Shown: positions 1-64,000 of the stretch, one piece after another
How positions within the stretch are numbered: position 1 is the first letter of the stretch
Layout of the letters: every line of letters begins with the position of its first letter
Assembly (NCBI GenBank): GCA_964599725.1
Contig: CAZRGT010000016.1
Span: 34,351-98,350, forward strand
Origin: an uncultured Gemmatimonadaceae bacterium
Lineage (GTDB): Bacteria; Gemmatimonadota; Gemmatimonadetes; Gemmatimonadales; GWC2-71-9
Direction of reading: 5' to 3'
Length of the DNA: 64,000 bases
Notes under the pieces: generated by a model
Seen by the model: only the letters and a program-made list of their open reading frames with translations
Database searches by the model: none
Told to the model about the DNA's origin: nothing
Made by a program: the position numbers and the translations under genes

Positions 1-390
1 CGTCGGCCCGGCGTACACCTTGAGCATCTGTTTCACTTTCTGTCGCGACAGCGTGGTCTTGGGCAGCATTCCCCACACGGCCTTCTCGATCACCCGGTCG
101 GGATGCTTGGCGAGCAGCGATGCGAGCGGCGTAAATCGCTCGTGCCCCATGTAGCCGGTATGCCGAAAATAGCGCTTCTGCTCCAGCTTGCGGCCGCTCA
201 GCTTCACCCGCTCGGCGTTGACGACGATGACCGCATCGCCGCCGTTCAAATACGGCGTGAACGTCGGCTTGTGCTTCCCGCGCAGGATTTGCGCGACGCG
301 GCTCGCCAGCCGGCCGAGCGGTTGCCCGGCGGCGTCGACCACGAACCACTGCCGCGTGATGTCTTCTTTGCGCAACACGAACGTCTTCAT
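1..390 (-). CDS. rplM: 50S ribosomal protein L13 (3' end runs off window)
   Basis: Hand translation from ATG 390: MKTFVLRKEDITRQWFVVDAAGQPLGRLASRVAQILRGKHKPTFTP...HTGYMG...KVYAGP; not in ORF track. Confidence 0.97.
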   Translation of the reverse strand, partial: MKTFVLRKEDITRQWFVVDAAGQPLGRLASRVAQILRGKHKPTFTPYLNGGDAVIVVNAERVKLSGRKLEQKRYFRHTGYMGHERFTPLASLLAKHPDRVIEKAVWGMLPKTTLSRQKVKQMLKVYAGPT

Positions 391-426
391 GACCCGTCTC
401 TGTTTCCCGATTTTGGGCAGACTGGC

Positions 427-456
427 AGTATACCGAGGCCGCTAAGGCCCTGTCAA
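427..456 (-). promoter_or_regulatory. sigma70-type promoter for rplM
   Basis: TTGACA (456-451), 18 nt spacer, TATACT (432-427). Confidence 0.8.
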
Positions 457-995
457 CTTGAGGGTTCCGAACCCGGCAGCGGTTCGAGTGTCACCAGGGG
501 AACGCCCTTCTCCACGGCCATGCCCGGCCGCACATGCACCTTGGCCACGATACCCGGCCGACCAGCCCGGAGCTCGTTCTCCATCTTCATCGCCTCCACC
601 ACGACGAGACTGGCGCCGGCGCTCACCCGCTCGCCTTCCCTCACGTCCACCCGAACCACGAGCCCCGGCATCGGCGCCCGCACCACCCCGCCCCCCGGAT
701 CTCCGGCCCGCGGGCCCGTGAGCGACTGGAGATGGCGGGTCCGATCGTCCACCACTTCGACTTCGATCCGCTCCCCGACCGCCCCCAACGCCCACCGTGA
801 TCCCCCGGCTTCTCCCGGGCCGGCCAGCGGCTGGGCCGCAATCGTCCAGGATTCGCCTGCCAACAAGAGATGATGAAGTGGGGTCCCCGGAACGGAGGCC
901 ATATGCGCTTCGAACGGCTCACCGTCGACGCGTACCAGGCCACCGTCCACCTCGACCTCGACGGTGCGCGCGCCGAACCGGACATGGTACTTCAC
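453..995 (-). CDS. accB: Biotin carboxyl carrier protein of acyl-CoA carboxylase
   Basis: GTG start overlapping upstream stop; APMPG and EAMKM biotinylation motif. Confidence 0.92.
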   Translation of the reverse strand: MKYHVRFGARTVEVEVDGGLVRVDGEPFEAHMASVPGTPLHHLLLAGESWTIAAQPLAGPGEAGGSRWALGAVGERIEVEVVDDRTRHLQSLTGPRAGDPGGGVVRAPMPGLVVRVDVREGERVSAGASLVVVEAMKMENELRAGRPGIVAKVHVRPGMAVEKGVPLVTLEPLPGSEPSS

Positions 996-2233
996 GCCGC
1001 CTCCAGCGTGGCGACCACCTCGACCTGAGCCGTCTGGGGAAACACATCGAACGCCCGGACACCGCGAAGATGGTAGTTCACGCTCAGCCGGTGCAGGTCG
1101 CGAGCCAGCGTGGCCGGGTGCCTCGAGATGTAGGCAAGGCGGGACACCGGCTCTCCGGTGAGGCGCAACGACACATCCCAATGCAACCCGATCGCCGGGG
1201 GAGTGACGACGACGACTTGCGCGGGCGGCAGACTCGGCAGCACGTCCTCCGCCCGGCCGGCGATGCAGCGGACCCGATCGCCAAGGGCCACGATCTCGGG
1301 CCGGCGCCGGGCCCAGCCGACGGCCTTCTCATCGACGTCGACGCTGATGACGGTCGCCCCACGAAGAGCGAGCAGCACCGCCGTATCACCGATGCCGCCG
1401 TAGAGATCCCAGACGATGCACCCGTCGACGGGGCCGAGTTGTTCCACCGCCCACTGCCGCGACACGGCGCTCATCGCCGGATTGATCGCCTCGAACGCGG
1501 TCGCGGGAAAACCGGTCTCCGGACCGGCCACGACCCGGGGCGCGCCGTCCACCGGGCGCCACCAGCACACCAAGGCGTCACCCGCCGGCATCACCGACTG
1601 GAGTCGGTCGGCCGTGCGCCATGGGGCGCCGGCGGATTCGGCGATTACGTGACACATCCCGGCACGGTCGAGCCGCAACGTGAGCCTCGTCAAACGCTCG
1701 GGAAACAGGTCCGCGTGGCCTCGGAGATCTCGCCACAGGTCCATCAGGCTCAGGTCCGCGATGTGGCAGTCGTTCAACGGGAACACGCGACCGGGCCGAT
1801 CATGCGGATGGAAGCCGGCCATCGCTCCCAGAACCGCCAGCGTGACTTCAGTTCGATACCGCCATTGATCGGTCGCCGGAGCGATATCGGGATCGCTCAC
1901 GTCGAACTTCCCGATGCGGCGCAGACTGTCCCCCACGATCGCGCGCTTGGCGGCAAGCTGGGCCGGATACGCCAGGTGCTGAAGCTGACACCCGCTGCAC
2001 TGGTCCTGCACATAGTGCGGGCAGGCGGGAGTGACCCGATCGACCGACGCCTCGATGATCTCCGTCGCTTCCCCGCGAGCGAAGTGGCGATGCTCACGCA
2101 GGCTTCCGTCCCGCAACCGGACCCGCTCACCGGGACCGGTGCGCGGTACGAACACAGCCCGCCCATCGGCCAGACGTCCCACACCGTCCCCCCCGGCCGC
2201 AATCCCCGAGATGGCGACGATCTCGGCCGTCAT
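992..2233 (-). CDS. RlmD/RumA-family TRAM + [4Fe-4S] + SAM-fold protein with degenerate catalytic motifs
   Basis: TRAM-like N-terminus, CPHYVQDQCSGC...C cluster motif, DLYGGIG motif I; FEAIN, TPPAIG and YISRHPATLARD replace FxQVN, DPPRxG and YVSCxPATLARD. Confidence 0.85.
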   Translation of the reverse strand: MTAEIVAISGIAAGGDGVGRLADGRAVFVPRTGPGERVRLRDGSLREHRHFARGEATEIIEASVDRVTPACPHYVQDQCSGCQLQHLAYPAQLAAKRAIVGDSLRRIGKFDVSDPDIAPATDQWRYRTEVTLAVLGAMAGFHPHDRPGRVFPLNDCHIADLSLMDLWRDLRGHADLFPERLTRLTLRLDRAGMCHVIAESAGAPWRTADRLQSVMPAGDALVCWWRPVDGAPRVVAGPETGFPATAFEAINPAMSAVSRQWAVEQLGPVDGCIVWDLYGGIGDTAVLLALRGATVISVDVDEKAVGWARRRPEIVALGDRVRCIAGRAEDVLPSLPPAQVVVVTPPAIGLHWDVSLRLTGEPVSRLAYISRHPATLARDLHRLSVNYHLRGVRAFDVFPQTAQVEVVATLEAA

Positions 2234-3749
2234 CGCAGACCTTCCCGGCGTGCCTCGGATTGCCAGACGGGCGGCCGGATGGTCGGATCGAGGGATGGAC
2301 CCCCGAGCTTGCCCCCGGTGCGCCGCTCCTCGGCGAGCAGCGCTGCGACGACCGCGATCGGGCGCACCAAGGGCGGTGCGAGCGGCTCGGCCAGAAGGCG
2401 CGCCCCGGCGTGCTCCAAGTACGTGATGTCGATGTCGCCGCGGCGGAACTCCGGATCGTCCAGCACGCGGAGATGAAACGCCTGAGAGGTCGGGAGGCCG
2501 ACGATCACCAGCTCCCGTAAGCCACGGCGCATGCGCTGGATCGCCGCGTCGCGCGTCTCGCCCCACACAATGAGCTTGGCGATGAGCGGATCGTAGTACA
2601 ACGTGACCTCGTTGCCCGCCTCGACGCCACCGTCCCACCGGACCCCGGGGCCACCCGGCACGCGCAGATAACGCACCACACCGGTGGCAGGCAGGAAACC
2701 GTTGAACGGATCCTCGGCCGTAATCCGGCATTCGATGGCATGGCCGCGAGGCTGCAGATGGCCGGCCGCCACCCGCATCGGCTGGCCCGCCGCGATCCGC
2801 AGCTGCTCGCGCACCAGGTCCACCCCCGTGACCAGCTCGGTCACCGGGTGCTCCACCTGGAGGCGGGTGTTCATTTCGAGAAAGTAGAACTCCCCATCGG
2901 GGGCCAGCAGAAACTCGATCGTTCCCGCGCCGACGTACCCCACTGCGCCCGCGGCCGCCGTCGCCGCCTCGCCCAGGCGGCGCCGCAGCGCCGGCGTCAC
3001 CGCGACCGACGGCGCCTCCTCGATGAGCTTCTGGTGCCGCCGCTGGATACTGCACTCGCGCTCGCCCAGCGATACGATGCGACCGTGCGTATCCGCCAGC
3101 ACCTGGATCTCGATATGCCGCGGTCGCTCGATGCAGCGCTCGAGATACACGCTGCCGTCGCCGAACGCCTTCTCGGCCTCACTGCGCGCCGCCTGATAGG
3201 CGCCGGGGACCTCTTCGACAGACCGGACCACGCGCATCCCTTTCCCGCCCCCACCTGCCGCCGCCTTGACGAGTGCGGGGAATCCAATCCGCTCCGCCTC
3301 GCGCCGCGCATCGACCGCATCCACCAGGGCGCGGGTCAGTCCCGGCACAATGGGCACGCCCGCGGCCTGCATCCGCCGCCGAGCCTCGGTCTTGTCGCCC
3401 ATGGCCCGAATCGCCGCGGCGGGCGGACCGACGAAGATCAACCCGGCGGCGACGATGGCCTCCGCAAACGGAGCCCGCTCGGATAGAAACCCGTAGCCGG
3501 GATGAATCGCCTGGCAGCCGGTCCTTTGGGCCGCGGCGATGAGCTTGGGGATGTTGAGGTAGGACTCCGACGCGGCCGGGTCTCCGAGTGGCACGGCGTC
3601 ATTCGCGGCCCGGACGTGGGGCGAGAGTCGATCCGCGTCGGAGTACACCGCGACTGCTTCGAGGCCTTCTTCGTGGCAGGCCCGGATGATGCGCAGGGCG
3701 ATCTCGCCCCGATTGGCGACGAGGACACGCTGGAGCGGGACGTCGGGCA

Positions 3750-3750
<1 letters not shown>
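2230..3750 (-). CDS. accC: Biotin carboxylase subunit (acetyl/propionyl-CoA carboxylase)
   Basis: LVANRGEIA, HPGYGFLSE, RECSIQRRHQK, EMNTRLQVEHP. Confidence 0.96.
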
Positions 3751-5273
<1,523 letters not shown>

Positions 5274-5350
5274 GGGGAGAATCTAGGGGTCAGGAGATAG
5301 GAGGATAGGTCAGGCAGCCGCTAAACGCACAGACGCATCGCGGGCGACAG

Positions 5351-5380
5351 CACAAAGGGGACAGGAAGACCCTGTCCCCT
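5351..5380 (-). terminator. Intrinsic terminator after rpsA
   Basis: AGGGGACAGG-GTCTT-CCTGTCCCCT perfect 10-bp stem followed by TTGTG. Confidence 0.7.
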
Positions 5381-5404
5381 CCCATCCTGTCGACGACGAT
5401 GCGT

Positions 5405-7135
5405 CTATGCGTCTAGACTTGCCGGGCCGGTATCCTGCTTCTCTGGTTCCTGTGCGCCTTCGTCCTGCGGGAAGTTGGTCGCGGCCAGCACGATCCGGTG
5501 ATGAATCGGGTCCACCTCGAGGACTTTCATGTCCACCGCCTGGCCTTCCTTCACCGCATCGGCCGGGTTGTGCAGCTCCGGGATGCCGAGCTGGGAAATC
5601 GGCACGAAGCCCTCGATGTCGTCGCCGACGTCGACGACCACGCCCTTATCCATGAGGCGCAGCACGCGCCCGCGCAGCTCCGTCCCGACCGGGTACGTCT
5701 CCCCGATCCGCAGCCACGGGTCTTCCTGGGCCTGCTTCAGGCCGAGCGAGATGCGCTTATTCTCGGCGTCGACGTTGAGGATGAGCACCTCGACCTCATC
5801 GCCCTTCTTCACGACTTCGGACGGGTGTTGCACGCGCTTGGTCCAGGACATGTCGGAGATGTGGATCAGCCCATCGATGCCCGGCTCGATCTCCACGAAG
5901 GCACCGAACGACGTCAGATTGCGCACTTTGCCCTTGAGCCGCGTGCCCACCGGGTATTTCTGGGGCAGAGCCATCCACGGATCCTGCTCCGTTTGCTTCA
6001 TGCCGAGCGAGATCTTCTCCTCGGTCTCGTCGACTTTCAGCACGACCGCTTCGATGGTCTCGCCGATGGAGACGATCTTCGAGGGATGGCGGACGTTGCG
6101 CGTCCAGCTCATCTCGGAGATGTGCACCAGGCCTTCGATGCCCGGCTCGAGCTCGACGAAGGCGCCATAATTCGTGATCGAGACGACCTTGCCCTGCACT
6201 CGCGTGCCCACCGGGTATTTCGCGGCGACGTCCTTCCAGGGGTGCTCCTGCAGCTGCTTCAACCCGAGGGAAATGCGCTCGCGTTCCCAATCGATGTCCA
6301 GGATCTTCACCTGCAGCTCCTGGCCGAGCCGCACCATCTCGCTCGGATGCGAGACCCGTCCGTAGCTCATGTCGGTGATGTGCAGCAAGCCATCGACGCC
6401 GCCCAGGTCGATGAACGCGCCGAAATCCGTGATGTTCTTCACCACGCCGGTGCGCACCTGACTCACTTGCAGCTCCTTCATCAGCACTTCGCGCTTGGTC
6501 TTGCGCTCGGCTTCCAGCAGCACGCGGCGCGACACCACGATGTTGCGGCGGCGCTTGTTCAGCTTGATGATCTTGAATTCGTAGCTCTGGCCCAGCAGCT
6601 CGTCGATGTTGGGCACGCGCCGCAGCGCGATCTGACTGCCCGGCAGGAACGCGTCGACGCCCATCAGGTCCACGACCACGCCGCCCTTGATCTTCTTTAC
6701 CAAAGCGCCGCTGACGGCCTCGTCCCGCTCGAAGGCTTCCCGGATGCGCTCCCACACCCGCATGAAATCGGCCTTCTTCTTGGAGAGCACCACCGCGCCC
6801 TCCTGATCCTCGAGATGCTCGAGGTAGACCTCGACTTCATCGCCTTCCTTGAGACTCTTGGGATCCTTGAACTCGTCGATCGCCACGGCGCCCTCGGACT
6901 TGAAGCCGACGTCCAAAATGACGGCGGCGTCGGTCACCCGGAGCACTTTCGATTTGACGATCTCCCCTTCCTGAATGTTCGAGAGCGTGCCCTCGTACAT
7001 CTCCGACATCTTTTCGATCTCGTCGGCAGAATACTGCTCGTCGAGCCCGGCAAGGACGCGGATCGGGGGGTGGGGAGCTTTCTTGGGTGGGGCGTCGGCG
7101 GGAGAGCCTTCGATGTCCTGCGCTTCAGCCAGCAT
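5405..7135 (-). CDS. rpsA: 30S ribosomal protein S1
   Basis: Six S1 repeats (DFGAFIDLGGVDGLLHITD, YGAFVELEPGIEGLVHISE etc.). Confidence 0.98.
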   Translation of the reverse strand: MLAEAQDIEGSPADAPPKKAPHPPIRVLAGLDEQYSADEIEKMSEMYEGTLSNIQEGEIVKSKVLRVTDAAVILDVGFKSEGAVAIDEFKDPKSLKEGDEVEVYLEHLEDQEGAVVLSKKKADFMRVWERIREAFERDEAVSGALVKKIKGGVVVDLMGVDAFLPGSQIALRRVPNIDELLGQSYEFKIIKLNKRRRNIVVSRRVLLEAERKTKREVLMKELQVSQVRTGVVKNITDFGAFIDLGGVDGLLHITDMSYGRVSHPSEMVRLGQELQVKILDIDWERERISLGLKQLQEHPWKDVAAKYPVGTRVQGKVVSITNYGAFVELEPGIEGLVHISEMSWTRNVRHPSKIVSIGETIEAVVLKVDETEEKISLGMKQTEQDPWMALPQKYPVGTRLKGKVRNLTSFGAFVEIEPGIDGLIHISDMSWTKRVQHPSEVVKKGDEVEVLILNVDAENKRISLGLKQAQEDPWLRIGETYPVGTELRGRVLRLMDKGVVVDVGDDIEGFVPISQLGIPELHNPADAVKEGQAVDMKVLEVDPIHHRIVLAATNFPQDEGAQEPEKQDTGPASLDA

Positions 7136-7204
7136 GCATGACCAGTGAGGTAGTGAGTTTGGAGGATCACCCCGGACACACCCGGGGTTGTGAACGGCGG
7201 GAAG

Positions 7205-7882
7205 CTAGTCGGGGAACCGCTGCCGCGCCAGCGTAATGACGCGCCGCACCTGCTCGTCCAGCGACAAGGTCGTGGAATCGAGCGTGACGGCGTCGTCGGC
7301 CGGCTTGAGCGGCGCGACGGGACGGCTCGCATCGGCCCGATCGCGGGCTTCGAGCGCCTGGCTCTCCCGGGCCAGACGCGCGTTGTCGACGCTGTGGCCG
7401 CGCTGGGCCAGGCGACGCTTGGCCCGCTCCTGCGCGCTGGCGGTCAGGAATACCTTCAGCGGCGCGTCCGGGAAGACGACCGTGCCGATGTCCCTACCGT
7501 CCACCACCACGCCGGCCGGGTGCGCCGCCACCGCTTCGCGCTGGCGTGCATTGACCCAGCGCCGGACCTCGGGAATCGCCGCGACGGCCGACACCTGCTG
7601 GGTCACACGCTCGGATCGGATCGCCGCCTCGACCTGCACCCCCGCGACCTCCGGGTGAAACGTGTCGCCGACGAGCACCAGGCGCACCGGCAGCTCTGCG
7701 CCCAGGGCGAGGATGCGCTGGGCCGACCACGGCTCGCTCAGGTGATCGATCGTCGCGAGGGTCACCGCCCGGTACAGCGCACCGGAATCGAGATGCGCCC
7801 ACGCGAGCTCCCGGGCCACCCGGGCGCCCGTCGAGGACTTCCCGGACGCGGCGGGACCGTCAATCGCGATGACGCGCAGCAC
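7205..7882 (-). CDS. cmk: Cytidylate kinase
   Basis: IAIDGPAASGKSS, LDSGALYRA, DGRDIGTVVFPDA. Confidence 0.97.
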   Translation of the reverse strand: MLRVIAIDGPAASGKSSTGARVARELAWAHLDSGALYRAVTLATIDHLSEPWSAQRILALGAELPVRLVLVGDTFHPEVAGVQVEAAIRSERVTQQVSAVAAIPEVRRWVNARQREAVAAHPAGVVVDGRDIGTVVFPDAPLKVFLTASAQERAKRRLAQRGHSVDNARLARESQALEARDRADASRPVAPLKPADDAVTLDSTTLSLDEQVRRVITLARQRFPD

Positions 7883-9131
7883 GGCCGATGGCTCGCAAGG
7901 TGGGAAAGAACTGCGGATAGCTGATCACCACAGAGCGCCGCTCCGACAATCGCACGTCGGCTCCCGGGATCGTCCCCAGCACCGCGAAGGCCATCGCCAA
8001 CCGATGATCGTGGGCGGTGTCGACGCGGCCGCGCGGCGGCCGCTCGGTCCCCTGCACGAACAGGTCGTCGCCTCCCGCTTCCGCCGTGATACCCAGCGCC
8101 CGCAGGTTCGACGCGATCAACGCCAACCGATCGCTTTCCTTCACTTGCAGCTCACGCACGCCCCGAAACACGGTCTCCCCGGTCGCCCGGGCCGCCAGCA
8201 CGGCGAGCAGCGGGACCTCGTCGATCAGTGAGGGAACCTCGGCAGGGGCGACCTCGGTTCCGACCAGGATCGAGGGCCGCGCCAGGAGATCCGCGATCGG
8301 CTCTCCCCCTGCGGCGCCCAGATTGAACCGCTCGACGTGGGCGCCCATGCGCTCCAGTACGGTCAGGAATCCGGTCCGCGTCGGGTTCACGCCCACCGCT
8401 TCGATGAGCAGCTCGCCACCCTCGGCGAGCACCGCGGCACCCACGAGAAACGCGGCCGAAGAGATGTCTCCGGGTATCGTGAGCTCGAACGGTCCGATGC
8501 TGGCGGCTGACGGCTGATAGCTGATAGCGCCTTTGGTTTCGCGCACATTCAACCCCAAATGCACGAATAGTCGTTCTGTATGATCCCGCGATCGCCAGGG
8601 CTCCGACACCGTCACCGGAACCCGCGCCGCGAGCGCGGCGAGCAGGATGGCGCTCTTGACCTGCGCGCTCGGGAGCGGCGCGGCGTAGGTGATCCCGTGC
8701 AGCTTCCCGCCCCGCACGGCGAGCGGCAGCGTGTCGCGCTCTTCGGGGAACCGGGCGCCCATCAATCGCAATGGCTCGACGACCCGTCGCATGGGGCGCC
8801 GGCGCAGCGAATCGTCGCCGGTGAGGCGCGCGCGGATCGGATGGCCCGCGATGACGCCGAGGCCGAGGCGCGCCGTCGTCCCCGAGTTGCCACAGTGCAG
8901 CGTCGCCGCCGGGGTGCGGAACCGGACGCCCCGCACCGTCACCGCGCCGTCCGCCCGCACCGGCGAGACCGCGACGCCGAGCTGCCTCAGGATGCGGGCG
9001 GTGCGCTTCACGTCCTCGCCCGCGAGCAGCCCGGTCACTCGGCTCGTGCCTCGCGCCAGCGCGGCGAGGAACAGCGCGCGGTGCGAAATGCTCTTGTCGC
9101 CGGGGACGCGAACGACGCCGCTCACTCTCAT
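7860..9131 (-). CDS. aroA: 3-phosphoshikimate 1-carboxyvinyltransferase
   Basis: PGDKSISHR, CGNSGTT, SAQVKSA, KESDR, DHRLAM; start ATG 9131. Confidence 0.96.
   Translation of the reverse strand: MRVSGVVRVPGDKSISHRALFLAALARGTSRVTGLLAGEDVKRTARILRQLGVAVSPVRADGAVTVRGVRFRTPAATLHCGNSGTTARLGLGVIAGHPIRARLTGDDSLRRRPMRRVVEPLRLMGARFPEERDTLPLAVRGGKLHGITYAAPLPSAQVKSAILLAALAARVPVTVSEPWRSRDHTERLFVHLGLNVRETKGAISYQPSAASIGPFELTIPGDISSAAFLVGAAVLAEGGELLIEAVGVNPTRTGFLTVLERMGAHVERFNLGAAGGEPIADLLARPSILVGTEVAPAEVPSLIDEVPLLAVLAARATGETVFRGVRELQVKESDRLALIASNLRALGITAEAGGDDLFVQGTERPPRGRVDTAHDHRLAMAFAVLGTIPGADVRLSERRSVVISYPQFFPTLRAIGRAARHRD
8505..8528. repeat. Heptamer tandem repeat inside aroA
   Basis: GGCTGAC GGCTGAT AGCTGAT AGC, encodes AISYQPSA. 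Confidence 0.6.
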
Positions 9132-9164
9132 GTCCCGGAAGCTATCCTGCGGCCCGAGGAGCGT

Positions 9165-9200
9165 AAACGCGAAACGGGCGGCTCCCGTCGAGCCGCCCGT
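9165..9200 (-). terminator. Intrinsic terminator after lipoprotein gene
   Basis: ACGGGCGGCTC-GACGG-GAGCCGCCCGT perfect 11-bp stem followed by TTCGCGTTT. Confidence 0.75.
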
Positions 9201-9225
9201 CATGATCCTGACGATCCGCCGTCTG

Positions 9226-11319
9226 CTACGGCGCTTCGATCTTGATCGTCTTGTATTTCCGGAATCCCGGCCATTGCGTGTTGCCCTGCGCGCCTGAGCC
9301 CACCTGCAGCGTGAGGAACAACCCGACGTAGCTGCCACCCGCGCGATTGAAGTCGTGGACATCACCGCCGTTGAGCAGCGGATGGCGGAACTCGTACGTC
9401 GTGTACGTACCGTTGTTGGCCAATCCGGCAGCGCCGTTTTGCGTCTCGGCGGCACTCCAGCACGTCGACTGCGTGGACGTGGTGCACTTGAGCGTCAGGA
9501 ATGCGTCCGTGAATGTTGGCGACGCGTTGACCACCAGGACGTCGTCGTTCTCGGCGGCGGCGCCAGTACTGCACGCCGTTTGATCGGGACAGCTGTTGTT
9601 GTTGTCGAAGTTGAACTGCAGCGTGTTGACTTTGTCCGTGCTGCTGCGCTTCACGCGCACGGCCAGGTAGAGATTGGTGGCGTCGTTCATCCAGTATAGC
9701 GTGGCCGGCGTCGACGACCCGCCCGAGAGATTCGCGTTGAAATCCTGATGCCGCGCGCAATCCCATTCGCCCGCGGCCATCACACCATTGGGTGTAGCCG
9801 TGCCGAAGCCGGGCTTGCAGGCCGTGGCCTTGAACGGCAGCGTCCCCGTGGGCAGGTCTCCAGAGAGCGTGGGACTGCCGGCCAGGCCCACTCCGCTCGC
9901 CGTCAGGGTGTATGTGCCCGCCGTGGACCCGAGCGTCCACGACGTCACCTGGGCGATGCCGCTCGTATCGGTCGGGACGCACTGGAGTAGGGAGTCCGAC
10001 AGGCACGGGACGCCGCCAGCCGGAAGGACGACTGTACTTCCGCCCGAAGCGACAAAATGCACGGTTGCGCCGGCGACGGGGTCGCCTGCCGGGTCGGTCA
10101 CCTTCACCGACGGGGCAATCGCCACGGGCGTGCTCACGAGCGCCGTCTGGTTGTCGCCCGCATTCTTCGCCATTTGCGAAGGAATGGCCCACACCAGGTT
10201 GCTCAGCTTGCGGCCCGAGCCTCCCAGTAGATGGGCGGCAAAGAGCGGCGGCGGGGAAAACCACGGACCTACCTCACGCTGGAACATGCGCCACGTCCGG
10301 CGCGCGAAGTTCAGCACCGGGTTCGCACCCAGATCGGCAAAACCGTCGCAGTTGAGGCCGAGGGGCTGCGCCTCCGGCAGCGCCTCGGGAGGCGCACCGG
10401 GATCCCAGCGGTGGATCTGGAGCTTCTCTTGCTGTGCCGTGCTCAAACCTGTGGGCAGCTTGAGACACATCCCCACGATGTAGTTCGAGCTGAACGTGAC
10501 GTCCGCGGGGAAGGTCCTGAAGTCGTAGCACCCCTCGAACTGCGGCAGATCGGCAGGGACGAAACTGACCCGGCCGGTAGACGTGCACGGGAGCTTCTGC
10601 ATGATGATCGTGACGTCGCCCACGGTTGAGAGCGCCCCATTCGGGATGGACAGGTTCGAGAAGTTCGCCAGCACGCTCCCGCCGCCGGTGCCCACGGTTC
10701 CCTCACCGCAGTCCGTGGCGTTCGCCACGCACAGTGCGCCCTTCTCGATCCGGAACTTGATGGGGTTCGTGCTCCCATTCAGGAACACGTAGAGAGCCTC
10801 GCTCTGGTCCTTCGGCACCTCCTGCGGCGTGGCCACCGGTTTCACGTCGCGAAACCCGAATTCCTTGCACCCCGGCAGGTCGGCTGGGGCCGGGTAGCCG
10901 AACGCAGCCGGGCAGGCGGATCCGCTGCCTGTCCCGATGTTCCCGAGAATCACCCGCACGCGGTAGGTATGCCCACTGACCAGGACGGAGGGGTCGGTGT
11001 TCCAGTTCACTTTGTACTGCTGGCTCACCACGTCAATCGAGATCTCCGACGGGGCGAAGCGCGTAACGAAGTTCGCACAGTTCGGGTCCGTGGTGAGATG
11101 ACAGATCTCGACCAGGGGTTTCAGGCTCGGGTTGAACGTGCCGCTGTAGCTCGGCTGCGTGACCAGGGGCGGGAGGAAGAAGAAGTGCGCATTACCACCG
11201 TGACCGCCATCCGAGAGCGCTGCGGAGATTCGACCAGGAGGCAGGGAGGTGGGTTGCTCGCTGTCCTGACATCCAAGAAACATGACGGCTGTGAGAGCCA
11301 TTCCTACAAGGCGCTTCAT
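9226..11319 (-). CDS. Secreted multidomain lipoprotein (ZU5-like, Ig-like/Big_1 and C-terminal DOMON/CBM9-like regions)
   Basis: Lipobox-like FLGC after a hydrophobic signal; AGDNQT...VKVTDPAGDPVAGATVHF Ig-like signature; GEWD...DATNLYLAVRV...YEFRHPL sugar-binding-like fold; GGAGGG RBS. Domain calls are by eye. Confidence 0.7.
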   Translation of the reverse strand: MKRLVGMALTAVMFLGCQDSEQPTSLPPGRISAALSDGGHGGNAHFFFLPPLVTQPSYSGTFNPSLKPLVEICHLTTDPNCANFVTRFAPSEISIDVVSQQYKVNWNTDPSVLVSGHTYRVRVILGNIGTGSGSACPAAFGYPAPADLPGCKEFGFRDVKPVATPQEVPKDQSEALYVFLNGSTNPIKFRIEKGALCVANATDCGEGTVGTGGGSVLANFSNLSIPNGALSTVGDVTIIMQKLPCTSTGRVSFVPADLPQFEGCYDFRTFPADVTFSSNYIVGMCLKLPTGLSTAQQEKLQIHRWDPGAPPEALPEAQPLGLNCDGFADLGANPVLNFARRTWRMFQREVGPWFSPPPLFAAHLLGGSGRKLSNLVWAIPSQMAKNAGDNQTALVSTPVAIAPSVKVTDPAGDPVAGATVHFVASGGSTVVLPAGGVPCLSDSLLQCVPTDTSGIAQVTSWTLGSTAGTYTLTASGVGLAGSPTLSGDLPTGTLPFKATACKPGFGTATPNGVMAAGEWDCARHQDFNANLSGGSSTPATLYWMNDATNLYLAVRVKRSSTDKVNTLQFNFDNNNSCPDQTACSTGAAAENDDVLVVNASPTFTDAFLTLKCTTSTQSTCWSAAETQNGAAGLANNGTYTTYEFRHPLLNGGDVHDFNRAGGSYVGLFLTLQVGSGAQGNTQWPGFRKYKTIKIEAP

Positions 11320-11424
11320 TCCGTTTCCCTCCCTGACGTGGTCAACCTGCGGGCCGGACGTGCGGGTGCCGAAGAACGTCCAAGGTCCACCGGGAGAGTC
11401 CGAGCCCGGAGCCGAACGAATGAC

Positions 11425-11441
11425 CGCAAGACACGCGCCAA
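11425..11441 (-). promoter_or_regulatory. sigma54 (-24/-12) promoter
   Basis: TTGGCGCGTGTCTTGCG, GG-N10-GC spacing correct. Confidence 0.6.
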
Positions 11442-11492
11442 GATCGCCCTGCCGTGTCCTTGAGACAAGCAGACCCGAACCAGATCAGGGAG

Positions 11493-11518
11493 GCAACCGG
11501 TGTTGCAATTCGGCAACA
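11493..11518. promoter_or_regulatory. Candidate enhancer (bEBP) site
   Basis: TGTTGC-N6-GCAACA inverted repeat (11501-11518) plus overlapping GCAAC-N4-GTTGC, about 90-105 bp upstream of predicted start site. Confidence 0.4.
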
Positions 11519-11557
11519 GCCCCGCTCGAGAGCGTGCTCGTGCCCGAATGCGCGCCG

Positions 11558-14080
11558 CTACCGCGTGGACCTCGCCCCGACGAGGGCCTGGAAGCGGGGT
11601 TCATCCTGCAGTCCGCGCCACCACCAGCCCACGTCCACACCGGGCCCGAAGTGACCCGGATGGCCTGCGGCGAAGCGCTTCAGAATCGCGATCGCTTCGT
11701 CCTTGTCCCCGAGGAGGACGTAGCTGTACGCGACGATGGTCGTGAGATCCTCGTTGGGGTCTACCTCGTGCGTGAGTCCCGCGCGCGCCCGGCGCAGCAC
11801 GTTCCGCGCGCTATCGCCGAGCCCCGCGCGCGCGAGCACACCCCCGACCCTCAATTGCCCGTACAAGCGTTCGTACGGCCGACGATCCGCGGGCGCCAGC
11901 GTGTCCAGCCCGGCCGCCTCCTGCCACGCTCGACCGACATCCGGCGCCACCCCCGGCGTCACCAGCAGATCGAGCTGACATTCCGCGAAGCGGAAGTCCT
12001 GGGGGAAGCGCCGGCCGCCCTCGTCGCACCAGCGCTGGGCCTGCGTGAATTGCTCGAGGTCGAGCGAGCCGTTGACCAGCCGATACAAGACCAGGTTGGC
12101 CACGCTGAGGTAGGCGTCCTCTTCATAGGCCCGGCGGGCCGCCAGGATCGCCGCCGCCACGTCGTCGAATTGGTAATACAAGTGGCTGAGCGTGGCGTGC
12201 GCGCTCGCCAGCGCCGGGTCCAGCCCGACCGCGGTCTCGAGATCCTGCCGGGCGTCGCTCAAGAGCTTCGCGCGCTCGGTTGGGTCGGGCGTCACGGCAA
12301 GAATGTAGTGCCAGTAGCGCAGGTTCCCCCGCAGCTCGAGCGCCTTCGGGTCGTTCGGGGCGATCTCCAACGCCCGCGCCGTGTGCCGCAACCCGTCCTC
12401 GATGTGCTCCACCGCCGCCTTGGGGTCGCTCTCGGCCAACCGCGATTGCCGGTAGGCTATCCCGGCCCGCAAGATGAGCGGCTCGGTCCATTGCGGATCG
12501 AGCGCCGCGGCCTGGACCCCCAGCGTATCGGCGCGCGCGAACGCCCGCACGGCGCCCGCCATGCTGTCCGCCACGAGGTACGCCTCGGCGTCCTTACGCG
12601 ACTTCTCGGCCTGCTGCACGAGCACCCACGCCTGTAGTTCCTTGGTACCGGCGCGCTGCTCCCGGAGCCGCACTTCCTGACCCAGCCGGGTGCGCAGGAA
12701 TCCGGCCACCCGCCGCACCAGCGTGTCCCGGACCGCCAGCAGGTTGCCGCCAGGCTCTTCAAAACTCTGCCGGTCCACGTCCGCGCCGCTCGCTCCGTCC
12801 ACCAGGCGAGCCGCAACCCTCACGCGCCCCCCAACCTCCTCCACGCTGCCCTGAATGAGGCTCCCCACGTGCAGGGCCCGCGCGATGCTGTCGCCCGATA
12901 GCGTACTGCCCCGATAGGCCGCGACGCCGTTCTTGGAGATTACCTGCAGCCCCGGCACGCTGCCGAGTTGGTCGATCAATGCTTCCGTGAGCCCGTCGGC
13001 GAGATAGCCCAGGGAGGAATCCCGACTCAAGTCCTCGAAATAGCGTACCGCGATATTGCGCGGATCGAGAGCGCCCAGGGCGACGCCGCCTGCAGGCTTC
13101 GGGGCGAGAAAACGGCGAGCTCCCCACGCCACAACTGCGAGCAGCAGCACCGCCGGCACCGCCCAGAGGAGGCGGCGTCGCCCGCCGCCTGCCCGTTTTG
13201 GCGCCTCCGCGACCTCGCCGGTCCGGCGCCGCACCGCAGCCGTCACGGTGGATGGCGCGGCGAGCGCCTCAGCGAACATGATGACCGTCGGGAAGCGGTC
13301 GGCGGGGACCTTGGCCAGCGCCCGCATCAGCGCGGCTTCCATTGTCTCAGGGATCGTGTCCCGCACGATCGACGGCGGCGACACCACGGCCATCGAGTGC
13401 CGGGCGATGATCGCCTGCACGTTCGGGCCCGTGAACGGCGGCTGGCCCACCAGCATCTCGTAGACAACGCACGCAAGACTGTACTGGTCGCTGCGTCCAT
13501 CGATGACGTCACCGGTGCTCTGCTCGGTGCTCATGTATGCCGGCGTGCCGATGACCGTTCCGGTCTGCGTCAGCTGCTGCTGTTCCACGGCCGAGGCGGC
13601 CCGGGCGATTCCGAAGTCGGCCACCACCGCGCTGCCCCCGGACAGCATGATGTTCTCGGGTTTGATGTCCCGATGGACGACGTCGTGGCTGTGAGCGTAC
13701 CCCAGCGCACTCGCGACCTCGGACGTGATCTTGATGACGTCCTCTTGCGGCAGCTGCTTCTCACGGTCCAGGCGGTCCCGGAGCGACTCGCCCTCGACGA
13801 ACGGCATGACGTAGAAGAGCGAGCCCGCCGCTTCCCCCGAGTCATACAACGGCAGGATGTGGGGGTGCTGCAGCCGGGCGGCGATCTCGATTTCGCGCAG
13901 GAAACGATCGGGACCGATCGCGGCCGAGATGTCCGGATGGAGGACCTTGATGGCCACTTTGCGGCGGTGTTTCAGGTCTTCGGCCAGATACACCGTAGCC
14001 ATACCGCCGCGTCCCACCTCCCGCTCCAGGGCATAGCGGTCGGCGAGAGCGTCGCGCAGCGTGTCGAAGAGGTCGCTCAA
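11558..14080 (-). CDS. Membrane Hanks-type Ser/Thr kinase with extracytoplasmic TolB-N-like and TPR-like region
   Basis: GRGGMATVY, VAIK, HRDIKPEN, DFG, GTPAYM; one TM segment; IAVRYFEDLS; probable TTG start 14080. Confidence 0.9.
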   Translation of the reverse strand: MSDLFDTLRDALADRYALEREVGRGGMATVYLAEDLKHRRKVAIKVLHPDISAAIGPDRFLREIEIAARLQHPHILPLYDSGEAAGSLFYVMPFVEGESLRDRLDREKQLPQEDVIKITSEVASALGYAHSHDVVHRDIKPENIMLSGGSAVVADFGIARAASAVEQQQLTQTGTVIGTPAYMSTEQSTGDVIDGRSDQYSLACVVYEMLVGQPPFTGPNVQAIIARHSMAVVSPPSIVRDTIPETMEAALMRALAKVPADRFPTVIMFAEALAAPSTVTAAVRRRTGEVAEAPKRAGGGRRRLLWAVPAVLLLAVVAWGARRFLAPKPAGGVALGALDPRNIAVRYFEDLSRDSSLGYLADGLTEALIDQLGSVPGLQVISKNGVAAYRGSTLSGDSIARALHVGSLIQGSVEEVGGRVRVAARLVDGASGADVDRQSFEEPGGNLLAVRDTLVRRVAGFLRTRLGQEVRLREQRAGTKELQAWVLVQQAEKSRKDAEAYLVADSMAGAVRAFARADTLGVQAAALDPQWTEPLILRAGIAYRQSRLAESDPKAAVEHIEDGLRHTARALEIAPNDPKALELRGNLRYWHYILAVTPDPTERAKLLSDARQDLETAVGLDPALASAHATLSHLYYQFDDVAAAILAARRAYEEDAYLSVANLVLYRLVNGSLDLEQFTQAQRWCDEGGRRFPQDFRFAECQLDLLVTPGVAPDVGRAWQEAAGLDTLAPADRRPYERLYGQLRVGGVLARAGLGDSARNVLRRARAGLTHEVDPNEDLTTIVAYSYVLLGDKDEAIAILKRFAAGHPGHFGPGVDVGWWWRGLQDEPRFQALVGARSTR

Positions 14081-14189
14081 GAGGTCATGGGCGGCACGCC
14101 CGAACGATACGACCGGTGCCCCGGTGTCGCCACGCCTACGCCCCCGCTCTTGTCCGAAGCCCACCCGCCACCCTACTAATAGAGAGCCG

Positions 14190-15983
14190 ATGACCCGCCC
14201 ATCCCTCTCGTTCCAGGGGCCGCTCGCGCGTGCTCCGAGTATCACGCGTCTCTTCATCGCGACTTTTGTCGCGGTGGCGCTGGCGGGGTTCACGATCACC
14301 CTTCTCTCCTGGCTCGGCGCGCGACGCACCGAGCGCTCCACCATGGCGATGCTCGCCACGCTCGATCGGCTGCACACCTTGGCTCCCCAGCCAGCGTTGG
14401 ACACGGAGCGCGACCGGATCCGGGCCATCGCGGAGGATTTGAACGACGAGGCGCAGCAAGCGGCCCTGGCGACCACCATCATCTTCGTCGCCGTCCTCGC
14501 CTCCCTCGGCATCGGACTGGTGTACAGCCGCCGCCGATTGGCCGAGCCGTTCGGTGAAATCGTGGCGGCACTGGAGCGGGTGGCGACCGGAGAGTACGGC
14601 GTGCGCCTCCCGGAGCAGACCTCGGAGGAGTTTCTCGCTCTCGCCCAGGGCGTGAATCGAATGGGGGAGACCCTCGCCTGGCGGGAGCGGATTCAGGATT
14701 ACCAGTCGCGACTGCTCGGCGCCCTCAACGCCACCACGCGGGAAGGCTCCGGGCTGGCCCCCGCCCTCGACGTTCTGGCCGAGGCGACGCAGGCGTCCGG
14801 ACTCGTCTTGTACCAACCGGACTATGAAGCGAACGAATGGAGTCCCACCGCCGCGCGCGGCGCGGAGCCGCGGTCCGTGTCCCGGATCGTGGTGCGCGAG
14901 CTGATCGGCGATGGCACGGCCGGCGTGCTGCACCTGGCGGGCGAACAGAACACCGTCGCCCGCCAGAAGCTGCAACTTCCGGCCACGCCGAGCCACGAAG
15001 TGGCGGTTGCCCCGTTACGAACCGCGGGGCGGCTCGCCGGGCTCCTGGTCGCGATTCCACCCGACAGCTTCAGTTCCGACCAGATGGACGCCTTGGCGCT
15101 CGCGCTCCCGAACCTGGCCATCGCCTGCGAGCGGGAGTCGGCGTTTCAGCACACCCGCCGGCTCGCGACGGAGGTGCGGCGGACCGCGCAGTATCTGGAG
15201 GAGCAATCCGACGAGCTCACTCGGCTGAACGAGGAGCTGGCCAAGGCGAACCGCCTGAAGAGCGATTTCCTGGCCAACATGTCGCACGAACTGCGCACGC
15301 CGTTGAACAGCATCATCGGCTTCAGCGACATGCTCCTGACCCAAGAAGTCGGCCAACTCAACGGGATGCAACAGGACTTTCTGGAAACCGTGGCGCGCAA
15401 CGGCCGCCACCTGTTGCAGCTCATCAGCGAGCTGCTCGATCTCTCCAAGATCGAGGCCGGGAAGCTGCAGCTCACCCCCGAGTCGCTCGACCTGCGGGAC
15501 CTGTTACGGGAGGCCGCCGAAAGCGTGCGGGCCCAGACCGAGAAGCGACGGCACACGTTGCAGGTCGACACCCCCGCCGAGCCGCTCGTGGTTCCCGCCG
15601 ATCATGTGCGCGTGCGACAGGTGCTGCTCAACCTCCTGTCGAACGCGATCAAGTTCACCCCCGAGGGCGGCCAGGTTCGCCTCCTGGGCCGGGAAGAGGA
15701 CGGAGGAGCCCGGATCGAAGTGATCGACAGCGGCATCGGCATCGCCCTCGAGGATCAATCCAAACTGTTCAAGGAATTCATGCAGGTCGACACATCGGCC
15801 AGCCGCCACTACGAGGGCACGGGCCTCGGACTCGCACTCTGCAAGCGACTGGTGGAGCTGCACGGCGGACGCATCGGCTGTGAGAGCGCGCGCGGTCTCG
15901 GCAGCACGTTCTGGTTCACCCTGCCGCGAGAATCCCCGACATCCGGGGGGGCGCCGCAGGTCCCCACGCAGGGAGGGTCCTGA
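14190..15983 (+). CDS. Sensor histidine kinase (2 TM-HAMP-GAF-like-HisKA-HATPase)
   Basis: FLANMSHELRTPLN, NLLSNAIKFT, DSGIGI, GTGLGL. Confidence 0.93.
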   Translation: MTRPSLSFQGPLARAPSITRLFIATFVAVALAGFTITLLSWLGARRTERSTMAMLATLDRLHTLAPQPALDTERDRIRAIAEDLNDEAQQAALATTIIFVAVLASLGIGLVYSRRRLAEPFGEIVAALERVATGEYGVRLPEQTSEEFLALAQGVNRMGETLAWRERIQDYQSRLLGALNATTREGSGLAPALDVLAEATQASGLVLYQPDYEANEWSPTAARGAEPRSVSRIVVRELIGDGTAGVLHLAGEQNTVARQKLQLPATPSHEVAVAPLRTAGRLAGLLVAIPPDSFSSDQMDALALALPNLAIACERESAFQHTRRLATEVRRTAQYLEEQSDELTRLNEELAKANRLKSDFLANMSHELRTPLNSIIGFSDMLLTQEVGQLNGMQQDFLETVARNGRHLLQLISELLDLSKIEAGKLQLTPESLDLRDLLREAAESVRAQTEKRRHTLQVDTPAEPLVVPADHVRVRQVLLNLLSNAIKFTPEGGQVRLLGREEDGGARIEVIDSGIGIALEDQSKLFKEFMQVDTSASRHYEGTGLGLALCKRLVELHGGRIGCESARGLGSTFWFTLPRESPTSGGAPQVPTQGGS

Positions 15984-16387
15984 TGGCCACCATCGTCGTA
16001 GTGGAGGATCAACCGGACAGCTTGAAGCTCCTTTCCACGCTGCTGTCACTGCGTGGACACCTCGTGATTCCGCTGGCCAGCGGCGACGGACTGATTGAAA
16101 CGATGCGCCGGCCGTCTCCCCCACCGGATCTCGTGCTGCTCGATATCCAGCTCCCCGGTCGAGATGGGTATGCGTTGCTGCAGGATCTGAAGGCACTCGA
16201 GGGCGACCACCGCTGGAAGGTGGTCGCCCTCACGGCGCACGCGATGCCGGCGGATCGCGCGAAGGCCCTCGCCGCCGGCTTCGACGGCTACATCACGAAG
16301 CCGATCGACATCAGGACGTTCCCGACCGAGGTCGCGGCGCACTTGCCGGCGGGACCGGGGGGGGAGGGACCGGCGGGCGTGGCGTAG
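15983..16387 (+). CDS. Single-domain response regulator (CheY/DivK-like)
   Basis: VVED, LLDIQLP, LTA, YITKPI; TGATG overlap with kinase. Confidence 0.93.
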   Translation: MATIVVVEDQPDSLKLLSTLLSLRGHLVIPLASGDGLIETMRRPSPPPDLVLLDIQLPGRDGYALLQDLKALEGDHRWKVVALTAHAMPADRAKALAAGFDGYITKPIDIRTFPTEVAAHLPAGPGGEGPAGVA

Positions 16388-17306
16388 TGGCCGGCCGCGG
16401 CGGCGTGGGCGCCATCCCGAGCTTCCGCAGCTCCACGTCGCCGGTCACGGTGGTGAGCTTGATGGTGCGACCACCCTTCCCCAGCGTGCCCGCAATCGCG
16501 TGTGACGCGAACTTGCCCGAGACGACCAGCGGATAGTCGCTCGCAATGTCTCCCGCGACGGTATGGCCCTCCACAACGGCATCCACGTTGTCCGGCAGGA
16601 CGACGACGGCATCCCCGTGCACGGTTGTGACGTTGACGTCGCCCGGATCAGCAAAACCACGCATCGTCGCGTTCACGTCGCCGTTGACAGTCGCCGCCCG
16701 GACCGGACCGGCGCTTGTTTCGACCGTGATGTCGCCATTGACCGTGCCGACGACAACCGGCGCCGAGACACCGTTGACTTTGACATCGCCGTTCACGGTG
16801 GACGCGTCCAGCTTGACGCCGCGCGGCAACTGCACGGTAAACACCACGGCGACGTCGTTGCCGTGCAATCCGCCCTCAGTGGAATAGTGGCCGTCGGGTC
16901 CGCACTCGACCGCGTGCCCGGGCCACATCGCACACACGGTGAGACCGCGTTCCGATTCGGCGGTGACGATCCGCACCGAATCGACCCGCGAATGCTTGTA
17001 ACTGCGATCGGCGACGATCTGGACCTGCCGGCCTTCGCCGGGCTCCACGGCAATCGAGCCATTGATGTTGCGGAGCCACAGCGTGCGCTGGACCGGGACC
17101 GCCGTCACGTAGCTCCAGGGTTCGGCGTGGTGGCGGTCCGGCGCCAGAAAATCCGTGTCGAACTGCTGACGGAGCCCTTCCAACTGAGTGCGTCCGCGCC
17201 CCACCAAGCGGAGGACGAACAACCCGCCAACGATTACGATCCCGAAGATCATTGCGCCGCGCAGAATCTCTCCGCGCCACCGTAGCCAGAATTCCTTGCC
17301 GTTCAT
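16311..17306 (-). CDS. DUF4097-like (putative adhesin beta-repeat) membrane-anchored protein
   Basis: N-terminal TM; repeated STVNGDV/TVNGDI/TVHGD/TVTGDVEL; Pro-rich tail. Confidence 0.85.
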   Translation of the reverse strand: MNGKEFWLRWRGEILRGAMIFGIVIVGGLFVLRLVGRGRTQLEGLRQQFDTDFLAPDRHHAEPWSYVTAVPVQRTLWLRNINGSIAVEPGEGRQVQIVADRSYKHSRVDSVRIVTAESERGLTVCAMWPGHAVECGPDGHYSTEGGLHGNDVAVVFTVQLPRGVKLDASTVNGDVKVNGVSAPVVVGTVNGDITVETSAGPVRAATVNGDVNATMRGFADPGDVNVTTVHGDAVVVLPDNVDAVVEGHTVAGDIASDYPLVVSGKFASHAIAGTLGKGGRTIKLTTVTGDVELRKLGMAPTPPRPATTPRPPVPPPPVPPASAPRPRSGTS

Positions 17307-17349
17307 ATGAAGCCCCCCGCAGGGTGACGATGCCAAAGCTCGCCGACCC

Positions 17350-17375
17350 TACGGGGGGTGGAAAGTGCCGGTTTC
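17350..17375 (-). promoter_or_regulatory. ECF-sigma-type promoter for DUF4097 gene
   Basis: GAAAC-N17-CGTA. Confidence 0.45.
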
Positions 17376-17399
17376 GAGTCAGTTCAGGCCCGGCGGGAC

Positions 17400-17654
17400 T
17401 CAGCTCCCACCCGACGAGCAGGTGGACCCCGCAGGCGTCGCCAGTCCGACCGGGGCAACGCCCTCGACCAGGATAGGCGCCAGTGTGCCGCCATACCAGA
17501 GGCGACCCGTCGGCACCAGCGAGGGCGGCCCCGACTCCGTCTTGAGGGGCGAGTTCCGAGAATGTGATGCCCGCTCACCCGCAATGGCCCGGCCGCCCGC
17601 CAGCGCGACGCCGAGACTCAGGATTGACACGAGCGCCAGTGAGATGGTCCTCAT
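17400..17654 (-). CDS. Small secreted hypothetical protein (84 aa)
   Basis: AAGGAGG RBS, signal-peptide-like MRTISLALVSILSLGVALAG, WYGGTLAPILVEG motif. Confidence 0.7.
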   Translation of the reverse strand: MRTISLALVSILSLGVALAGGRAIAGERASHSRNSPLKTESGPPSLVPTGRLWYGGTLAPILVEGVAPVGLATPAGSTCSSGGS

Positions 17655-17682
17655 AATGCCTCCTTGATTTCTCATCTCGTAT

Positions 17683-17708
17683 GACGCAACCGCGCTTCCG
17701 ATCGTTGC
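17683..17708 (-). promoter_or_regulatory. ECF-sigma-type promoter for small protein
   Basis: GCAAC-N17-CGTC. Confidence 0.45.
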
Positions 17709-17752
17709 GGCAACGGTGTCCGAGACGCGTCAGGGCTATTAGCTTTGCTGCC

Positions 17753-18523
17753 GTGACCGGCCTCGCGCGATTCCGGGATCTCCTCACTCAGCTCATTCTC
17801 CGGGACCTGAAGTCCCGCTATAAGCAGACCTATTTCGGGGCGCTGTGGGTGTTCGGCCGCCCGCTGGTCGAGCTGGGCGTGTACGTGCTCGTGTTCGGGG
17901 CGTTTCTTCGTGCACCGTCGGACGGCGTGCCGTACCCGCTGTTCGCGTTCTCCGGTGTCGTGCTGTGGAGTTTCGTCTCCGGCGCCATCTCTCGCGGCGC
18001 CCGCAGCGTCCAAGGTGAGGGAGGCCTCGTCGCCCACGCACCGTTTCCCAAGGCGACGCTGCCCCTGGCGGCGATCGTAGGGGCGTTGCTCGATTCCCTC
18101 CTCGCCGCCGCCATGTTGGGCCTGCTGCTCGCCGTCCAACACGTCGTTCCGTCCCCGAGCGCCTGGCTGTTGCTGCCGATTGTCGCGATCCTCGGCATCA
18201 TGGTCACGGGGCTGGTGTTGATCGGCTCGGCGCTGAACGTCTTCTATCGCGACGTCGGACATCTGGTCGATCTCGGAGTGCGTGTCTGGCTGCTGCTCAC
18301 ACCGGTCGCTTATGCCCGCTCGGTGGTGCCCCCACAGTATCAGACGCTTTACAACCTCAATCCGCTCGTTTCGCTGTTCGACCTCGCCCGAGCCGCCCTG
18401 CTGGGCACGGGGGTGGTTCGTCCCGAGGCGATGTGGTACCCACTCGGGGTGGGGCTCGTGTTTCTCGCCGTCGGTGTGGTGGTGTTCCGCGCGGCCGAGC
18501 CGTATTTCGCCGAGTCGGTCTAG
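17753..18523 (+). CDS. ABC-2 permease, Wzm/TagG type
   Basis: RDLKSRYKQTYFGALW, FPKATLP, YRDVGHL, LNPL; about six TM segments; GTG start. Confidence 0.92.
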   Translation: MTGLARFRDLLTQLILRDLKSRYKQTYFGALWVFGRPLVELGVYVLVFGAFLRAPSDGVPYPLFAFSGVVLWSFVSGAISRGARSVQGEGGLVAHAPFPKATLPLAAIVGALLDSLLAAAMLGLLLAVQHVVPSPSAWLLLPIVAILGIMVTGLVLIGSALNVFYRDVGHLVDLGVRVWLLLTPVAYARSVVPPQYQTLYNLNPLVSLFDLARAALLGTGVVRPEAMWYPLGVGLVFLAVGVVVFRAAEPYFAESV

Positions 18524-18527
18524 GCTC

Positions 18528-19745
18528 ATGGCGATCACCGTATCGGGAGTCTGGAAGCGCTACCGGCTGCGGAGCGAGTCGCTCAAGGAGCTGGTGATCG
18601 GACTGCTGCCGCGCCGACGACGCGGCCCGCCGCCCCGGCCCAAGTCCCTGTGGGCGTTGTCGGACGTGTCGTTTCATGTGGAGCGCGGCTCGACCTTCGC
18701 CCTGGTGGGAGCCAACGGGTCGGGGAAGTCGACCATGCTCAAACTGATCGCCGCCATGATGAAGCCCACGCGCGGATCGATCCATGTGGACGGCCGGCTG
18801 TCCCTGCTCAGTTTTCTGGGCGGCTCCTTCCATGGCGACCTGACGGGGCGGGAGAACGTCTTCCTGGAAGGGGCGCTGCTCGGCCTCACACGGAAGGAGC
18901 TGCGCGCCAAGCTGGACGCCATTTTCGACTTCGCCGGCCTCGAGGAATTCACCGACGTGCCGGTGAAGTTCTACTCCTCGGGAATGGCGCTCCGGCTCGG
19001 GTTCGCGATCGCGGCGCACATCGAGCCAGAGGTGCTGCTGATCGACGAAGCGTTCGCCGTCGGCGACACGGCATTCCGCGACCGCTGCCTGGGGAAAATG
19101 CTGGACTTCAAGGCGGCGGGCACCACCATGGTTCTGGTGTCACACGAGCGGTACCTGGTCGAGCAGCTGTGCGATACCGCCGTGCTGCTCGACCACGGAC
19201 ACACCGTGGCGAACGGGCGTCCCGAGGAAGTGTTCGCGGCCTACGAGCGGGTCAACGAAGCGGCCGAAGCGGCGACGGACGAAGACGATCTCGAGGGCGA
19301 ACCGGTGCGCTCTCCGCTCCAGATCGAGCGGGTCGAGATCACGGGCGGTGAAGGCGAGGACGTGCCCCTGTTCCGACCCGACGACGCCCTCGTGGCGCGG
19401 GTGCACCTCCGGGCGCAGCGGGACATCTCCGGCGGATCCCTGGGGATCCAGGTCGCGCGCGAATGGCATGTCCTGCACGGGACGCGCTGCAACCGCCAGG
19501 GCATCGAGATCAACGCTCGAGCCGGCGAGCGACTCACACTCGAGATCGAGTACCGCCCGCTCTCGCTGGCGCGCGGGTCCTACGCGCTCCATGTCCTCGT
19601 GTACGAGCACCGACTCGCGGTGGAACCAGTGCTGGTCCTGAAGCGGGCGGCGCGCTTTCGGGTCACGCTCCCTGAGGCGGAGGGCGTGGGCCTCATCCGT
19701 CTCGCCCACACCTGGCGCCTGTTGAACGGCGGCGACGCGCCCTAG
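18528..19745 (+). CDS. ABC ATPase, Wzt/TagH type with C-terminal Wzt_C-like domain
   Basis: GANGSGKST, YSSGM signature, LLIDE, LVSH; about 160-aa C-terminal beta domain. Confidence 0.92.
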   Translation: MAITVSGVWKRYRLRSESLKELVIGLLPRRRRGPPPRPKSLWALSDVSFHVERGSTFALVGANGSGKSTMLKLIAAMMKPTRGSIHVDGRLSLLSFLGGSFHGDLTGRENVFLEGALLGLTRKELRAKLDAIFDFAGLEEFTDVPVKFYSSGMALRLGFAIAAHIEPEVLLIDEAFAVGDTAFRDRCLGKMLDFKAAGTTMVLVSHERYLVEQLCDTAVLLDHGHTVANGRPEEVFAAYERVNEAAEAATDEDDLEGEPVRSPLQIERVEITGGEGEDVPLFRPDDALVARVHLRAQRDISGGSLGIQVAREWHVLHGTRCNRQGIEINARAGERLTLEIEYRPLSLARGSYALHVLVYEHRLAVEPVLVLKRAARFRVTLPEAEGVGLIRLAHTWRLLNGGDAP

Positions 19746-20743
19746 GCGCCGGCACGGGCGCGCTCACTGGTCCACCACGCGAGCGCCTTCCTCAGTCCGC
19801 CGGACGGCTGCAAGTGCCGCAGCACCGCCAGGCGCAGCCCGAGCGCGCGCTCGAGATCGTACGGCGTCACGCGCCCAGCCAGAGCCACCGGTGGCTCCAC
19901 ACCCGCCAGCTGCGTGGCCGCTCCGAGCCACGCTCCCGCGGCTGCCCCGTCCACGATCTCTTTGGCATCCAGTCGGCGTGCGATCTCGGACCAGTCCACC
20001 GGTACACCGCTCGCCCAGATGACCGCCGCATCAAACAGCCGCACCAGTAGGAATGCATAATCGGGAATCAACAGGCTATGCGCCGTGGCGCTCCAGAACA
20101 ACTCCGTTGCCGACGGCACGCGAAACCGGATCCCCGAGCGTTCCACGTCGATCCCCGCATCGTGGTAACGCTGCCAAGCCACGCCCGGGTTCACTCCCTG
20201 AGCGTATGTGGTGTGGAGCTCGACGCCGACCCGGCGTTGACTCCACAGGGTGGGCAAATGGTGATGTTGCGGTCGCGGGGGCTTGGTTGGTGATGTCCGA
20301 TCATATCCCCGCCTCCGGAGGTCATGCCAAACCTCCCGGGCGTGGGCCAGCGGAACCAGAACATCAACGTCATTGGTGACGCGGGCGTCGGCGAACGGAT
20401 AGCGGTCCACGGCGAGCCGTCGCGCCACACCCTTCAAGAACACCGCCGGCATGTCGATCTCATGAAAGATCTCCGCCAATGCCTGCGCCTCCGCTTCGAT
20501 CAGCAGATTCCGAGCGGTCTCTTCACGCGCCTGCGCGGAGACCCACGCAGCCAGCTCCGGGTCGATTCGGTCCATGACCCCCAGTTGGCGGAGCCGTCGG
20601 TACAGCCAAATGGCACACCCCTCGAACGCCACTAGGCGCCTCATCCCTGTCCCCTCGGTGGTCCCCCACGCGGGGGCCAAGTGCTCAGGCGGGAGACCCC
20701 CGCGGAATCGGAGGGTATCGATCAGCAGCCGCGCCGAATTCAC
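19742..20743 (-). CDS. Nucleotidyltransferase family protein (NTP_transf_5-like, as found in lasso/RRE clusters)
   Basis: FLKGVA...Y...R...DVDVLV, HHLP...VELH. Confidence 0.85.
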   Translation of the reverse strand: MNSARLLIDTLRFRGGLPPEHLAPAWGTTEGTGMRRLVAFEGCAIWLYRRLRQLGVMDRIDPELAAWVSAQAREETARNLLIEAEAQALAEIFHEIDMPAVFLKGVARRLAVDRYPFADARVTNDVDVLVPLAHAREVWHDLRRRGYDRTSPTKPPRPQHHHLPTLWSQRRVGVELHTTYAQGVNPGVAWQRYHDAGIDVERSGIRFRVPSATELFWSATAHSLLIPDYAFLLVRLFDAAVIWASGVPVDWSEIARRLDAKEIVDGAAAGAWLGAATQLAGVEPPVALAGRVTPYDLERALGLRLAVLRHLQPSGGLRKALAWWTSERARAGA

Positions 20744-21174
20744 GCTTCGACGACGGCGGGGCGCGCCTCTGGAAACCGGGCGATGACGGTATGGCGTTGC
20801 GGGTGCTCGGGATGGGACTCCAGATAGGGCTCACCACCGCGGACCAGCCAGGCATGGGCCCCCAATGGCGACGGACCGGACTTGTGAACGCCAATCCAGA
20901 GCTCGACCGGGCGGCCGGCGCGACGCAGGAGATGATACAGGACGGCCGCGCGCTTGAGGCAGGTCCGGCGCCACGGATTGGGCAGGTTGCGGAGCAGGCG
21001 GTCCACCCACCGGGCCAGGGATGCGTCGTCCAGATCCTGAGCCGGGGGCCGGCTGCCGCGCCCGCCCAACCAGCCCGCCAGACGGGAGAAGGAAACGAGA
21101 TAGAGCAACGGTGGGACCACGGCCACCATGGCGGTGGCCCGCAGGCGCCACGTCAACGGCAGGCGCGCCGTCAC
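20740..21174 (-). CDS. Lasso-type leader peptidase (B2, transglutaminase-like)
   Basis: TCLKRA catalytic Cys, LWIGV, AHAW catalytic His; GTGA overlap. Confidence 0.9.
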   Translation of the reverse strand: MTARLPLTWRLRATAMVAVVPPLLYLVSFSRLAGWLGGRGSRPPAQDLDDASLARWVDRLLRNLPNPWRRTCLKRAAVLYHLLRRAGRPVELWIGVHKSGPSPLGAHAWLVRGGEPYLESHPEHPQRHTVIARFPEARPAVVEA

Positions 21175-21443
21175 GCGCCCTCGACCACCAGCAGGTCTGC
21201 CGTGCGACACGTGTCGAGGAATTGCCGCACGCTGGCTTCTGCCTGCTCCGGCGTCACCTCGTATTGCTCCACGAGCAAGCGCACCAGCTCGTCCACGGAT
21301 CGCGGCGCTTCGAGCGCCTGCAACAGGATCAGGCCGCTCTCGGTCACGGAAAAATAGCGGCGCGTTCCCAGATGCAGCACGACCCCGTCGCCTTCGACGT
21401 CGGCGAGGCGCAAGTCCGGATGTCGGATGTAACGTTGGCTCAT
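21171..21443 (-). CDS. RiPP recognition element (PqqD/B1 family)
   Basis: VEGDGVVLHLGTRRYFSVTESGLILLQAL...VEQYEVTPEQAEASVRQFL, 90 aa. Confidence 0.92.
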   Translation of the reverse strand: MSQRYIRHPDLRLADVEGDGVVLHLGTRRYFSVTESGLILLQALEAPRSVDELVRLLVEQYEVTPEQAEASVRQFLDTCRTADLLVVEGA

Positions 21444-22357
21444 GTGACGAGCTCGATCAGACGGTTCGGTCGGGAGAACAAGTCGCGCCCCAACGTAACC
21501 CGGTAGCAACGCGCCTGCCCGGTCAGTCGTGTCAGCACGTTCAGGTGGTCCTGCGCCAGGTCGGGCTCGAGCATCACCCATGCGGACCACCGCACCAGCT
21601 CCGCCACCGCCCCCCGCCGATCCAGGGGCTTGGCGCTGGTCTTGGCGTTTCCCACGGCCGTGAAAATAACGACCTCCGGGTCGACGAGGGGGGTCCAGAC
21701 ACCCCCCAGATCCTCCGGCCGGTATCCGGTCTTCCCCCGATCGGGGAGGGATACCCCCCCGGCTCGGGCGAGTAGCCCCAGGCCGCCATCGCGCAGGGCG
21801 ATGGGCGCGCGACAGGTGTGCACGATGATGCGATCGCCGCGGCGCTCGAGGAACGCCGCGTCATCTGTTCCTACGCGCCAACCCGACGCCGCCAACAGGG
21901 CGGCGGTCGTGGACTTTCCCGCATGCGCGTTGCCGGCCACGAGCCAGCCACGGCCCTGCGGGTCAATCGCCGTCGCCGCGTGCAGGTGATACCAGCCCAC
22001 CCGCCGCAGCAAGACGATCAGGACCACCATCAGGAAGGTGCGGGTACAGAGCTCGAGCTTTTCAACCGCGGCCGGGGAAAGACGGATCGACGCCGTAGCA
22101 GCATCGCCAGGAACTTCGGCGATCGCGGGGGCTTCCTCCCACAACACGCGGAGGCCCCGACCTCCGGGGCCTCGCGCGAAGCGCACCTGGGGTTGCTCGA
22201 AAACGACCTCCGTCAGCGCCGGGATCGCGGCGGCCGAGACCGAGACGTCCAGAACCAGGCCGGGTGGCGCCGCGAGGGATAACCTCGCAAGCCATCCCTC
22301 GAGGACCGCCTTGACGGAGACGTCGCTGCATCGAATCTCGATGGCGGGGGCAGACAT
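21440..22357 (-). CDS. HPr kinase-related P-loop kinase
   Basis: HLHAA, GNAHAGKSTT Walker A, GTDD acidic pair. Confidence 0.85.
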   Translation of the reverse strand: MSAPAIEIRCSDVSVKAVLEGWLARLSLAAPPGLVLDVSVSAAAIPALTEVVFEQPQVRFARGPGGRGLRVLWEEAPAIAEVPGDAATASIRLSPAAVEKLELCTRTFLMVVLIVLLRRVGWYHLHAATAIDPQGRGWLVAGNAHAGKSTTAALLAASGWRVGTDDAAFLERRGDRIIVHTCRAPIALRDGGLGLLARAGGVSLPDRGKTGYRPEDLGGVWTPLVDPEVVIFTAVGNAKTSAKPLDRRGAVAELVRWSAWVMLEPDLAQDHLNVLTRLTGQARCYRVTLGRDLFSRPNRLIELVT

Positions 22358-22451
22358 GGCTCAAAAAAGCCTGCTCAAAGCGCCAAACGCCAGGCCGCGG
22401 GAAGCGACCTGGCGCATGGAGGTAGAGACCCTACAGGACTAGGAGCTGCGA

Positions 22452-22477
22452 CCGCCGTGACGGAAACCGCGAGGCGG
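22452..22477 (-). other. Stem-loop just 3' of precursor gene
   Basis: CCGCC...CGG-AAA-CCG...GGCGG imperfect hairpin 8 nt past the stop; no U-tract. Confidence 0.45.
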
Positions 22478-22485
22478 AACAGGCA

Positions 22486-22653
22486 TCACGCCGAGCGACC
22501 GCCCTGCTGCGTGCGGCTGGCCAAGTTGCCCTGGCTGTTGGTCGAGTTGCCGCGCGTCGGCTGGCCGAGCGACACGAGCGTCACGCCTTCCAGCGACGCC
22601 TCTTCTGTCAGCTTCGGGGCCACGAAGGGTTTGCGCGTTGGTTTCTGCTCCAC
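22486..22653 (-). CDS. RiPP precursor peptide, 55 aa, lasso-type leader
   Basis: GGGAGG RBS 7 nt before GTG; MEQKPTRKPFVAPKLTEEASLEGVTL-VSLGQPTRGNSTNSQGNLASRTQQGGRSA; FxxPxL and penultimate Thr; first gene of RRE/B2 operon. Confidence 0.85.
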   Translation of the reverse strand: MEQKPTRKPFVAPKLTEEASLEGVTLVSLGQPTRGNSTNSQGNLASRTQQGGRSA

Positions 22654-22691
22654 GATGAGCCTCCCTTTTCCGGTGAATGTCGCCGCTGGGT

Positions 22692-22719
22692 ACACTACGC
22701 CGTCGCAGTGCTATAGCAA
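22692..22719 (-). promoter_or_regulatory. Promoter for precursor operon
   Basis: TTGCTA-N16-TAGTGT; -35 overlaps palindrome TGCTATAGCA; a weak sigma54-like GG-N10-GC overlaps the same site. Confidence 0.45.
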
Positions 22720-22867
22720 GTCTCACGCCCCTGTAACCCTGCATCTGGCGCCCACTCTAACATATTGCAATACAACTGCTTACCTGGGCTGGCATCGATC
22801 GATGGAGTCGCCTTCGGAGTCTGCTCGCCACAAACTCCCCCACGCCTTGTAGCGAGACTACCACGGT

Positions 22868-23212
22868 CTAACGCGGCAAAGTGAGCCAGCCAGCCACGAG
22901 TCCTCCAACTTGAGCGACGATCGCGATGGGCAAGGACAACCGTCGCGCGCTGGCATGCTCAGACTCGATGACCAAGAAGGTGACGAGGAGCGCCGCAAAG
23001 AAGGGCCAATTGGCCTGCAGATGGAAAAAATGAAGGATGCCGTCCCCGGTCCAAGCGGCGGCGAAGCCACCAGCGAGCGAACCCAACAGCATGGCAACCT
23101 GTTTGGCACGGCGAAACGGTAGCGCGCCGAGCGGCAGGAACACCACGAGGCCGACCAGCGCAGCCAGGACCGCGCAAGCGAATCCAACCGCATATCCGAG
23201 GACTGTCTTCAT
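22868..23212 (-). CDS. Small integral membrane hypothetical protein (about 4 TM)
   Basis: MKTVLGYAVGFACAVLAALVGLVVF...; AGAGG RBS right after tRNA. Confidence 0.7.
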   Translation of the reverse strand: MKTVLGYAVGFACAVLAALVGLVVFLPLGALPFRRAKQVAMLLGSLAGGFAAAWTGDGILHFFHLQANWPFFAALLVTFLVIESEHASARRLSLPIAIVAQVGGLVAGWLTLPR

Positions 23213-23224
23213 AGGCCTCTTACG

Positions 23225-23308
23225 TGCCCGGGGCAGGACTCGAACCTGCATGGGGTTGCCCCCAAGGGATTTTAAGTCCCTTGCGTCTACCGATTTCGCC
23301 ACCCGGGC
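23225..23308 (-). tRNA. tRNA-Leu (anticodon TAA), CCA not encoded
   Basis: GCCCGGG acceptor stem, TGGCGAAATCGGTAGACGC D-arm, GGGA-CTTAAAA-TCCC anticodon arm, long variable arm, GTTCGAGTC T-loop. Confidence 0.96.
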
Positions 23309-23318
23309 CGGTTCAATG

Positions 23319-24473
23319 TTATATCACGCGCTCACGCCGCGCGCCCGGACCCGGGCGGACCACACTCATGGCGGGCTCGCGACCATAGGCCCGAGCAAAC
23401 GCCCGCCGGATCGCCGCGGCAATCGCACGCTCGCGCCGCTCGGTACCCTCCGCCGGCCCCACCACGATGAGCCCTGCCCCTCCCCATCCGGCGCCGGTCA
23501 GCCGGGCTCCCCAGGCCCCGGCGCGCCGTGCGGCCCGCACCGCGAGATCGAGCTCCGGCGCACTGCATTCGAACCAGCGGCGACACGACTCGTGTGAGGC
23601 ATCCACCAGCCGGCCAAACGCCCGCAAGTGTCCACGCGCCAGGAGGGCGGCAGCCGCCCGGGTTCGCCCCGTCTCCGTCACGACATGCATGGCCCGGGAC
23701 CGCAGCGGATTCGCCAGCAGCCGCCGCAACGCCAGAACCCGCCGGAGCGGCCAGTCGGCGAGGTTCGTCAGACCAGGCGTCGAGCGCGCCAAGGTGGCCA
23801 GCGCAGCCTCGCATTCCGCTCGCCGCTCGTTGTAGGCGCTCGCCGCGAGATCGTGGCGCGCCCCCGTGTCCACGAGCAACAACCGCGCCCGCACGGGGAT
23901 GTGCCGGTATCGCCCCGTCGCGCATTCGATCAATAAGGCATGGCCGGCGCGAGCGCGTACGGCAATGGTTTGATCCATGATGCCGCAGCGCACACCCACG
24001 TGCTCGTGCTCGGCCCGATGCGCCACGGTCACCAACTCAAAAGGCGTCAGGGCGACGCCCGCGAGGCCTGCGAGTGCGCGTCCGGCAGCCACGGCAAGCG
24101 CCGCCGAGGACGCAAGACCCGCGCCCGCCGGGACCGCACTGGCCACCGCGAGACGCGCGCCGTCCGGTGCCGCGTCCCGCCCGGCTAGCTCCCGCATGAC
24201 GCCCACGATGTACCCGGCCCACCCGGCGGGAAGCGGGCCATCCCAGCGGACCCGTACCGGGAGGTCATCCCGTGACGAAACGAGGTCAAGCCAGCCCGGT
24301 TCGCCGGGACCCACGACGACGGTCGTCCGTTCCATCGTGGCGAACGGCAGAACGGGACCCCCGTTGTAGTCGGTGTGATCACCGATCAGGTTCACGCGTC
24401 CGGGCGCACTCGCCGCGTGCGTCGGCGCACTCCCGAACGCCGTGCGGAATAGCGCTATCGCCTGTGCTCGCAT
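23319..24473 (-). CDS. galK: Galactokinase
   Basis: APGRVNLIGDHTDYNGG, GAGLASSAA, CGIMDQ, GARLTGAGWGG. Confidence 0.92.
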   Translation of the reverse strand: MRAQAIALFRTAFGSAPTHAASAPGRVNLIGDHTDYNGGPVLPFATMERTTVVVGPGEPGWLDLVSSRDDLPVRVRWDGPLPAGWAGYIVGVMRELAGRDAAPDGARLAVASAVPAGAGLASSAALAVAAGRALAGLAGVALTPFELVTVAHRAEHEHVGVRCGIMDQTIAVRARAGHALLIECATGRYRHIPVRARLLLVDTGARHDLAASAYNERRAECEAALATLARSTPGLTNLADWPLRRVLALRRLLANPLRSRAMHVVTETGRTRAAAALLARGHLRAFGRLVDASHESCRRWFECSAPELDLAVRAARRAGAWGARLTGAGWGGAGLIVVGPAEGTERRERAIAAAIRRAFARAYGREPAMSVVRPGPGARRERVI

Positions 24474-24558
24474 CGGTTTGACAAGGGTTAGGGCCAATGG
24501 TACCGTACCGCTGCCGGTTCCACCATCGCCACTTCTTCCGTCTCACAGGGACACTCGA

Positions 24559-25923
24559 ATGCGGCCGTTTGCCCGGTCTGTGGTGTTCGCGTCGTTCGGG
24601 ATACCCGCCCTGTTGTCGGCGCAGGGTTTCGCGGTCAACGAGCTCGGGACCTGCGCGATGGGCCGAGCTGGCGTCGCCGCGGCTGACCCCTGTCGCGACG
24701 GCTCGGCCGTGTGGGCCAACCCGGCCGCGCTGGCTGGCTTGCCGGGCACGCACCTCAGCGCGTCGGGCACGCTGATTCTCCCCCACGGCGGGTTTACCGA
24801 CGACCTGTTCGGCGTGAACACCGACATGCCGAGCCAGAAGTATCTGGTGCCGAGCGTGTACCTCACGCGCCAGATGGGCAAGCTGGGCCTCGGCATCGGA
24901 GTTTTCGCTCCCTACGGTCTTGGGACCAAGTGGTCGCGCGATTTCATCGGCCGGTTCGACAGCTACAACGCCCAGCTCCGATCCATTTACGTCCAGCCCA
25001 CTGTGGCCTATCAGGTGAACGACTGGCTCAGCCTGGGATTCGGCGTCGCCTACATCCACAGTACCGTGGAGCTGCATCAGCGGGTCGACCTCTCGCTCCA
25101 GCCGCTGCCAACGAACCCGTTCCTTCCGGCGGGCACGACCTTCGCCACTATCGGCATTCCGAGCTTCACCGACTTCGCCGACGCGAGCCTGACGGCAAGC
25201 GGCAGCGGGATCGCCTTCAACGGCGGGATCCGCGTAAAAGTGTCCGATCGACTGACCGTGGGCGGACATTTCATCACCAAGAAGACGATCACCTACAAGG
25301 GAAAGGCGACATTCACTCCGGTGCCCACCGGCCTCGTGTTCGCCACCGGCACGACGCCGTTTAACCCCAGCACACCGCTGCCGATCGATGCCGCGGTCGC
25401 CCCACAGTTCCTGGCGGGCGGGCCGCTGGTCAACCAGTCGGCGTCCACGGCCGTCACGCTGCCGGATCAGGGCACGATCGGTTTCGCGTACAAGGCAAGC
25501 GACAAGTGGACGGTGATGGGAGACTATCAGCAGATCGTGTGGGGCTGGTTCCAATCGATCGTGCTCGACTTCTCGAACTCGCTGACCCCCGACCGGGTGC
25601 TGCGGGAAGGCTTCAAGGACAGTCATGCGATCCGCCTCGGAGTCGAGTACCAGCGCAGCGCGACAACGGCGTTCCGCGCGGGGTACATCGGGCACACGCC
25701 TGCGGCGCCAGCGCAAACCGTGACGCCGCTCCTGCCCGAGGGCGCACGCAACGAGTTCACGGTCGGAATCGGCACCGCGCTCGCTCACGGTATCCAGCTC
25801 GACGCGGCCTACCAGCTCATCATCCAGCAGGATCGCCGGGGGCGCGCGGGCACGCCGTTCAACAACGGACTGTACACCTTCGGCGGACACCTGCTCGGCG
25901 CCGGTCTGTCCTACACCTTCTGA
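24559..25923 (+). CDS. FadL/TodX-family outer membrane transporter
   Basis: Signal peptide, QGFAVNELGTCAMGRAG, NPAAL, PYGLGT, C-terminal F. Confidence 0.88.
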   Translation: MRPFARSVVFASFGIPALLSAQGFAVNELGTCAMGRAGVAAADPCRDGSAVWANPAALAGLPGTHLSASGTLILPHGGFTDDLFGVNTDMPSQKYLVPSVYLTRQMGKLGLGIGVFAPYGLGTKWSRDFIGRFDSYNAQLRSIYVQPTVAYQVNDWLSLGFGVAYIHSTVELHQRVDLSLQPLPTNPFLPAGTTFATIGIPSFTDFADASLTASGSGIAFNGGIRVKVSDRLTVGGHFITKKTITYKGKATFTPVPTGLVFATGTTPFNPSTPLPIDAAVAPQFLAGGPLVNQSASTAVTLPDQGTIGFAYKASDKWTVMGDYQQIVWGWFQSIVLDFSNSLTPDRVLREGFKDSHAIRLGVEYQRSATTAFRAGYIGHTPAAPAQTVTPLLPEGARNEFTVGIGTALAHGIQLDAAYQLIIQQDRRGRAGTPFNNGLYTFGGHLLGAGLSYTF

Positions 25924-25942
25924 CCGAGAGGCGCGCATTTTC

Positions 25943-27172
25943 ATGCTTCGCACCAGCACGCTGATCGGCGCCGCGGCGGCTGGACTGCTGCTCCTGGTCG
26001 CGGCCTGCCACAACGACGAGCTGTTCCGCCCCGCGGCGATCATCCCGGTGGACCCGCTTTTCGCCCGCTACGTATCGATGGGAAACTCCATCACGGCGGG
26101 CTTCCAGTCCGGCGGCATCAACGACAGCACCCAGCTGCAATCCTATGCGAATCTGCTCGCGCGCCAGATGCATACCCCCTTCTTCACGCCGCTCCTCAAG
26201 CGGCCGGGGTGTCCGCCCCCGCTCGTCAACCTCTTCACGGGGGCTGTCGTCGGGCCGCCGCTGCCGCCGACCCTGCCGTGCGCGTTGCGGATGTCACAGG
26301 TGGCCGTGTCGCCGATCCTCAACAACGTGGCGGTGCCCGGAGCGGAGGTCGAGGACATCCTGAACAATTCGTCCCCGAGCTCCAACGCGAACACGCTCAC
26401 GACCCTCCTCCTCGGCGGACAGACGCAAGCGCAGGCCATGCAGCGGGCGAACCCGACGTTCGTGACGGTGTGGATCGGCAATAACGACGTGCTCGGCGCC
26501 GCCACCGATGCCGCCAACGGCGGCAATCCCGCCAAGGTGACTCCCCCCGCGGACTTTACGGCGCGCTACGACCTAGTGCTGGATGCAATCGACGCCACGC
26601 CCGCCTCCGGCAAGGGCGTGCTGCTGGGCGTCGTCGATGTCCCGGCCGCCCCGTATTTCTCGTACGGCCACATGTACCTCGGTGCGAAACTCAGGGGAGC
26701 CCTGCCCGCGACGTTCACGGTGATGCCCAGCTGCGCGCCACTGACTCTCGGGGGAGTGGGGGACACGACGCTGGTCCCGTTCCGCTACGGATTCGGCCTG
26801 ATCGCGGCGGCCCAAGCAGGAGCGACCACCACGCTCGATTGCCTCGACGATCACAACATCACGCCGAGCGAGTTGGCCAACCTGCACGCGACCGTCGCAG
26901 CGTACAACGCCCACATCGCCAGTGAGGCGAACGCCCGAGGCTATGCGTTCGCAGACCCGAACGTGCCGCTCGCGGCACTCCGGGCGGATACGACCCAGAT
27001 CGCGTTCTTCCCGCATCCACCCCCGGACCCCCGCGCCGTGGCGGCGCCGTTCGGCCTCGCGCTGTCGCGCGACGGCGTCCACCCCAGCGCTGCCACCCAC
27101 AGGCTGGTGGCAAACGCGCTGATCCAGGCGATCAACGCGAAATATTCGACCAGCCTCCTGCTCGTCCCCTGA
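25943..27172 (+). CDS. SGNH/GDSL-hydrolase lipoprotein
   Basis: Lipobox LVAAC; MGNSITAG, VPGA, WIGNND, DGVHP. Confidence 0.88.
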   Translation: MLRTSTLIGAAAAGLLLLVAACHNDELFRPAAIIPVDPLFARYVSMGNSITAGFQSGGINDSTQLQSYANLLARQMHTPFFTPLLKRPGCPPPLVNLFTGAVVGPPLPPTLPCALRMSQVAVSPILNNVAVPGAEVEDILNNSSPSSNANTLTTLLLGGQTQAQAMQRANPTFVTVWIGNNDVLGAATDAANGGNPAKVTPPADFTARYDLVLDAIDATPASGKGVLLGVVDVPAAPYFSYGHMYLGAKLRGALPATFTVMPSCAPLTLGGVGDTTLVPFRYGFGLIAAAQAGATTTLDCLDDHNITPSELANLHATVAAYNAHIASEANARGYAFADPNVPLAALRADTTQIAFFPHPPPDPRAVAAPFGLALSRDGVHPSAATHRLVANALIQAINAKYSTSLLLVP

Positions 27173-27195
27173 TCCGCCCCTCGCTCCTCTGTTTC

Positions 27196-28716
27196 GTGCC
27201 GGTCTGTTTCGCGGCGGGACCAATTGGGCTCACCGCCCAGGCGGTCGAGCGCGCCGACACGCCGCGCCGCGGCGCCCTGCGGGTGACGTTCGATCCCCAG
27301 ACCAGAGTGTGGGAACGGGAGTACACGGCCTTCGGCCGGCAGGCGATCGGAGCGGCGCTCACGGGCGACTCCGCCGCCACGGTGATCCCTTCCATCGACA
27401 GTCTCCAACAGGATGTACGTGCCTTGACCGGGATCGCCGGGTACGTGGCGAGCCTAGGCCACGAGCTGCTCGCCGTGCGCGCCGAGCGACGCGTCATGCC
27501 GATCGGCTTCGAGTACGGCGTCACCCCTCGACTCTCCATCGGGGTGACGGTCCCGATCGTGCGCGTGAACGTCAGGGAGAGTTTCCGGCAGCATCCGACG
27601 GGCGCCAATGTCGGCCTGGTCCCACAGGAATTCGAGGACTCGGTCCGTTACAACGCGTTTTTCAGCAATCTGAGCACGGCGCTGGCGCAGCTTCAGGACA
27701 GCATTGACGGCGGAGCGTACGGCTGCCCGTCGAGTCCGTCGTGCACCCAGGCCAACGCACTCCTCGCCCGAGGCGACTCCTTGCTCCAAGCCCTCGATAG
27801 GGCCGTGCACGGTACGGGGACACGGTATCTGCCGCTCGCCGGCTCCGAGACCGGTCTCGCCCTCACGGGTGTCGTGTCGGCACTTCAGCGAGCGCTGGTA
27901 GACACTTTGACCGTGACGGCTTTCGATGGGGACACGTTCCTGCTGCCGACGAGCGCCACCGCGGCACGAGGCGACGTCGCCAGCCTGCTCGCCGCACGCA
28001 CCAGCGGCCTCGACCTGGCCCCATACTCCGGCACTCCGCGCCGGCTGCGTTTTTTTTCCGGAGACGTGGAGGTGACGGCGAAGTACCGGTTCGTCTCGCG
28101 CGCCGCCTACGCGGCGGCCGCCCAGCTCGTGGTCCGCCTGCCGACGGGCCACCAGGACTCCCCCAACGATCCATTCGACATCGCGACGGGCGACCACCAA
28201 ACCGATCTTGAAGGCCGGCTCACCGGCGAACTGACTCTGTGGCGCCGTCTCTGGCTCAACATCGCGATTCGCGGCGCGCGGCAGCTGGCGGGCGAGCGCG
28301 AGCGGCGGGTGGGTCCCGTGGACCAGCCGTTCCTGCCGGCCACAACGCTGGCCCGACTGCGGTGGGATCCTGGTGACTATGTCGCCGTGGACTTTGCGCC
28401 CCTATACCGGTTTTCGCGCAATTTCGCGGCCGGAATGACCGCCGCCTATTCCGCCCAGGGGCGCGACCGCTACGCCTTTTTCTCACCGCAGGATTCCGTC
28501 ACGCTGGCCACCCAGATGGGGGGACCGGTCAGCCTCACCGTGCTCGAGCCGGGAACGGCGATCCGGCAGGCCCGACTGGGCCTCGCGGCCACCTACTCGG
28601 GGCCGCGACTGGAGGGCGGGTTTTCCCTGGAGCGGACGATCAGCGGCGCGGGCGGTCCGGTACCGGTCGCGACCGTGTTTCGGATCGTGATGCGACAGAC
28701 GATCGTGCTGTTCTGA
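27196..28716 (+). CDS. Secreted/outer-membrane hypothetical protein
   Basis: Long ORF with amphipathic beta strands, C-terminal F; an in-frame CTG at 27169 overlapping the upstream stop would give a full signal peptide. Confidence 0.7.
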   Translation: MPVCFAAGPIGLTAQAVERADTPRRGALRVTFDPQTRVWEREYTAFGRQAIGAALTGDSAATVIPSIDSLQQDVRALTGIAGYVASLGHELLAVRAERRVMPIGFEYGVTPRLSIGVTVPIVRVNVRESFRQHPTGANVGLVPQEFEDSVRYNAFFSNLSTALAQLQDSIDGGAYGCPSSPSCTQANALLARGDSLLQALDRAVHGTGTRYLPLAGSETGLALTGVVSALQRALVDTLTVTAFDGDTFLLPTSATAARGDVASLLAARTSGLDLAPYSGTPRRLRFFSGDVEVTAKYRFVSRAAYAAAAQLVVRLPTGHQDSPNDPFDIATGDHQTDLEGRLTGELTLWRRLWLNIAIRGARQLAGERERRVGPVDQPFLPATTLARLRWDPGDYVAVDFAPLYRFSRNFAAGMTAAYSAQGRDRYAFFSPQDSVTLATQMGGPVSLTVLEPGTAIRQARLGLAATYSGPRLEGGFSLERTISGAGGPVPVATVFRIVMRQTIVLF

Positions 28717-30364
28717 GCAGCTCTTCGGCGTGCCGCAGGGCGGTCGCCGAGTCGTGATCCCCCAACATGCGCGCGATCTCGCGCGCGCGTTCGCCCCCTT
28801 CGGCCACCCGCACGTCGCTCGTCGCGATGCCGCCGCGCGCGCCTTTGGCGACAACCAGATGGCGGTCGGCACACGCGGCGATCTGCGGCAGGTGCGTGAT
28901 GACGAGCGCCTGGCGCCCCGCGACCTGCCCACCCCCTGCCACCTGGGCGAGCGCCGACCCGACGCGCGCCGCCACCTCACCGCCGATCCCCTGGTCGACC
29001 TCGTCAAACACCAGCGTGGGCACGGCATCGTGATGCGCGAGGACGACCTTGAGTGCCAGCATGACCCGCGACAGCTCTCCACCTGACGCGACGCGCGCCA
29101 AGGGACGGGGATCCATTCCCTCATTCACTTTCACCAGCAACGTGACCGACTCCGCGCCGACCGCTCGAGGCTCCGCCAGCGCCGCGAGGTCCACGTGGAG
29201 CCGCCCGCCCGGGAGCCCCAGCGCAGGCAAGAGCTCGGTGACCGCCCGGGCCAGCCGCTCGGCGCCCTTCGCTCGCTTGACTGACAGCGCGCCGCACGCC
29301 CGCCGGTGCTCCACGGCGGCGGCTTCGTGTTGCGCGGCAATCTCCCGCAGATCGAAATCGGCCGTATCGAGCAGGTCGAGCTCACGCGTCGCGGCATCGC
29401 GCGCCGCCAGCACGTCCGGGATCGCCGGACCGTACTTCTGGAGCAGCCGGAACAGCGTGTCCCGACGTCGCTCCACGTCGGTCAGCCGGGCCGGATCGGT
29501 GTCGATGGCCGCGGCATACTCACGCGCCGCCCCCACCAGCTCCTCGACGTTCGTGAACGCCGTGTCGAGCAGCTCCCGCCACGCCCCCACCGCCGGGTCG
29601 AGTCGCTCGAGCGCGCCGATCAGCTTCTCGGCGCGGGCCAGGCCAGCTGCATCCAGCACCTGCTCCAGCTCGCGCGCCAGTCGTCCCAGCTCATCGGCGT
29701 GGGACAGGCGTCGCGCCTCCGCCTCGAGAGCCTCGTCCTCACCGACCTTGGGCGCGGCCCGGGCGATCTCGTCTGCGACATGACGCAGATAGTCGGCCTT
29801 GCGGCGGGCCTCGTCCTGCCGGCCGTGCAACGTCACTTCCTGCTCCATGAGGCCGCACAGGCGTCCGTAGGCGTCGCGCACGGCGACGCGCTCCACCTCC
29901 GCATCGGCGAAGGCGTCCAACAGGTCCCGCTGGGTCTCGGGCCGCAGCAGCGACTGCGTCTCGTGCTGGCCGTGCAGATCGACGAGCAGACTGCCGAGCT
30001 GAGCCAGCACCGCCACGGTGGTCGGACTGCCGCTCACCCACGCGCGCGATCGCCCCTCGACGGTGATCTCGCGCTTGAGAATGAGCCGGCCGTCTTCGGT
30101 CTCCACCCCCAAAGCCGCGAGCGACGCCGACAACCGCTCCAGATGCGCCGGCGCGAGCTCGAAGGCCCCTTCGATGACGGTTTTCTTGGCCCCGGGACGC
30201 ACGACGTCCGACGACGCTCTCTCGCCGAGCAGCAACGCCAGCGCGTCCACCAGCATCGACTTCCCCGCCCCGGTCTCACCGGTGAGGACGTTCAATCCCG
30301 CCCCCAGCGGCAAGGTGACGTCGGCGATGACGGCCAGGTCGCGCACACGCAGCTCCGTCAACAT
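28640..30364 (-). CDS. recN: DNA repair protein RecN
   Basis: LTGETGAGKS, HGQHE, ASGGELSR, FDEVD, ITHLPQ. Confidence 0.97.
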   Translation of the reverse strand: MLTELRVRDLAVIADVTLPLGAGLNVLTGETGAGKSMLVDALALLLGERASSDVVRPGAKKTVIEGAFELAPAHLERLSASLAALGVETEDGRLILKREITVEGRSRAWVSGSPTTVAVLAQLGSLLVDLHGQHETQSLLRPETQRDLLDAFADAEVERVAVRDAYGRLCGLMEQEVTLHGRQDEARRKADYLRHVADEIARAAPKVGEDEALEAEARRLSHADELGRLARELEQVLDAAGLARAEKLIGALERLDPAVGAWRELLDTAFTNVEELVGAAREYAAAIDTDPARLTDVERRRDTLFRLLQKYGPAIPDVLAARDAATRELDLLDTADFDLREIAAQHEAAAVEHRRACGALSVKRAKGAERLARAVTELLPALGLPGGRLHVDLAALAEPRAVGAESVTLLVKVNEGMDPRPLARVASGGELSRVMLALKVVLAHHDAVPTLVFDEVDQGIGGEVAARVGSALAQVAGGGQVAGRQALVITHLPQIAACADRHLVVAKGARGGIATSDVRVAEGGERAREIARMLGDHDSATALRHAEELLRTARSSVASRSETRSRPVPDRPRR

Positions 30365-31246
30365 CTACTTGTTGCGCTCGCGATCCGCGAGATCGCCCCA
30401 GTTGAGCTTGCGACGTAACCGGGCAAAGATTCCCTCGGGCCCCAGCCGCCCCAGCAACACCGGCCGCTCGGCCTGTCGCACGAGGACCCGCTGGGCCGGT
30501 TGAAGGGTGCTGCCCACCTGCCCATCCAGAGAAAGGAAGATTCCCTCGCTATCGGACCACGGAGGGATCGGCTCGATCGTCACGACAGCCTGCGACGGCA
30601 ACACGAGGGGCCGAACCGCGAGCGTGTGAGGACAGATGGCGGTGACCACGATGGCATCCACCCCATGGACGACGATCGGCCCGCCAGCCGACAACGAGTA
30701 CGCGGTCGACCCCGTGGGCGAGGCGACAATGATCCCGTCGGCGCTGTAGGCACCGACCTCCTCACCGTCCACCAGGACGCGGAACCGCAGTACGCGGGCT
30801 ACCCCACCTTTGTGGACCACCACGTCGTTCAGTGCGATCGGTAGCGGCCGCCGGCCGCCCCCCTGCTCCTCGACCGTGGTAGCGAGGGCGAGACGTGGCT
30901 CGGTCGTGTAGGCCCCCCGCGCGACCGCGTCCAAGACCCAGTCGAGGTTTTGGGCCGACGCCGTGGCCAGAAACCCGACCCGGCCCACGTTAATGCCGAG
31001 AATCGGCGTCGGGGCACCGTCCAGCAGACGGGCGCCGCGCAACAGGGTACCGTCGCCACCGAAGGTGAGCAGGCAGGCAAGCCGATCGGACGGAGCGAAC
31101 ACCGGGGGCCGGGGGCCAGGCCAGTATTCGAGCAAGCGCTCTTCGGTGAACAGCGTGAAGCCGAGACGGGGCGCGGCCTCGGCCAGTCGCGCGAGCAGGC
31201 TCCGGAGATCGTGGTAGCTGGGGTTGCCCACGACCCCGACGTTCAT
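30365..31246 (-). CDS. nadK: NAD kinase
   Basis: GGDGTLL, GINVGRVGFL, LND, DGIIVASPTGSTAYSLSAGGP. Confidence 0.96.
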   Translation of the reverse strand: MNVGVVGNPSYHDLRSLLARLAEAAPRLGFTLFTEERLLEYWPGPRPPVFAPSDRLACLLTFGGDGTLLRGARLLDGAPTPILGINVGRVGFLATASAQNLDWVLDAVARGAYTTEPRLALATTVEEQGGGRRPLPIALNDVVVHKGGVARVLRFRVLVDGEEVGAYSADGIIVASPTGSTAYSLSAGGPIVVHGVDAIVVTAICPHTLAVRPLVLPSQAVVTIEPIPPWSDSEGIFLSLDGQVGSTLQPAQRVLVRQAERPVLLGRLGPEGIFARLRRKLNWGDLADRERNK

Positions 31247-33144
31247 CGGGGCGCGAGACTCTCTTCGGCGGCGAGTGCCCGAAGGCGACCCGCGATCGCG
31301 GCGCCAGTGAGCCCCACCTCCGCCAGTTGACGGGCGCGAGGCGCGTGCTCGTAGGTGCGGTCCGGGACCCCGAGCGGCACGACGCGCACGTCCGGAGAGG
31401 TGGTTTGCATCAGTCCGGCCAGCGTCGCGCCGAAACCGTTCACGACGGTGCCGTCCTCGATGGTCACGAGCAGCTTGTGATCGCGCGTGAGCGCTTCCAG
31501 CAGAGCGCGATCCATCGGCTTCAGGAAACGGCAGTTGACGACCGTCACGTCGAACCCGTCCGCGGTGAGCGATTCGGCCGCTTCGAGGGCGGGGCGGCAC
31601 ATGACCCCGACCGCGAGCAGCGCACATTCCCGGCCACGCCGCAGCATTTCCCAGGTCCCGTACGGCACCGGGGCCACCTCGGCCGCAGGCGGCGCTTCGC
31701 CGGGGGCCTTGTCACGCGGGTACCGCAACGAGAACGGCCCTTCCCCGTGCGCCATGGCGCAGCGCAGAAGACCGATCAGCTCCGCGCCATCCTTGGGCGC
31801 GGTCACCGTCATGTGCGGTACGGCGAGCAGGTAGGGAATGTCGTAGAGTCCCATGTGCGTCTGGCCGTCTTCCCCCACCATGCCGGCGCGGTCGAGGCAG
31901 AACGTGACGGGCAGGCGCTGGATGGCGACGTCGTGGATGATGGAATCATAAGCGCGTTGCAGGAACGTCGAGTAGATCGCCACGATGGGACGCATGCCCT
32001 GGGTCGCCAGACCGGCGGCGAAGGTAACCGCGTGCCCTTCGGCGATGCCCACGTCGAAAAAGCGGCTCGGCCACTTCTTCTGGAAAATGTTTGTGCCCGT
32101 CCCCGAGGGCATGGCGGCGGTGATCGCCACCAGACCTGGAAATTCGCCGGCGAGCTGTGTGATGGCCTCACCGAACACCTTGGTCCACTGCGGCGCTCCG
32201 GGCGCCACTGGCCTGAGGACGCCTGTGACCGGGTCGTACGGCGCGCGCGCGTGGTACTTCTCGAGATCCGGCTCGGGCAGCGGGAACCCCTTGCCCTTCT
32301 GGGTCAGAACGTGGACGAGCCGCGGACCCTTCAGCTTGCCCACGATGTCGAGCGTCGCCACAAGATGCGGGATATCGTGGCCGTCGATCGGACCGAAGTA
32401 GCGGAAGCCCAACTCCTCGAACAGCATCCCCGGCGACCAGAGGTTCTTGACGCTTTCCTCGACGGTTTTCGCGAACTCGATCAGGCGCGGCCCCCCGACC
32501 AGGTGGGAGGCCTTCTCGATGGCGTGCTTCACCCGCTCGCGCCACCGCACGGTGACGGGACTCGCGAGGATCGAGCCCAGATACTTGTTGATGGCACCGA
32601 CGTTCGGCGCGATCGACATGCCGTTGTCGTTCAGCACGACGATCAGGTCGCGATCGGAGTGACCGGCGTTGTTCATCGCCTCGTAGGGCAAGCCGCAGGT
32701 CATCGCGCCGTCCCCCACGACGGCGACGACCTTGTGGGCCTGGCCGGCGAGATCGCGGGCCGCCGCCATGCCCAGCGCGGCCGAGAGCGCCGTGCCCGCA
32801 TGCCCGGCCCCGAACTGGTCGTGCGGGCTTTCATCGCGACGCAGGAAGCCCGAGAGGCCGCCCTCCTGCCGGAGGGTCGGGAGTCGATCGTTGCGGCCGG
32901 TAAGGATCTTCCAGGGATAGCCCTGGTGTCCCACGTCCCACACGATCTTGTCGCGCGGGGAATCGAAGGCGTAACACAGCGCGACCGTGAGCTCGACGAC
33001 GCCGAGCCCGGCGCCGATGTGGCCGCCGGTCTGGGACACGACCTCGATCAGGCGCTGGCGCACCTCGTCCGCGAGCGGCTGCAGCTGGTCCTTGGCGAGC
33101 CGCTTGACGTCGCCGGGTTCCCGAATCGATTCCAGGAGGGGCAC
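31243..33144 (-). CDS. dxs: 1-deoxy-D-xylulose-5-phosphate synthase
   Basis: GGHIGAGLG, WDVGHQ, GDGA...NDN, DVGIAE, YSTFLQRAYD. Confidence 0.97.
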   Translation of the reverse strand: MPLLESIREPGDVKRLAKDQLQPLADEVRQRLIEVVSQTGGHIGAGLGVVELTVALCYAFDSPRDKIVWDVGHQGYPWKILTGRNDRLPTLRQEGGLSGFLRRDESPHDQFGAGHAGTALSAALGMAAARDLAGQAHKVVAVVGDGAMTCGLPYEAMNNAGHSDRDLIVVLNDNGMSIAPNVGAINKYLGSILASPVTVRWRERVKHAIEKASHLVGGPRLIEFAKTVEESVKNLWSPGMLFEELGFRYFGPIDGHDIPHLVATLDIVGKLKGPRLVHVLTQKGKGFPLPEPDLEKYHARAPYDPVTGVLRPVAPGAPQWTKVFGEAITQLAGEFPGLVAITAAMPSGTGTNIFQKKWPSRFFDVGIAEGHAVTFAAGLATQGMRPIVAIYSTFLQRAYDSIIHDVAIQRLPVTFCLDRAGMVGEDGQTHMGLYDIPYLLAVPHMTVTAPKDGAELIGLLRCAMAHGEGPFSLRYPRDKAPGEAPPAAEVAPVPYGTWEMLRRGRECALLAVGVMCRPALEAAESLTADGFDVTVVNCRFLKPMDRALLEALTRDHKLLVTIEDGTVVNGFGATLAGLMQTTSPDVRVVPLGVPDRTYEHAPRARQLAEVGLTGAAIAGRLRALAAEESLAPR

Positions 33145-33147
33145 GGG

Positions 33148-34074
33148 TCAGTTCGTCCGAGTCACGATGTAGTGGGCCAGCGCCACGAGTGTAGGGGAAA
33201 CTAACGCCGCCTGACGCAGCCGGTCTACGGCCTGCGCCGAGAGGCGCTCGGCTTCCGCGCGCGCGGCTCCCACGCCCAGGACGGATACGAAGGTGGATTT
33301 CGCGAGCGCCGCGTCGCGCCCCGCCGTCTTGCCCAGCTGCGCGGACGTCGCGGTCGCATCGAGGATGTCGTCGGCGATCTGGAACGCGAGCCCGATTGCC
33401 TCCCCGTAGGCGCGGAGCGCCGCGAGGTGGTCGGCGGGGGCTCCGCTGCCCGCCGCGAGTCCCCCGATCACGCACGCGGCCGCGATCAGGGCGCCGGTCT
33501 TCCGCTGGTGCACGTCCTGCAGCGCGCCGATCGAGATGGCCAGCCCCTCGGCCTCGAGGTCGAGCACCTGGCCGCCGATCATCCCGCCGGCTCCGGCGGC
33601 GTGGAACAACTCCAGTGCAATCGCCCGACGGCGGTCGGACTCCACGCGCAGCGCATCGAGGCCGGACACGAGCACCCGCGCGGCGAGCCCCACCATGTGG
33701 AATCCGGCGCTGGTCGCCGCCCGGACATCGAAGGCCCGATGCACGGTTGGGCGGCCGCGGCGCAGGTCGTCATTGTCCATGCACGGGAGATCGTCGTGCA
33801 CCAGGGAGTATGCGTGCACCACCTCGACCGCCGCGGCCAGCTCTCCAATCCCGCTCGCCGTTCCATCGCCACCCAACGCTTCGTACGCGGCGAAGACCAG
33901 CGTGGGACGGAGGCGCTTGCCGGCGCTCAACACGCTGTACTGTACCGCGGCGGGGACCGGCGCCGGCCAGAACGCGTGCGCCGCGGCGCTCCAGCGCTCC
34001 AGCACTCCGTCGACGCGCGACCGCGTGTCCGTGAGGTAGGCTTCGAGCGCGTGGTCAGCGGTCGATGTCGCCAA
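33148..34074 (-). CDS. ispA: Farnesyl/geranylgeranyl diphosphate synthase
   Basis: GKRLRP, HDDLPCMDNDDLRRG, KTG, FQIADDILD. Confidence 0.95.
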   Translation of the reverse strand: MATSTADHALEAYLTDTRSRVDGVLERWSAAAHAFWPAPVPAAVQYSVLSAGKRLRPTLVFAAYEALGGDGTASGIGELAAAVEVVHAYSLVHDDLPCMDNDDLRRGRPTVHRAFDVRAATSAGFHMVGLAARVLVSGLDALRVESDRRRAIALELFHAAGAGGMIGGQVLDLEAEGLAISIGALQDVHQRKTGALIAAACVIGGLAAGSGAPADHLAALRAYGEAIGLAFQIADDILDATATSAQLGKTAGRDAALAKSTFVSVLGVGAARAEAERLSAQAVDRLRQAALVSPTLVALAHYIVTRTN

Positions 34075-34285
34075 GCTGCAGCTTCCCCGCCTGGGTCCCC
34101 AGCACCTGGCGCACCCGCAGCTCGGCGGTGTTCAGTCGCTCCCGCGCGGCGCGGAGCCGTTCCACGCCCTCTTCGAACAAGCGCAGGGCGTCGTCCAGAT
34201 CCAGCTCTTCGCCCTCGAGCCGCCGGACGATCTGCTCCAGCCGCTCGAGATCCTGCGCGAACCCATGGGCTTCCGGCGTCGTCAC
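34055..34285 (-). CDS. xseB: Exonuclease VII small subunit
   Basis: LEQIVRRLEGEELDLDDALRLFEEG. Confidence 0.93.
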   Translation of the reverse strand: MTTPEAHGFAQDLERLEQIVRRLEGEELDLDDALRLFEEGVERLRAARERLNTAELRVRQVLGTQAGKLQLGDIDR

Positions 34286-35439
34286 GCTTCACCAACCCGG
34301 GCCGCGATCTCGCCGTCGGTCACCCGCAGCCGGAACGAGCTGCCGGGAACGAACTGGGCCTTGCGTCGCAACACCCGGCCATCCGTGTCCCGCGCCACCG
34401 CGTAGCCTCGCTCCAGCACCCGCAGCGGGGACAGGGCGTCGAGCCGCGCGGCCCCGGCCGCGAGACGCGCGCTGGAGCGTTCCATCATGCGCTCCGTCAC
34501 ACTCGTCAAGCGATCCCCGACGCGTTCCAGCCGCTCCCCCGCATGACGCGTCGGCGCGGCGAGCGCGCGGGTCAGGGCGCCGGCCAGGCGGTCCAGGGCC
34601 GCCAGCAGCTCGGTGCGATCGGGCGTGGCGGCCGCGGCCGCGGCCGACGGCGTGGGCGCGCGGAGATCGGCCACGAGATCGCAGAGGGTGACATCGGTTT
34701 CGTGGCCGACCGCGGAGATCACGGGCACGGGCACCGCGGCGACGGCGCGAGCCACCCGCTCACTATTGAAGGTCCAGAGATCCTCCTTGGCGCCGCCACC
34801 CCGTCCGACGATCGCCACGTCCAGTCGCGGAATGCGGCTCAGCAACGCCAGCGCGGCGCACACCTCGCGGTCCGCTCCCTCACCCTGCACCCGCGTCGGC
34901 ACGAGCAGCAGCTCCACCCCCGGCCAGCGCCGTTCGATCACCGCGACGATGTCCCCGAACGCGGCGCCGTCCGGGCTGGTCACCACCGCGATGCGGCGGG
35001 GAAACGGCGGCAGGGCCCGTTTCCGCGCCGGATCGAGCAGGCCATCCCGCACCAGCGCCGCCTTGGCTTTTTCGAACGCCACCTGCCACAGGCCGCCGGC
35101 CTCGGTCGACAACAGGTGGCGCACGGTGAGGCGGAACTCCCCACGCTCCTCCCACACCGTCGGCAGTCCGAAGGCGAACACCTGCAGCCCGTCGGTCGGG
35201 GCGGCCGGGAGGCGCTGATTGTCCCGCGACCACATGACGCAGCGCAGCTGCGCCACGTGGTCGCGCAGCGTGAAGTACCAGTGTCCGCTCCCATACGCCT
35301 TGAAGCCCGAGATCTCGCCTTTCACCCACACCGCGGGCAGGCCGGCCTCGACGACCGCGCGGGCGCGTCGCGTCAGCTCCGCGACGCTCCAGGCGCCTTC
35401 GGGGCTGAGCGCGGTGAAAAGATCTAGGGACGAGCCCAC
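34282..35439 (-). CDS. xseA: Exonuclease VII large subunit
   Basis: WVKGEIS, GHWYFTL, RGGG, SAVGHETD, PTPSAAA, LSPLRVLERGY; start approximate. Confidence 0.94.
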   Translation of the reverse strand: MGSSLDLFTALSPEGAWSVAELTRRARAVVEAGLPAVWVKGEISGFKAYGSGHWYFTLRDHVAQLRCVMWSRDNQRLPAAPTDGLQVFAFGLPTVWEERGEFRLTVRHLLSTEAGGLWQVAFEKAKAALVRDGLLDPARKRALPPFPRRIAVVTSPDGAAFGDIVAVIERRWPGVELLLVPTRVQGEGADREVCAALALLSRIPRLDVAIVGRGGGAKEDLWTFNSERVARAVAAVPVPVISAVGHETDVTLCDLVADLRAPTPSAAAAAATPDRTELLAALDRLAGALTRALAAPTRHAGERLERVGDRLTSVTERMMERSSARLAAGAARLDALSPLRVLERGYAVARDTDGRVLRRKAQFVPGSSFRLRVTDGEIAARVGEA

Positions 35440-36311
35440 TGCCGGGCCGCCTGGACCGTATTGACGAGCAGCATGGTGATGGTCATCGGCCCGACGCCGC
35501 CCGGCACCGGCGTGATCGCGGACGCGACCTCGGCCGCCGCCGCGAACTGCACGTCTCCCACGAGCCGATACCCCTGTTTGGCGGTGGGATCGCTGACGCG
35601 ATTGACGCCGACGTCGATCACGACGGCGCCGGGACGCACCATCTCCCCCGTGACGAACTCGGGCCTGCCCATCGCCACGATGAGAATATCGGCCTGCCGG
35701 GTCACGGAGGCGATGTTGCGGGTGCGTGAATGGCACACGGTCACCGTCGCATTGCCGCCGGCGCCGTCCTGCAGCAGCAAGGCGGCCATGGGACGGCCGA
35801 CGATGTTGGAACGGCCCACGATCACGGCGTGGGCGCCGGTCGTCTCCACGCCGCTGCGCAGCAGCAGCTGCTGGACGCCGTACGGCGTGGCGGGCCGGAA
35901 CCCCGTCGGGTCACCGGTCGAGACTTTCCCCACGTTCACGGGATGGAATCCGTCAACGTCCTTACGCGGGTCGATGCGCATCAGCACACGCGAGGAATCC
36001 ATGTGCCTGGGCAGCGGCAGCTGCACGAGGATGCCGTGAATCTTCGGATCCGCGTTCAGCCGGTCGATCAGCCCGAGCAGATCGGCCTCGCTCAGGTCCG
36101 CTGGCCGATCGATGGTCTCGTGGTAGAGGCCCGCCTCGTCGCACGCTTTGCCTTTCATGCGCACGTAGGTCGCCGATGCGGGATTCTCCCCCACCAGCAC
36201 CGCGGCCAATCCGGGCGTGACGCCGCGCCCCTTGAGCGCCGCGATCTCCCCGCCCAGCTCGGCCCGCATGGCCCGGCCGATGGCCGTCCCGTCGATCAGC
36301 TCAGCGGGCAA
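35424..36311 (-). CDS. folD: Methylene-THF dehydrogenase/cyclohydrolase
   Basis: GILVQLPLP, KDVDGFHP, TPVPGGVGPMT. Confidence 0.97.
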   Translation of the reverse strand: MPAELIDGTAIGRAMRAELGGEIAALKGRGVTPGLAAVLVGENPASATYVRMKGKACDEAGLYHETIDRPADLSEADLLGLIDRLNADPKIHGILVQLPLPRHMDSSRVLMRIDPRKDVDGFHPVNVGKVSTGDPTGFRPATPYGVQQLLLRSGVETTGAHAVIVGRSNIVGRPMAALLLQDGAGGNATVTVCHSRTRNIASVTRQADILIVAMGRPEFVTGEMVRPGAVVIDVGVNRVSDPTAKQGYRLVGDVQFAAAAEVASAITPVPGGVGPMTITMLLVNTVQAARQWARP

Positions 36312-37815
36312 TGTCCACCGCCCGTGTCTCCCGGATGACCACGACCCGGATTTGTCCCGGATACTGGAGCTCGCGCTCGATGCGCCGCGAGATCTGCTCG
36401 GCGAGCCCCACCGCGGCGGCGTCGTCCACGGTGCCGGGCGTCACCACGACGCGCACTTCGCGTCCGGCCTGAATCGCGTAGACCTTCTCGACCCCCCCGA
36501 ATTCCCCGGCGATCTGCTCGATGGCGGTGAGGCGCTTGACGTACGTCTCGAACGCTTCGCGTCGCGCCCCGGGTCGCGCGCCGGAAATGGCATCCGCCGC
36601 CTGCACGATGACGCTGATGGCGGAATCGTGCGGGACATCGTCGTGATGCGCGGCGATGCAATTGATGACGACCGGATGCTCGCCGTACTTGGTCGCCACC
36701 TCCACGCCCAGCTGGACGTGGGTGCCGTCGTGCTCGTGCGTGAGCACCTTGCCGATGTCGTGGAGCAAGCCGCCCCGTTTGGCGAGCGCGACGTCGAGCT
36801 TCAACTCCGCCGCCATGATGCCGGCAATCCACGCCACTTCCTTCGAGTGCTCGAGGATATTCTGGCCGTAGGACGTGCGGTAACGCATGCGGCCGACCAG
36901 CTTGACCAGCTCCTGGTGCATGCCCCGGATGCCGGTCTCGTAAATGGCCCGCTCCCCGGCCTCCTGGATTCCCGCGTCGATCTCCTCCTGCGCCTTGCGG
37001 ACCACTTCCTCGATGCGGCCGGGATGGATGCGCCCATCCGCGATGAGCCGACCGAGCGCCACGCGGGCGACCTCCCGTCGCACCGGATCGAAACAAGAGA
37101 TGACGACGGTGTCGGGCGTGTCGTCGATGATGACGTCGGCGCCCGTCGCGGCCTCGAACGCCCGGATATTGCGCCCCTCGCGCCCGATGATCCGGCCTTT
37201 CATTTCGTCGGACGGGAGTGCCACCGCGGCGACGGTGGTCTCGGCGGTGTACTCGGTGGCGATGCGTTGAATCGCCAGCGCGACAATCTTCTTGGCATCG
37301 CGATCCGCGTTCTTTTGCGCCTGCTCGCGAATATCCCGCAGCAGCGCGGCCGCTTCGCCCCGCGCCTCTTCCTCAAATCGACGCTTCAGCTCCTCTTTGG
37401 CATCCTGCGCCGAGAGCCCGGCGATGCGCTCGAGCCGCGCCTGGACCTCTCGTTCCGCCCCGGTGAGCGCGCGCTCCCGCTCCGTGCTCGTCTGCTCGCG
37501 GCGCGACAGCTCACGGTCCCGCTCGGCGACCGCCGCCTGCTGGCGCTCCAGCCCGCCCTGACGTTGGTCGAGCTCCCGGCGCCGCTCCGCCAGCTCGCGC
37601 TCCAGCGCCTCGCGTGCGCGGATCGTCTCCTCCCGCGCCTCGAGCTGCAATCGCTGGCGCGCCTCGGCCAGCTCCCGCTCACGATCCTGGGCGGCCTGAC
37701 GCTCGACCGCATCGGCGCGCCGCCGGCCCGCACCCCGGCCCAGGAAATAGAAAACCGTTCCCGCAGCGATCCCGCCGCCGAGAACGGATACCACGATCTC
37801 GATCCAGGGTGACAT
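36301..37815 (-). CDS. rny: Ribonuclease Y
   Basis: N-terminal TM, KGRIIGREGRNIR KH domain, HDIGK HD domain. Confidence 0.97.
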   Translation of the reverse strand: MSPWIEIVVSVLGGGIAAGTVFYFLGRGAGRRRADAVERQAAQDRERELAEARQRLQLEAREETIRAREALERELAERRRELDQRQGGLERQQAAVAERDRELSRREQTSTERERALTGAEREVQARLERIAGLSAQDAKEELKRRFEEEARGEAAALLRDIREQAQKNADRDAKKIVALAIQRIATEYTAETTVAAVALPSDEMKGRIIGREGRNIRAFEAATGADVIIDDTPDTVVISCFDPVRREVARVALGRLIADGRIHPGRIEEVVRKAQEEIDAGIQEAGERAIYETGIRGMHQELVKLVGRMRYRTSYGQNILEHSKEVAWIAGIMAAELKLDVALAKRGGLLHDIGKVLTHEHDGTHVQLGVEVATKYGEHPVVINCIAAHHDDVPHDSAISVIVQAADAISGARPGARREAFETYVKRLTAIEQIAGEFGGVEKVYAIQAGREVRVVVTPGTVDDAAAVGLAEQISRRIERELQYPGQIRVVVIRETRAVDIAR

Positions 37816-37866
37816 CGATCTATCTCCGACTGCGCACCGACTCGCTGGCCGGGCGTCGTGATTTCC

Positions 37867-38172
37867 TCAGCGTTCCGCTGTCGTCCGTCGCCCCGGCGGG
37901 AGCATCTTGGAGAAATCGTCCGCCAGAGCCGCCAGCCGTGCCGCGACCTCACGCTCGCCCCGCTTGGCCTGAAACAGCTCGTTCGTGATGTCGAGCGCGG
38001 CGAGGATCGCGGCCTTGTGCGTCTCCACCAGCCCACCCTGGGCCAGCACTTTCTTCAACGCCTGATCGACGAATCCCGCCACTTCACGGGTGTATTCGGG
38101 CGAGAGGTCCGAGCGGACCGTGTACTCCTCGCCTCCAATCATCACTTTGACCGCATGTTTTTTTGACGTCAT
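37867..38172 (-). CDS. zapA: Cell division protein ZapA
   Basis: IGGEEY, AILAALDI; conserved position. Confidence 0.88.
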   Translation of the reverse strand: MTSKKHAVKVMIGGEEYTVRSDLSPEYTREVAGFVDQALKKVLAQGGLVETHKAAILAALDITNELFQAKRGEREVAARLAALADDFSKMLPPGRRTTAER

Positions 38173-38465
38173 CGACTCGGGCGGCCGGCGGCCGCGTCGC
38201 TCGGTCCGCCCGCCTCGCGGGCCTGCTCTTCGAGGAACGCCAACCGCGCGACGAGGGCTTGCACGCGGGTCTTCGCCGCGTCGACTCGGGTGCGCAGTTG
38301 CCGGCTCTCACCGTCCACTTCTCCTCGGGCCGTGCCACCACGCTTGCCGTCGCCTTCAGCTTTCAGCGCCCGCGCCCGCCAGGTCGCCAGATCCTCGGCG
38401 ACCTCGCGCAGCACCGACTCCAGCTGCTCCAACGCGCGGCTATCAGCCCGTTCTGCGCCGTACAC
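38169..38465 (-). CDS. Coiled-coil protein, ZapB-like
   Basis: Heptad pattern; located between pheT and zapA. Confidence 0.65.
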   Translation of the reverse strand: MYGAERADSRALEQLESVLREVAEDLATWRARALKAEGDGKRGGTARGEVDGESRQLRTRVDAAKTRVQALVARLAFLEEQAREAGGPSDAAAGRPSR

Positions 38466-40821
38466 CGAGCTCCCCCTCCAACGCCGTCAACGCCCGACGG
38501 ATGACTTCGTCCACGTCGCTGTCCCGCAGGGTGCGGACGGGATCTCGAAACACGCAGCGCCACGTCGCGCCACGCGTGCCCGCCGGCACGTTCGGACCGC
38601 GGTACTCGTCCAGCACCTCCAGCCGCTCGAGCCACGGCCCGGCTGCCTGTCGTATCCGCCCCTCGACATCAGCGGCGAGCACCCCGGCCGGCAACACCAG
38701 CGACAAGTCCTGCACCGTGGCCGGCTGCGTCGGCAGCGGGACGTAGCCCACGGTCGACGTGGTCTCCACCGCGATTTCGACCTCGAAGCCGAGCAGGGGC
38801 CCAACCCACCGGGGGGAATCCGCCTGCAGCGCGCTGGCCCAGCCGATTTTCCGGCCATCGGCTCCCGTCGCCGCCCACAGAAGCCCGTCACTCCCCGGCA
38901 CGACCGCCGCCTGCGGAGCGGCGGTGGAGACCGCTAACTCAAAGTGGCGCTTGAGGTCCCAGATGTCCATATCGGGGGTCGCCGCTTCGGACCAGTGGAG
39001 CGGACACCGGGCGCCCGTCATCACCGCCGCGACCATCAGGCGCTCCTCCGGAACCGGGCCGACACCCGCTCGGAACACGGTCCCCGCCTCGAACAGTCGT
39101 ACGTCCCGTTCGCGCACGGCCCAGTTGTGCTCGACGCGTCGCACCAGCCCGGGAAGCAGGCGACTGCGCAGATACGCCTCGTCCGCGGACAGCGGATTAC
39201 GCAATGCGACGGCATCCGGCGCATCCGCGGGCCCGAGCGGCGTGGTACGCGCCTCGAGAAAGCCGGCACGGGCCATCGCCGCGCGGACACGCGCCACGGC
39301 ATGCTCGGACGGCGCTTCCGGCACCGCGCCCGGGCGGTACGGGCGCAACTCGTCGGGGAACGAGTCGTAGCCCCGCAGGCGAGCCACTTCTTCGATGAGA
39401 TCGACCTCGCGCGTCACATCCGGTCGCCAGCCCGGGACCTGCACCGCGATGCGCTCGTCTTTGGGGGCGGCGATGAAGCCGACGCTCGACAGGAGGCGTT
39501 CGATCTCCTCCCGCGGCATCGGGACGCCGAGCAGTCGGTCGACGCGATCGAGATGCAGAAAGACTGTGCGGGGCGGTTGCGGCTCCGGCCACAAGTCGAG
39601 CGGCGCCTCGCGCATCGTCCCGCCGGCCACGGCCACGATGAGCTCGATCGCGCGGCGCAAGGCGTCCGGCATCGCCAGCACATCGATGCCCCGTTCGTAA
39701 CGGTAGCTCGATTCGCTCGACAGTCCGAGGGCGCGCCGGGTGCGGCGGATCCGCGTCGGTTGGAAAGCCGCGCATTCGAGCACCACATCGGTCGTGGCCT
39801 CGGTGACTTCGGATTCGGCGCTCCCCATGACCCCGGCCACGATGGTGGGTCGATGGGCGTCGCAGATCGTCGTCATCTCGGGCGAGAGCACGCGCTCGAT
39901 GCCATCCAACGTGACGATCTGCTCGCCCGCCCCGGCCCGGCGCACCACGACCGCCGGTCCACGCAGCTTCGCCAGATCGAAGGCGTGCATCGGCTGATTC
40001 AGCTCGAACAGGACGTAGTTCGTCGCATCCACCACGTTGTTGATCGGCCGCTGGCCGATGGCGTGGAGCCGACGGGCCAACCACTCGGGGCTCGGCCCGA
40101 CCCGGACACCGCGGATCACCGCGATCAGGTAACGGGGGGCGCCCTCGGGATCCTCGACGCGGACCTCCACTCCGTCCACGGTTCCTTGACGAGCGGAATG
40201 ACGGATGGACGGATAGGCGGATGGCTGCATCGACCCGCCCGGGAAAGCCGGAAGCTTGACGGTGGCGCCGAGCGCCGCCGCCAATTCCCTCGCGACACCC
40301 TTGTGGCACAGCAGGTCGGGCCGGTTGGCGTACACCTCGAGGACGATGCGATCGTCCGTCACGGGGATGGCATCCACGAACCGCGATCCGGGGGCCGCGT
40401 CGGTCTCGAGGGTCAAGATGCCGTCGTGCTCCTGCCCGAGCCCCAGCTCTTGTGCCGAGCACAGCATGCCGTTTGACGCGACGCCGCGGATCTTGCGGCG
40501 CTCGAGCTTCAGACCGCCCGGCAGGACCGCCCCAACGGGAGCAAAGGGATAGGTCTTCCCCGCCTGGACATTGGGCGCTCCGCAGACCACCTCCAGCGGT
40601 CCTTCCGCGCCGCCGGCATCCACCAGACACAGACTGAGGCGATCCGCGTTGGGATGGGGCTTCACTTCCAGGACGCGACCGATCAGCACGTCGCCCAGAC
40701 CCGGGTGCAGCGGCTCGACCGCTTCGACCGGACAGCAGCGCGCAGTCAGCAGCGCCGCCACTTCCCGGGCATCCAGCGGGCGACCGAGCAGCGCCTCCAT
40801 CCACCGGCGGGACAGGTTCAT
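38443..40821 (-). CDS. pheT: Phenylalanyl-tRNA synthetase beta subunit
   Basis: HPNADRL, VCGAPN, NRPDLL, SYRYERG, FDX-ACB C-terminus. Confidence 0.97.
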   Translation of the reverse strand: MNLSRRWMEALLGRPLDAREVAALLTARCCPVEAVEPLHPGLGDVLIGRVLEVKPHPNADRLSLCLVDAGGAEGPLEVVCGAPNVQAGKTYPFAPVGAVLPGGLKLERRKIRGVASNGMLCSAQELGLGQEHDGILTLETDAAPGSRFVDAIPVTDDRIVLEVYANRPDLLCHKGVARELAAALGATVKLPAFPGGSMQPSAYPSIRHSARQGTVDGVEVRVEDPEGAPRYLIAVIRGVRVGPSPEWLARRLHAIGQRPINNVVDATNYVLFELNQPMHAFDLAKLRGPAVVVRRAGAGEQIVTLDGIERVLSPEMTTICDAHRPTIVAGVMGSAESEVTEATTDVVLECAAFQPTRIRRTRRALGLSSESSYRYERGIDVLAMPDALRRAIELIVAVAGGTMREAPLDLWPEPQPPRTVFLHLDRVDRLLGVPMPREEIERLLSSVGFIAAPKDERIAVQVPGWRPDVTREVDLIEEVARLRGYDSFPDELRPYRPGAVPEAPSEHAVARVRAAMARAGFLEARTTPLGPADAPDAVALRNPLSADEAYLRSRLLPGLVRRVEHNWAVRERDVRLFEAGTVFRAGVGPVPEERLMVAAVMTGARCPLHWSEAATPDMDIWDLKRHFELAVSTAAPQAAVVPGSDGLLWAATGADGRKIGWASALQADSPRWVGPLLGFEVEIAVETTSTVGYVPLPTQPATVQDLSLVLPAGVLAADVEGRIRQAAGPWLERLEVLDEYRGPNVPAGTRGATWRCVFRDPVRTLRDSDVDEVIRRALTALEGELGVRRRTG
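40193..40224. repeat. Octamer tandem repeat inside pheT
   Basis: GCGGAATG ACGGATGG ACGGATAG GCGGATGG. Confidence 0.7.
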
Positions 40822-41846
40822 CGAGCGTCCCCCGCGAACTGCGCCAGGAAACGCACGTCGCTCTCGTACAGCAGCCGAATGTCGGGAATACCGAACCGCA
40901 GCATGGCGATCCGATGCGGTCCCATGCCGAAGGCAAATCCCGTGTAGCGCTCGGAGTCGATGCCGCAATGCTCGAGCACGGCCGGGTGCACCATGCCGCT
41001 CCCGAGGATCTCCATCCACCCGCTCTGCTTGCACGTGGGGCAGCCGCTGCCCCGGCACACGGTACAGCGGACGCTCATATCGGCCGACGGCTCGGTGAAC
41101 GGAAAGTACGAGGGATGGAACCGGACCACCGCGTCGCGGGCGAAGAAGCGCCGGGCGAAGCGACTCAGGGTCGCCTTGAGGTCGACGAAGGACACGCCCT
41201 CATCCACGACCAGTCCCTCGATCTGCTCGAACACCGGGGCGTGGGAGGCGTCGAATGGGTCGCGACGATATACCTGCCCCGGAATGACGACCCGGATCGG
41301 CGGCCGGTACGCCTCCATGGTGCGAACCTGGACCGGTGAGGTATGGGTGCGCAGCAACAGCTCGTCGGTGACGTAAAACGAGTCCTGCGAGTCGAGCGCC
41401 GGATGGTCCTTGGGGAAATTGAGCGCATAGAAGTTGTTGCGCTCGGTTTCGATCTCGGGACCGACGACGCGCACGAACCCAAGCTCGCGGAAGATGTCGC
41501 AGATCTCGTCCACCACCTGGGTGACGAGATGCAGGCCGCCGCGCCATTGCGCGCGGCCCGGCATGGTGGGGTCGATATCGCTCGGCGCGACCGTGGCGGA
41601 CGCGAGCTCGCGCTCCCGCGCCGCGAAGGCCGCTTCGAACTCCGCTTTGAGGGCGTTCGCGGCCTCGCCCACCGTCTTGCGGGCGTCCGGGGGGAGCGTG
41701 GGGAGGGCCTTCAGGACCGCTGAGAGCGCGCCAGCTTTCCGGCCCAGGATTTCCGTATGGAGGGCCTGGAGCCGGCGCTGATCCGCCTGGGGAATCTCGC
41801 GGAGACGCTCCCGCAGGCCGTCGAGGCTCGCGAGAAGGTCGTGCAT
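40818..41846 (-). CDS. pheS: Phenylalanyl-tRNA synthetase alpha subunit
   Basis: LLRTHTSPVQ, YFPFTEPS, GFAFGMG. Confidence 0.97.
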   Translation of the reverse strand: MHDLLASLDGLRERLREIPQADQRRLQALHTEILGRKAGALSAVLKALPTLPPDARKTVGEAANALKAEFEAAFAARERELASATVAPSDIDPTMPGRAQWRGGLHLVTQVVDEICDIFRELGFVRVVGPEIETERNNFYALNFPKDHPALDSQDSFYVTDELLLRTHTSPVQVRTMEAYRPPIRVVIPGQVYRRDPFDASHAPVFEQIEGLVVDEGVSFVDLKATLSRFARRFFARDAVVRFHPSYFPFTEPSADMSVRCTVCRGSGCPTCKQSGWMEILGSGMVHPAVLEHCGIDSERYTGFAFGMGPHRIAMLRFGIPDIRLLYESDVRFLAQFAGDAR

Positions 41847-41848
41847 GA

Positions 41849-42202
41849 TCAGCGGGCCTTCTTCGCGACCTCCGCCAGCTGCTCAAACGCGCCGGGGTCC
41901 CGGACGGCGAGGTCGGCGAGGACTTTGCGATTGATCTCTACGCCGGCCTTGCGCAGTCCATTCATCAGCCGGTTGTAGGACAGATCGTGGAGCCGGGCGG
42001 CCGCATTGATGCGCGTGATCCAGAGTCGCCGGAACTCGCCTTTCTTGCGGCGGCGATCGCGGTACGCATATTTCTGCGCGCGTTCGACACTTTCCTTGGC
42101 GGCCTTCCACAGCTTGCTGCGGCCGCCGAAGTAGCCCTTGGCGAGCTGCATCACCTTATTCTTGCGCTTCAGACGCGCGACACTGCTCTTGACGCGAGGC
42201 AC
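41849..42202 (-). CDS. rplT: 50S ribosomal protein L20
   Basis: [20 protein letters not shown]. Confidence 0.98.
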
Positions 42203-42211
42203 GGGGTCTCC

Positions 42212-42406
42212 TTACGCCAGCAGCAGCCGCTTCAAGCGGCGCTCATCGGCGTGCGCGACCAGCGTCCCCTTGCGCAGGTGACGCTTCCGCTTCGGATGTT
42301 TCTTGGTGAGGATGTGGCTCTTCATGGCGCGATGGCGGCGCAACCGCCCCGAGCCGGTGAGCCGCACCCGTTTCCGGAGCGCGCGCTTGGATTTCATTTT
42401 CGGCAT
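42212..42406 (-). CDS. rpmI: 50S ribosomal protein L35
   Basis: MPKMKS...HILTKK. Confidence 0.97.
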   Translation of the reverse strand: MPKMKSKRALRKRVRLTGSGRLRRHRAMKSHILTKKHPKRKRHLRKGTLVAHADERRLKRLLLA

Positions 42407-42422
42407 GTGAACTCCTGAATTC

Positions 42423-42470
42423 GCTATCAGCCATCGGTGATCGGCTATCGGTCAGCTGAAAGCCGATCGC
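42423..42470. repeat. Inverted heptamer-repeat element between infC and rpmI
   Basis: GCTATCA GCCATCG GTGATCG GCTATCG followed by inverted GCTGAAAGCCGATCGC. Confidence 0.6.
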
Positions 42471-42471
42471 G

Positions 42472-43005
42472 TCATTTCGGTCCCAGCACCATCGACATGT
42501 TGCGCCCTTCCAGCCGCGGCTCCTGCTCGATCTTGCAGATGTCCTTGAGCTCCGCGGCGACCCGGTCGAGCACATCCCGGCCCAGCTCGATGTGGGCCAT
42601 CTGCCGGCCGCGGTACATCATCGTCACTTTCACCTTGTTGCCGTCCTGCAGAAACTCACGCGCATGGCGCGTCTTGAAGTCGAAGTCGTGATCGTCGATC
42701 CCCGGCCGGTACTTCACTTCCTTCAGATGAATCACGTGCTGCTTTTTCTTGGCCGCCCGGGCCGCCTTGGCCTGCTCGAACTTGAACTTGCCGTAGTCCA
42801 TGATCTTGACCACGGGGGGCCGCGCCAACGGCGCCACCTCCACCAGGTCGAGCCCCCGCTCCTGCGCCGCCGCCAGGGCCTCGTCGATCGACAGGACGCC
42901 AAGCTGCGCGCCATCATCTGCGATCACCCGCACCGGGCTGATCCGGATCATCCGATTGATCCGGGTGCGGGGCTGTTTGTTGGTATTGCTGCTTTCGATC
43001 GCCAG
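42472..43005 (-). CDS. infC: Translation initiation factor IF-3, non-AUG start (CTG 43005 or ATC 42999)
   Basis: RINRMIR, PPVVKIMDYGK, KEVKYRPGIDDHD; frame open to a GGAGG RBS 7 nt before CTG. Confidence 0.93.
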   Translation of the reverse strand: MAIESSNTNKQPRTRINRMIRISPVRVIADDGAQLGVLSIDEALAAAQERGLDLVEVAPLARPPVVKIMDYGKFKFEQAKAARAAKKKQHVIHLKEVKYRPGIDDHDFDFKTRHAREFLQDGNKVKVTMMYRGRQMAHIELGRDVLDRVAAELKDICKIEQEPRLEGRNMSMVLGPK

Positions 43006-43206
43006 GTGGTCGCCTCCCTCACAAATGAAAACGCGGACTCCAGTCGCCCCGGAATCCGCTTGCGCGAGTCATCAGTTGGCGGTCGTCTGTTCTCAGCAGC
43101 TGACTGAGGACCGACGACCGATGACTCATTCGGAACCGTGGAGCGCTCCCCGTCCACCGGGAGGCTTGGAGGTGGGGCGCCACCGGCGCCCGCTTGTACT
43201 CTGCCA
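43006..43206 (-). ncRNA. Structured 5' leader of infC-rpmI-rplT (L20-leader-like)
   Basis: CAAGC-GGGCGCC/GGCGCCC hairpin-CACC, second hairpin, 62-nt inverted repeat 43066-43127, terminator-like hairpin. Confidence 0.6.
43022..43059 (-). terminator. Attenuator-type terminator in infC leader
   Basis: GCGGATTCC-N9-GGAGTCCGC followed by GTTTTCATTT. Confidence 0.6.
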
Positions 43207-43212
43207 GCGTTG

Positions 43213-43241
43213 AACTTACGTCGTCGCCACCGCGTCCACAA
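43213..43241 (-). promoter_or_regulatory. sigma70 promoter for infC operon
   Basis: TTGTGG-N17-TAAGTT; -10 overlaps the MBL gene stop. Confidence 0.55.
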
Positions 43242-44082
43242 GACCGAAACTCTTGCCCTCCCGGCGCAGACGCCCGAGCGCCACAACTGGATCGTGCTCG
43301 AAGCACAGCCGCCAGCCTTCGGCTTCGGCCCGCCCGTAGAGCCGGCGCCGGGTCTCGAGGGTGACGAGCGGCTCGAGATCGTATCCCATGATCCACGGCA
43401 AGGGCAGATGCGCCGCGGTGGGAACGAGATCAGCCAGGAAACAGGCGCGCTCCCCGCCGCTCTCGATCAGGACCGACTGGTGATAGGGAGTATGGCCGGG
43501 GGTGGGCAGACAGCGTACGCCGGGTACGACCTCCATCTCCCCTTCCGCCAGCTGGAACTCGATGGCGGAGAAGTTCGCCGCCAGATAGCTCCCGGCCGTA
43601 CGCTCGTTGGGATGGCGCGCGAACTCCAGCTCACCACGCTGGACCACGTGGCGCGCGTTGGGGAAGCTGGACCGCAGGGCGCCGGCGGCATCACGGTAGC
43701 TGTCGCCCCCAGCGTGATCGAAGTGCAGATGGGTGTTGATCACCCAGTGGACGTCAGTCGCGGCGTGGCCCGCCGCCGCCAGGGCGTCCTCCAGCTGGGT
43801 CCGCCCTCCGTGGCCTCCGTTCTCGATGCCGTACATGTCCCGGAATTTCGCTTCGTCCTTGTCGCCGGCGCCCGTGTCGACGAGCACCAACCCATCGTCG
43901 TGCTCCACCAACAAGCACCGCATCGCCATCGGGATGCGGTTCTTGGCATCGGGGGCGATGCGTCGCTCCCACAGTGGCTTCGGCACGACGCCGAACATGG
44001 CACCACCGTCCAGCCGCAGAGTGCCCGCCTCGAGCAGATGACAGCGCAGGCGACCGACGGAGAACGAGATCGTGAGACTCAG
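43216..44082 (-). CDS. MBL-fold metallo-hydrolase (YtnP-like)
   Basis: LDGGAMFGVVPK, HLHFDHAGG, TPGH; start uncertain (CTG overlapping arcA stop assumed). Confidence 0.9.
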   Translation of the reverse strand: MSLTISFSVGRLRCHLLEAGTLRLDGGAMFGVVPKPLWERRIAPDAKNRIPMAMRCLLVEHDDGLVLVDTGAGDKDEAKFRDMYGIENGGHGGRTQLEDALAAAGHAATDVHWVINTHLHFDHAGGDSYRDAAGALRSSFPNARHVVQRGELEFARHPNERTAGSYLAANFSAIEFQLAEGEMEVVPGVRCLPTPGHTPYHQSVLIESGGERACFLADLVPTAAHLPLPWIMGYDLEPLVTLETRRRLYGRAEAEGWRLCFEHDPVVALGRLRREGKSFGLVDAVATT

Positions 44083-45311
44083 AGATCGTCGCGCCGCAAC
44101 GGGAGGGTCATGCAGCGCGGGCCGCCGCCGCCGCGCACCAGCTCGCTGCCTTCGAGGGTGATCACGCCGCGCGCGCCATCCTCGAGCCACTCTTCGCCCG
44201 TTAACAGGTTCACCGCGGTCACGGTCCGGAACCCGGCATGCTCCAGCTCCCGCAGCGTGGCCTCGTTGCGCGCATAGGTCACCACCACGCCGGGGCGCAC
44301 CGTGAAGAAGTTGCAGGCCGACGACCACTGCTCGCGTTCCTGCACCGAGCGGGCATTGCCGCCGCAGAACACCGGCTCCAGGGGAAGATCCACCGCCTGC
44401 ATCGCAGCGAAGAAATTGGGGATCTCCTTGACTCCCTTGGAGCGCTTGCGCCGATGCAGCACCGCGAGCCGCTCCGGACCGACGAAGAAGGGCGGATATA
44501 CGACACAGGCCTCGCGATCGATCTGCGTGAAGATCATGTCGAGATGGATAGCGGTCCGCTCCGTGGGGAGCACCACGACAATCACGTCGGTCACGCCGCA
44601 CTTCTCGAAGGCGAGCTCGCACAGCTGATCCAGCGCCGCCGGGCTCGAGCGCTCGCTGAACCCCAGGACCAGGAGGTCGGGGCGCAGCGGATGGACGTCG
44701 CCACCCTCGAGCGTATAGGTGTGACGCCGCTCCTCGGAGCCGTCGTAGAGGATCCCGGCGTTGTCGAGCTTCTCGTGGTAGCGAAACAGCGCTTTGACCA
44801 GCATCTCCTCGGTCCAGCGCACGCCATAGCGCATCGACCCGATGATGGCGTGTTCCCCTACCACGATGCCGACGTCACGAGTGAAAAAGAGATTCGGCAG
44901 CGGCGGCAGCGCGTAGCCCACTTCGTTGAGGGCCCGGGCGATCGGCCCCGCGTCCTCGAGCGTCCCTTCGATCATCGTCGCGACCAGCTCCTCGGCCGAG
45001 AGCACCGTGAGTCGCTTGGCGAGAACGTCGGAGGGAACGACTTCGAGCGCCCGCGTGATCAGGAATTCGCGCACGTCCGGCTTGGCGACGATCTCGGTCA
45101 GCAGGTCGCGCACCTCATAGACGTCGGCGAAGCGCTCCAACACCGCGACGAAGCGACGATGCTCGCGCTGCGCCAGGTCGAGGTCGATGATGTCGTCGTA
45201 GAGGTAGTCTTCTCGATTCCCCGGCGTGACGGCGACCAACTCCTTCCCCGGTGTGTGCACGAGGACGGAACGCAGCGGGCCGATTTCGGAGGTCACGTGA
45301 ACGCGGGGCAT
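44079..45311 (-). CDS. arcA: Arginine deiminase
   Basis: SEIGPLRSVLVHTPG, LYDD, FTRD, LEGGD, IHLD, GGGPRCM. Confidence 0.94.
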   Translation of the reverse strand: MPRVHVTSEIGPLRSVLVHTPGKELVAVTPGNREDYLYDDIIDLDLAQREHRRFVAVLERFADVYEVRDLLTEIVAKPDVREFLITRALEVVPSDVLAKRLTVLSAEELVATMIEGTLEDAGPIARALNEVGYALPPLPNLFFTRDVGIVVGEHAIIGSMRYGVRWTEEMLVKALFRYHEKLDNAGILYDGSEERRHTYTLEGGDVHPLRPDLLVLGFSERSSPAALDQLCELAFEKCGVTDVIVVVLPTERTAIHLDMIFTQIDREACVVYPPFFVGPERLAVLHRRKRSKGVKEIPNFFAAMQAVDLPLEPVFCGGNARSVQEREQWSSACNFFTVRPGVVVTYARNEATLRELEHAGFRTVTAVNLLTGEEWLEDGARGVITLEGSELVRGGGGPRCMTLPLRRDDL

Positions 45312-45374
45312 GGGCCCCACAATCTAACCGCGCGGAGACGAGCCGCTAAACCGCTGCTGAACTGTGGGTTACCG

Positions 45375-45995
45375 CTAGCGGTGGGCCAGCGCGAAGCTCA
45401 GCGTCTCGAGCTCCAAGGCCATGTTCACGGTCTGCACCGCGATGTCCTGCGGCACCGAGAGCTGGACCGGCGCGAAGTTCAGAATCGCCTTGACGCCCGC
45501 CCGCACCAGTCGGTCCGCCACTTCCTGAGCCGCCTCCGCCGGCGTCACGAGGATCGCGATTTCCGTCGGCTCCTTCCTGAGGTCCGCCTCCAGGCAACGG
45601 ATGTCCCGCACCACGAGGCCGTTCCACGCTGAGCCGATCTTCCTGGGATCGCGGTCGTAGATCGCCGATACCTCGAAGCCATGCTGCCGAAACCCCTGGT
45701 AGTGCAACAGCGCACCTCCCATCTTCCCCGCCCCCACCAGCACGACGCGGTGGCTGCGCTTCAGCCCCAGGATCTCGCGGATGCGACCGGCGAGCTCGGG
45801 CACCGAGTAGCCCAGACCCCGCTTGCCGAAGGAGCCGAAGAACGAGAGATCCTTCCGGACCTGGGCCGGTGTGGTCCCTCCGCGCTGCGCCAGCTCGGCG
45901 GAGCTGATGGTCGCGACCCCCTGCGCCGCCGACTGCTCCAGGAAGCCCAGGTACAGCGCCAGGCGCCGGACGGTCGAGTCCGAGATCTTCCGCAT
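45375..45995 (-). CDS. rex: Redox-sensing repressor Rex
   Basis: STVRRLALY, QVRKDLSFFG, GKRGLGY, GAGKMG, ILNF. Confidence 0.97.
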   Translation of the reverse strand: MRKISDSTVRRLALYLGFLEQSAAQGVATISSAELAQRGGTTPAQVRKDLSFFGSFGKRGLGYSVPELAGRIREILGLKRSHRVVLVGAGKMGGALLHYQGFRQHGFEVSAIYDRDPRKIGSAWNGLVVRDIRCLEADLRKEPTEIAILVTPAEAAQEVADRLVRAGVKAILNFAPVQLSVPQDIAVQTVNMALELETLSFALAHR

Positions 45996-45996
45996 A

Positions 45997-46014
45997 TTGT
46001 GAATTATTTCACAA
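45997..46014. promoter_or_regulatory. Rex operator
   Basis: TTGTGAA-TTAT-TTCACAA, exact consensus, 1 nt from rex ATG. Confidence 0.93.
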
Positions 46015-46035
46015 TCGATCCCTCCCACGCAAGCC

Positions 46036-46857
46036 TCAGGATCGACCGACGGCTCCGCCGCGAAACAGCTGCACGAATTGCTCCGGGGTGAGCGTCTCGG
46101 GGCGCTGGGTAACGGCGATCCCCAACGATTCGAGCTGCGCCGTCACCCGCTCCGGTTCGTTCCCGGTCACGGCGCTCAGCACGTTGCGCATTTGTTTGCG
46201 ACGCAGACTGAAGCACGCCGTCACGAACGCCCGGAATCGCGGCACCTCCTCGGGATCCACCAGGGGAGCGGGCAGCGGCCGGAGACGGACCACGGCGCTG
46301 CGCACTTTGGGCGGTGGCTGGAACGCCCCTGCGGCCACGCCAAACAGCTGCTCCACCTGGGACAGCGACTGAACGCCCACCGACAACCCCCCATACGTCT
46401 TCGACCCGGGTCGCGCGGCCAGCCGAACGGCGACTTCCGCCTGGACGAGAAACACGACCAGCTGCGGCAGGGGCGCGGTGAGCGCTCTTTCGATGAGGGG
46501 AGTCGTGATTTGGTAGGGGATGTTGCCGACGACCTTCCATTGCGGATTGCGGATTGTGGATTGCGGAATGAGCTCTTTCCAATCGATCCGGAGAGCGTCG
46601 CCCGAAACCACTTGGATATTTGGCGATCCAAGGCCCGCCACCCGCCATCGCTCCACCAGCCGCACGTCCTTCTCGATCGCGATCACGCGACCGACGCGTT
46701 CCGCCAGTACGCGCGTCAGCGTGCCCGAGCCGGCGCCGATCTCGATGACGACATCGGCCGGCGAGGGTTCCAGGGCATCCACGATGCGCTCGAGGATGTG
46801 TCGATCAGCGAGAACATGTTGCCCCAGCCACGGGGGACGGCGCCGAGCGACTGCCAC
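46036..46857 (-). CDS. rsmA: 16S rRNA dimethyltransferase
   Basis: LGQH, EIGAGSG, GNIPYQIT, PPPKVRS. Confidence 0.96.
   Translation of the reverse strand: MAVARRRPPWLGQHVLADRHILERIVDALEPSPADVVIEIGAGSGTLTRVLAERVGRVIAIEKDVRLVERWRVAGLGSPNIQVVSGDALRIDWKELIPQSTIRNPQWKVVGNIPYQITTPLIERALTAPLPQLVVFLVQAEVAVRLAARPGSKTYGGLSVGVQSLSQVEQLFGVAAGAFQPPPKVRSAVVRLRPLPAPLVDPEEVPRFRAFVTACFSLRRKQMRNVLSAVTGNEPERVTAQLESLGIAVTQRPETLTPEQFVQLFRGGAVGRS
46540..46567. repeat. Heptamer tandem repeat inside rsmA
   Basis: TTGCGGA TTGCGGA TTGTGGA TTGCGGA, encodes IPQSTIRNPQ. Confidence 0.75.
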
Positions 46858-46861
46858 GCCG

Positions 46862-48460
46862 TCAGACTTTCGCGATCAGGAGAGTCTGGTCGTCGCTGGA
46901 AGGGCCGCCGCCGGTGAACGCGGCGAGATCGGCGAAGATCGCCTCGAGCATTTCCTGGGACGACCGGCCGCGGAGCGTCCGGACGTGGTTCAACACACGC
47001 TCCTCGCTAAAGCGGAGGTTCTGATCGCCGGTGGCGTCGACGATACCGTCGGTAAACAGGCACAAGACATCCTCACGACGCCGCCAGGGCTCCGAGCCGT
47101 CGGCGGTCCCGGCGCCGGGGCGCGGTCCCAAGCCGAGCGGCGTGCGCGTGGCTTCGAGCCGCTGGATCTCGCCCGAGTCTCCGCGCACGATGAAGGCGTG
47201 GGGATGTCCGGCATTGGCATAGACGAGGACGCCCGCTCCCGGGTCGATGACGGCGTAGAACAGCGACAGGTACATCTCGGTCCGGGCCAACTCCTCGGCG
47301 AGCGATTCCTCAAGGTCGGAGAGGACCTGCCCCGGGGCGCCGGCCGCCTCGGCATGGATACCGGACGCGGCCATGGCCAGCGCCATGATCAGCGCCGCGC
47401 CGAACCCATGGCTCGAGACGTCGCCGATCATGACCCCGAGGCGATCGCCGTGCAGTCGCAGCAGATTGTAGAAGTCGCCCCCCACGGAATCCGCCGGTCG
47501 GCACCGAGCCGCGACGTCGGCTCTTGCGCCGAGCACCGCCGGTGAGGGAAGCAGTTTGAGCTGCAGGTCGTGCGCCAGCTCCAGCTCGCGGCGCACGCGT
47601 TGTTGCCCCAGGTCCCTCGCGACCAGGCGGGCGTTCTCGATCGCCGCCCCCACCTGATTGGCGATCGCCGCGACGAGCTTGCGGTCTCCGGCGGAAAAGG
47701 TGTCCGGACCGGTCCGATCGGTCAGGTTGATCACCCCAATGGGCCGCGCCTGGTCGCCGGGCGCTCCGTACAGCACGGGCACCGACAGGAACGAGCGGCC
47801 GCGATAATGGCGACCGGTGTCGCCGGGCGTCGCGAGTGGGGGCGTGACCGGGTCGTTGCTCTGAATCCGCTTCTCCCGGTATGCGCGCGCGGTGACCGAC
47901 GTGGGATCGTCGAGCTCGATGGGATCGACCTCGGTGATCACCATCCCTTTGGCGGCCACGAGGCGCAGCACCTGGCGGTCGGGGTCGAGCACGAACAGCG
48001 TGGCCCGCCGCGCGCCGACCACCGTGGCGACCTCCTGCAGGATGCGGCGCGCCGCCTCGTCGAGCCGGATGGTGTGGCCGAGGATCTCGCTGATCGTGTA
48101 GACCAAGTCGATCTCTTCGTAGCGATCCGACAGCTCGGCCGCCACCTGAGCCGCCTCGCGCTCGGCTTCGGCGAGGCAGCCGACGACCTCGGTCACGTTG
48201 CTGCGCATTCCGTTGGCCCGGTCGTCATAAGGGATTTCGAGCCAGAGATCGACCGCCCCGCGCACCGGCTCGAACCAAGTCGGGCCGGCCGGGGTGTCGA
48301 GACGGCGCCCGGTGCCGTCTCCTGGTTGCGGAAGCTCCGGAGTCCAGGTGACGGGCGTCCCGGCAACGGCGCGAATGCCGCCGCCGTCCGCGCGCCACAC
48401 GCGCAGCGGTACGCCGGCGAGCGCCTCGAGCGCCGGCACCAGGCGCTCAAGCTTGGTCAA
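46862..48460 (-). CDS. GAF + PP2C/SpoIIE phosphatase (RsbU-like)
   Basis: GAF region, VGGDFY, GDVSSHG, NAGH, FTDG, DDQT; TTG start assumed. Confidence 0.9.
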   Translation of the reverse strand: MTKLERLVPALEALAGVPLRVWRADGGGIRAVAGTPVTWTPELPQPGDGTGRRLDTPAGPTWFEPVRGAVDLWLEIPYDDRANGMRSNVTEVVGCLAEAEREAAQVAAELSDRYEEIDLVYTISEILGHTIRLDEAARRILQEVATVVGARRATLFVLDPDRQVLRLVAAKGMVITEVDPIELDDPTSVTARAYREKRIQSNDPVTPPLATPGDTGRHYRGRSFLSVPVLYGAPGDQARPIGVINLTDRTGPDTFSAGDRKLVAAIANQVGAAIENARLVARDLGQQRVRRELELAHDLQLKLLPSPAVLGARADVAARCRPADSVGGDFYNLLRLHGDRLGVMIGDVSSHGFGAALIMALAMAASGIHAEAAGAPGQVLSDLEESLAEELARTEMYLSLFYAVIDPGAGVLVYANAGHPHAFIVRGDSGEIQRLEATRTPLGLGPRPGAGTADGSEPWRRREDVLCLFTDGIVDATGDQNLRFSEERVLNHVRTLRGRSSQEMLEAIFADLAAFTGGGPSSDDQTLLIAKV

Positions 48461-48897
48461 CCCGCCCGCAGCTCGAGACACACTGAATTCCCTCGCTCGT
48501 TGAACTCGACCCGATCGACGAGATGCCGTAACACGAACAAGCCGCGTCCCTCCTCGCGGCCGAGATTCTGCGGCACGGTGGGATCGGGCACGCGGGACGG
48601 ATCGAATCCCGCCCCGTCGTCGGCCACTACAATGCGCACTCCCTCGTGGCGGCAGGTGATGTCGACCGTGACTCGCTTGCTGGCGTCATGCTGGTTGCCA
48701 TTGGCGATGGCGTTGGCCAGGACTTCCGCCACGGCGGTGCGCAGATTGAACTGCAGGCGCCGCGGCGACAAGATCCCCACGTCGCAATGACGCGCCACAA
48801 GCTCGACCGCATCGCCCACGAGCGCGAGATCGCTCGGCATGGTGAGGGAAAGCGCGCCCCCCGGCCGGTGCACGACAACCTGCAGCGGGTTCGTCAC
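48457..48897 (-). CDS. Anti-sigma factor kinase (RsbW-like)
   Basis: EVLANAI, DDGAGFD, GRGLF. Confidence 0.9.
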   Translation of the reverse strand: MTNPLQVVVHRPGGALSLTMPSDLALVGDAVELVARHCDVGILSPRRLQFNLRTAVAEVLANAIANGNQHDASKRVTVDITCRHEGVRIVVADDGAGFDPSRVPDPTVPQNLGREEGRGLFVLRHLVDRVEFNERGNSVCLELRAG

Positions 48898-48904
48898 GGA
48901 CGAT

Positions 48905-49240
48905 CTAGAAGGCGGCCAGCGCCTCCGCCGGTGTCTTGGCGATGGCGAACAACGTGTCCAATTTGGTCAGCTCGAACAGCGTCTGCAGATCCTCGTTGAG
49001 CCCCGCGAGGCGGAGCTCCCCGCCCTGCTCTCGCACCTTTTTGGAGAGCGAGACCAGCACGCCGAGGCCGGACGAATCGATGTAGCCGGTCTTGGTGAAG
49101 TCGATCACGAAGCGCCGCGTCCCGCCCTCGAGCGCATCGAGCACCTTCTGCTTGAGCTCCTGACGGTTGCCGACGATCAACTGGCCGTCGACCCCCACGA
49201 TCACCACTCCGCGCGGATCCTTGCTCAACGAGAACCCCAT
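48905..49240 (-). CDS. STAS anti-anti-sigma factor (RsbV-like)
   Basis: YIDSSGLGVLV, LFELTKL. Confidence 0.92.
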   Translation of the reverse strand: MGFSLSKDPRGVVIVGVDGQLIVGNRQELKQKVLDALEGGTRRFVIDFTKTGYIDSSGLGVLVSLSKKVREQGGELRLAGLNEDLQTLFELTKLDTLFAIAKTPAEALAAF

Positions 49241-49242
49241 CC

Positions 49243-50154
49243 TCACTCCTTCACTTGGAGGGCTGCGACCGCCGCTGTGTCCACAATATCGTCCACGGTA
49301 GCGCCGCGCGACAGATCGGCGATCGGGCAGGCGAGTCCCTGCAGCATCGGTCCGATGGCGTCCCATCCGCCCAGCCGCTGCACCAGTTTGTACGCGATGT
49401 TCCCGCTGTCAAGGTCGGGGAACACGAGCACGTTTGCGCGACCGGCCACCGCCGACCCCGGCGCCTTGCGCTCGGCGACTGCGGGCACCAGCGCCGCGTC
49501 TCCCTGCAACTCTCCATCGCACCGGACGGCCGGTGCCAGCCCGCGAAACAGCTCCGCCGCCCGACGCACGAGATCCACGAGCGGACCGGCGGCGCTGCCC
49601 CTGGTACTGTAGGACAGAAAGGCGACGACCGGCTCGTCACCGACAACGCACCGCCGGTCCAGGGAGGCGGCGAGCGCGCTGTGCGCCAGTTGTTCGGCGG
49701 TCGGCTGCGGCACAACGGCACAGTCGGTGAAGATCAGTGTCTGCTCCTCCCGCACCATGTAGAACGCGCCGCTCACGGTCGCGATCCCCCGGGCCATGCC
49801 CACCGCCCAGAGTGCCGCCCGGATCGTGTCGCCGGTCGGATGCGCCGCGCCCCCGACCATGACGTCCGCCTCGCCGAGACCGACGAGGCACGCGCCGAAG
49901 GTGAGGGGGTGGGCGAGCGCAGCGCGAGCCGCGGCCTCCGTGGCGAATCGATCCGGCTGGCGGCCGCACAACAGGGCGACACACCGCTCCACCCGGGGAT
50001 CTCGTTCCGGGCGATCGAGCAGTCGGGCCTCACCGGTGCCGAGCTCGTTGATCCGACGGGCGGCGGCCTGCACCCGCGGGTCGCCGCTCTCGGGCAGCAG
50101 GACCCGCCGCTTCGCGCGCCGCGCCCGTTCGTAGACGCGGGCCCGGAACGTCAT
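49243..50154 (-). CDS. pta: Phosphate acyltransferase (short Pta type)
   Basis: [40 protein letters not shown]. Confidence 0.9.
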
Positions 50155-50633
50155 CGGCCGAATTTCTTGCGGAGCGCCTGCTGCACCACCGGTTGGACCA
50201 GCGACGACACGTCCCCGCCGAACCGGGCGACCTCCCGGACCAGGCTGGAGCTGAGATAGGTAAGATCGAATGCCGGCACCAGAAAAACCGTCTCGAGCGT
50301 GGGATCGAGCGTCCGGTTCATGAGGGCCATCTGGAACTCGTACTCGAAATCGCTCACCGCCCGCAAACCGCGGACGATGACCGACGCGCCGACCGATCGC
50401 GCGAATTCGACCAGCAATCCATCGAACGCGCGTACCTCGACCTCGGGGAGACGAATCGTCTCCCGCAACAGCGCCACCCGCTCTTCGAGGGTGAACAGTG
50501 GCTGCTTCGCGATGTTCACCGCCACCGCCACGACGACCCGGTCCACGAATGCGAGCGAGCGACGGATCAAGTCTTCGTGGCCGCGGGTGACGGGATCGAA
50601 CGAGCCGGGGTAGACCCCGATCCGGGCGGTCAC
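50151..50633 (-). CDS. coaD: Phosphopantetheine adenylyltransferase
   Basis: [31 protein letters not shown]. Confidence 0.97.
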
Positions 50634-51154
50634 GGCGCGTAGATGAAGGTGACGGCGGTGTCCCCGTACCGGCGGGTATCGTCCCCGGGGATCGGCGCAT
50701 CGGCGGCGTGCTCGATCGAGAACACTTGCGCGAACGGCACCAAACGGAACATCGCCACCAGCCGCGCGGTCGGGTGGTTCGCGTCGGCATACGGGGGATC
50801 CGCGAAGGCAACGTCGTACTGTCCCGCTTGGAGTTGCAGCGCGTATGTGAGCGCATCGACGCGGTGAATCTTCGCCCGGCCCTCGACCTTCAACGACTTG
50901 AGGTTCGCTTTGAGGGCGGCGAGCGCGTTGCGCTGCACTTCCACGAAGTCCACCCTGGCGGCGCCGCGGGACAGGGCCTCCAATCCGAGCGCGCCGGAGC
51001 CGGCGTAGAGATCGAGCACGCGCGCCCCGCGCAACGAGCGCTGCAGGATGCTGAACCACGCTTCGCGCACCCGGCTGGCAGTGGGGCGCACCTTGCCCCC
51101 AGCCGGCGTCTTGAGGCGCCGGTTCTTGAACTCCCCACCGATGATCGTAATCAC
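50630..51154 (-). CDS. rsmD: 16S rRNA m2G966 methyltransferase
   Basis: [31 protein letters not shown]. Confidence 0.95.
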
Positions 51155-52866
51155 GCTGCCTCCACCCCTCCGGTCGGAGCGATGGTCGCGACGCGAGCCT
51201 GCAGCGTCGACCGCCCCTGCCATTCGTCCCGCTCGAGCCGGAACGCCACGTCGAGCGGGTGCGCCAGCCAGTCGTCGGAGACCCGGTCCGCCACCTGGAA
51301 ACCGATCGCCGGAAGCGCGCCCGAGCCGTCGTCGAGCACGAAGCGCAGGTGATTGGTACCCACCCGGCGCGGCCCGACCGCGCGCGCCCCCCGGACCCCG
51401 AAGACCGGCGCCGGGTTCCCCATGCCGCACGGCTCGAGATGCCGCATCAGGCGTTCCAGATCGTCGCTCAAATCGGCGAGCGGCAATTCCAGGTCCACGC
51501 GCTGGGCCGGCACCAAGTCTTCGGGGGCGAGAAGCTCGCGCGCCACATCGAGAAACGCAACACGGAACTCCTCGAAGCGGCTCCGCCGCACCGTCAGGCC
51601 AGCGGCCATGGCATGGCCGCCGTATTTCTCGAGGCAGTGGCCCACCCGGTGCAGCGCCGCATGCAGATCGAACCCCGGCACGCTCCGCCCCGACCCGCGA
51701 CCCACGTCCCCCTCCCACGCGACGAGGAAGGTGGGACGGGCGTAGCGCTCCACCAGCCGGCTCGCCACGATGCCGATCACGCCGGGATGCCAGTCGTCGG
51801 CGGCGAGCACCACGGCGCGATCGTCGGGGCCAAGCGCCTGACCCAGTCGTGTTTCCGCATCGAGGAGCATGCGCTGATCCATTTCCTGCCGCCGCGTATT
51901 GAGCGTCTCGAGCTCCCGCGCCGTCCGCGCCGCCGCCTCGGGGTCGTCGGTGAGCAACAACCGCAACCCGTCCGCGGCGTCGCCGATCCGCCCGGCGGCA
52001 TTGAGTCGGGGGGCGAGAATGAAGCCGACGTGCCCCGCGCGCAGCGGTCGTCCCGAGAGTCCCGCCGTCTCGACCAGCGCCCGGAGGCCGGCCCAGCGGC
52101 TGTCGGCGAGCAGTTTCAAGCCGTGGCGCACGAGAATGCGGTTTTCGCCCGTGAGCGGGACCACGTCCGCCACCGTCGCCAGGGCGACGTAGTCGAGCAG
52201 ATGCCACGGCACGTGCTCCGACAAGCCCAGCGCGGGGGCCATGGCCTGCGCCAGCTTGAACGCCACCCCGGCGCCGCACAGGTTCTTGTCCGGCGACGGG
52301 CAATCGGGTCGCCGGGGATCGAGCACGGCGTTGGCCGGCGGCAGCGCGTCGCCCGGCAAGTGGTGATCGGTGACGATGACGTCGATGCCGGCCACGCGCG
52401 CGGCGCGCACGGGCTCGACCGCCGTGATGCCGCAATCACACGTGATGATGAGGCGGGCGCCGAGGGCTCGCGCCCGCTCCAGCCCCGCCGCACCGAAGTC
52501 GTAGCCATCGCGCACTCGATGCGGCACGAACGCGTGCGCGTTTGCGCCACCCGCCCGGAGCAGCCGGGTGAGCAACGCCGCGGCACACTGCCCGTCGACG
52601 TCGTAGTCGCCGTGGATCAGAATCGGGTCGCCGCGCCGGACGACGTCCGCCACCAGCGTCACCGCGTCGCGCATGCCCGCCCACCCGTTCGGACCCGTGA
52701 GATCGTCGAGCGTGGGGCGCAGAAACGCGCGCGCGTCTCCCGCCGAGTCGTAGCCGCGCTGGACGAGCAGCGCGGCGAGCGGGACCGGGATGGACAGCGC
52801 GGTGGTCAGCGCCGCCACCTGACCGGGGTCGGGAGGCCGGGAGAGGTACCACCGTGGCGTGATCAT
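51151..52866 (-). CDS. recJ: ssDNA exonuclease RecJ
   Basis: GDYDVDG, DHH, PRLNAAGR, GGHAMAAG. Confidence 0.97.
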   Translation of the reverse strand: MITPRWYLSRPPDPGQVAALTTALSIPVPLAALLVQRGYDSAGDARAFLRPTLDDLTGPNGWAGMRDAVTLVADVVRRGDPILIHGDYDVDGQCAAALLTRLLRAGGANAHAFVPHRVRDGYDFGAAGLERARALGARLIITCDCGITAVEPVRAARVAGIDVIVTDHHLPGDALPPANAVLDPRRPDCPSPDKNLCGAGVAFKLAQAMAPALGLSEHVPWHLLDYVALATVADVVPLTGENRILVRHGLKLLADSRWAGLRALVETAGLSGRPLRAGHVGFILAPRLNAAGRIGDAADGLRLLLTDDPEAAARTARELETLNTRRQEMDQRMLLDAETRLGQALGPDDRAVVLAADDWHPGVIGIVASRLVERYARPTFLVAWEGDVGRGSGRSVPGFDLHAALHRVGHCLEKYGGHAMAAGLTVRRSRFEEFRVAFLDVARELLAPEDLVPAQRVDLELPLADLSDDLERLMRHLEPCGMGNPAPVFGVRGARAVGPRRVGTNHLRFVLDDGSGALPAIGFQVADRVSDDWLAHPLDVAFRLERDEWQGRSTLQARVATIAPTGGVEAA

Positions 52867-53567
52867 CCGGAAGCGTACAATAGCACGCCGCAGGCCTCGC
52901 ACCCTTCGATCGACGCCCCTCGCTGGATCAGCACCCGGCGCTGCGTGGGCACCGCCGTGAAACAGTGCCCACAGGCGTCGGCGTGCAGCGAATAGAGCGC
53001 CAGCGGCGCCTTCCCGCGCCGAATCCGCTCGTAGCGGATCAGGAGCGCCCCGTTGACGCTGCCTGCGGCTTCGCCCCGCACCGCCTGGGCCCGCTCGATC
53101 TCGGCCATGATCGATTCCCGCCGCCCAACCAGCGCTTCACGATCGGGCGCCTGGGCTTCGCGCACGGCAGCCAGCGCCGTCTCGGCTTCGGCGACCTTCC
53201 GCTCCGCCTCTTGCACGGCATCGCCCGAGCGCATGAATTCCGCCTCCTCTTTAGCGAGCACCGATCGAGCGAGATCGAGCTCGGCCATGAGGGTCGACGC
53301 CTCCTTGGCCCCGCGCACCCATTCCAGTCGCTGGCGCCGCTGCTCTTGCATCGTCCGGTAGTTGGCGATCTTACCCTCCAGCTCGTCGCGGCGACGCAGC
53401 GCGTCCTCCACGGAACGCCGCGACGACTGCAACGCCCGCTCCGCCGCCGCGAACTGCTCGTTCAAGCGGCGGTCTTCGGGTTCCAGTGCGGCCAGCGCCC
53501 GCTCCGAGTCGGACACCAACCGATCTTTCTCTTGCAACGCCAGCAAGGCTTCAAGATTCGGGTGCAC
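52863..53567 (-). CDS. Coiled-coil C4 zinc-ribbon protein (DUF164-like)
   Basis: Long coiled coil, CGHC...CEAC. Confidence 0.88.
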   Translation of the reverse strand: MHPNLEALLALQEKDRLVSDSERALAALEPEDRRLNEQFAAAERALQSSRRSVEDALRRRDELEGKIANYRTMQEQRRQRLEWVRGAKEASTLMAELDLARSVLAKEEAEFMRSGDAVQEAERKVAEAETALAAVREAQAPDREALVGRRESIMAEIERAQAVRGEAAGSVNGALLIRYERIRRGKAPLALYSLHADACGHCFTAVPTQRRVLIQRGASIEGCEACGVLLYASG

Positions 53568-55308
53568 TACTCCTCCTCGCAACGATCCGGTATCGTGGGA
53601 ACAACCTGTTTCGTTCGGCGCTCACGCGCTGCACGTCGCGCACCAGCTTGTCCTGCGCTGCTCCGGTGACGAGCGGAATCTCGCGTTGGAGTCGCTCCAG
53701 CTCGCGATCGAGCCGCCGGGCTTCGATCCAGTTGATGGCCCGCTCGCACAACGCGTCCGGCTCCCCGTCCCCCGTCCCCGCCGCCCGCAGCGTTTCGTAC
53801 ACGCGCGCGGCAGCTCCCTCCAACCGCTCGGGCTGTCCCTCGGCCACCGCCTCAAACACCGCGCGATAGATCGGCTGTTCGATTTCTTCTGGATCCACCT
53901 TGTCCAGCACGCGCGCGCGCCATGCCTCGCCCTGCAGCATGACGAGGAGCAGCGCCCGCTCCGCACTGGTGGGAAGTGCGGAGAGGGTGGAGGAGGAAGC
54001 GGGAAGGGGCCTGCTGGTCGAGGCTTCCTCCCCCTTCCCTCCTCCCACTTCCCTCTCGAGGACATCTTTGCGGATGTGCGCGACTTCCGCGACGCGGGTG
54101 AGATACAACTCGCGCGTGATCGGGTCGCGCGCCGCGCGGATGGTCGGCAGCAACCGGTCCAGAGCCCGGCGTCGCCCAGGGAGGGATTCGAAGCACCGGC
54201 GACGTTCGAGGATCTGGATCTTGCGCTCGAGCACATCGACCGCGTCACGCAGCAACGCCTCCAGGCCCGCGGCGCCATCCCTCCGCACCAGGGTATCGGG
54301 GTCGTCGCCTTCGGGCAGCGTCACCACGGAGACCCGCGCCCCCGCCCGGAGCAACTCGTCACCGGCACGAAACGTGGCCCGCAGCCCGGGCTCGTCCGAG
54401 TCGTAGCACAACACGACCTGCGGCGCATGCCGCTGGAGCAGCTCGGCCTGATCGGCCGTGAGCCCGGTCCCCATGGGCGCCACGACCTCTTCGATGCCGG
54501 CCAGCGCCAGTCGAATGACGTCGAAATACCCTTCGACGAGGATGGCACGCTCGGCCTTGCGCATCGCATGTCGAGCCGCGTGCAGCTGGTAGAGCAGCTT
54601 GCCCTTGTGGAAGATCGGAGTCTCCGGAGAGTTCAAGTACTTCGGCTCCCCTTCCCCGAGGATGCGTCCCCCGAACGCGACCACCCGGCCGCGCAGGTCC
54701 TGAATCGGAAACAGCAGCCGGCCTCGGAACCGCGGCGCCAGCGACTGGTCCTCCCGCCGACGCAGCAGCCCGGCCTCGAGCAATACCTCTTCCTTCACGC
54801 CGAGCGCTTGCATCGCTGCGCCAAAGGCGCCGCCGCGCGGGGCATAGCCCAAACCCAGCTGGGTGGCCTCGTCGAGCGTGAGCGCGCGGGAATCGAGATA
54901 CGCCCGGGCGACTTCGGCCTCGGGATGGTCGTGCAGCTGACGCGTGTACCAATCCTGCGCGGCCGCAGCGGCCGCGAACAGCGGCTCGCGCGGGTCAGGC
55001 CCTGTGGGCGCGCGCTCGGGAATGGTGATACCGACCCGCCGCGCCACCTCCCGTACCGCCGTCGGGTAATCCATCCCCAAGCGCTTCATGAAGAAGGTGA
55101 ACACATCCCCAGACTCGTGGCACACGAAACAGTGAAACATGCCCTTCTTGGGGATCACGACGAAGTTGCGATGCGCGCCGCCGTGGAACGGACACGGCCC
55201 CCGGAAATCAGATCCCGTCCGCTTCAGCTCCACCGATTCGCCGATGATCCCGACGACGTCCGCCGCATCGCGCACCTGCTCGATCACATCGTCGGGAATG
55301 AGACTCAC
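53551..55308 (-). CDS. dnaG: DNA primase
   Basis: CPFH...CFVC, RLLFPI, KYLNSPET, EGYFD, DSDEPG, DPD. Confidence 0.97.
   Translation of the reverse strand: MSLIPDDVIEQVRDAADVVGIIGESVELKRTGSDFRGPCPFHGGAHRNFVVIPKKGMFHCFVCHESGDVFTFFMKRLGMDYPTAVREVARRVGITIPERAPTGPDPREPLFAAAAAAQDWYTRQLHDHPEAEVARAYLDSRALTLDEATQLGLGYAPRGGAFGAAMQALGVKEEVLLEAGLLRRREDQSLAPRFRGRLLFPIQDLRGRVVAFGGRILGEGEPKYLNSPETPIFHKGKLLYQLHAARHAMRKAERAILVEGYFDVIRLALAGIEEVVAPMGTGLTADQAELLQRHAPQVVLCYDSDEPGLRATFRAGDELLRAGARVSVVTLPEGDDPDTLVRRDGAAGLEALLRDAVDVLERKIQILERRRCFESLPGRRRALDRLLPTIRAARDPITRELYLTRVAEVAHIRKDVLEREVGGGKGEEASTSRPLPASSSTLSALPTSAERALLLVMLQGEAWRARVLDKVDPEEIEQPIYRAVFEAVAEGQPERLEGAAARVYETLRAAGTGDGEPDALCERAINWIEARRLDRELERLQREIPLVTGAAQDKLVRDVQRVSAERNRLFPRYRIVARRSSAPES
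53971..54056. repeat. Inverted purine/pyrimidine heptamer element in dnaG linker
   Basis: GGAAGTG CGGAGAG GGTGGAG GAGGAAG CGGGAAG ... CTTCCTC CCCCTTC CCTCCTC CCACTTC. Confidence 0.55.
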
Positions 55309-57680
55309 GCGCGGAACTCCACCACGGTAACTCCAGATCCGCCTTGGTTGGCCGGGGGAAACCCCCAGCGCGCGACCCGCGGATCGGCCTCCAGGACCCG
55401 CTGCACGAGATCGCGCAGCGCGCCGGTGCCCTTGCCGTGAATGATCCGCAGGTAGGGCAGATCCGCGAGGACGGCCGCATCGAGCGCGCGGGACAGCTCC
55501 GCCTCGGCTTCGTCGATTCGGAGCCCACGGAGCGACACCTCCGAAGCTGCGTCGGCGGATGGACGGATTGACGGATGGACGGATGGCGCCGTCACAGGGC
55601 GAGATTCGGGTCCGACCACTGCAGCAATCGCTTCAGGGCGTGAAACAATCCGAACGGCACCGGCTTCGATCACGAGCGCCCCGTCTCCGCGCAACTCTCG
55701 AACGACGCCGACCGTCCCATCGGCGATACGCACCCGATCTCCGACTCGCGCGCTTTTCGCTCCGGCCATCTGCCCATCCGCCCATCCGTGGTCTTTCGCT
55801 GCTTCGATCGCCCGCTCCAGCATGCGTCGCGCTTCGCGCGCCGTCGCTTCGTCGACGGCCGCGCGGGCCTGCCCCAGAGCGGCTTCGACGGTTTTGCGCG
55901 CCTCAAGCAGGTAGGCCCGCGCCTGTTCGTGCGCCCTCGCGTCCTGCGTGCGCTCCCGCTTGGCGGTCTCCCGTTCGCGCTCACCGAGCGCGGTTTCCCG
56001 CACTGCGAGCCGGGTCGCTTCCTCCCGTGTCGCCGTTTCCGCGTCGGCAAGGGCTCGTTCGCGCTCGGCCAGCGCCTGCGCCTTGGTCTCCACCGCGGCC
56101 AGCAGCGCATCGAGCGCCCGCTCGGCGTCCGGTACCGTGCGTTCCGCGTCCGCCAGCACCTCGTCCGCGACGCCGAGCCGACGGGCGATCGCCAGCCCGT
56201 AGGAGCGACCCGGCACGCCTTTGAGCAGGCGATAGGTCGGCGCGAGCTGGTCGACGTCGAATTGCAGCGAGGCGTTCACGATGCCCACCGATTCGGTCGC
56301 CAGCCGCTTGAGGGCGCCCAAATGCGTGGTGGCCAATGTGACGGCGTGGCGACGCGTGAGACTGCGCAACGTCGCCGCCGCCAAGGCGGCGCCTTCCGCC
56401 GGGTCGGTGCCGCTGCCGATCTCGTCCAGCAGCACGAGGGATTGGTCGTCGGCATGCGCGAGAATGTCGCGCAACGCCGCGACGTGCGCGGAGAAGGTCG
56501 ACAGGCTCGCGGCAATGGACTGGCGATCGCCGATGTCGGCGAACACGCGCACGAACACCGGCAGTCTCGAATGCGGCCCGATCGGCGGGATGATGCCGCT
56601 CTGGGTCAGGAGGCAGAGCAGCCCCACGGCCTTGATCAGCACCGTTTTCCCGCCGGTGTTGGGGCCGGAGATGAGCACGGTCCACTCGTCGCCGGCAAGC
56701 TCGAGATCGAATGGCATGACCGCGATCTCTCCACCCACGAGCAGCGGGTGCCGGCCGCCGCGGATCTTGATGGGACCGCCGCCGATCTCCGGTGGGAACC
56801 CGTTCACGAGCACGGCATACTGCGCCCTGGCGCACAGATCGTCGAAGGCGATGCACATCTCCCATCCGGCCGCGATGGCTTCCCGGTGGGGGCGCAGCCG
56901 GTCGGTGAGCTCCCGCAGCACGCGCAGCACCTCGCGCTGCTCCTCCGCCTCGCAGGCGCGCAGCTCGTTGCCGACCTCGATCGCTTCGGGCGGCTCCACG
57001 AACACCGTGGCCCGCGTCGCCGACTCGTCGTGCACGATGCCGCCGACCCGGCCGCGCGCGGTGCTGCGCACGGGAATGACATAGCGGCCGCCGCGCAGGG
57101 TGACCGCGGCGTCGGGCGCGCGATCCTGCGGGTCCAGAGCACCCAGCAGACGCTCGAGACGGGCCACGAGTCTCTGCCGCGTCTCCCGCACCGCCTTGCG
57201 GGCGCGGGCCAGCTCCCGTGACGCGGCGTCCAACACCGCCCCGTCGGGCGCGATCGATTCGGTCAGGCGGATCTCGAGCTGCTTCGGAAGCGCGGGCGTC
57301 TTCAACGCAGCGGTTCGCGGGGCCGCGCGCTCCAGGCGCCCCAGCGTCGCCCCGACGGTGCGAACCGCCCCCAGCGTCATGCCGAGCTCGGCCAGCGCCA
57401 TCGCCTCGAGCACGCTGCCGGGGATGCGCAGCACGGCGAGCGGATCGGCGATATCGGAGACGGGTTCGGCGCGCAGCGTGTCATCGGTGAGGAGCTGGGC
57501 GGCGAGCTCGGCGACCTGCGCCAAGGCATCCCGGATGGCCGCGCGATCTTGGAGCGGCGTCCGGTTTCGCACCCGAGCGGCGCCCAGAGGGCCAGCCGCA
57601 TGCGCGGCCACCCGCTCCAAAGCGGACGGGAATTCCACGGTCTCCAGCACGGCGGTCGGGATTCCGCCTCCCGCACTCAT
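55305..57680 (-). CDS. mutS2: MutS2 (ATPase, coiled coil, KOW, Smr)
   Basis: GPNTGGKT, DIGDRQSI, LLDEIGSGTDP, TTH, IIHGKGTG. Confidence 0.95.
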   Translation of the reverse strand: MSAGGGIPTAVLETVEFPSALERVAAHAAGPLGAARVRNRTPLQDRAAIRDALAQVAELAAQLLTDDTLRAEPVSDIADPLAVLRIPGSVLEAMALAELGMTLGAVRTVGATLGRLERAAPRTAALKTPALPKQLEIRLTESIAPDGAVLDAASRELARARKAVRETRQRLVARLERLLGALDPQDRAPDAAVTLRGGRYVIPVRSTARGRVGGIVHDESATRATVFVEPPEAIEVGNELRACEAEEQREVLRVLRELTDRLRPHREAIAAGWEMCIAFDDLCARAQYAVLVNGFPPEIGGGPIKIRGGRHPLLVGGEIAVMPFDLELAGDEWTVLISGPNTGGKTVLIKAVGLLCLLTQSGIIPPIGPHSRLPVFVRVFADIGDRQSIAASLSTFSAHVAALRDILAHADDQSLVLLDEIGSGTDPAEGAALAAATLRSLTRRHAVTLATTHLGALKRLATESVGIVNASLQFDVDQLAPTYRLLKGVPGRSYGLAIARRLGVADEVLADAERTVPDAERALDALLAAVETKAQALAERERALADAETATREEATRLAVRETALGERERETAKRERTQDARAHEQARAYLLEARKTVEAALGQARAAVDEATAREARRMLERAIEAAKDHGWADGQMAGAKSARVGDRVRIADGTVGVVRELRGDGALVIEAGAVRIVSRPEAIAAVVGPESRPVTAPSVHPSIRPSADAASEVSLRGLRIDEAEAELSRALDAAVLADLPYLRIIHGKGTGALRDLVQRVLEADPRVARWGFPPANQGGSGVTVVEFRA
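55555..55789. repeat. Two octamer arrays in inverted orientation inside mutS2
   Basis: (A/G)CGGAT(G/T)G x4 at 55555-55586 and CCATC(C/T)G(C/T) x3 at 55766-55789. Confidence 0.7.
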
Positions 57681-58120
57681 ACGCTGGCCGACAGCTCCTC
57701 GCGCGCGATCTGATTGATCAGTTTGCCATCCGCGCGTCCCTTGAAGGCTGGCATGACTCGCCCCATCACCGTGCCGACGTCAGTCGCCCCGCCCGCCATC
57801 GCCGCGCGTACGGCGGCGCGGATCTCTTCGGGCGGCGCCTGTGCGGGCAGAAACGCCTCCAAGGCGGCGACTTCGGCACGCTCGACGTCGGCGCGATCGG
57901 CCCGACCCACCGCGGCAAACTGCTCAGCGGCTTCGCGCCGTTTCTTGATTCCGCGCCGCACGACCTCCACCGCCGCTTCGTCGGTGATGGGGTGCGTCGA
58001 CTCGAGTTCGCGGTTCTTGAGATCGGCGAGGAGGGTGGAGAACAGCAGCGTACGCGCCTGATCGCGGGATTTGCGCGCCTCGTTCAGGGCGGCTCGCAGC
58101 CGCTCGCCGAGGCTCGCCAT
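57677..58120 (-). CDS. yqeY: GatB/YqeY domain protein
   Basis: IKKRREAAEQF...R.D, FLP, MGRVM, GRADG. Confidence 0.92.
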   Translation of the reverse strand: MASLGERLRAALNEARKSRDQARTLLFSTLLADLKNRELESTHPITDEAAVEVVRRGIKKRREAAEQFAAVGRADRADVERAEVAALEAFLPAQAPPEEIRAAVRAAMAGGATDVGTVMGRVMPAFKGRADGKLINQIAREELSASV

Positions 58121-58121
58121 C

Positions 58122-58229
58122 TCAGGCGTGTTGCAGATCCGAGAGGATTCCGGCCTTCTCGCACTTCTTCTTGAAGCGCTTCAGTGCTCGCTCAAAACTC
58201 TCGTCATCGTGAATGACGACTTCCGGCAT
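58122..58229 (-). CDS. rpsU: Ribosomal protein bS21, C-terminally truncated (35 aa); possibly a pseudogene
   Basis: [35 protein letters not shown]; canonical position ahead of yqeY; not in ORF track. Confidence 0.88.
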
Positions 58230-58330
58230 CGTGTGCGTGAACCCTTTCCCGAGATCAAAGAAACCGCGGATACCACGCTAACTCCGGAAGACGGCACAAG
58301 TTAGCCCCTGCCCGCGAGCCGACGCAAGCC

Positions 58331-58675
58331 CTACCCCGGCGGCCAAGTCATGAACCGCCCGCCCAGGATGTGGAGATGCAGATGATGCACCGTCTGGCCG
58401 CCGTCCGCCTTCGTGTTCACCACCACGCGATAGCCCCGCTCGGCCATCCCGGCATCACGTGCCAGCTCGCGGGCGAATCCCAACAATCGGCCGAGCATCG
58501 CATCATCCCGAGTGTGATCCAGGGAAGCGACATGCTCGATGGGAATGACCAGCAGGTGCGTAGGGGCTTGCGGGTTGATGTCTTTGAACGCGACGAAGTG
58601 CTGGTCGCGTTTCACGACCGTGGCCGGGATGGCGCCCGTGACGACCTGGCAAAAAATGCAGTCGGCCTCAAGCAC
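58331..58675 (-). CDS. HIT family nucleotide-binding protein
   Basis: [23 protein letters not shown]. Confidence 0.95.
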
Positions 58676-59822
58676 CGAACGCTTCCCGGATATTGTTCCA
58701 GAACCCGCGTCCCAGGCTGTCCGCGGGCGGCTCGCCTTCGACCTTCTTCAGCTCCAGGAACGCCTGCTCCTGCCCATCGCTGAGACGCGTCGGTGTCCAC
58801 ACCTGCACCCGCACATGCAGGTCACCGCGGCTGCCCTCACCCAACCGCGGCAATCCCTTCCCGCGAAGCCGGTAGATCGTCCCGGTCTGGGTGCCGGGCT
58901 GGATCTTGAGCGGCGCGCCACCGTACGGAGTCGGGATCTCGACGTCGGCGCCCAGGGCCGCCTGGCTGAAGGACACGGGGAGGTCGTAGATCAGGTGGTC
59001 GCCCTGACGCTCAAAGCGCGGGTCCTCGGCGATCTCGAGCACCGCGATCAGATCGCCAGGTGGGCCGTTGCGCGACCCCGGCACGCCCTGCCCGCGCACC
59101 GTGAGGTAATGATGATCGGCGACCCCCGCCGGTACGTCGAGCTGGACCGTCTTCTCCGCTTTGACGCGTCCTTCTCCGCGGCAGGTGGCGCACGGCTCCT
59201 TGATCACGTGGCCGTCGCCGGCGCAGGTCGGGCACGGGGAGACGGAGACGAATTGCCCGAACATCGACTGTGCCGCCCGGCGCACCTCGCCGGTGCCGCG
59301 GCACATGTCGCACGTGACCGGCTTGGTGCCCGGTTTCGCCCCGCCCCCTTTGCAGGTCGCGCAGGTGTCGAGCGTACGGAGCTTCACCGCTTTGGTCGTC
59401 CCAGTGGCGACCTCGGCCAGTGTGAGCTTCAGCGACACCTTGAGATCGGGTCCGCGCCGCCGGTCTCGGCGCGTCCGCTCACCGCCCCCGAAAAACGCGT
59501 CGAAGCCGCCCAGCCCGCCGAAGTCGCGCATGAACACACTGAGCGCTTCGGACAGATCGAAATGCGCGAACCCGGCGCCGAACGGCGATCCGGCACCCCC
59601 CCGCGCGGCTTCGCCGTAGCGGTCGTAGGCGGCGCGCTGGTCCGCGTCGCGCAGCACTTCGTAGGCCTCGGTGATTTCCTTGAAGCGCTCCTCGGCTTCC
59701 GCCGCTTTGTTCCGGTCCGGATGGTACTCCATCGCCAGCTTCCGATAGGCCTTCTTGATCTCGGCTTCGGAAGCGTCGCGTTCCACTCCCAGGACCGCGT
59801 AGAAATCGCGCTGGCGGGTCAC
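58668..59822 (-). CDS. dnaJ: Chaperone DnaJ
   Basis: HPD J-domain, G/F region, four CxxCxGxG. Confidence 0.98.
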
Positions 59823-60841
59823 TGCATCAGCTCCTCGACCAACCGGCTCGTATGGTCGACGAGGGCGACGATCTTGTCATAGGGCATCCGCGTCGGCCCG
59901 AGCACGCCGATGACGCCGGCGAGCGATCCGGCGCGATAGGACGAGGTCACGAGGGTGAACGTCGCGAGCTTCGGATCCTGATGCTCGGTCCCGATCGTGA
60001 TCGTGAGCCCGGGCGAGGTGCGCTCCGCCAGCGCGTCACGCAGCCGGTCCCGGCGCTCGGTGACTTCGAGCAGGCTATGTAGGCGCTCGGTAGTGGAGAA
60101 CTCGGGCTGCCCGGCGAGCAACTGGGCGGAGGAGAGCAGCACCCCGCCCGCGGGAACGTCGAACAGCTCCTCCGCCTCCTGCACGAAAATATTCAGCAGC
60201 TCACTCGACTGGGGGCTCGACGTCGCGTCGCGCACGCGGTCCGCCAGGGTGAGACGGATGTCCTTCAGGGTGAGCCCGGCGAGCCGCTCGTTCAACACGA
60301 CGGCGACCTGCACCACCGCCTCCGCCGCCATGTGCGAGGGGACTTCGACGAAAATGGTGCGCACCGCCCCCTGCTTGAGGGTGAGCACGAGCAACACGCG
60401 ATCACTCGCGACCTGCACCAGCTCGAGCCGCTCGAGCACCGCTTCGTCCAGCGAGAGCCCCACGGCCACGCCCAGCTCCTGGGTCAGGACGCCCAATACC
60501 TGGGCCGCTCGAGCCAGGATCTGATCCACGGCGTTGCGAGGCCCGGCCAGCTCCTCCCGGATCTGATGCGCCTGATCCTGGGTGAGCGTCGAGGGATGCA
60601 TGATGGCGTCGACGTACATGCGATAGGCGCGATCGGTGGGAATCCGTCCCGCGGAGGTGTGCGGGTGGTACAGGTACCCCTTTTCCTCCAGGTCGCTCAT
60701 CGTGTTGCGGATCGTGGCGGCGGACAGGCCGAGGCCGAACCGCTTCGCGATGGTCCGACTGGCGGCCGGCTCGGCGGTCTGCACATATGTCTCGATCACG
60801 GCGCCCAACACCTGGCGCTCGCGGTCGGTGAGGGTCATCAA
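59819..60841 (-). CDS. hrcA: Heat-inducible repressor HrcA
   Basis: [34 protein letters not shown]. Confidence 0.97.
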
Positions 60842-60868
60842 ATCTCCAACCTCTTTCGGTGAAACAAA

Positions 60869-61975
60869 TTACGAAGTCGTGGATGGCGCGGTCAAGGCGG
60901 CCACCAATGAGTCGAGCCGCAACCAGCCTTCCACAGAGCACTTCAGGCGCCCCGACTGCTCCACGAGCCAACCCTGTTGTACCAACGCTTGGAGCGGAGC
61001 CGACGAGACGACATCGGATACCGGAACGCCAGCGTTGGTGCGCAAGCCGAGATACAATCGCTCCAGTGCACGCTGTCCGTCGGTCAGTATTTCTTCCGAC
61101 TCGACGGGCGAGCGACCGTCGGCGATCGCCCGACGGTAGGCTTCCCAGGCCGCCAGATTCCAGCGTCGCGCGCGACCATCGAACGAATGCGCCGCCGGTC
61201 CTACGCCAGCATAGGGGCGGCCGATCCAATACGCGCTGTTGTGACGCGAACGCCGCTCCTCCCGTGCAGCGTTTGACACTTCATAAAACACGAACCCTGC
61301 CGATCCGAGGCGAGCATGCGCGGCGAGATACTCCTCGGCGTAGCGCTCGTCGCTCGGGGCGTTGGCAGCGCCGCGCGCGATCCATCGCTGCAGCGGGGTC
61401 CGGGGTTCGACCGTCAACCCGTACAGCGACAGGTGTTCGGGCTCCAAGGCGATCGCCGTCTCGAGATCCCGCTCCCAGTCGCGTTGCAACACCGTCGGCA
61501 GGGCGAAAATCAAATCCAGCGACAGGTTGTCGAAGCCCGCCGCGCGCAACGTCCGCACGGCCGCGCGGGCGCGCGGCGCGTCGTGCACGCGGTGCATCCA
61601 TTGCAGCACACGATCATCGAACGATTGGACGCCGAGCGAAATCCGGTTGACCCCAGCGGAACGCCAGCCCGACGCGGCCGCGTCGGTCACGTCCTCGGGA
61701 TTGGCCTCGAGCGTGATCTCGGCGGTGTCGTGCAGCGGCGCCCTGGACGAGATGGCAGCGAGCAGTGACGCGATGGCCGCGGCCGGAAGCAGCGACGGAG
61801 TCCCACCGCCGAAATAGATGGTTTCCAGCGGGCCCCCGAGCGCCGTCTGCTCGACCTCCTGCCGGATCGTTTCGACATACGGCTGGGCCGGAACACGCTG
61901 GCGGACCGCGATCGAGAAGTCGCAATACGAACAGCGGCGCTGGCAGAACGGCACGTGAACGTAGAGATGGTGCAC
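60869..61975 (-). CDS. hemW: Radical SAM heme chaperone HemW
   Basis: LYVHVPFC...CSYCDF, GGGTPS, EANP, YEVSN, HN..YW. Confidence 0.92.
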   Translation of the reverse strand: MHHLYVHVPFCQRRCSYCDFSIAVRQRVPAQPYVETIRQEVEQTALGGPLETIYFGGGTPSLLPAAAIASLLAAISSRAPLHDTAEITLEANPEDVTDAAASGWRSAGVNRISLGVQSFDDRVLQWMHRVHDAPRARAAVRTLRAAGFDNLSLDLIFALPTVLQRDWERDLETAIALEPEHLSLYGLTVEPRTPLQRWIARGAANAPSDERYAEEYLAAHARLGSAGFVFYEVSNAAREERRSRHNSAYWIGRPYAGVGPAAHSFDGRARRWNLAAWEAYRRAIADGRSPVESEEILTDGQRALERLYLGLRTNAGVPVSDVVSSAPLQALVQQGWLVEQSGRLKCSVEGWLRLDSLVAALTAPSTTS

Positions 61976-61991
61976 CGGGGATAGATAACCG

Positions 61992-63107
61992 TCAGGCCAA
62001 TGCGAAGATCATCCCCGGCTGCTGCGCGACGAGCCCACGCAGCTCCAGATCCGTCAACGCGGTCAGGACCGCTCCGGTATCCCGCCCCGTTCCCGTAACC
62101 AGCGCATCGACATGCACGGCGTGGGTGACGAGCGCCTCCCAGAGCGCCCGCTGCAGCTCGGTGAGGTCGGCCGGCAGCGGTCGCCGCGCCGGTGACGCCG
62201 CACCGACCGGCGGGGACGAGGGGATCCCCAGTTCCTCGAGAATATCGCCCGCGACGAGCGCCGGCTTCGCCCCCTGCTGGATGAGCTTGTTGCACCCGGT
62301 GGAGGTGGGGCTGGTGATCGGGCCGGGAACAGCCAGCACGCTGCGTCCCTGGTCCAACGCACAATCGGCGGTAATGAGCGCACCCGATCCCACGGCCGCC
62401 TCCACCACCACCGTCACTCCCGCCAGCCCGGAGATGATGCGGTTGCGGCGCGGAAACGTGCTGGCGCGCGGGCGCTCACCGGGCGGCAGCTCGGTGACCA
62501 GGCATCCCACGGCGGACACGCGCTCATACAGGGCGCGGTTCGCCGCCGGGTAGATCACGCCGAACCCATTGCCAAGCACCCCGACGGTGCCGCCGCCGGC
62601 GTCCAGCGCGGCCACGTGCGCGACGGCATCCAATCCGCGCGCCATCCCGCTCACCACGACGGCACTGCGCGCCACACCGGAGGCGAGCAGCCGCGCCGCT
62701 TCCGCGCCGTAGGGCGTGTGGGTGCGGCTCCCGACGATCGCCGCCGCCGGTCGCGCCAGCAGCGACGCATCGCCCCACACGTACAACGCGGCCGGCGGAT
62801 CGGGGATCTCCGCGAGCAGCGAGGGATAGGCGGCATCGCCGGGGACGGTGACCATAGCGCCGAGTCGGTCCAGCGTCGCCACGATTTCGGCGCCGGCCCG
62901 GCGGCCCGCGCCGCGTACGGCGGTGGCGGCGGCCGGTCCGAACCCCGGCAGCGCGGCGATCGCCCCATGCGGCGCGACGAGCGCGCCGCCCGCGCTGCCA
63001 AACGCGGCGATCAGCGTGCGCAGCCGCGCGGCGCCGATCCCGGGGATCTGGCCGAGCGCCAGGTAGGCCGCTAGCTCGTCGCGATCGGTATGCGCAAGCG
63101 CTGCCAC
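61992..63107 (-). CDS. dprA: DNA processing protein DprA
   Basis: AIVGSR, VSGMARGLD, FPRRNRIISGL, VVEA...SGALITA. Confidence 0.95.
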   Translation of the reverse strand: MAALAHTDRDELAAYLALGQIPGIGAARLRTLIAAFGSAGGALVAPHGAIAALPGFGPAAATAVRGAGRRAGAEIVATLDRLGAMVTVPGDAAYPSLLAEIPDPPAALYVWGDASLLARPAAAIVGSRTHTPYGAEAARLLASGVARSAVVVSGMARGLDAVAHVAALDAGGGTVGVLGNGFGVIYPAANRALYERVSAVGCLVTELPPGERPRASTFPRRNRIISGLAGVTVVVEAAVGSGALITADCALDQGRSVLAVPGPITSPTSTGCNKLIQQGAKPALVAGDILEELGIPSSPPVGAASPARRPLPADLTELQRALWEALVTHAVHVDALVTGTGRDTGAVLTALTDLELRGLVAQQPGMIFALA

Positions 63108-64000
63108 AGCGCCTCGAGCAGGTTCCGGATCCCGAACCCGGTCACCGCCGACACCGGAACGACGGGCGCGTCGTTCGGCGTCCGGATGGTGGGTGGATTG
63201 GACCCGGGCGGCAGGAGGTCCATCTTCGTGACGACGACGACATGCGGCTTGGCCCCCAGCTCCGCGCTGTAGGACGCCGCTTCACGTCGCAACAGCTCAT
63301 ACGTCGACTGCGGGTCGGGACTGTCGGCGGGCACGAGGATCGCCACCAATCGGGTGCGCTCGACGTGTTGCAGGAACTTCAACCCGAGACCCTTCCCCGC
63401 ATGGGCCCCTTCGATGATCCCCGGGATGTCGGCCATCACGAAGCCGCGCTGATCGGAAAGGGCGACGACCCCCAGGTTCGGCTCGAGCGTGGTAAATGGA
63501 TAGTCGGCGATCTTGGGACGCGCGGCCGAGACGACCGAGAGCAGCGTGCTCTTCCCCGCATTCGGCTCTCCCAGCAGGCCCACGTCGGCGATGAGTTTGA
63601 GGACCAGCTCGACATTCCGTTCCTCGCCGGAGGTCCCCGGCTCCCATTCACGCGGCGACTGGTGGGTCGCGGTGGCGAACTGGGCGTTGCCGCGCCCCCC
63701 CCGTCCGCCCTTGGCCACGAGCAGTGTCGCGCCGGACTCCAGGAGCTCCCCCAGAATCTCGCCGGTGTCGGCGTTGCGCACCTCTGTGCCCGGCGGAACC
63801 GGCAAGTACAGATCCACGGCGGAGCGTCCGGTCATCTTCTTGCCCTTGCCGTGCACGCCATGCTCCGCCTTCCATTGCGTGTGGTAGCGGTAGTCGAGCA
63901 GCGTGGCGAGGTTCGCATCGACGCGCGCGAACACACTGCCCCCCGCCCCGCCGTCTCCGCCATCCGGGCCCCCCTTGGGCACGAATTTCTCGCGACGGAA
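63071..64000 (-). CDS. obgE: GTPase ObgE (5' end outside window)
   Basis: GGPDGGDGG, GEPNAGKST, YPFTTL.P, DIPG, TKMD. Confidence 0.97.
   Translation of the reverse strand, partial: FRREKFVPKGGPDGGDGGAGGSVFARVDANLATLLDYRYHTQWKAEHGVHGKGKKMTGRSAVDLYLPVPPGTEVRNADTGEILGELLESGATLLVAKGGRGGRGNAQFATATHQSPREWEPGTSGEERNVELVLKLIADVGLLGEPNAGKSTLLSVVSAARPKIADYPFTTLEPNLGVVALSDQRGFVMADIPGIIEGAHAGKGLGLKFLQHVERTRLVAILVPADSPDPQSTYELLRREAASYSAELGAKPHVVVVTKMDLLPPGSNPPTIRTPNDAPVVPVSAVTGFGIRNLLEALWQRLRIPIATS

Follow-up and report, generated by a model that had tools for sequence, protein, structure and literature searches.

A Kinase and a PF14907 Nucleotidyltransferase-fold Enzyme as a Candidate Tailoring Pair in a Cyclase-less Lasso-type Peptide Locus of a Gemmatimonadota Bacterium

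What reaction does a nucleotidyltransferase-fold enzyme (NTase) catalyze when it is encoded in a peptide gene cluster together with an HPr-kinase-like protein? The family PF14907 (NTP_transf_5) is large: an exhaustive search gave 27,620 representative clusters with E values of 0.001 or better. It is without a solved structure or a defined reaction and is met in pathways for decorated lasso peptides and linear polyphosphorylated peptides (LPPs) as well as, in different phyla, in many modules that have no cyclase. Here, the question arises from a small peptide gene cluster in a Gemmatimonadota bacterium from freshwater sediment; the cluster lies in a stretch of 64,000 nucleotides (the window). 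A preliminary description of this DNA had proposed phosphorylation by the kinase followed by NMP transfer by the NTase. Such a two-step idea is not new; the pairing has been described before as a common trait of LPP clusters and of lasso clusters resembling that of paeninodin. We consider it fairly probable that kinase and NTase form the tailoring pair of a cyclase-less, lasso-derived RiPP pathway in which the NTase would modify the phosphate made by the kinase.

RESULTS

Organization of the Locus

The cluster is encoded on the minus strand in the order A-K-B1-B2-N. The precursor peptide gene A (22486..22653), read directly, encodes 55 residues and has a GTG start codon and a GGGAGG ribosome-binding site. 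It is followed by the genes for the HPr-kinase-like P-loop peptide kinase K (21440..22357; 305 residues), the PqqD-family RiPP recognition element (RRE) B1 (21171..21443; about 90 residues), the lasso-type cysteine protease B2 (20740..21210; start codon uncertain), and the PF14907 NTase N (19742..20743; 333 residues). The last four genes overlap or abut and are translationally coupled: the ATG of B1 overlaps the kinase stop codon in ATGA, and the GTG of the NTase overlaps the B2 stop codon in GTGA. Kinase and NTase reading frames were found on the minus strand as the preliminary description had placed them. The interval 19742-22357 also holds the RRE and protease genes, which lie between the other two and were absent from the title of that description.

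B1 matched PF05402 (E value 7e-15) as well as the lasso PqqD NCBIfam models, and its homologues have 91 residues. B2 matched PF13471 and NF033537, the latter with 68.2 bits versus a cut-off of 33; its residues Cys84 and His119 are invariant, and Glu131 is conserved in at least 90% of the sequences. On the plus strand, a gene for a Wzt-type ABC ATPase with a Wzt_C domain (18528..19745) converges on the NTase gene, the two stop codons overlapping. It is preceded by the gene for its partner, a Wzm-type ABC-2 permease (17681..18523). Wzm/Wzt is the probable exporter of the peptide product; of 28 related loci, about 11 have Wzt next to the module, one of these in a different genomic setting. A scan for sigma-70 promoters and terminators gave no signal above chance, and the RNA 3' of the precursor stop codon folded no better than shuffled sequences (z 0.2). 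Public records listed no RNA data set for the locus; one run labelled "METAGENOMIC RNA-Seq" is RNA by conjecture only.

A discrete RRE, a B2 protease, and a YxxPxL...T(-2) leader are traits of lasso peptide clusters. The macrolactam cyclase of such clusters (Asn-synthetase-like, C) was found neither in the window nor in 31 related loci, and the bacterium's own genome, from which a cyclase could be missed at 83.6% completeness, yielded no lasso cyclase either. Two PF00733 genes on other contigs were considered as cyclase candidates and rejected. They pass the model for true Asn synthase, reach 200 bits versus the lasso cyclase cut-off of 525 bits, and encode ordinary glutamine-hydrolyzing enzymes. 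The module holds no signal-peptidase gene.

The Precursor Peptide

The leader of the precursor, F(-17)xxP(-14)xL(-12)...T(-2)L(-1), is a canonical lasso leader. The core of 29 residues begins with V-S-L-G, ends in Ala, and contains neither Asp nor Glu. Homologous precursors were collected upstream of the same module (n = 33), and Phe10, Leu21, Thr25, and Leu26 are invariant among them. An acceptor Asp or Glu at core positions 7-9, as required for a lasso, occurs in 8 of these 33 related cores and is absent from the window core. Each of the 33 cores contains Ser or Thr; position +2 is Ser in 23, and Ser or Thr stands at +1 or +2 in 27. By analogy with characterized systems, the conserved Ser at core position +2 appears to be the likeliest phosphosite. 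A C-terminal Ser, as in paeninodin, is an unlikely site: the core ends in Ser in 6 of the 33 sequences and in Ala in the window.

The Kinase

The kinase displays His124/His126, a P-loop (G142..G147-K148-S149-T150-T151), and the motif T164-D165-D166. In an alignment of 26 kinases, Lys148, Ser149, and Thr151 are invariant, and Gly142, Gly147, Thr150, Asp165, Asp166, His124, and His126 are conserved in at least 90%. The kinase BsfK from Bradymonas sediminis depends on essential His, Gly, Lys, Ser, and Asp-Asp residues (PMC10368454). All of these (H148/G163/K169/S170/D186/D187) are present here with the same spacing, as H124/H126, G142, K148, S149, D165, and D166.

Profile matches were weak (Hpr_kinase_C, E value 0.005; TIGR04352, E value 1.7e-6), and the models of HPr kinase/phosphorylase proper were missed, with 16.9 versus 33.3 bits for PF07475 and 16.1 versus 240 bits for TIGR00679. 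The protein scores below both curated cut-offs; it is not a true HprK/P and shares only fold and P-loop with HprK. Both enzymes of the pair were modeled with high confidence (pLDDT values of 93.9 and 93.0). The kinase model has the PEPCK/HPrK fold (PEPCK, E value 3e-7; HPrK/P chains 1ko7, 3tqf, and 1knx, E value 4e-5), and a profile search of the PDB matched 1jb1 (E value 0.0015). Precursor, RRE, and kinase genes are adjacent in 24 genomes.

The Nucleotidyltransferase

The NTase matched PF14907 with 79.2 bits (cut-off 31.2) over profile positions 12-243 of 249. It contains K104-G105, D125-V-D127, and a third carboxylate, Glu175, which is located on strand 173-177 of the predicted model. Among 52 NTases, down to 30% identity, Lys104, Arg121, Asp125, Asp127, His162, Glu175, His177, and His222 are invariant, and Gly105 is conserved in at least 90%. 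The catalytic motifs that had been noted before (GKST and DD in the kinase, KG and DVD in the NTase) are thus not only kept but invariant or nearly so in relatives, which exceeds what chance would give. A PDB profile search with the NTase alignment gave no matches at E values up to 1. Foldseek linked the model to the nucleotidyltransferase fold (E value 1e-4), and the top folds were MenT1 (Z 13.4, rmsd 3.2, 178 residues aligned), ANT(2'')-Ia (Z 13.1), and LnuA (Z 10.9). A MenT/AbiEii-like toxin, suggested by the best fold match, was rejected in view of context, size, and PF14907 membership. Complex prediction for NTase and precursor, run without controls, gave a score of 0.00.

These closest solved folds are those of true NMP transferases acting on hydroxyls, and the DxD plus Glu triad together with the basic cluster Lys104/Arg108/Arg109 would fit a triphosphate donor. 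Both points agree with transfer of an NMP from an NTP to phospho-Ser or to a Ser/Thr hydroxyl, yielding a stable nucleotide linked via pyrophosphate or phosphodiester. The only characterized relative argues otherwise. PsmN from the pseudomycoidin pathway gives phosphopeptide increments of +162 or +324, i.e. hexose, and not the +305 to +345 of an NMP; with intact DxD it is required for the +162 (hexose) adduct on phospho-Ser, which resists phosphatase (PMC6993621). In the literature searched, no NMP-adduct product has been reported for kinase/NTase clusters, although reviewers keep nucleotidylation as a possible PsmN intermediate (PMC9266682). Stable nucleotidylation is therefore considered improbable; going by PsmN, the phosphate would most probably carry a sugar, although neither a sugar-activating nor a glycosyltransferase gene is conserved in the module.

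The ribitol-phosphate transferase FKRP, which has the same fold, was also among the structural matches (Z 6.7), and a diphospho-plus-hexose species was observed for pseudomycoidin (PMC6993621). A LicD/FKRP-like enzyme would transfer a phospho-alcohol or sugar-1-phosphate from an NDP-linked donor onto a Ser hydroxyl or phosphate with release of NMP. The FKRP match is far weaker than those to the NMP transferases. In addition, transfer to a free hydroxyl would not require a kinase, whereas PsmN gives no products in the absence of PsmK: deletion of psmK left unmodified pseudomycoidin only, the presence of psmN notwithstanding (PMC6993621). We regard a LicD/FKRP-like reaction as quite improbable.

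The strict kinase dependence of PsmN is a precedent for the order of kinase and NTase in the preliminary description, whereas the NMP transfer proposed there does not agree with the hexose seen with PsmN. The phosphodiester-linked side chain considered there fits the PsmN hexose on phospho-Ser, with nucleotidylation left as a possible intermediate only. The remark that NTP_transf_5 proteins have no well-established substrate is borne out by LppN, the NTase of the LPP pathway, which proved inactive on heterologous expression (PMC13381572), but overlooks the in vivo roles reported for PsmN.

Distribution and Genomic Context of the Module

Of 401 Gemmatimonadota genomes sampled, 26 encode the NTase and 27 the orthologous kinase; a further genome with a weak match (G157) was left out of account. 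The arrangement K-B1-B2-N recurred in the same order in 24 of the 401, in several different genomic settings, and some of these modules adjoin ordinary peptide-type ABC exporters instead of Wzm/Wzt. The taxonomy of the relatives follows the source names ("Gemmatimonadales bacterium"). An exhaustive search revealed fusions of B2 with the NTase (P0113, P0126, P0153, and locus L039) and of PqqD with the NTase (P0268); a word-based search for longer forms gave none. Because it is fused to B2 or PqqD, the NTase is tied to the peptide machinery. Apparent tandem NTase paralogues proved to be a clustering artifact, a B2::NTase fusion having pulled B2 proteins into the NTase cluster.

The pairing of kinase and NTase is not obligate. 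One genome (G311) lacks the NTase and combines K-B1-B2 with a MacB-type permease, and in another (G370) the kinase lies 25 kb away from B1-B2-N. B1-B2-N in G271 and the PqqD::NTase fusion P0268 are each found in a polysaccharide-type locus with no kinase nearby.

Could the NTase act on a glycan or small molecule instead, for example by decorating a polysaccharide exported by Wzm/Wzt or by making a donor for another enzyme? The genes for Wzm/Wzt, whose Wzt_C domain binds carbohydrate, converge on that for the NTase; PF14907 proteins are encoded in kinase-free polysaccharide loci (L049, L058, and L062) and are also fused to polysaccharide deacetylase or GT41; and the authors of the PsmN study allow that PsmN merely supplies substrate to a host glycosyltransferase (PMC6993621). 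We nevertheless assign this reading a low probability. Several lineages have the NTase fused to the RRE or to the leader protease, its translation is coupled to that of B2 in the window, and it accompanies K-B1-B2 through unrelated settings, including those with ordinary peptide-type exporters. Moreover, the conserved module contains no glycosyltransferase gene.

DISCUSSION

Gene content and order, coupling, intact catalytic residues, folds, fusions, and the lack of a cyclase are results of the analysis. For the tailoring of a kinase-made phosphate by the NTase, we infer the following chemical steps, modification site, and order of NTase and B2 action. The PqqD RRE would bind the lasso-type leader, and the kinase would phosphorylate a core Ser, possibly several times, with Ser +2 as the likeliest site. 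The NTase would then convert the kinase-made phosphate into a phosphodiester-type adduct. B2 would cleave behind T-L, and the peptide would be exported in linear form. In support of this pathway, LppK phosphorylates S3 (PMC13381572), and BsfK, stimulated by the RRE B1, phosphorylates Ser3 of BsfA (PMC10368454), sites that are N-proximal like Ser +2.

A more specific form of this pathway is suggested by the fosfazinomycin precedent. In that system, the kinases FzmF/FzmK and the nucleotidyl transferase FzmU are found beside the discrete RRE FzmT, and FzmU uses a kinase-made triphosphate-like surrogate, a phosphonate diphosphate, rather than an NTP (bioRxiv 10.64898/2026.09.23.753898). Because of this precedent, we tentatively put forward, as a possible though doubtful mechanism, that the kinase polyphosphorylates one Ser to Ser-O-triphosphate and that this peptide takes the place of the "NTP" of the NTase. 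The hydroxyl of an acceptor such as a hexose, disaccharide, or glycan terminus would attack the alpha phosphate, and pyrophosphate would leave, resulting in a Ser-O-phospho-sugar diester. Use of such a surrogate would account for polyphosphorylation by kinases of this type, for the recruitment of an NTase fold in place of a glycosyltransferase, for the predominance of monophosphate with one or two hexoses among PsmN products, and for the lack of a sugar-activating gene in the module.

The Gemmatimonadota module is near-minimal, comprising one precursor, a kinase, an RRE, a protease, and the NTase, and calling it a clean system was fair. Because it is without cyclase and without glycosyltransferase, it is a good place to tell glycosyl, nucleotidyl, and "peptidyl-phosphate" transferases apart. 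Resolving the chemistry of the NTase would establish a new way of modifying peptides through phosphate linkages and explain polyphosphorylation by HprK-like kinases.

Comparison with Known Systems

MenT1, ANT(2'')-Ia, and LnuA have the core fold over NTase residues 75-290 (Z 10.9-13.4) and the carboxylate triad in common with the window NTase. Identity is 11-16%, however, and these enzymes act on tRNA or antibiotics, whereas the window NTase carries additional, conserved helical regions at both termini and belongs to a RiPP operon. With fosfazinomycin biosynthesis only gene logic is shared, i.e. a kinase followed by an NTase on a RiPP scaffold and an NTase gene beside an RRE. In that pathway, a small phosphonate is activated and the peptide serves as acceptor; FzmU is assigned to IPR043519 only and is likened to the PF14907 NTase by description.

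The PsmK/PsmN pair of Bacillus pseudomycoides likewise combines an HprK-like kinase and an NTP transferase in a RiPP operon, the NTase gene directly following B2. PsmN is likened to the window NTase by its description as an uncharacterized NTP transferase with DxD at 134/136 (PMC6993621). The psm cluster differs in having a lasso cyclase and a D-type ABC exporter instead of Wzm/Wzt; its target is a C-terminal Ser, whereas the likely site here is Ser +2 in a core ending in Ala. BsfA has -17/-14/-12/-2 leader spacing identical to that of the window precursor. The bsf cluster has a cyclase, and Ile stands at -2; the window locus has no cyclase and Thr at this position. BsfN, the uncharacterized NTase of bsf (PMC10368454), is set beside the window NTase by description.

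LPP clusters (lppA-K-B-S-D-N) were described in 2026 from Paenibacillus alginolyticus, with the kinase/NTase pair as their hallmark (PMC13381572). They belong to Bacillota, whereas the window is from Gemmatimonadota, and employ an SpI-like (SipW-type) signal peptidase and an MsbA-like pump in place of the lasso B2 cysteine protease and Wzm/Wzt. As in the window, a kinase, a discrete RRE, and an NTase are present without a cyclase, the [Y/W/F]xxP leader is lasso-like, and phosphorylation occurs near the core N terminus, at S3, comparable with the likely Ser +2. LPP clusters are often found beside capsular polysaccharide loci, and the window module lies beside a polysaccharide-type Wzm/Wzt exporter.

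Gene organization of the locus

The window has a G+C content of ~68% and derives from a metagenome-assembled genome of 2.99 Mb that is 83.6% complete and, judged by the source names of close homologues, belongs to Gemmatimonadales. Five consecutive genes lie on the minus strand in the order precursor, kinase, RRE, B2 protease, and nucleotidyltransferase. The precursor gene (22486-22653, 55 codons) begins with GTG, 5 bases downstream of GGGAGG, and is followed by genes for an HPr kinase-like kinase (21440-22357), a PqqD-family RRE (21171-21443), a lasso-type B2 protease (20740-21210), and a PF14907 nucleotidyltransferase (NTase; 19742-20743). Kinase stop and RRE start overlap in ATGA, B2 stop and NTase start in GTGA. 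The module lies downstream of tRNA-Leu(TAA) and galK. A small membrane protein of ~114 residues (22868-23211) is encoded between precursor and tRNA-Leu; homologues with 47-49% identity occupy the equivalent position in the related loci L004 and L035, and a function in immunity or regulation is possible.

Plus-strand genes for a Wzm/Wzt ABC exporter (17681-19745) are convergent with the NTase gene, with overlapping stop codons. Such a pair adjoins the module in ~11 of 28 loci (the window, L004, L005, L034-L036, L042, L045, L049, L053, and L054), one of them in a different genomic setting. A Wzt_C domain was seen in Wzt of the window, L004, and L005/L006. Other lineages have a different system in place of Wzm/Wzt, a D-type ABC exporter in L049 and L050 and a MacB/FtsX permease in L055 and L059. 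This recurrence beside the module and the substitution by other exporters suggest that Wzm/Wzt exports the peptide.

Precursor peptides and absence of a lasso cyclase

The precursor leader is of the textbook lasso type (F -17, P -14, L -12, T -2, L -1). Upstream of the same module, 33 such precursors were found, one to four per locus, without any variation at leader F, L, T, and L. Their short cores (6-40 residues) vary in sequence and have a high content of Gly, Ser, Asn, and His. Ser or Thr occurs in every core; position +2 is Ser in 23, and 27 carry Ser/Thr at +1 or +2. Just six cores end in Ser. An Asp or Glu between positions 7 and 9 occurs in just eight, and the core of the window lacks both residues altogether. 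An Asn-synthase homologue was absent from the window, as was a lasso cyclase from 31 related loci (~430 kb in total). B2 retains its invariant Cys and His. Because no cyclase was found and these B2 residues are intact, the product should be a linear, leader-cleaved peptide. Two Asn-synthase genes elsewhere in the same genome were rejected as lasso cyclases, as both satisfy the model for true asparagine synthase and lie far below the lasso cyclase cut-off.

Some cores are of low complexity (L005 2601-2798, L036 3615-3785, L045 6106-6282, L035 10710-10856), consisting of repeated His-Gly units or stretches of 7-10 Asn broken by His and often terminating in HGHxS; such cores could bind metal. Long, basic or His-rich cores tend to be those adjoining Wzm/Wzt. 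In X3, a freshwater-sediment run labelled 'METAGENOMIC RNA-Seq', a 281-nt contig matching 22427-22685 covers exactly the precursor gene with 0 mismatches and terminates at 22685 in Illumina adapter sequence. Its depth was 162.6 compared with ~5-6 for the kinase, RRE, NTase, Wzt, and galK contigs, contig depth being a poor measure. The RNA label being only a guess, the contig gives a hint of a short, abundant transcript of the precursor that begins ~32 nt upstream of the GTG.

Conserved motifs and predicted folds of kinase and NTase

The preliminary description stated that both enzymes keep their catalytic motifs, and these were found in both sequences and are supported by conservation. The kinase carries G142...G147-K148-S149-T150-T151, T164-D165-D166, and H124/H126. 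Across 26 kinases with identities as low as 35%, there is no variation at K148, S149, or T151, and conservation reaches 90% or more at G142, G147, T150, D165, D166, H124, and H126. The conserved residues correspond, with identical spacing, to residues important by mutagenesis in BsfK, the kinase of the Bradymonas sediminis bsf cluster (PMC10368454). The NTase carries K104-G105 and D125-V-D127; K104, R121, D125, D127, H162, E175, H177, and H222 are invariant among 52 NTases (down to 30% identity). The family call is solid for the NTase (PF14907, 79.2 bits versus a cut-off of 31.2), and the kinase has weak family hits (Hpr_kinase_C, E 0.005; TIGR04352, E 1.7e-6). The conservation of these residues across relatives dispels doubt. 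The predicted structures are confident (pLDDT 93.9 for NTase, 93.0 for kinase). Residues 75-290 of the NTase model superpose on MenT1 (Z 13.4), ANT(2'')-Ia (Z 13.1), and LnuA (Z 10.9), FKRP being a weaker match (Z 6.7); a profile search of the PDB with the NTase alignment gave no match by sequence. The kinase model matches PEPCK and HPr kinase/phosphorylase.

Linkage of kinase and NTase and domain fusions

Among 401 sampled Gemmatimonadota genomes, the NTase occurs in 26, an orthologous kinase (>350 bits) in 27, and the ordered module kinase-RRE-B2-NTase in 24, in several unrelated settings, e.g. by galK in the window's genus and by Wza/Wzc-like genes in L005. One module (G236) is truncated at a contig end. 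In G311, kinase-RRE-B2 is followed by a MacB-type permease and the NTase is missing; in G370, which also has a D-type ABC exporter, the kinase is 25 kb from RRE-B2-NTase; G271 has RRE-B2-NTase and no orthologous kinase nearby; G025 (L046 6786-8917) has kinase-RRE-NTase and no B2 between RRE and NTase, which are separated by 34 nt. Given these exceptions, the NTase provides a second step that is accessory, and it is not an obligate partner. Paeninodin, with a kinase alone, is a parallel in Bacillota (PMC6993621). In L045 (G330), the kinase-RRE pair is duplicated (4866-5905 and 6296-7485), the first kinase copy having a degenerate P-loop (GVVKSAT) and lacking the TDD segment. The orthologous kinase at L047 9592-10494 (G127) contains one in-frame TAG and may be a pseudogene or reflect a sequencing error; the adjoining RRE, B2, and NTase matches have no internal stop.

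In-frame B2::NTase fusions (e.g. L007 6684-8219) occur in P0113, P0126, P0153, and locus L039 (G146). A PqqD::NTase fusion (P0268, L062 6001-7392) heads a polysaccharide-type cluster with a FemAB-like acyltransferase, a CapK-like ligase, three glycosyltransferases, and no kinase. Since the NTase is fused to B2 or PqqD, a peptide-directed role is much more likely than action on an unrelated small molecule. PF14907 is a large family: with a threshold of E 0.001 it comprises 27,620 representative clusters, and the 126 that reach 1e-30 form the subfamily of the window NTase. Members are also found within polysaccharide loci and as fusions with GT41, polysaccharide deacetylase, or PD40 propellers. 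A GT41::NTP_transf_5::TPR architecture (929 residues, ESM Atlas cluster of 70 members) is found in Pseudomonadota. NTase::PD40/Tricorn-like propeller proteins have ~620-650 residues, and polysaccharide deacetylase::NTase proteins also exist (propeller or deacetylase fusions: P0242, P0243, P0246, P0250, P0263; P0225).

Proposed pathway and comparison with known systems

In pseudomycoidin biosynthesis, deletion of psmK left unmodified peptide only, with psmN still present; the kinase PsmK attaches one to three phosphates to a single Ser, and the NTase PsmN decorates the phosphorylated forms with one or two hexoses (+162 or +324) (PMC6993621). The PsmN product resisted alkaline phosphatase, and a D134A/D136A mutant was dead (PMC6993621). 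BsfK phosphorylates core Ser3 with assistance of the RRE, and BsfN is uncharacterised (PMC10368454). From Bacillota, Popov et al. (2026) reported 'linear polyphosphorylated peptides', whose clusters (lppA-K-B-S-D-N) lack a cyclase and in which LppK attaches one to four phosphates to S3 and deletion of LppN was without effect in a heterologous host (PMC13381572). The suggestion that phosphorylated Ser/Thr is then nucleotidylated or extended by the NTase is thus partly supported: the two-step logic is right in outline and already published, but the NMP outcome is so far without support.

The full sequence of events is probably as follows. The leader would be bound by the RRE, the kinase would phosphorylate Ser+2, perhaps repeatedly, and from this phosphate the NTase would build an adduct of the phosphodiester type, the added group most probably being a sugar. 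B2 would cleave after T-L, and the product would leave via Wzm/Wzt, or via D-type ABC or MacB-type systems in other lineages. Three observations favour a modification site near the scissile bond: B2 occurs fused to the NTase, Ser+2 is conserved, and there are precedents at Ser3.

For PsmN, the authors of that work and a later review allow two readings: it may be a novel type of glycosyltransferase, or it may serve a host enzyme, either by nucleotidylation or by making a substrate (PMC6993621; PMC9266682). A further reading comes from fosfazinomycin, where the kinases FzmF and FzmK convert a phosphonate to a triphosphate-like diphosphate and FzmU, encoded beside a discrete RRE, couples the phosphonate to a peptide via this NTP surrogate with release of pyrophosphate (2026 preprint, bioRxiv 10.64898/2026.09.23.753898). 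FzmU, possibly a PF14907 member, is likened to the window NTase by gene logic. PF14907 adjacent to a kinase was previously noted in a phosphonate gene family, and single-Ser polyphosphorylation is known for HprK-like RiPP kinases. Formally, Ser-O-triphosphate is an NTP with the peptide replacing the nucleoside. By analogy with FzmU, we tentatively infer that this triphosphate might serve the PF14907 enzyme as donor for transfer to a sugar hydroxyl, yielding Ser-O-phospho-hexose, although we rate this as rather unlikely. Such a reaction would fit the main PsmN products and their phosphatase resistance, a module without any sugar-activating gene, and the failure of LppN, as the right acceptor may be missing in that host; the minor diphospho-plus-hexose species is less well accommodated.

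The reaction of PF14907 enzymes is a real question that is directly testable at this locus. The enzyme pair itself is already known, having been termed typical of paeninodin-like clusters (PMC13381572); new here are the B2 protease, the Wzm/Wzt exporter, the lack of a cyclase, and the home in Gemmatimonadota.

Follow-up and report, generated by a model that had tools for sequence, protein, structure and literature searches.

Gene content of the locus

The window, by which we mean the whole 64-kb stretch of DNA analyzed here, was assigned to the Gemmatimonadota by the initial annotation, and this assignment was correct. Its GC content is 68%. The minus strand carries an operon in which the gene of a short precursor peptide (A) comes first and is followed by those of an HprK-like kinase (K), a PqqD-type RRE (B1), a lasso-type B2 protease, and an NTP_transf_5 nucleotidyltransferase (N). 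This A-K-B1-B2-N operon is translationally coupled, with 4-nt start/stop overlaps (ATGA or GTGA) at K/B1, B1/B2, and B2/N. A Wzm/Wzt transporter gene pair lies next to it on the plus strand. The features are listed in Table 1.

Table 1. Features in and around the A-K-B1-B2-N operon, with positions in the window
Feature	Position	Strand	Size or evidence
Ser/Thr protein kinase with TPR	11561-14692	minus	
Histidine kinase	14061-15983	plus	
Response regulator	15983-16387	plus	
DUF4097/LiaG-like protein	16311-17336	minus	
Wzm-type ABC-2 permease, Wzt partner	17681-18523	plus	Pfam ABC2_membrane 1.1e-14
Wzt-type ABC ATPase with C-terminal Wzt_C	18528-19745	plus	ABC_tran 1e-19, Wzt_C 6.8e-11
NTP_transf_5 nucleotidyltransferase (N)	19742-20743	minus	333 aa; Pfam PF14907 4.8e-22
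Lasso-type B2 leader peptidase (transglutaminase-like Cys protease)	20740-21174	minus	Transglut_core3 3.5e-18
PqqD-type RRE (B1), discrete	21171-21443	minus	90 aa; Pfam PqqD 7e-15
HprK-like peptide kinase (K)	21440-22357	minus	305 aa; P-loop GNAHAGKST, DD motif
GC-rich hairpin, 12 bp	22387-22415	minus	In the 128-nt precursor-kinase spacer; RNA folding
Precursor peptide gene (A)	22486-22653	minus	55 aa + stop; translation, 20 homologs, synonymous changes
Precursor core, codons 27-55	22489-22575	minus	
Ser28 codon of the precursor	22570-22572	minus	
Precursor leader, codons 1-26	22576-22653	minus	
Shine-Dalgarno sequence GGGAGG	22660-22665	minus	6 nt 5' of the precursor's GTG; read from sequence
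Predicted membrane protein	22868-23209	minus	113 aa
tRNA-Leu(TAA)	23224-23308	minus	

The precursor gene and its peptide

The precursor gene translates as M/VEQKPTRKPFVAPKLTEEASLEGVTLVSLGQPTRGNSTNSQGNLASRTQQGGRSA followed by a stop codon. The longest ORF at this place has 69 aa and begins at a GTG 14 codons upstream; GGGAGG precedes the 55-aa start instead, and a Shine-Dalgarno-like sequence and a GTG start are kept at the equivalent place in the orthologs of three related loci (L017, L001, and L020 in our numbering). Because the DNA is 68% GC, an ORF of 55 codons is by itself weak evidence of a gene. The family search returned 20 proteins from public assemblies, the window's own included (E = 1e-10 to 1e-27; 63%–100% identity), and the codon differences that are synonymous only numbered nine against L017, 17 against L001, and 12 against L020. 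Judged by these comparisons, the 55-aa ORF is a real gene and not a chance ORF. Neither Pfam nor NCBIfam held a family matching the precursor, and a scan for the sigma-70 promoter consensus around the gene returned nothing.

The initial annotation described the gene as hidden and expected gene callers to miss it or to misplace its start. It is not hidden, because 15 of the 20 homologous proteins were called at 53–55 aa, and the protein collection includes the window's 55-aa product, with an identical start. Of that expectation, the misplaced starts do occur, since the other five proteins are over-extended at the N-terminus, but outright omission was not borne out.

The leader carries F10-x-x-P13-x-L15 and T25, that is, F-17/P-14/L-12/T-2, which is the canonical spacing of lasso leaders. 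Translation thus confirmed the FxxPxL motif and the Thr at −2 that had been described, and every residue count given earlier for leader and core was right. The 29-aa core contains five Ser and three Thr, three Asn and four Gln, three Arg, and a penultimate Ser. Asp, Glu, Cys, and aromatic residues are absent from the core; Glu occurs solely at E2, E17, E18, and E22.

The cores of the 20 proteins follow the pattern VSxGxP[TV]R.N...NLA[ST]R..QGGRxA, a conservation that is unusual for the wider family. Ser28 (core position +2) follows the conserved leader Thr by three residues and is invariant in this subfamily, and most other Ser/Thr positions vary; residue 46 (the S/T of LA[ST]R) is likewise conserved. 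The penultimate residue is Ala in 11 proteins, Ser in six, Val in two, and Thr in one. All 20 peptides, that of the window included, have Ala as the last residue, so that the C-terminal Ser site of the paeninodin type is absent from them, and none has an acidic residue at core positions 7–9.

Other cleavage positions were considered and rejected. A cut between Arg and Gly of P-T-R-G would place T33 at −2 and Gly at +1; T33 is Thr or Val in the homologs, whereas T25-L26 is invariant, and this cut would moreover leave a core without an acidic residue. An upstream cut that brings E22 to positions 7–9 would land inside FxxPxL.

The hairpin in the spacer between precursor and kinase folds at −59.8 kcal/mol (z = −3.7; none of 200 shuffles was equally stable), and its sequence recurs in the relative L001. 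A consensus scan for intrinsic terminators around the precursor gene flagged none; the hairpin was passed over because it has no long U run. We infer that it acts as a partial terminator/attenuator or as an RNA-stabilising element.

Enzymes of the operon and the adjacent transporter

Matches of the kinase to Pfam Hpr_kinase_C (0.0048) and to NCBIfam HprK_rel_A (1.7e-6) were weak and fell under the curated cut-offs, and the kinase homologs carry precomputed matches to PF27840 ScmC. Since sequence comparison with the PDB yielded at best marginal HprK matches (E = 0.13), a structure model and Foldseek were needed. The AF2 model had a pLDDT of 92, and its Foldseek matches were PEPCK and HprK/P 1ko7. 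Residues G142, G147, K148, S149, T150, D165, and D166 are invariant in the family alignment, in agreement with the motif of BsfK (PMC10368454).

The ATG of B1 overlaps the kinase stop codon (ATGA). Searched against the PDB, the RRE family profile matched PbaB1 (9x90_B, 2.3e-11), TbiB1 (5.5e-8), TfuB1 (3.7e-5), and LppB (9x8z_B, 0.013). The likely GTG start of B2 overlaps the B1 stop, the longest ORF beginning at 21210. B2 scored 68.2 bits with NCBIfam lasso_biosyn_B2 (NF033537; cut-off 33), and across 59 homologs its catalytic Cys (TCLxR) and His (AHAWL) show a conservation of 95% or more. Pfam scans of the operon and neighbouring genes found no signal peptidase, and B2 is the sole peptidase in the operon. 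The GTG of N overlaps the B2 stop codon; N comes after B2 in 51 related loci, and a PDB sequence search with it found no solved relative.

The Wzt gene, whose probable start is M83 of the ORF beginning at 18282, is convergent with the operon. Its partner Wzm matched galactan/KpsM-type permeases of NCBIfam under the cut-off and co-occurs with Wzt. The pair, which occurs in two arrangements, adjoins the module in about 20 of the 58 loci and is absent in about two thirds. In L047 and L050, Wzm/Wzt are co-directional with the operon and packed tightly after N, with Wzt_C present.

Related loci and the absent cyclase

A scan of species-representative genomes with the kinase alignment identified 72 loci, 65 of them in Gemmatimonadota. 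The K-B1-B2-N order recurs in about 58 Gemmatimonadota loci, with kinase identities of 37%–94%. In divergent Gemmatimonadota loci the flanks are unrelated housekeeping genes. The flanking genes thus differ between them, and the module is therefore self-contained and travels as A-K-B1-B2-N; because divergent relatives hold it in different genomic contexts, the operon may be mobile. Neighbourhood clustering of the related loci, in which many "families" were antisense shadow ORFs of high-GC genes, gave no additional conserved partner and no glycosyltransferase, sulfotransferase, or second peptidase.

The SGGxDS PP-loop motif was absent from all frames of the 64-kb window, and none of its large ORFs was an Asn_synthase. 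An HMM built from four Pfam-confirmed outgroup cyclases had no match in the window, in loci L001–L069, or in any Gemmatimonadota locus; the 58 related loci were covered to about 10 kb on each side. An Asn_synthase/GATase ORF was present in only four loci, all outgroup (Roseivirga, Vulcanimicrobiota, Acidobacteriota, and Micromonospora). These cyclases adjoin related kinases, and the candidate precursors there have acidic core residues; those of L071 and L074 have Asp at core position 7 and are lasso-compatible.

The window therefore has three features of a lasso BGC (leader motif, PqqD RRE, and B2) and lacks two others, a cyclase within 64 kb and an Asp or Glu in the core. The earlier claim that the core is unable to form a lasso ring agrees with the absence of an acid at positions 7–9 in 20 of 20 proteins and with the cyclase searches; as predicted from these data, the core cannot form such a ring. 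Because the cluster has no ring-forming enzyme, a linear phosphorylated peptide is the most likely product.

The leaders KKPVLKAYGSLKEQTL of L073 (8293-8490, Vulcanimicrobiota) and KKPYSTPVLTVYGTVQQLT of L074 (9265-9489, Acidobacteriota) resemble the Gemmatimonadota leader. This likeness fits a descent of the cyclase-less family from lasso clusters.

The precursor family in Gemmatimonadota

An iterative profile search of small ORFs gave 74 precursors, 66 of them distinct, from 58 Gemmatimonadota loci; not all of the 58 related loci yielded a homologous precursor. The number per locus ranges from one to three, and most lie directly upstream of the kinase; in L041, L049, and L052 the gene is on the other strand or at another place in the locus.

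The initial annotation had proposed comparing the cores behind this leader motif across Gemmatimonadota. Among the 66 precursors the leader is shared and the cores diverge. The leader, (R)KPFVxPxLxEEASLxxVTL, is highly conserved, with Thr at −2 in 63 and Leu at −1 in 62. The cores are 4–40 aa long, hypervariable in sequence, and rich in Gly, Ser, Asn, His, and Arg. Their most conserved feature is Ser at +2, found in 47 of 66 (p = 2e-28 against core composition); Ser or Thr occupies this position in 55, and Gly follows at +3 in 35. The C-terminal residue is Ser or Thr in 35 (p = 4e-9), an enrichment that suggests a paeninodin-like C-terminal phosphosite in many members of the family. Asp or Glu at core positions 7–9 occurs in only nine of the 66, and cores of 4–9 residues cannot form a lasso.

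The window has one precursor alone. The close relatives L001, L017, and L020 have a second one, which in many cases is rich in His and has Ser as its last residue. Two or three tandem precursors with a common leader and unrelated cores occur in L001 (10277-10441), L017, L020, L008, L034, L016, L006, and L009; an example is ISGGSPTRVHGESHKVHGKNNESHGHSHHS. These carry (GH)n repeats and poly-Asn runs and mostly end in Ser, which suggests metal-binding products. Short cores with exactly two Cys, such as LSCVDPNDPACQSI and ASCDPVTGNGCIAT, were seen in L064, L042, L066, L051, L057, and L049 and hint at disulfide-looped linear products. In L052 (8328-8670, minus strand), from an uncultured Gemmatimonas, three tandem precursors and the kinase operon are on opposite strands, and the leaders of these precursors are more divergent (KKxFxAPxLRxES.L).

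Comparison with known phosphorylated peptides

The closest parallel in working is that of the Linear Polyphosphorylated Peptides (LPPs), published in May 2026 (Popov et al., Nat Commun 2026, PMC13381572). Their lppA-K-B-S-D-N clusters occur in Paenibacillus alginolyticus and other Bacillota, to which they are stated to be restricted, and are located in capsule loci. The clusters have no cyclase; besides a kinase and an RRE they encode an NTP-transferase, a SipW-like peptidase, and an MsbA-like pump. LppK places up to four phosphates on core Ser3, and LppN was inactive in that study (PMC13381572). Our system likewise lacks a cyclase and has an HprK-like kinase, a discrete PqqD RRE, an NTP-transferase (N is likened by description), and an ABC exporter, together with a conserved lasso-like leader, a hypervariable C-terminal part, and an association with polysaccharide-type genes.

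The LPP precursor motif is YxxPxVLxHQxIxFETxxS (PMC13381572). The window leader matches it in register at six places (the aromatic residue, Pro at +3, aliphatic residues at +5 and +11, Thr at +15, and Ser at +18) and mismatches at the HQ, F, and E positions. In the register [YF]xxPx[VL]x5[IL]x3TxxS, the Ser that follows the leader Thr by three residues coincides. Because the leaders align in register, Ser28 is the positional equivalent of LppA Ser3.

The two systems differ in several respects. The leader protease is a B2 cysteine protease here and a SipW-like signal peptidase I (LppS) in the LPP clusters; the transporter is Wzm/Wzt (ABC-2 with Wzt_C) here and the MsbA-like LppD there. The motif begins with Phe instead of Tyr, the cores have 4–40 aa whereas LPP precursors have 35–200 aa, and the hosts are Gemmatimonadota and not Bacillota. 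By profile E values, the RRE is far nearer to lasso B1 proteins (PbaB1, 2e-11) than to LppB (0.013).

Phosphorylated lasso peptides of the Bsf type are known from the bsf cluster of Bradymonas sediminis, a lasso cluster that contains B2 and in which BsfK depends on B1 to phosphorylate core Ser3 (Duan et al. 2023, PMC10368454). It shares with the window K, B1, B2, a YxxPxL-type leader, and the kinase motif G..G.GKS...DD, and the Bsf phospho-Ser also lies near the leader/core junction. Bsf, however, has a macrolactam cyclase and yields a lasso, whereas the window has neither a cyclase nor an acidic acceptor; the Bsf leader has Ile at −2 and Ser at +3 of the core, against Thr at −2 and Ser at +2 in the window.

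In the paeninodin and pseudomycoidin lasso peptides of Firmicutes (Zhu et al. 2016; Zyubko et al. 2019; reviewed in PMC8498205), the kinases act on the precursor while it is linear and target its C-terminal Ser (paeninodin by PadeK, ThcoK, SyanK, and pseudomycoidin), and the nucleotidyltransferase PsmN adds hexoses to the phosphate of pseudomycoidin (PMC8498205). The HprK-like kinase, B1, B2, and nucleotidyltransferase N are common to that group and the window, and the nearest solved RRE, PbaB1, belongs to it. In that group a C protein cyclises the peptide and the phosphate sits on a C-terminal Ser, in contrast to the window peptide, which ends in Ala and comes from a cluster without cyclase. 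Literature searches for lasso peptides in Gemmatimonadetes, and the RRE-Finder paper for HprK-associated RREs, yielded nothing specific.

The system is LPP-like in its working and falls outside several LPP criteria. On the sequence comparisons above, it looks like a separate lineage of lasso origin in which B2 was retained, a parallel derivative of a phosphorylated-lasso cluster. Its novelty is below what the initial annotation assumed, because cyclase-less RiPPs with kinase, RRE, and NTP-transferase were published in May 2026. What is new is the processing by B2, the Wzm/Wzt association, and the Gemmatimonadota-wide spread, the kind itself having been described months earlier.

Proposed pathway and alternative explanations

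We consider it probable that the A-K-B1-B2-N operon makes a linear, cyclase-independent RiPP, that the ORF encodes its precursor, and that this peptide is (poly)phosphorylated. In the proposed pathway, the 90-aa PqqD RRE would bind the leader at FxxPxL, and the HprK-like kinase would phosphorylate Ser28, possibly several times, on the RRE-bound precursor. The NTP_transf_5 enzyme may decorate the phosphate further, as PsmN does with hexoses. The B2 cysteine protease would then cut after Leu26, with Thr at −2, and release a hydrophilic, cationic, linear core of 29 aa. The adjacent Wzm/Wzt ABC-2 transporter would export the product, and Wzt_C might recognise its phosphorylated end. No macrolactam would be expected to form, as the core offers no acidic acceptor and there is no cyclase nearby. 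That Wzt_C might read a phospho-Ser end is a reasonable idea, because the Wzt CBMs of E. coli O9a recognise a phosphate-containing chain terminus (PMC3482155).

The peptide is very probably a kinase substrate, because the gene of the HprK-like kinase is the next one; to that extent the proposal of the initial annotation stands. Its emphasis on multiple sites and on the penultimate Ser fared less well, Ser being present there in only six of the 20 proteins. We regard it as unlikely that the kinase modifies several sites of the core, or a penultimate or C-terminal Ser in the manner of paeninodin, instead of Ser28. The core does offer eight Ser/Thr, S/T46 is conserved in the subfamily, the paeninodin, ThcoK, SyanK, and pseudomycoidin kinases target a C-terminal Ser (PMC8498205), and the C-terminal Ser/Thr enrichment of the family (35/66) counts against the Ser28 model, as do the 11 precursors without Ser/Thr at +2 and the position of the Ser at +2, not +3, under the canonical B2 cut. 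Yet all 20 subfamily proteins end in Ala, the penultimate Ser is a minority state, Ser28 is invariant where most other Ser/Thr vary, and the characterised kinases load one residue (Ser3 for BsfK and LppK, the C-terminal Ser for PadeK) and not many. Another idea, that the peptide is a glycan primer or carrier whose phospho-Ser is extended by N and other enzymes and which Wzm/Wzt export as a component of a surface polymer, seems to us quite improbable. It draws on the conservation of Wzt_C in both the convergent and the co-operonic arrangement, on the phosphate-containing termini recognised in E. coli O9a (PMC3482155), on the hexoses added by the N protein of pseudomycoidin, and on the capsule loci of the LPP clusters. 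It is entirely inferential, however; the conserved module has no glycosyltransferase genes, and the transporter is missing at about two thirds of the loci.

The lasso-type leader, RRE, and B2 invite the view that this is a true lasso peptide, with its cyclase elsewhere in the genome, a non-canonical ring site, or an upstream cleavage, and the cyclase search spanned 64 kb here and about 10 kb per side in the relatives. We judge this very unlikely, as the core has no Asp or Glu, E22 could reach positions 7–9 only through a cut within the RRE-binding FxxPxL, family cores go down to 4–9 aa, and 58 Gemmatimonadota loci are without a cyclase that four outgroup loci have beside the kinase. The architecture is that of a phosphorylated-lasso cluster minus the cyclase, which favours a decaying remnant that no longer makes a functional product. 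That the operon is such a remnant is hardly credible, given that about 58 species-level genomes, with kinase identities of 37%–94%, have it whole and with its translational coupling, that its catalytic residues are conserved, that the leader is strongly constrained while the cores diversify and change is biased to synonymous sites, and that precursor genes are duplicated at many loci.

The broadest form of the proposal, namely that B2-processed linear phospho-peptides with hypervariable cores of 4–40 aa evolved independently across the phylum from lasso clusters losing their cyclase and bear a phospho-(glycosyl)-serine end read by Wzt_C, is speculative, and we doubt that it holds as a whole. 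If Wzt_C does read that end, peptide export would have borrowed the "terminal cap recognition" of polysaccharides, with a possible link between ribosomal peptides and surface glycopolymers; the Wzm/Wzt association is a testable idea for the exit of the peptide from the cell. Cyclase-less kinase-dependent RiPPs have hitherto been defined by a leader protease of the signal-peptidase type. If the proposal of a linear phosphopeptide is true, such RiPPs extend from Bacillota to Gemmatimonadota, a poorly cultured soil phylum, and the same chemistry runs on unchanged lasso B1/B2 machinery, which would support a repeated conversion of lasso into linear phosphopeptide pathways. The at least 66 short, diverse cores behind one leader would be a natural library for the substrate rules of the kinase and B2.

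Genomic neighbourhood

Just 5' of the precursor gene lies the gene of the 113-aa predicted membrane protein, which has no Pfam family. It is kept in the syntenic relative L001 (114 aa) and does not co-occur in divergent loci. The tRNA-Leu(TAA) gene separates a galactokinase gene from the cluster; insertions at tRNA genes are common. Beyond the ABC transporter genes there is a regulatory neighbourhood (11558-17336) with the Ser/Thr protein kinase, the histidine kinase, the response regulator, and the LiaG-like protein of Table 1. The LiaG-like gene remains beside Wzm/Wzt in 15 loci.
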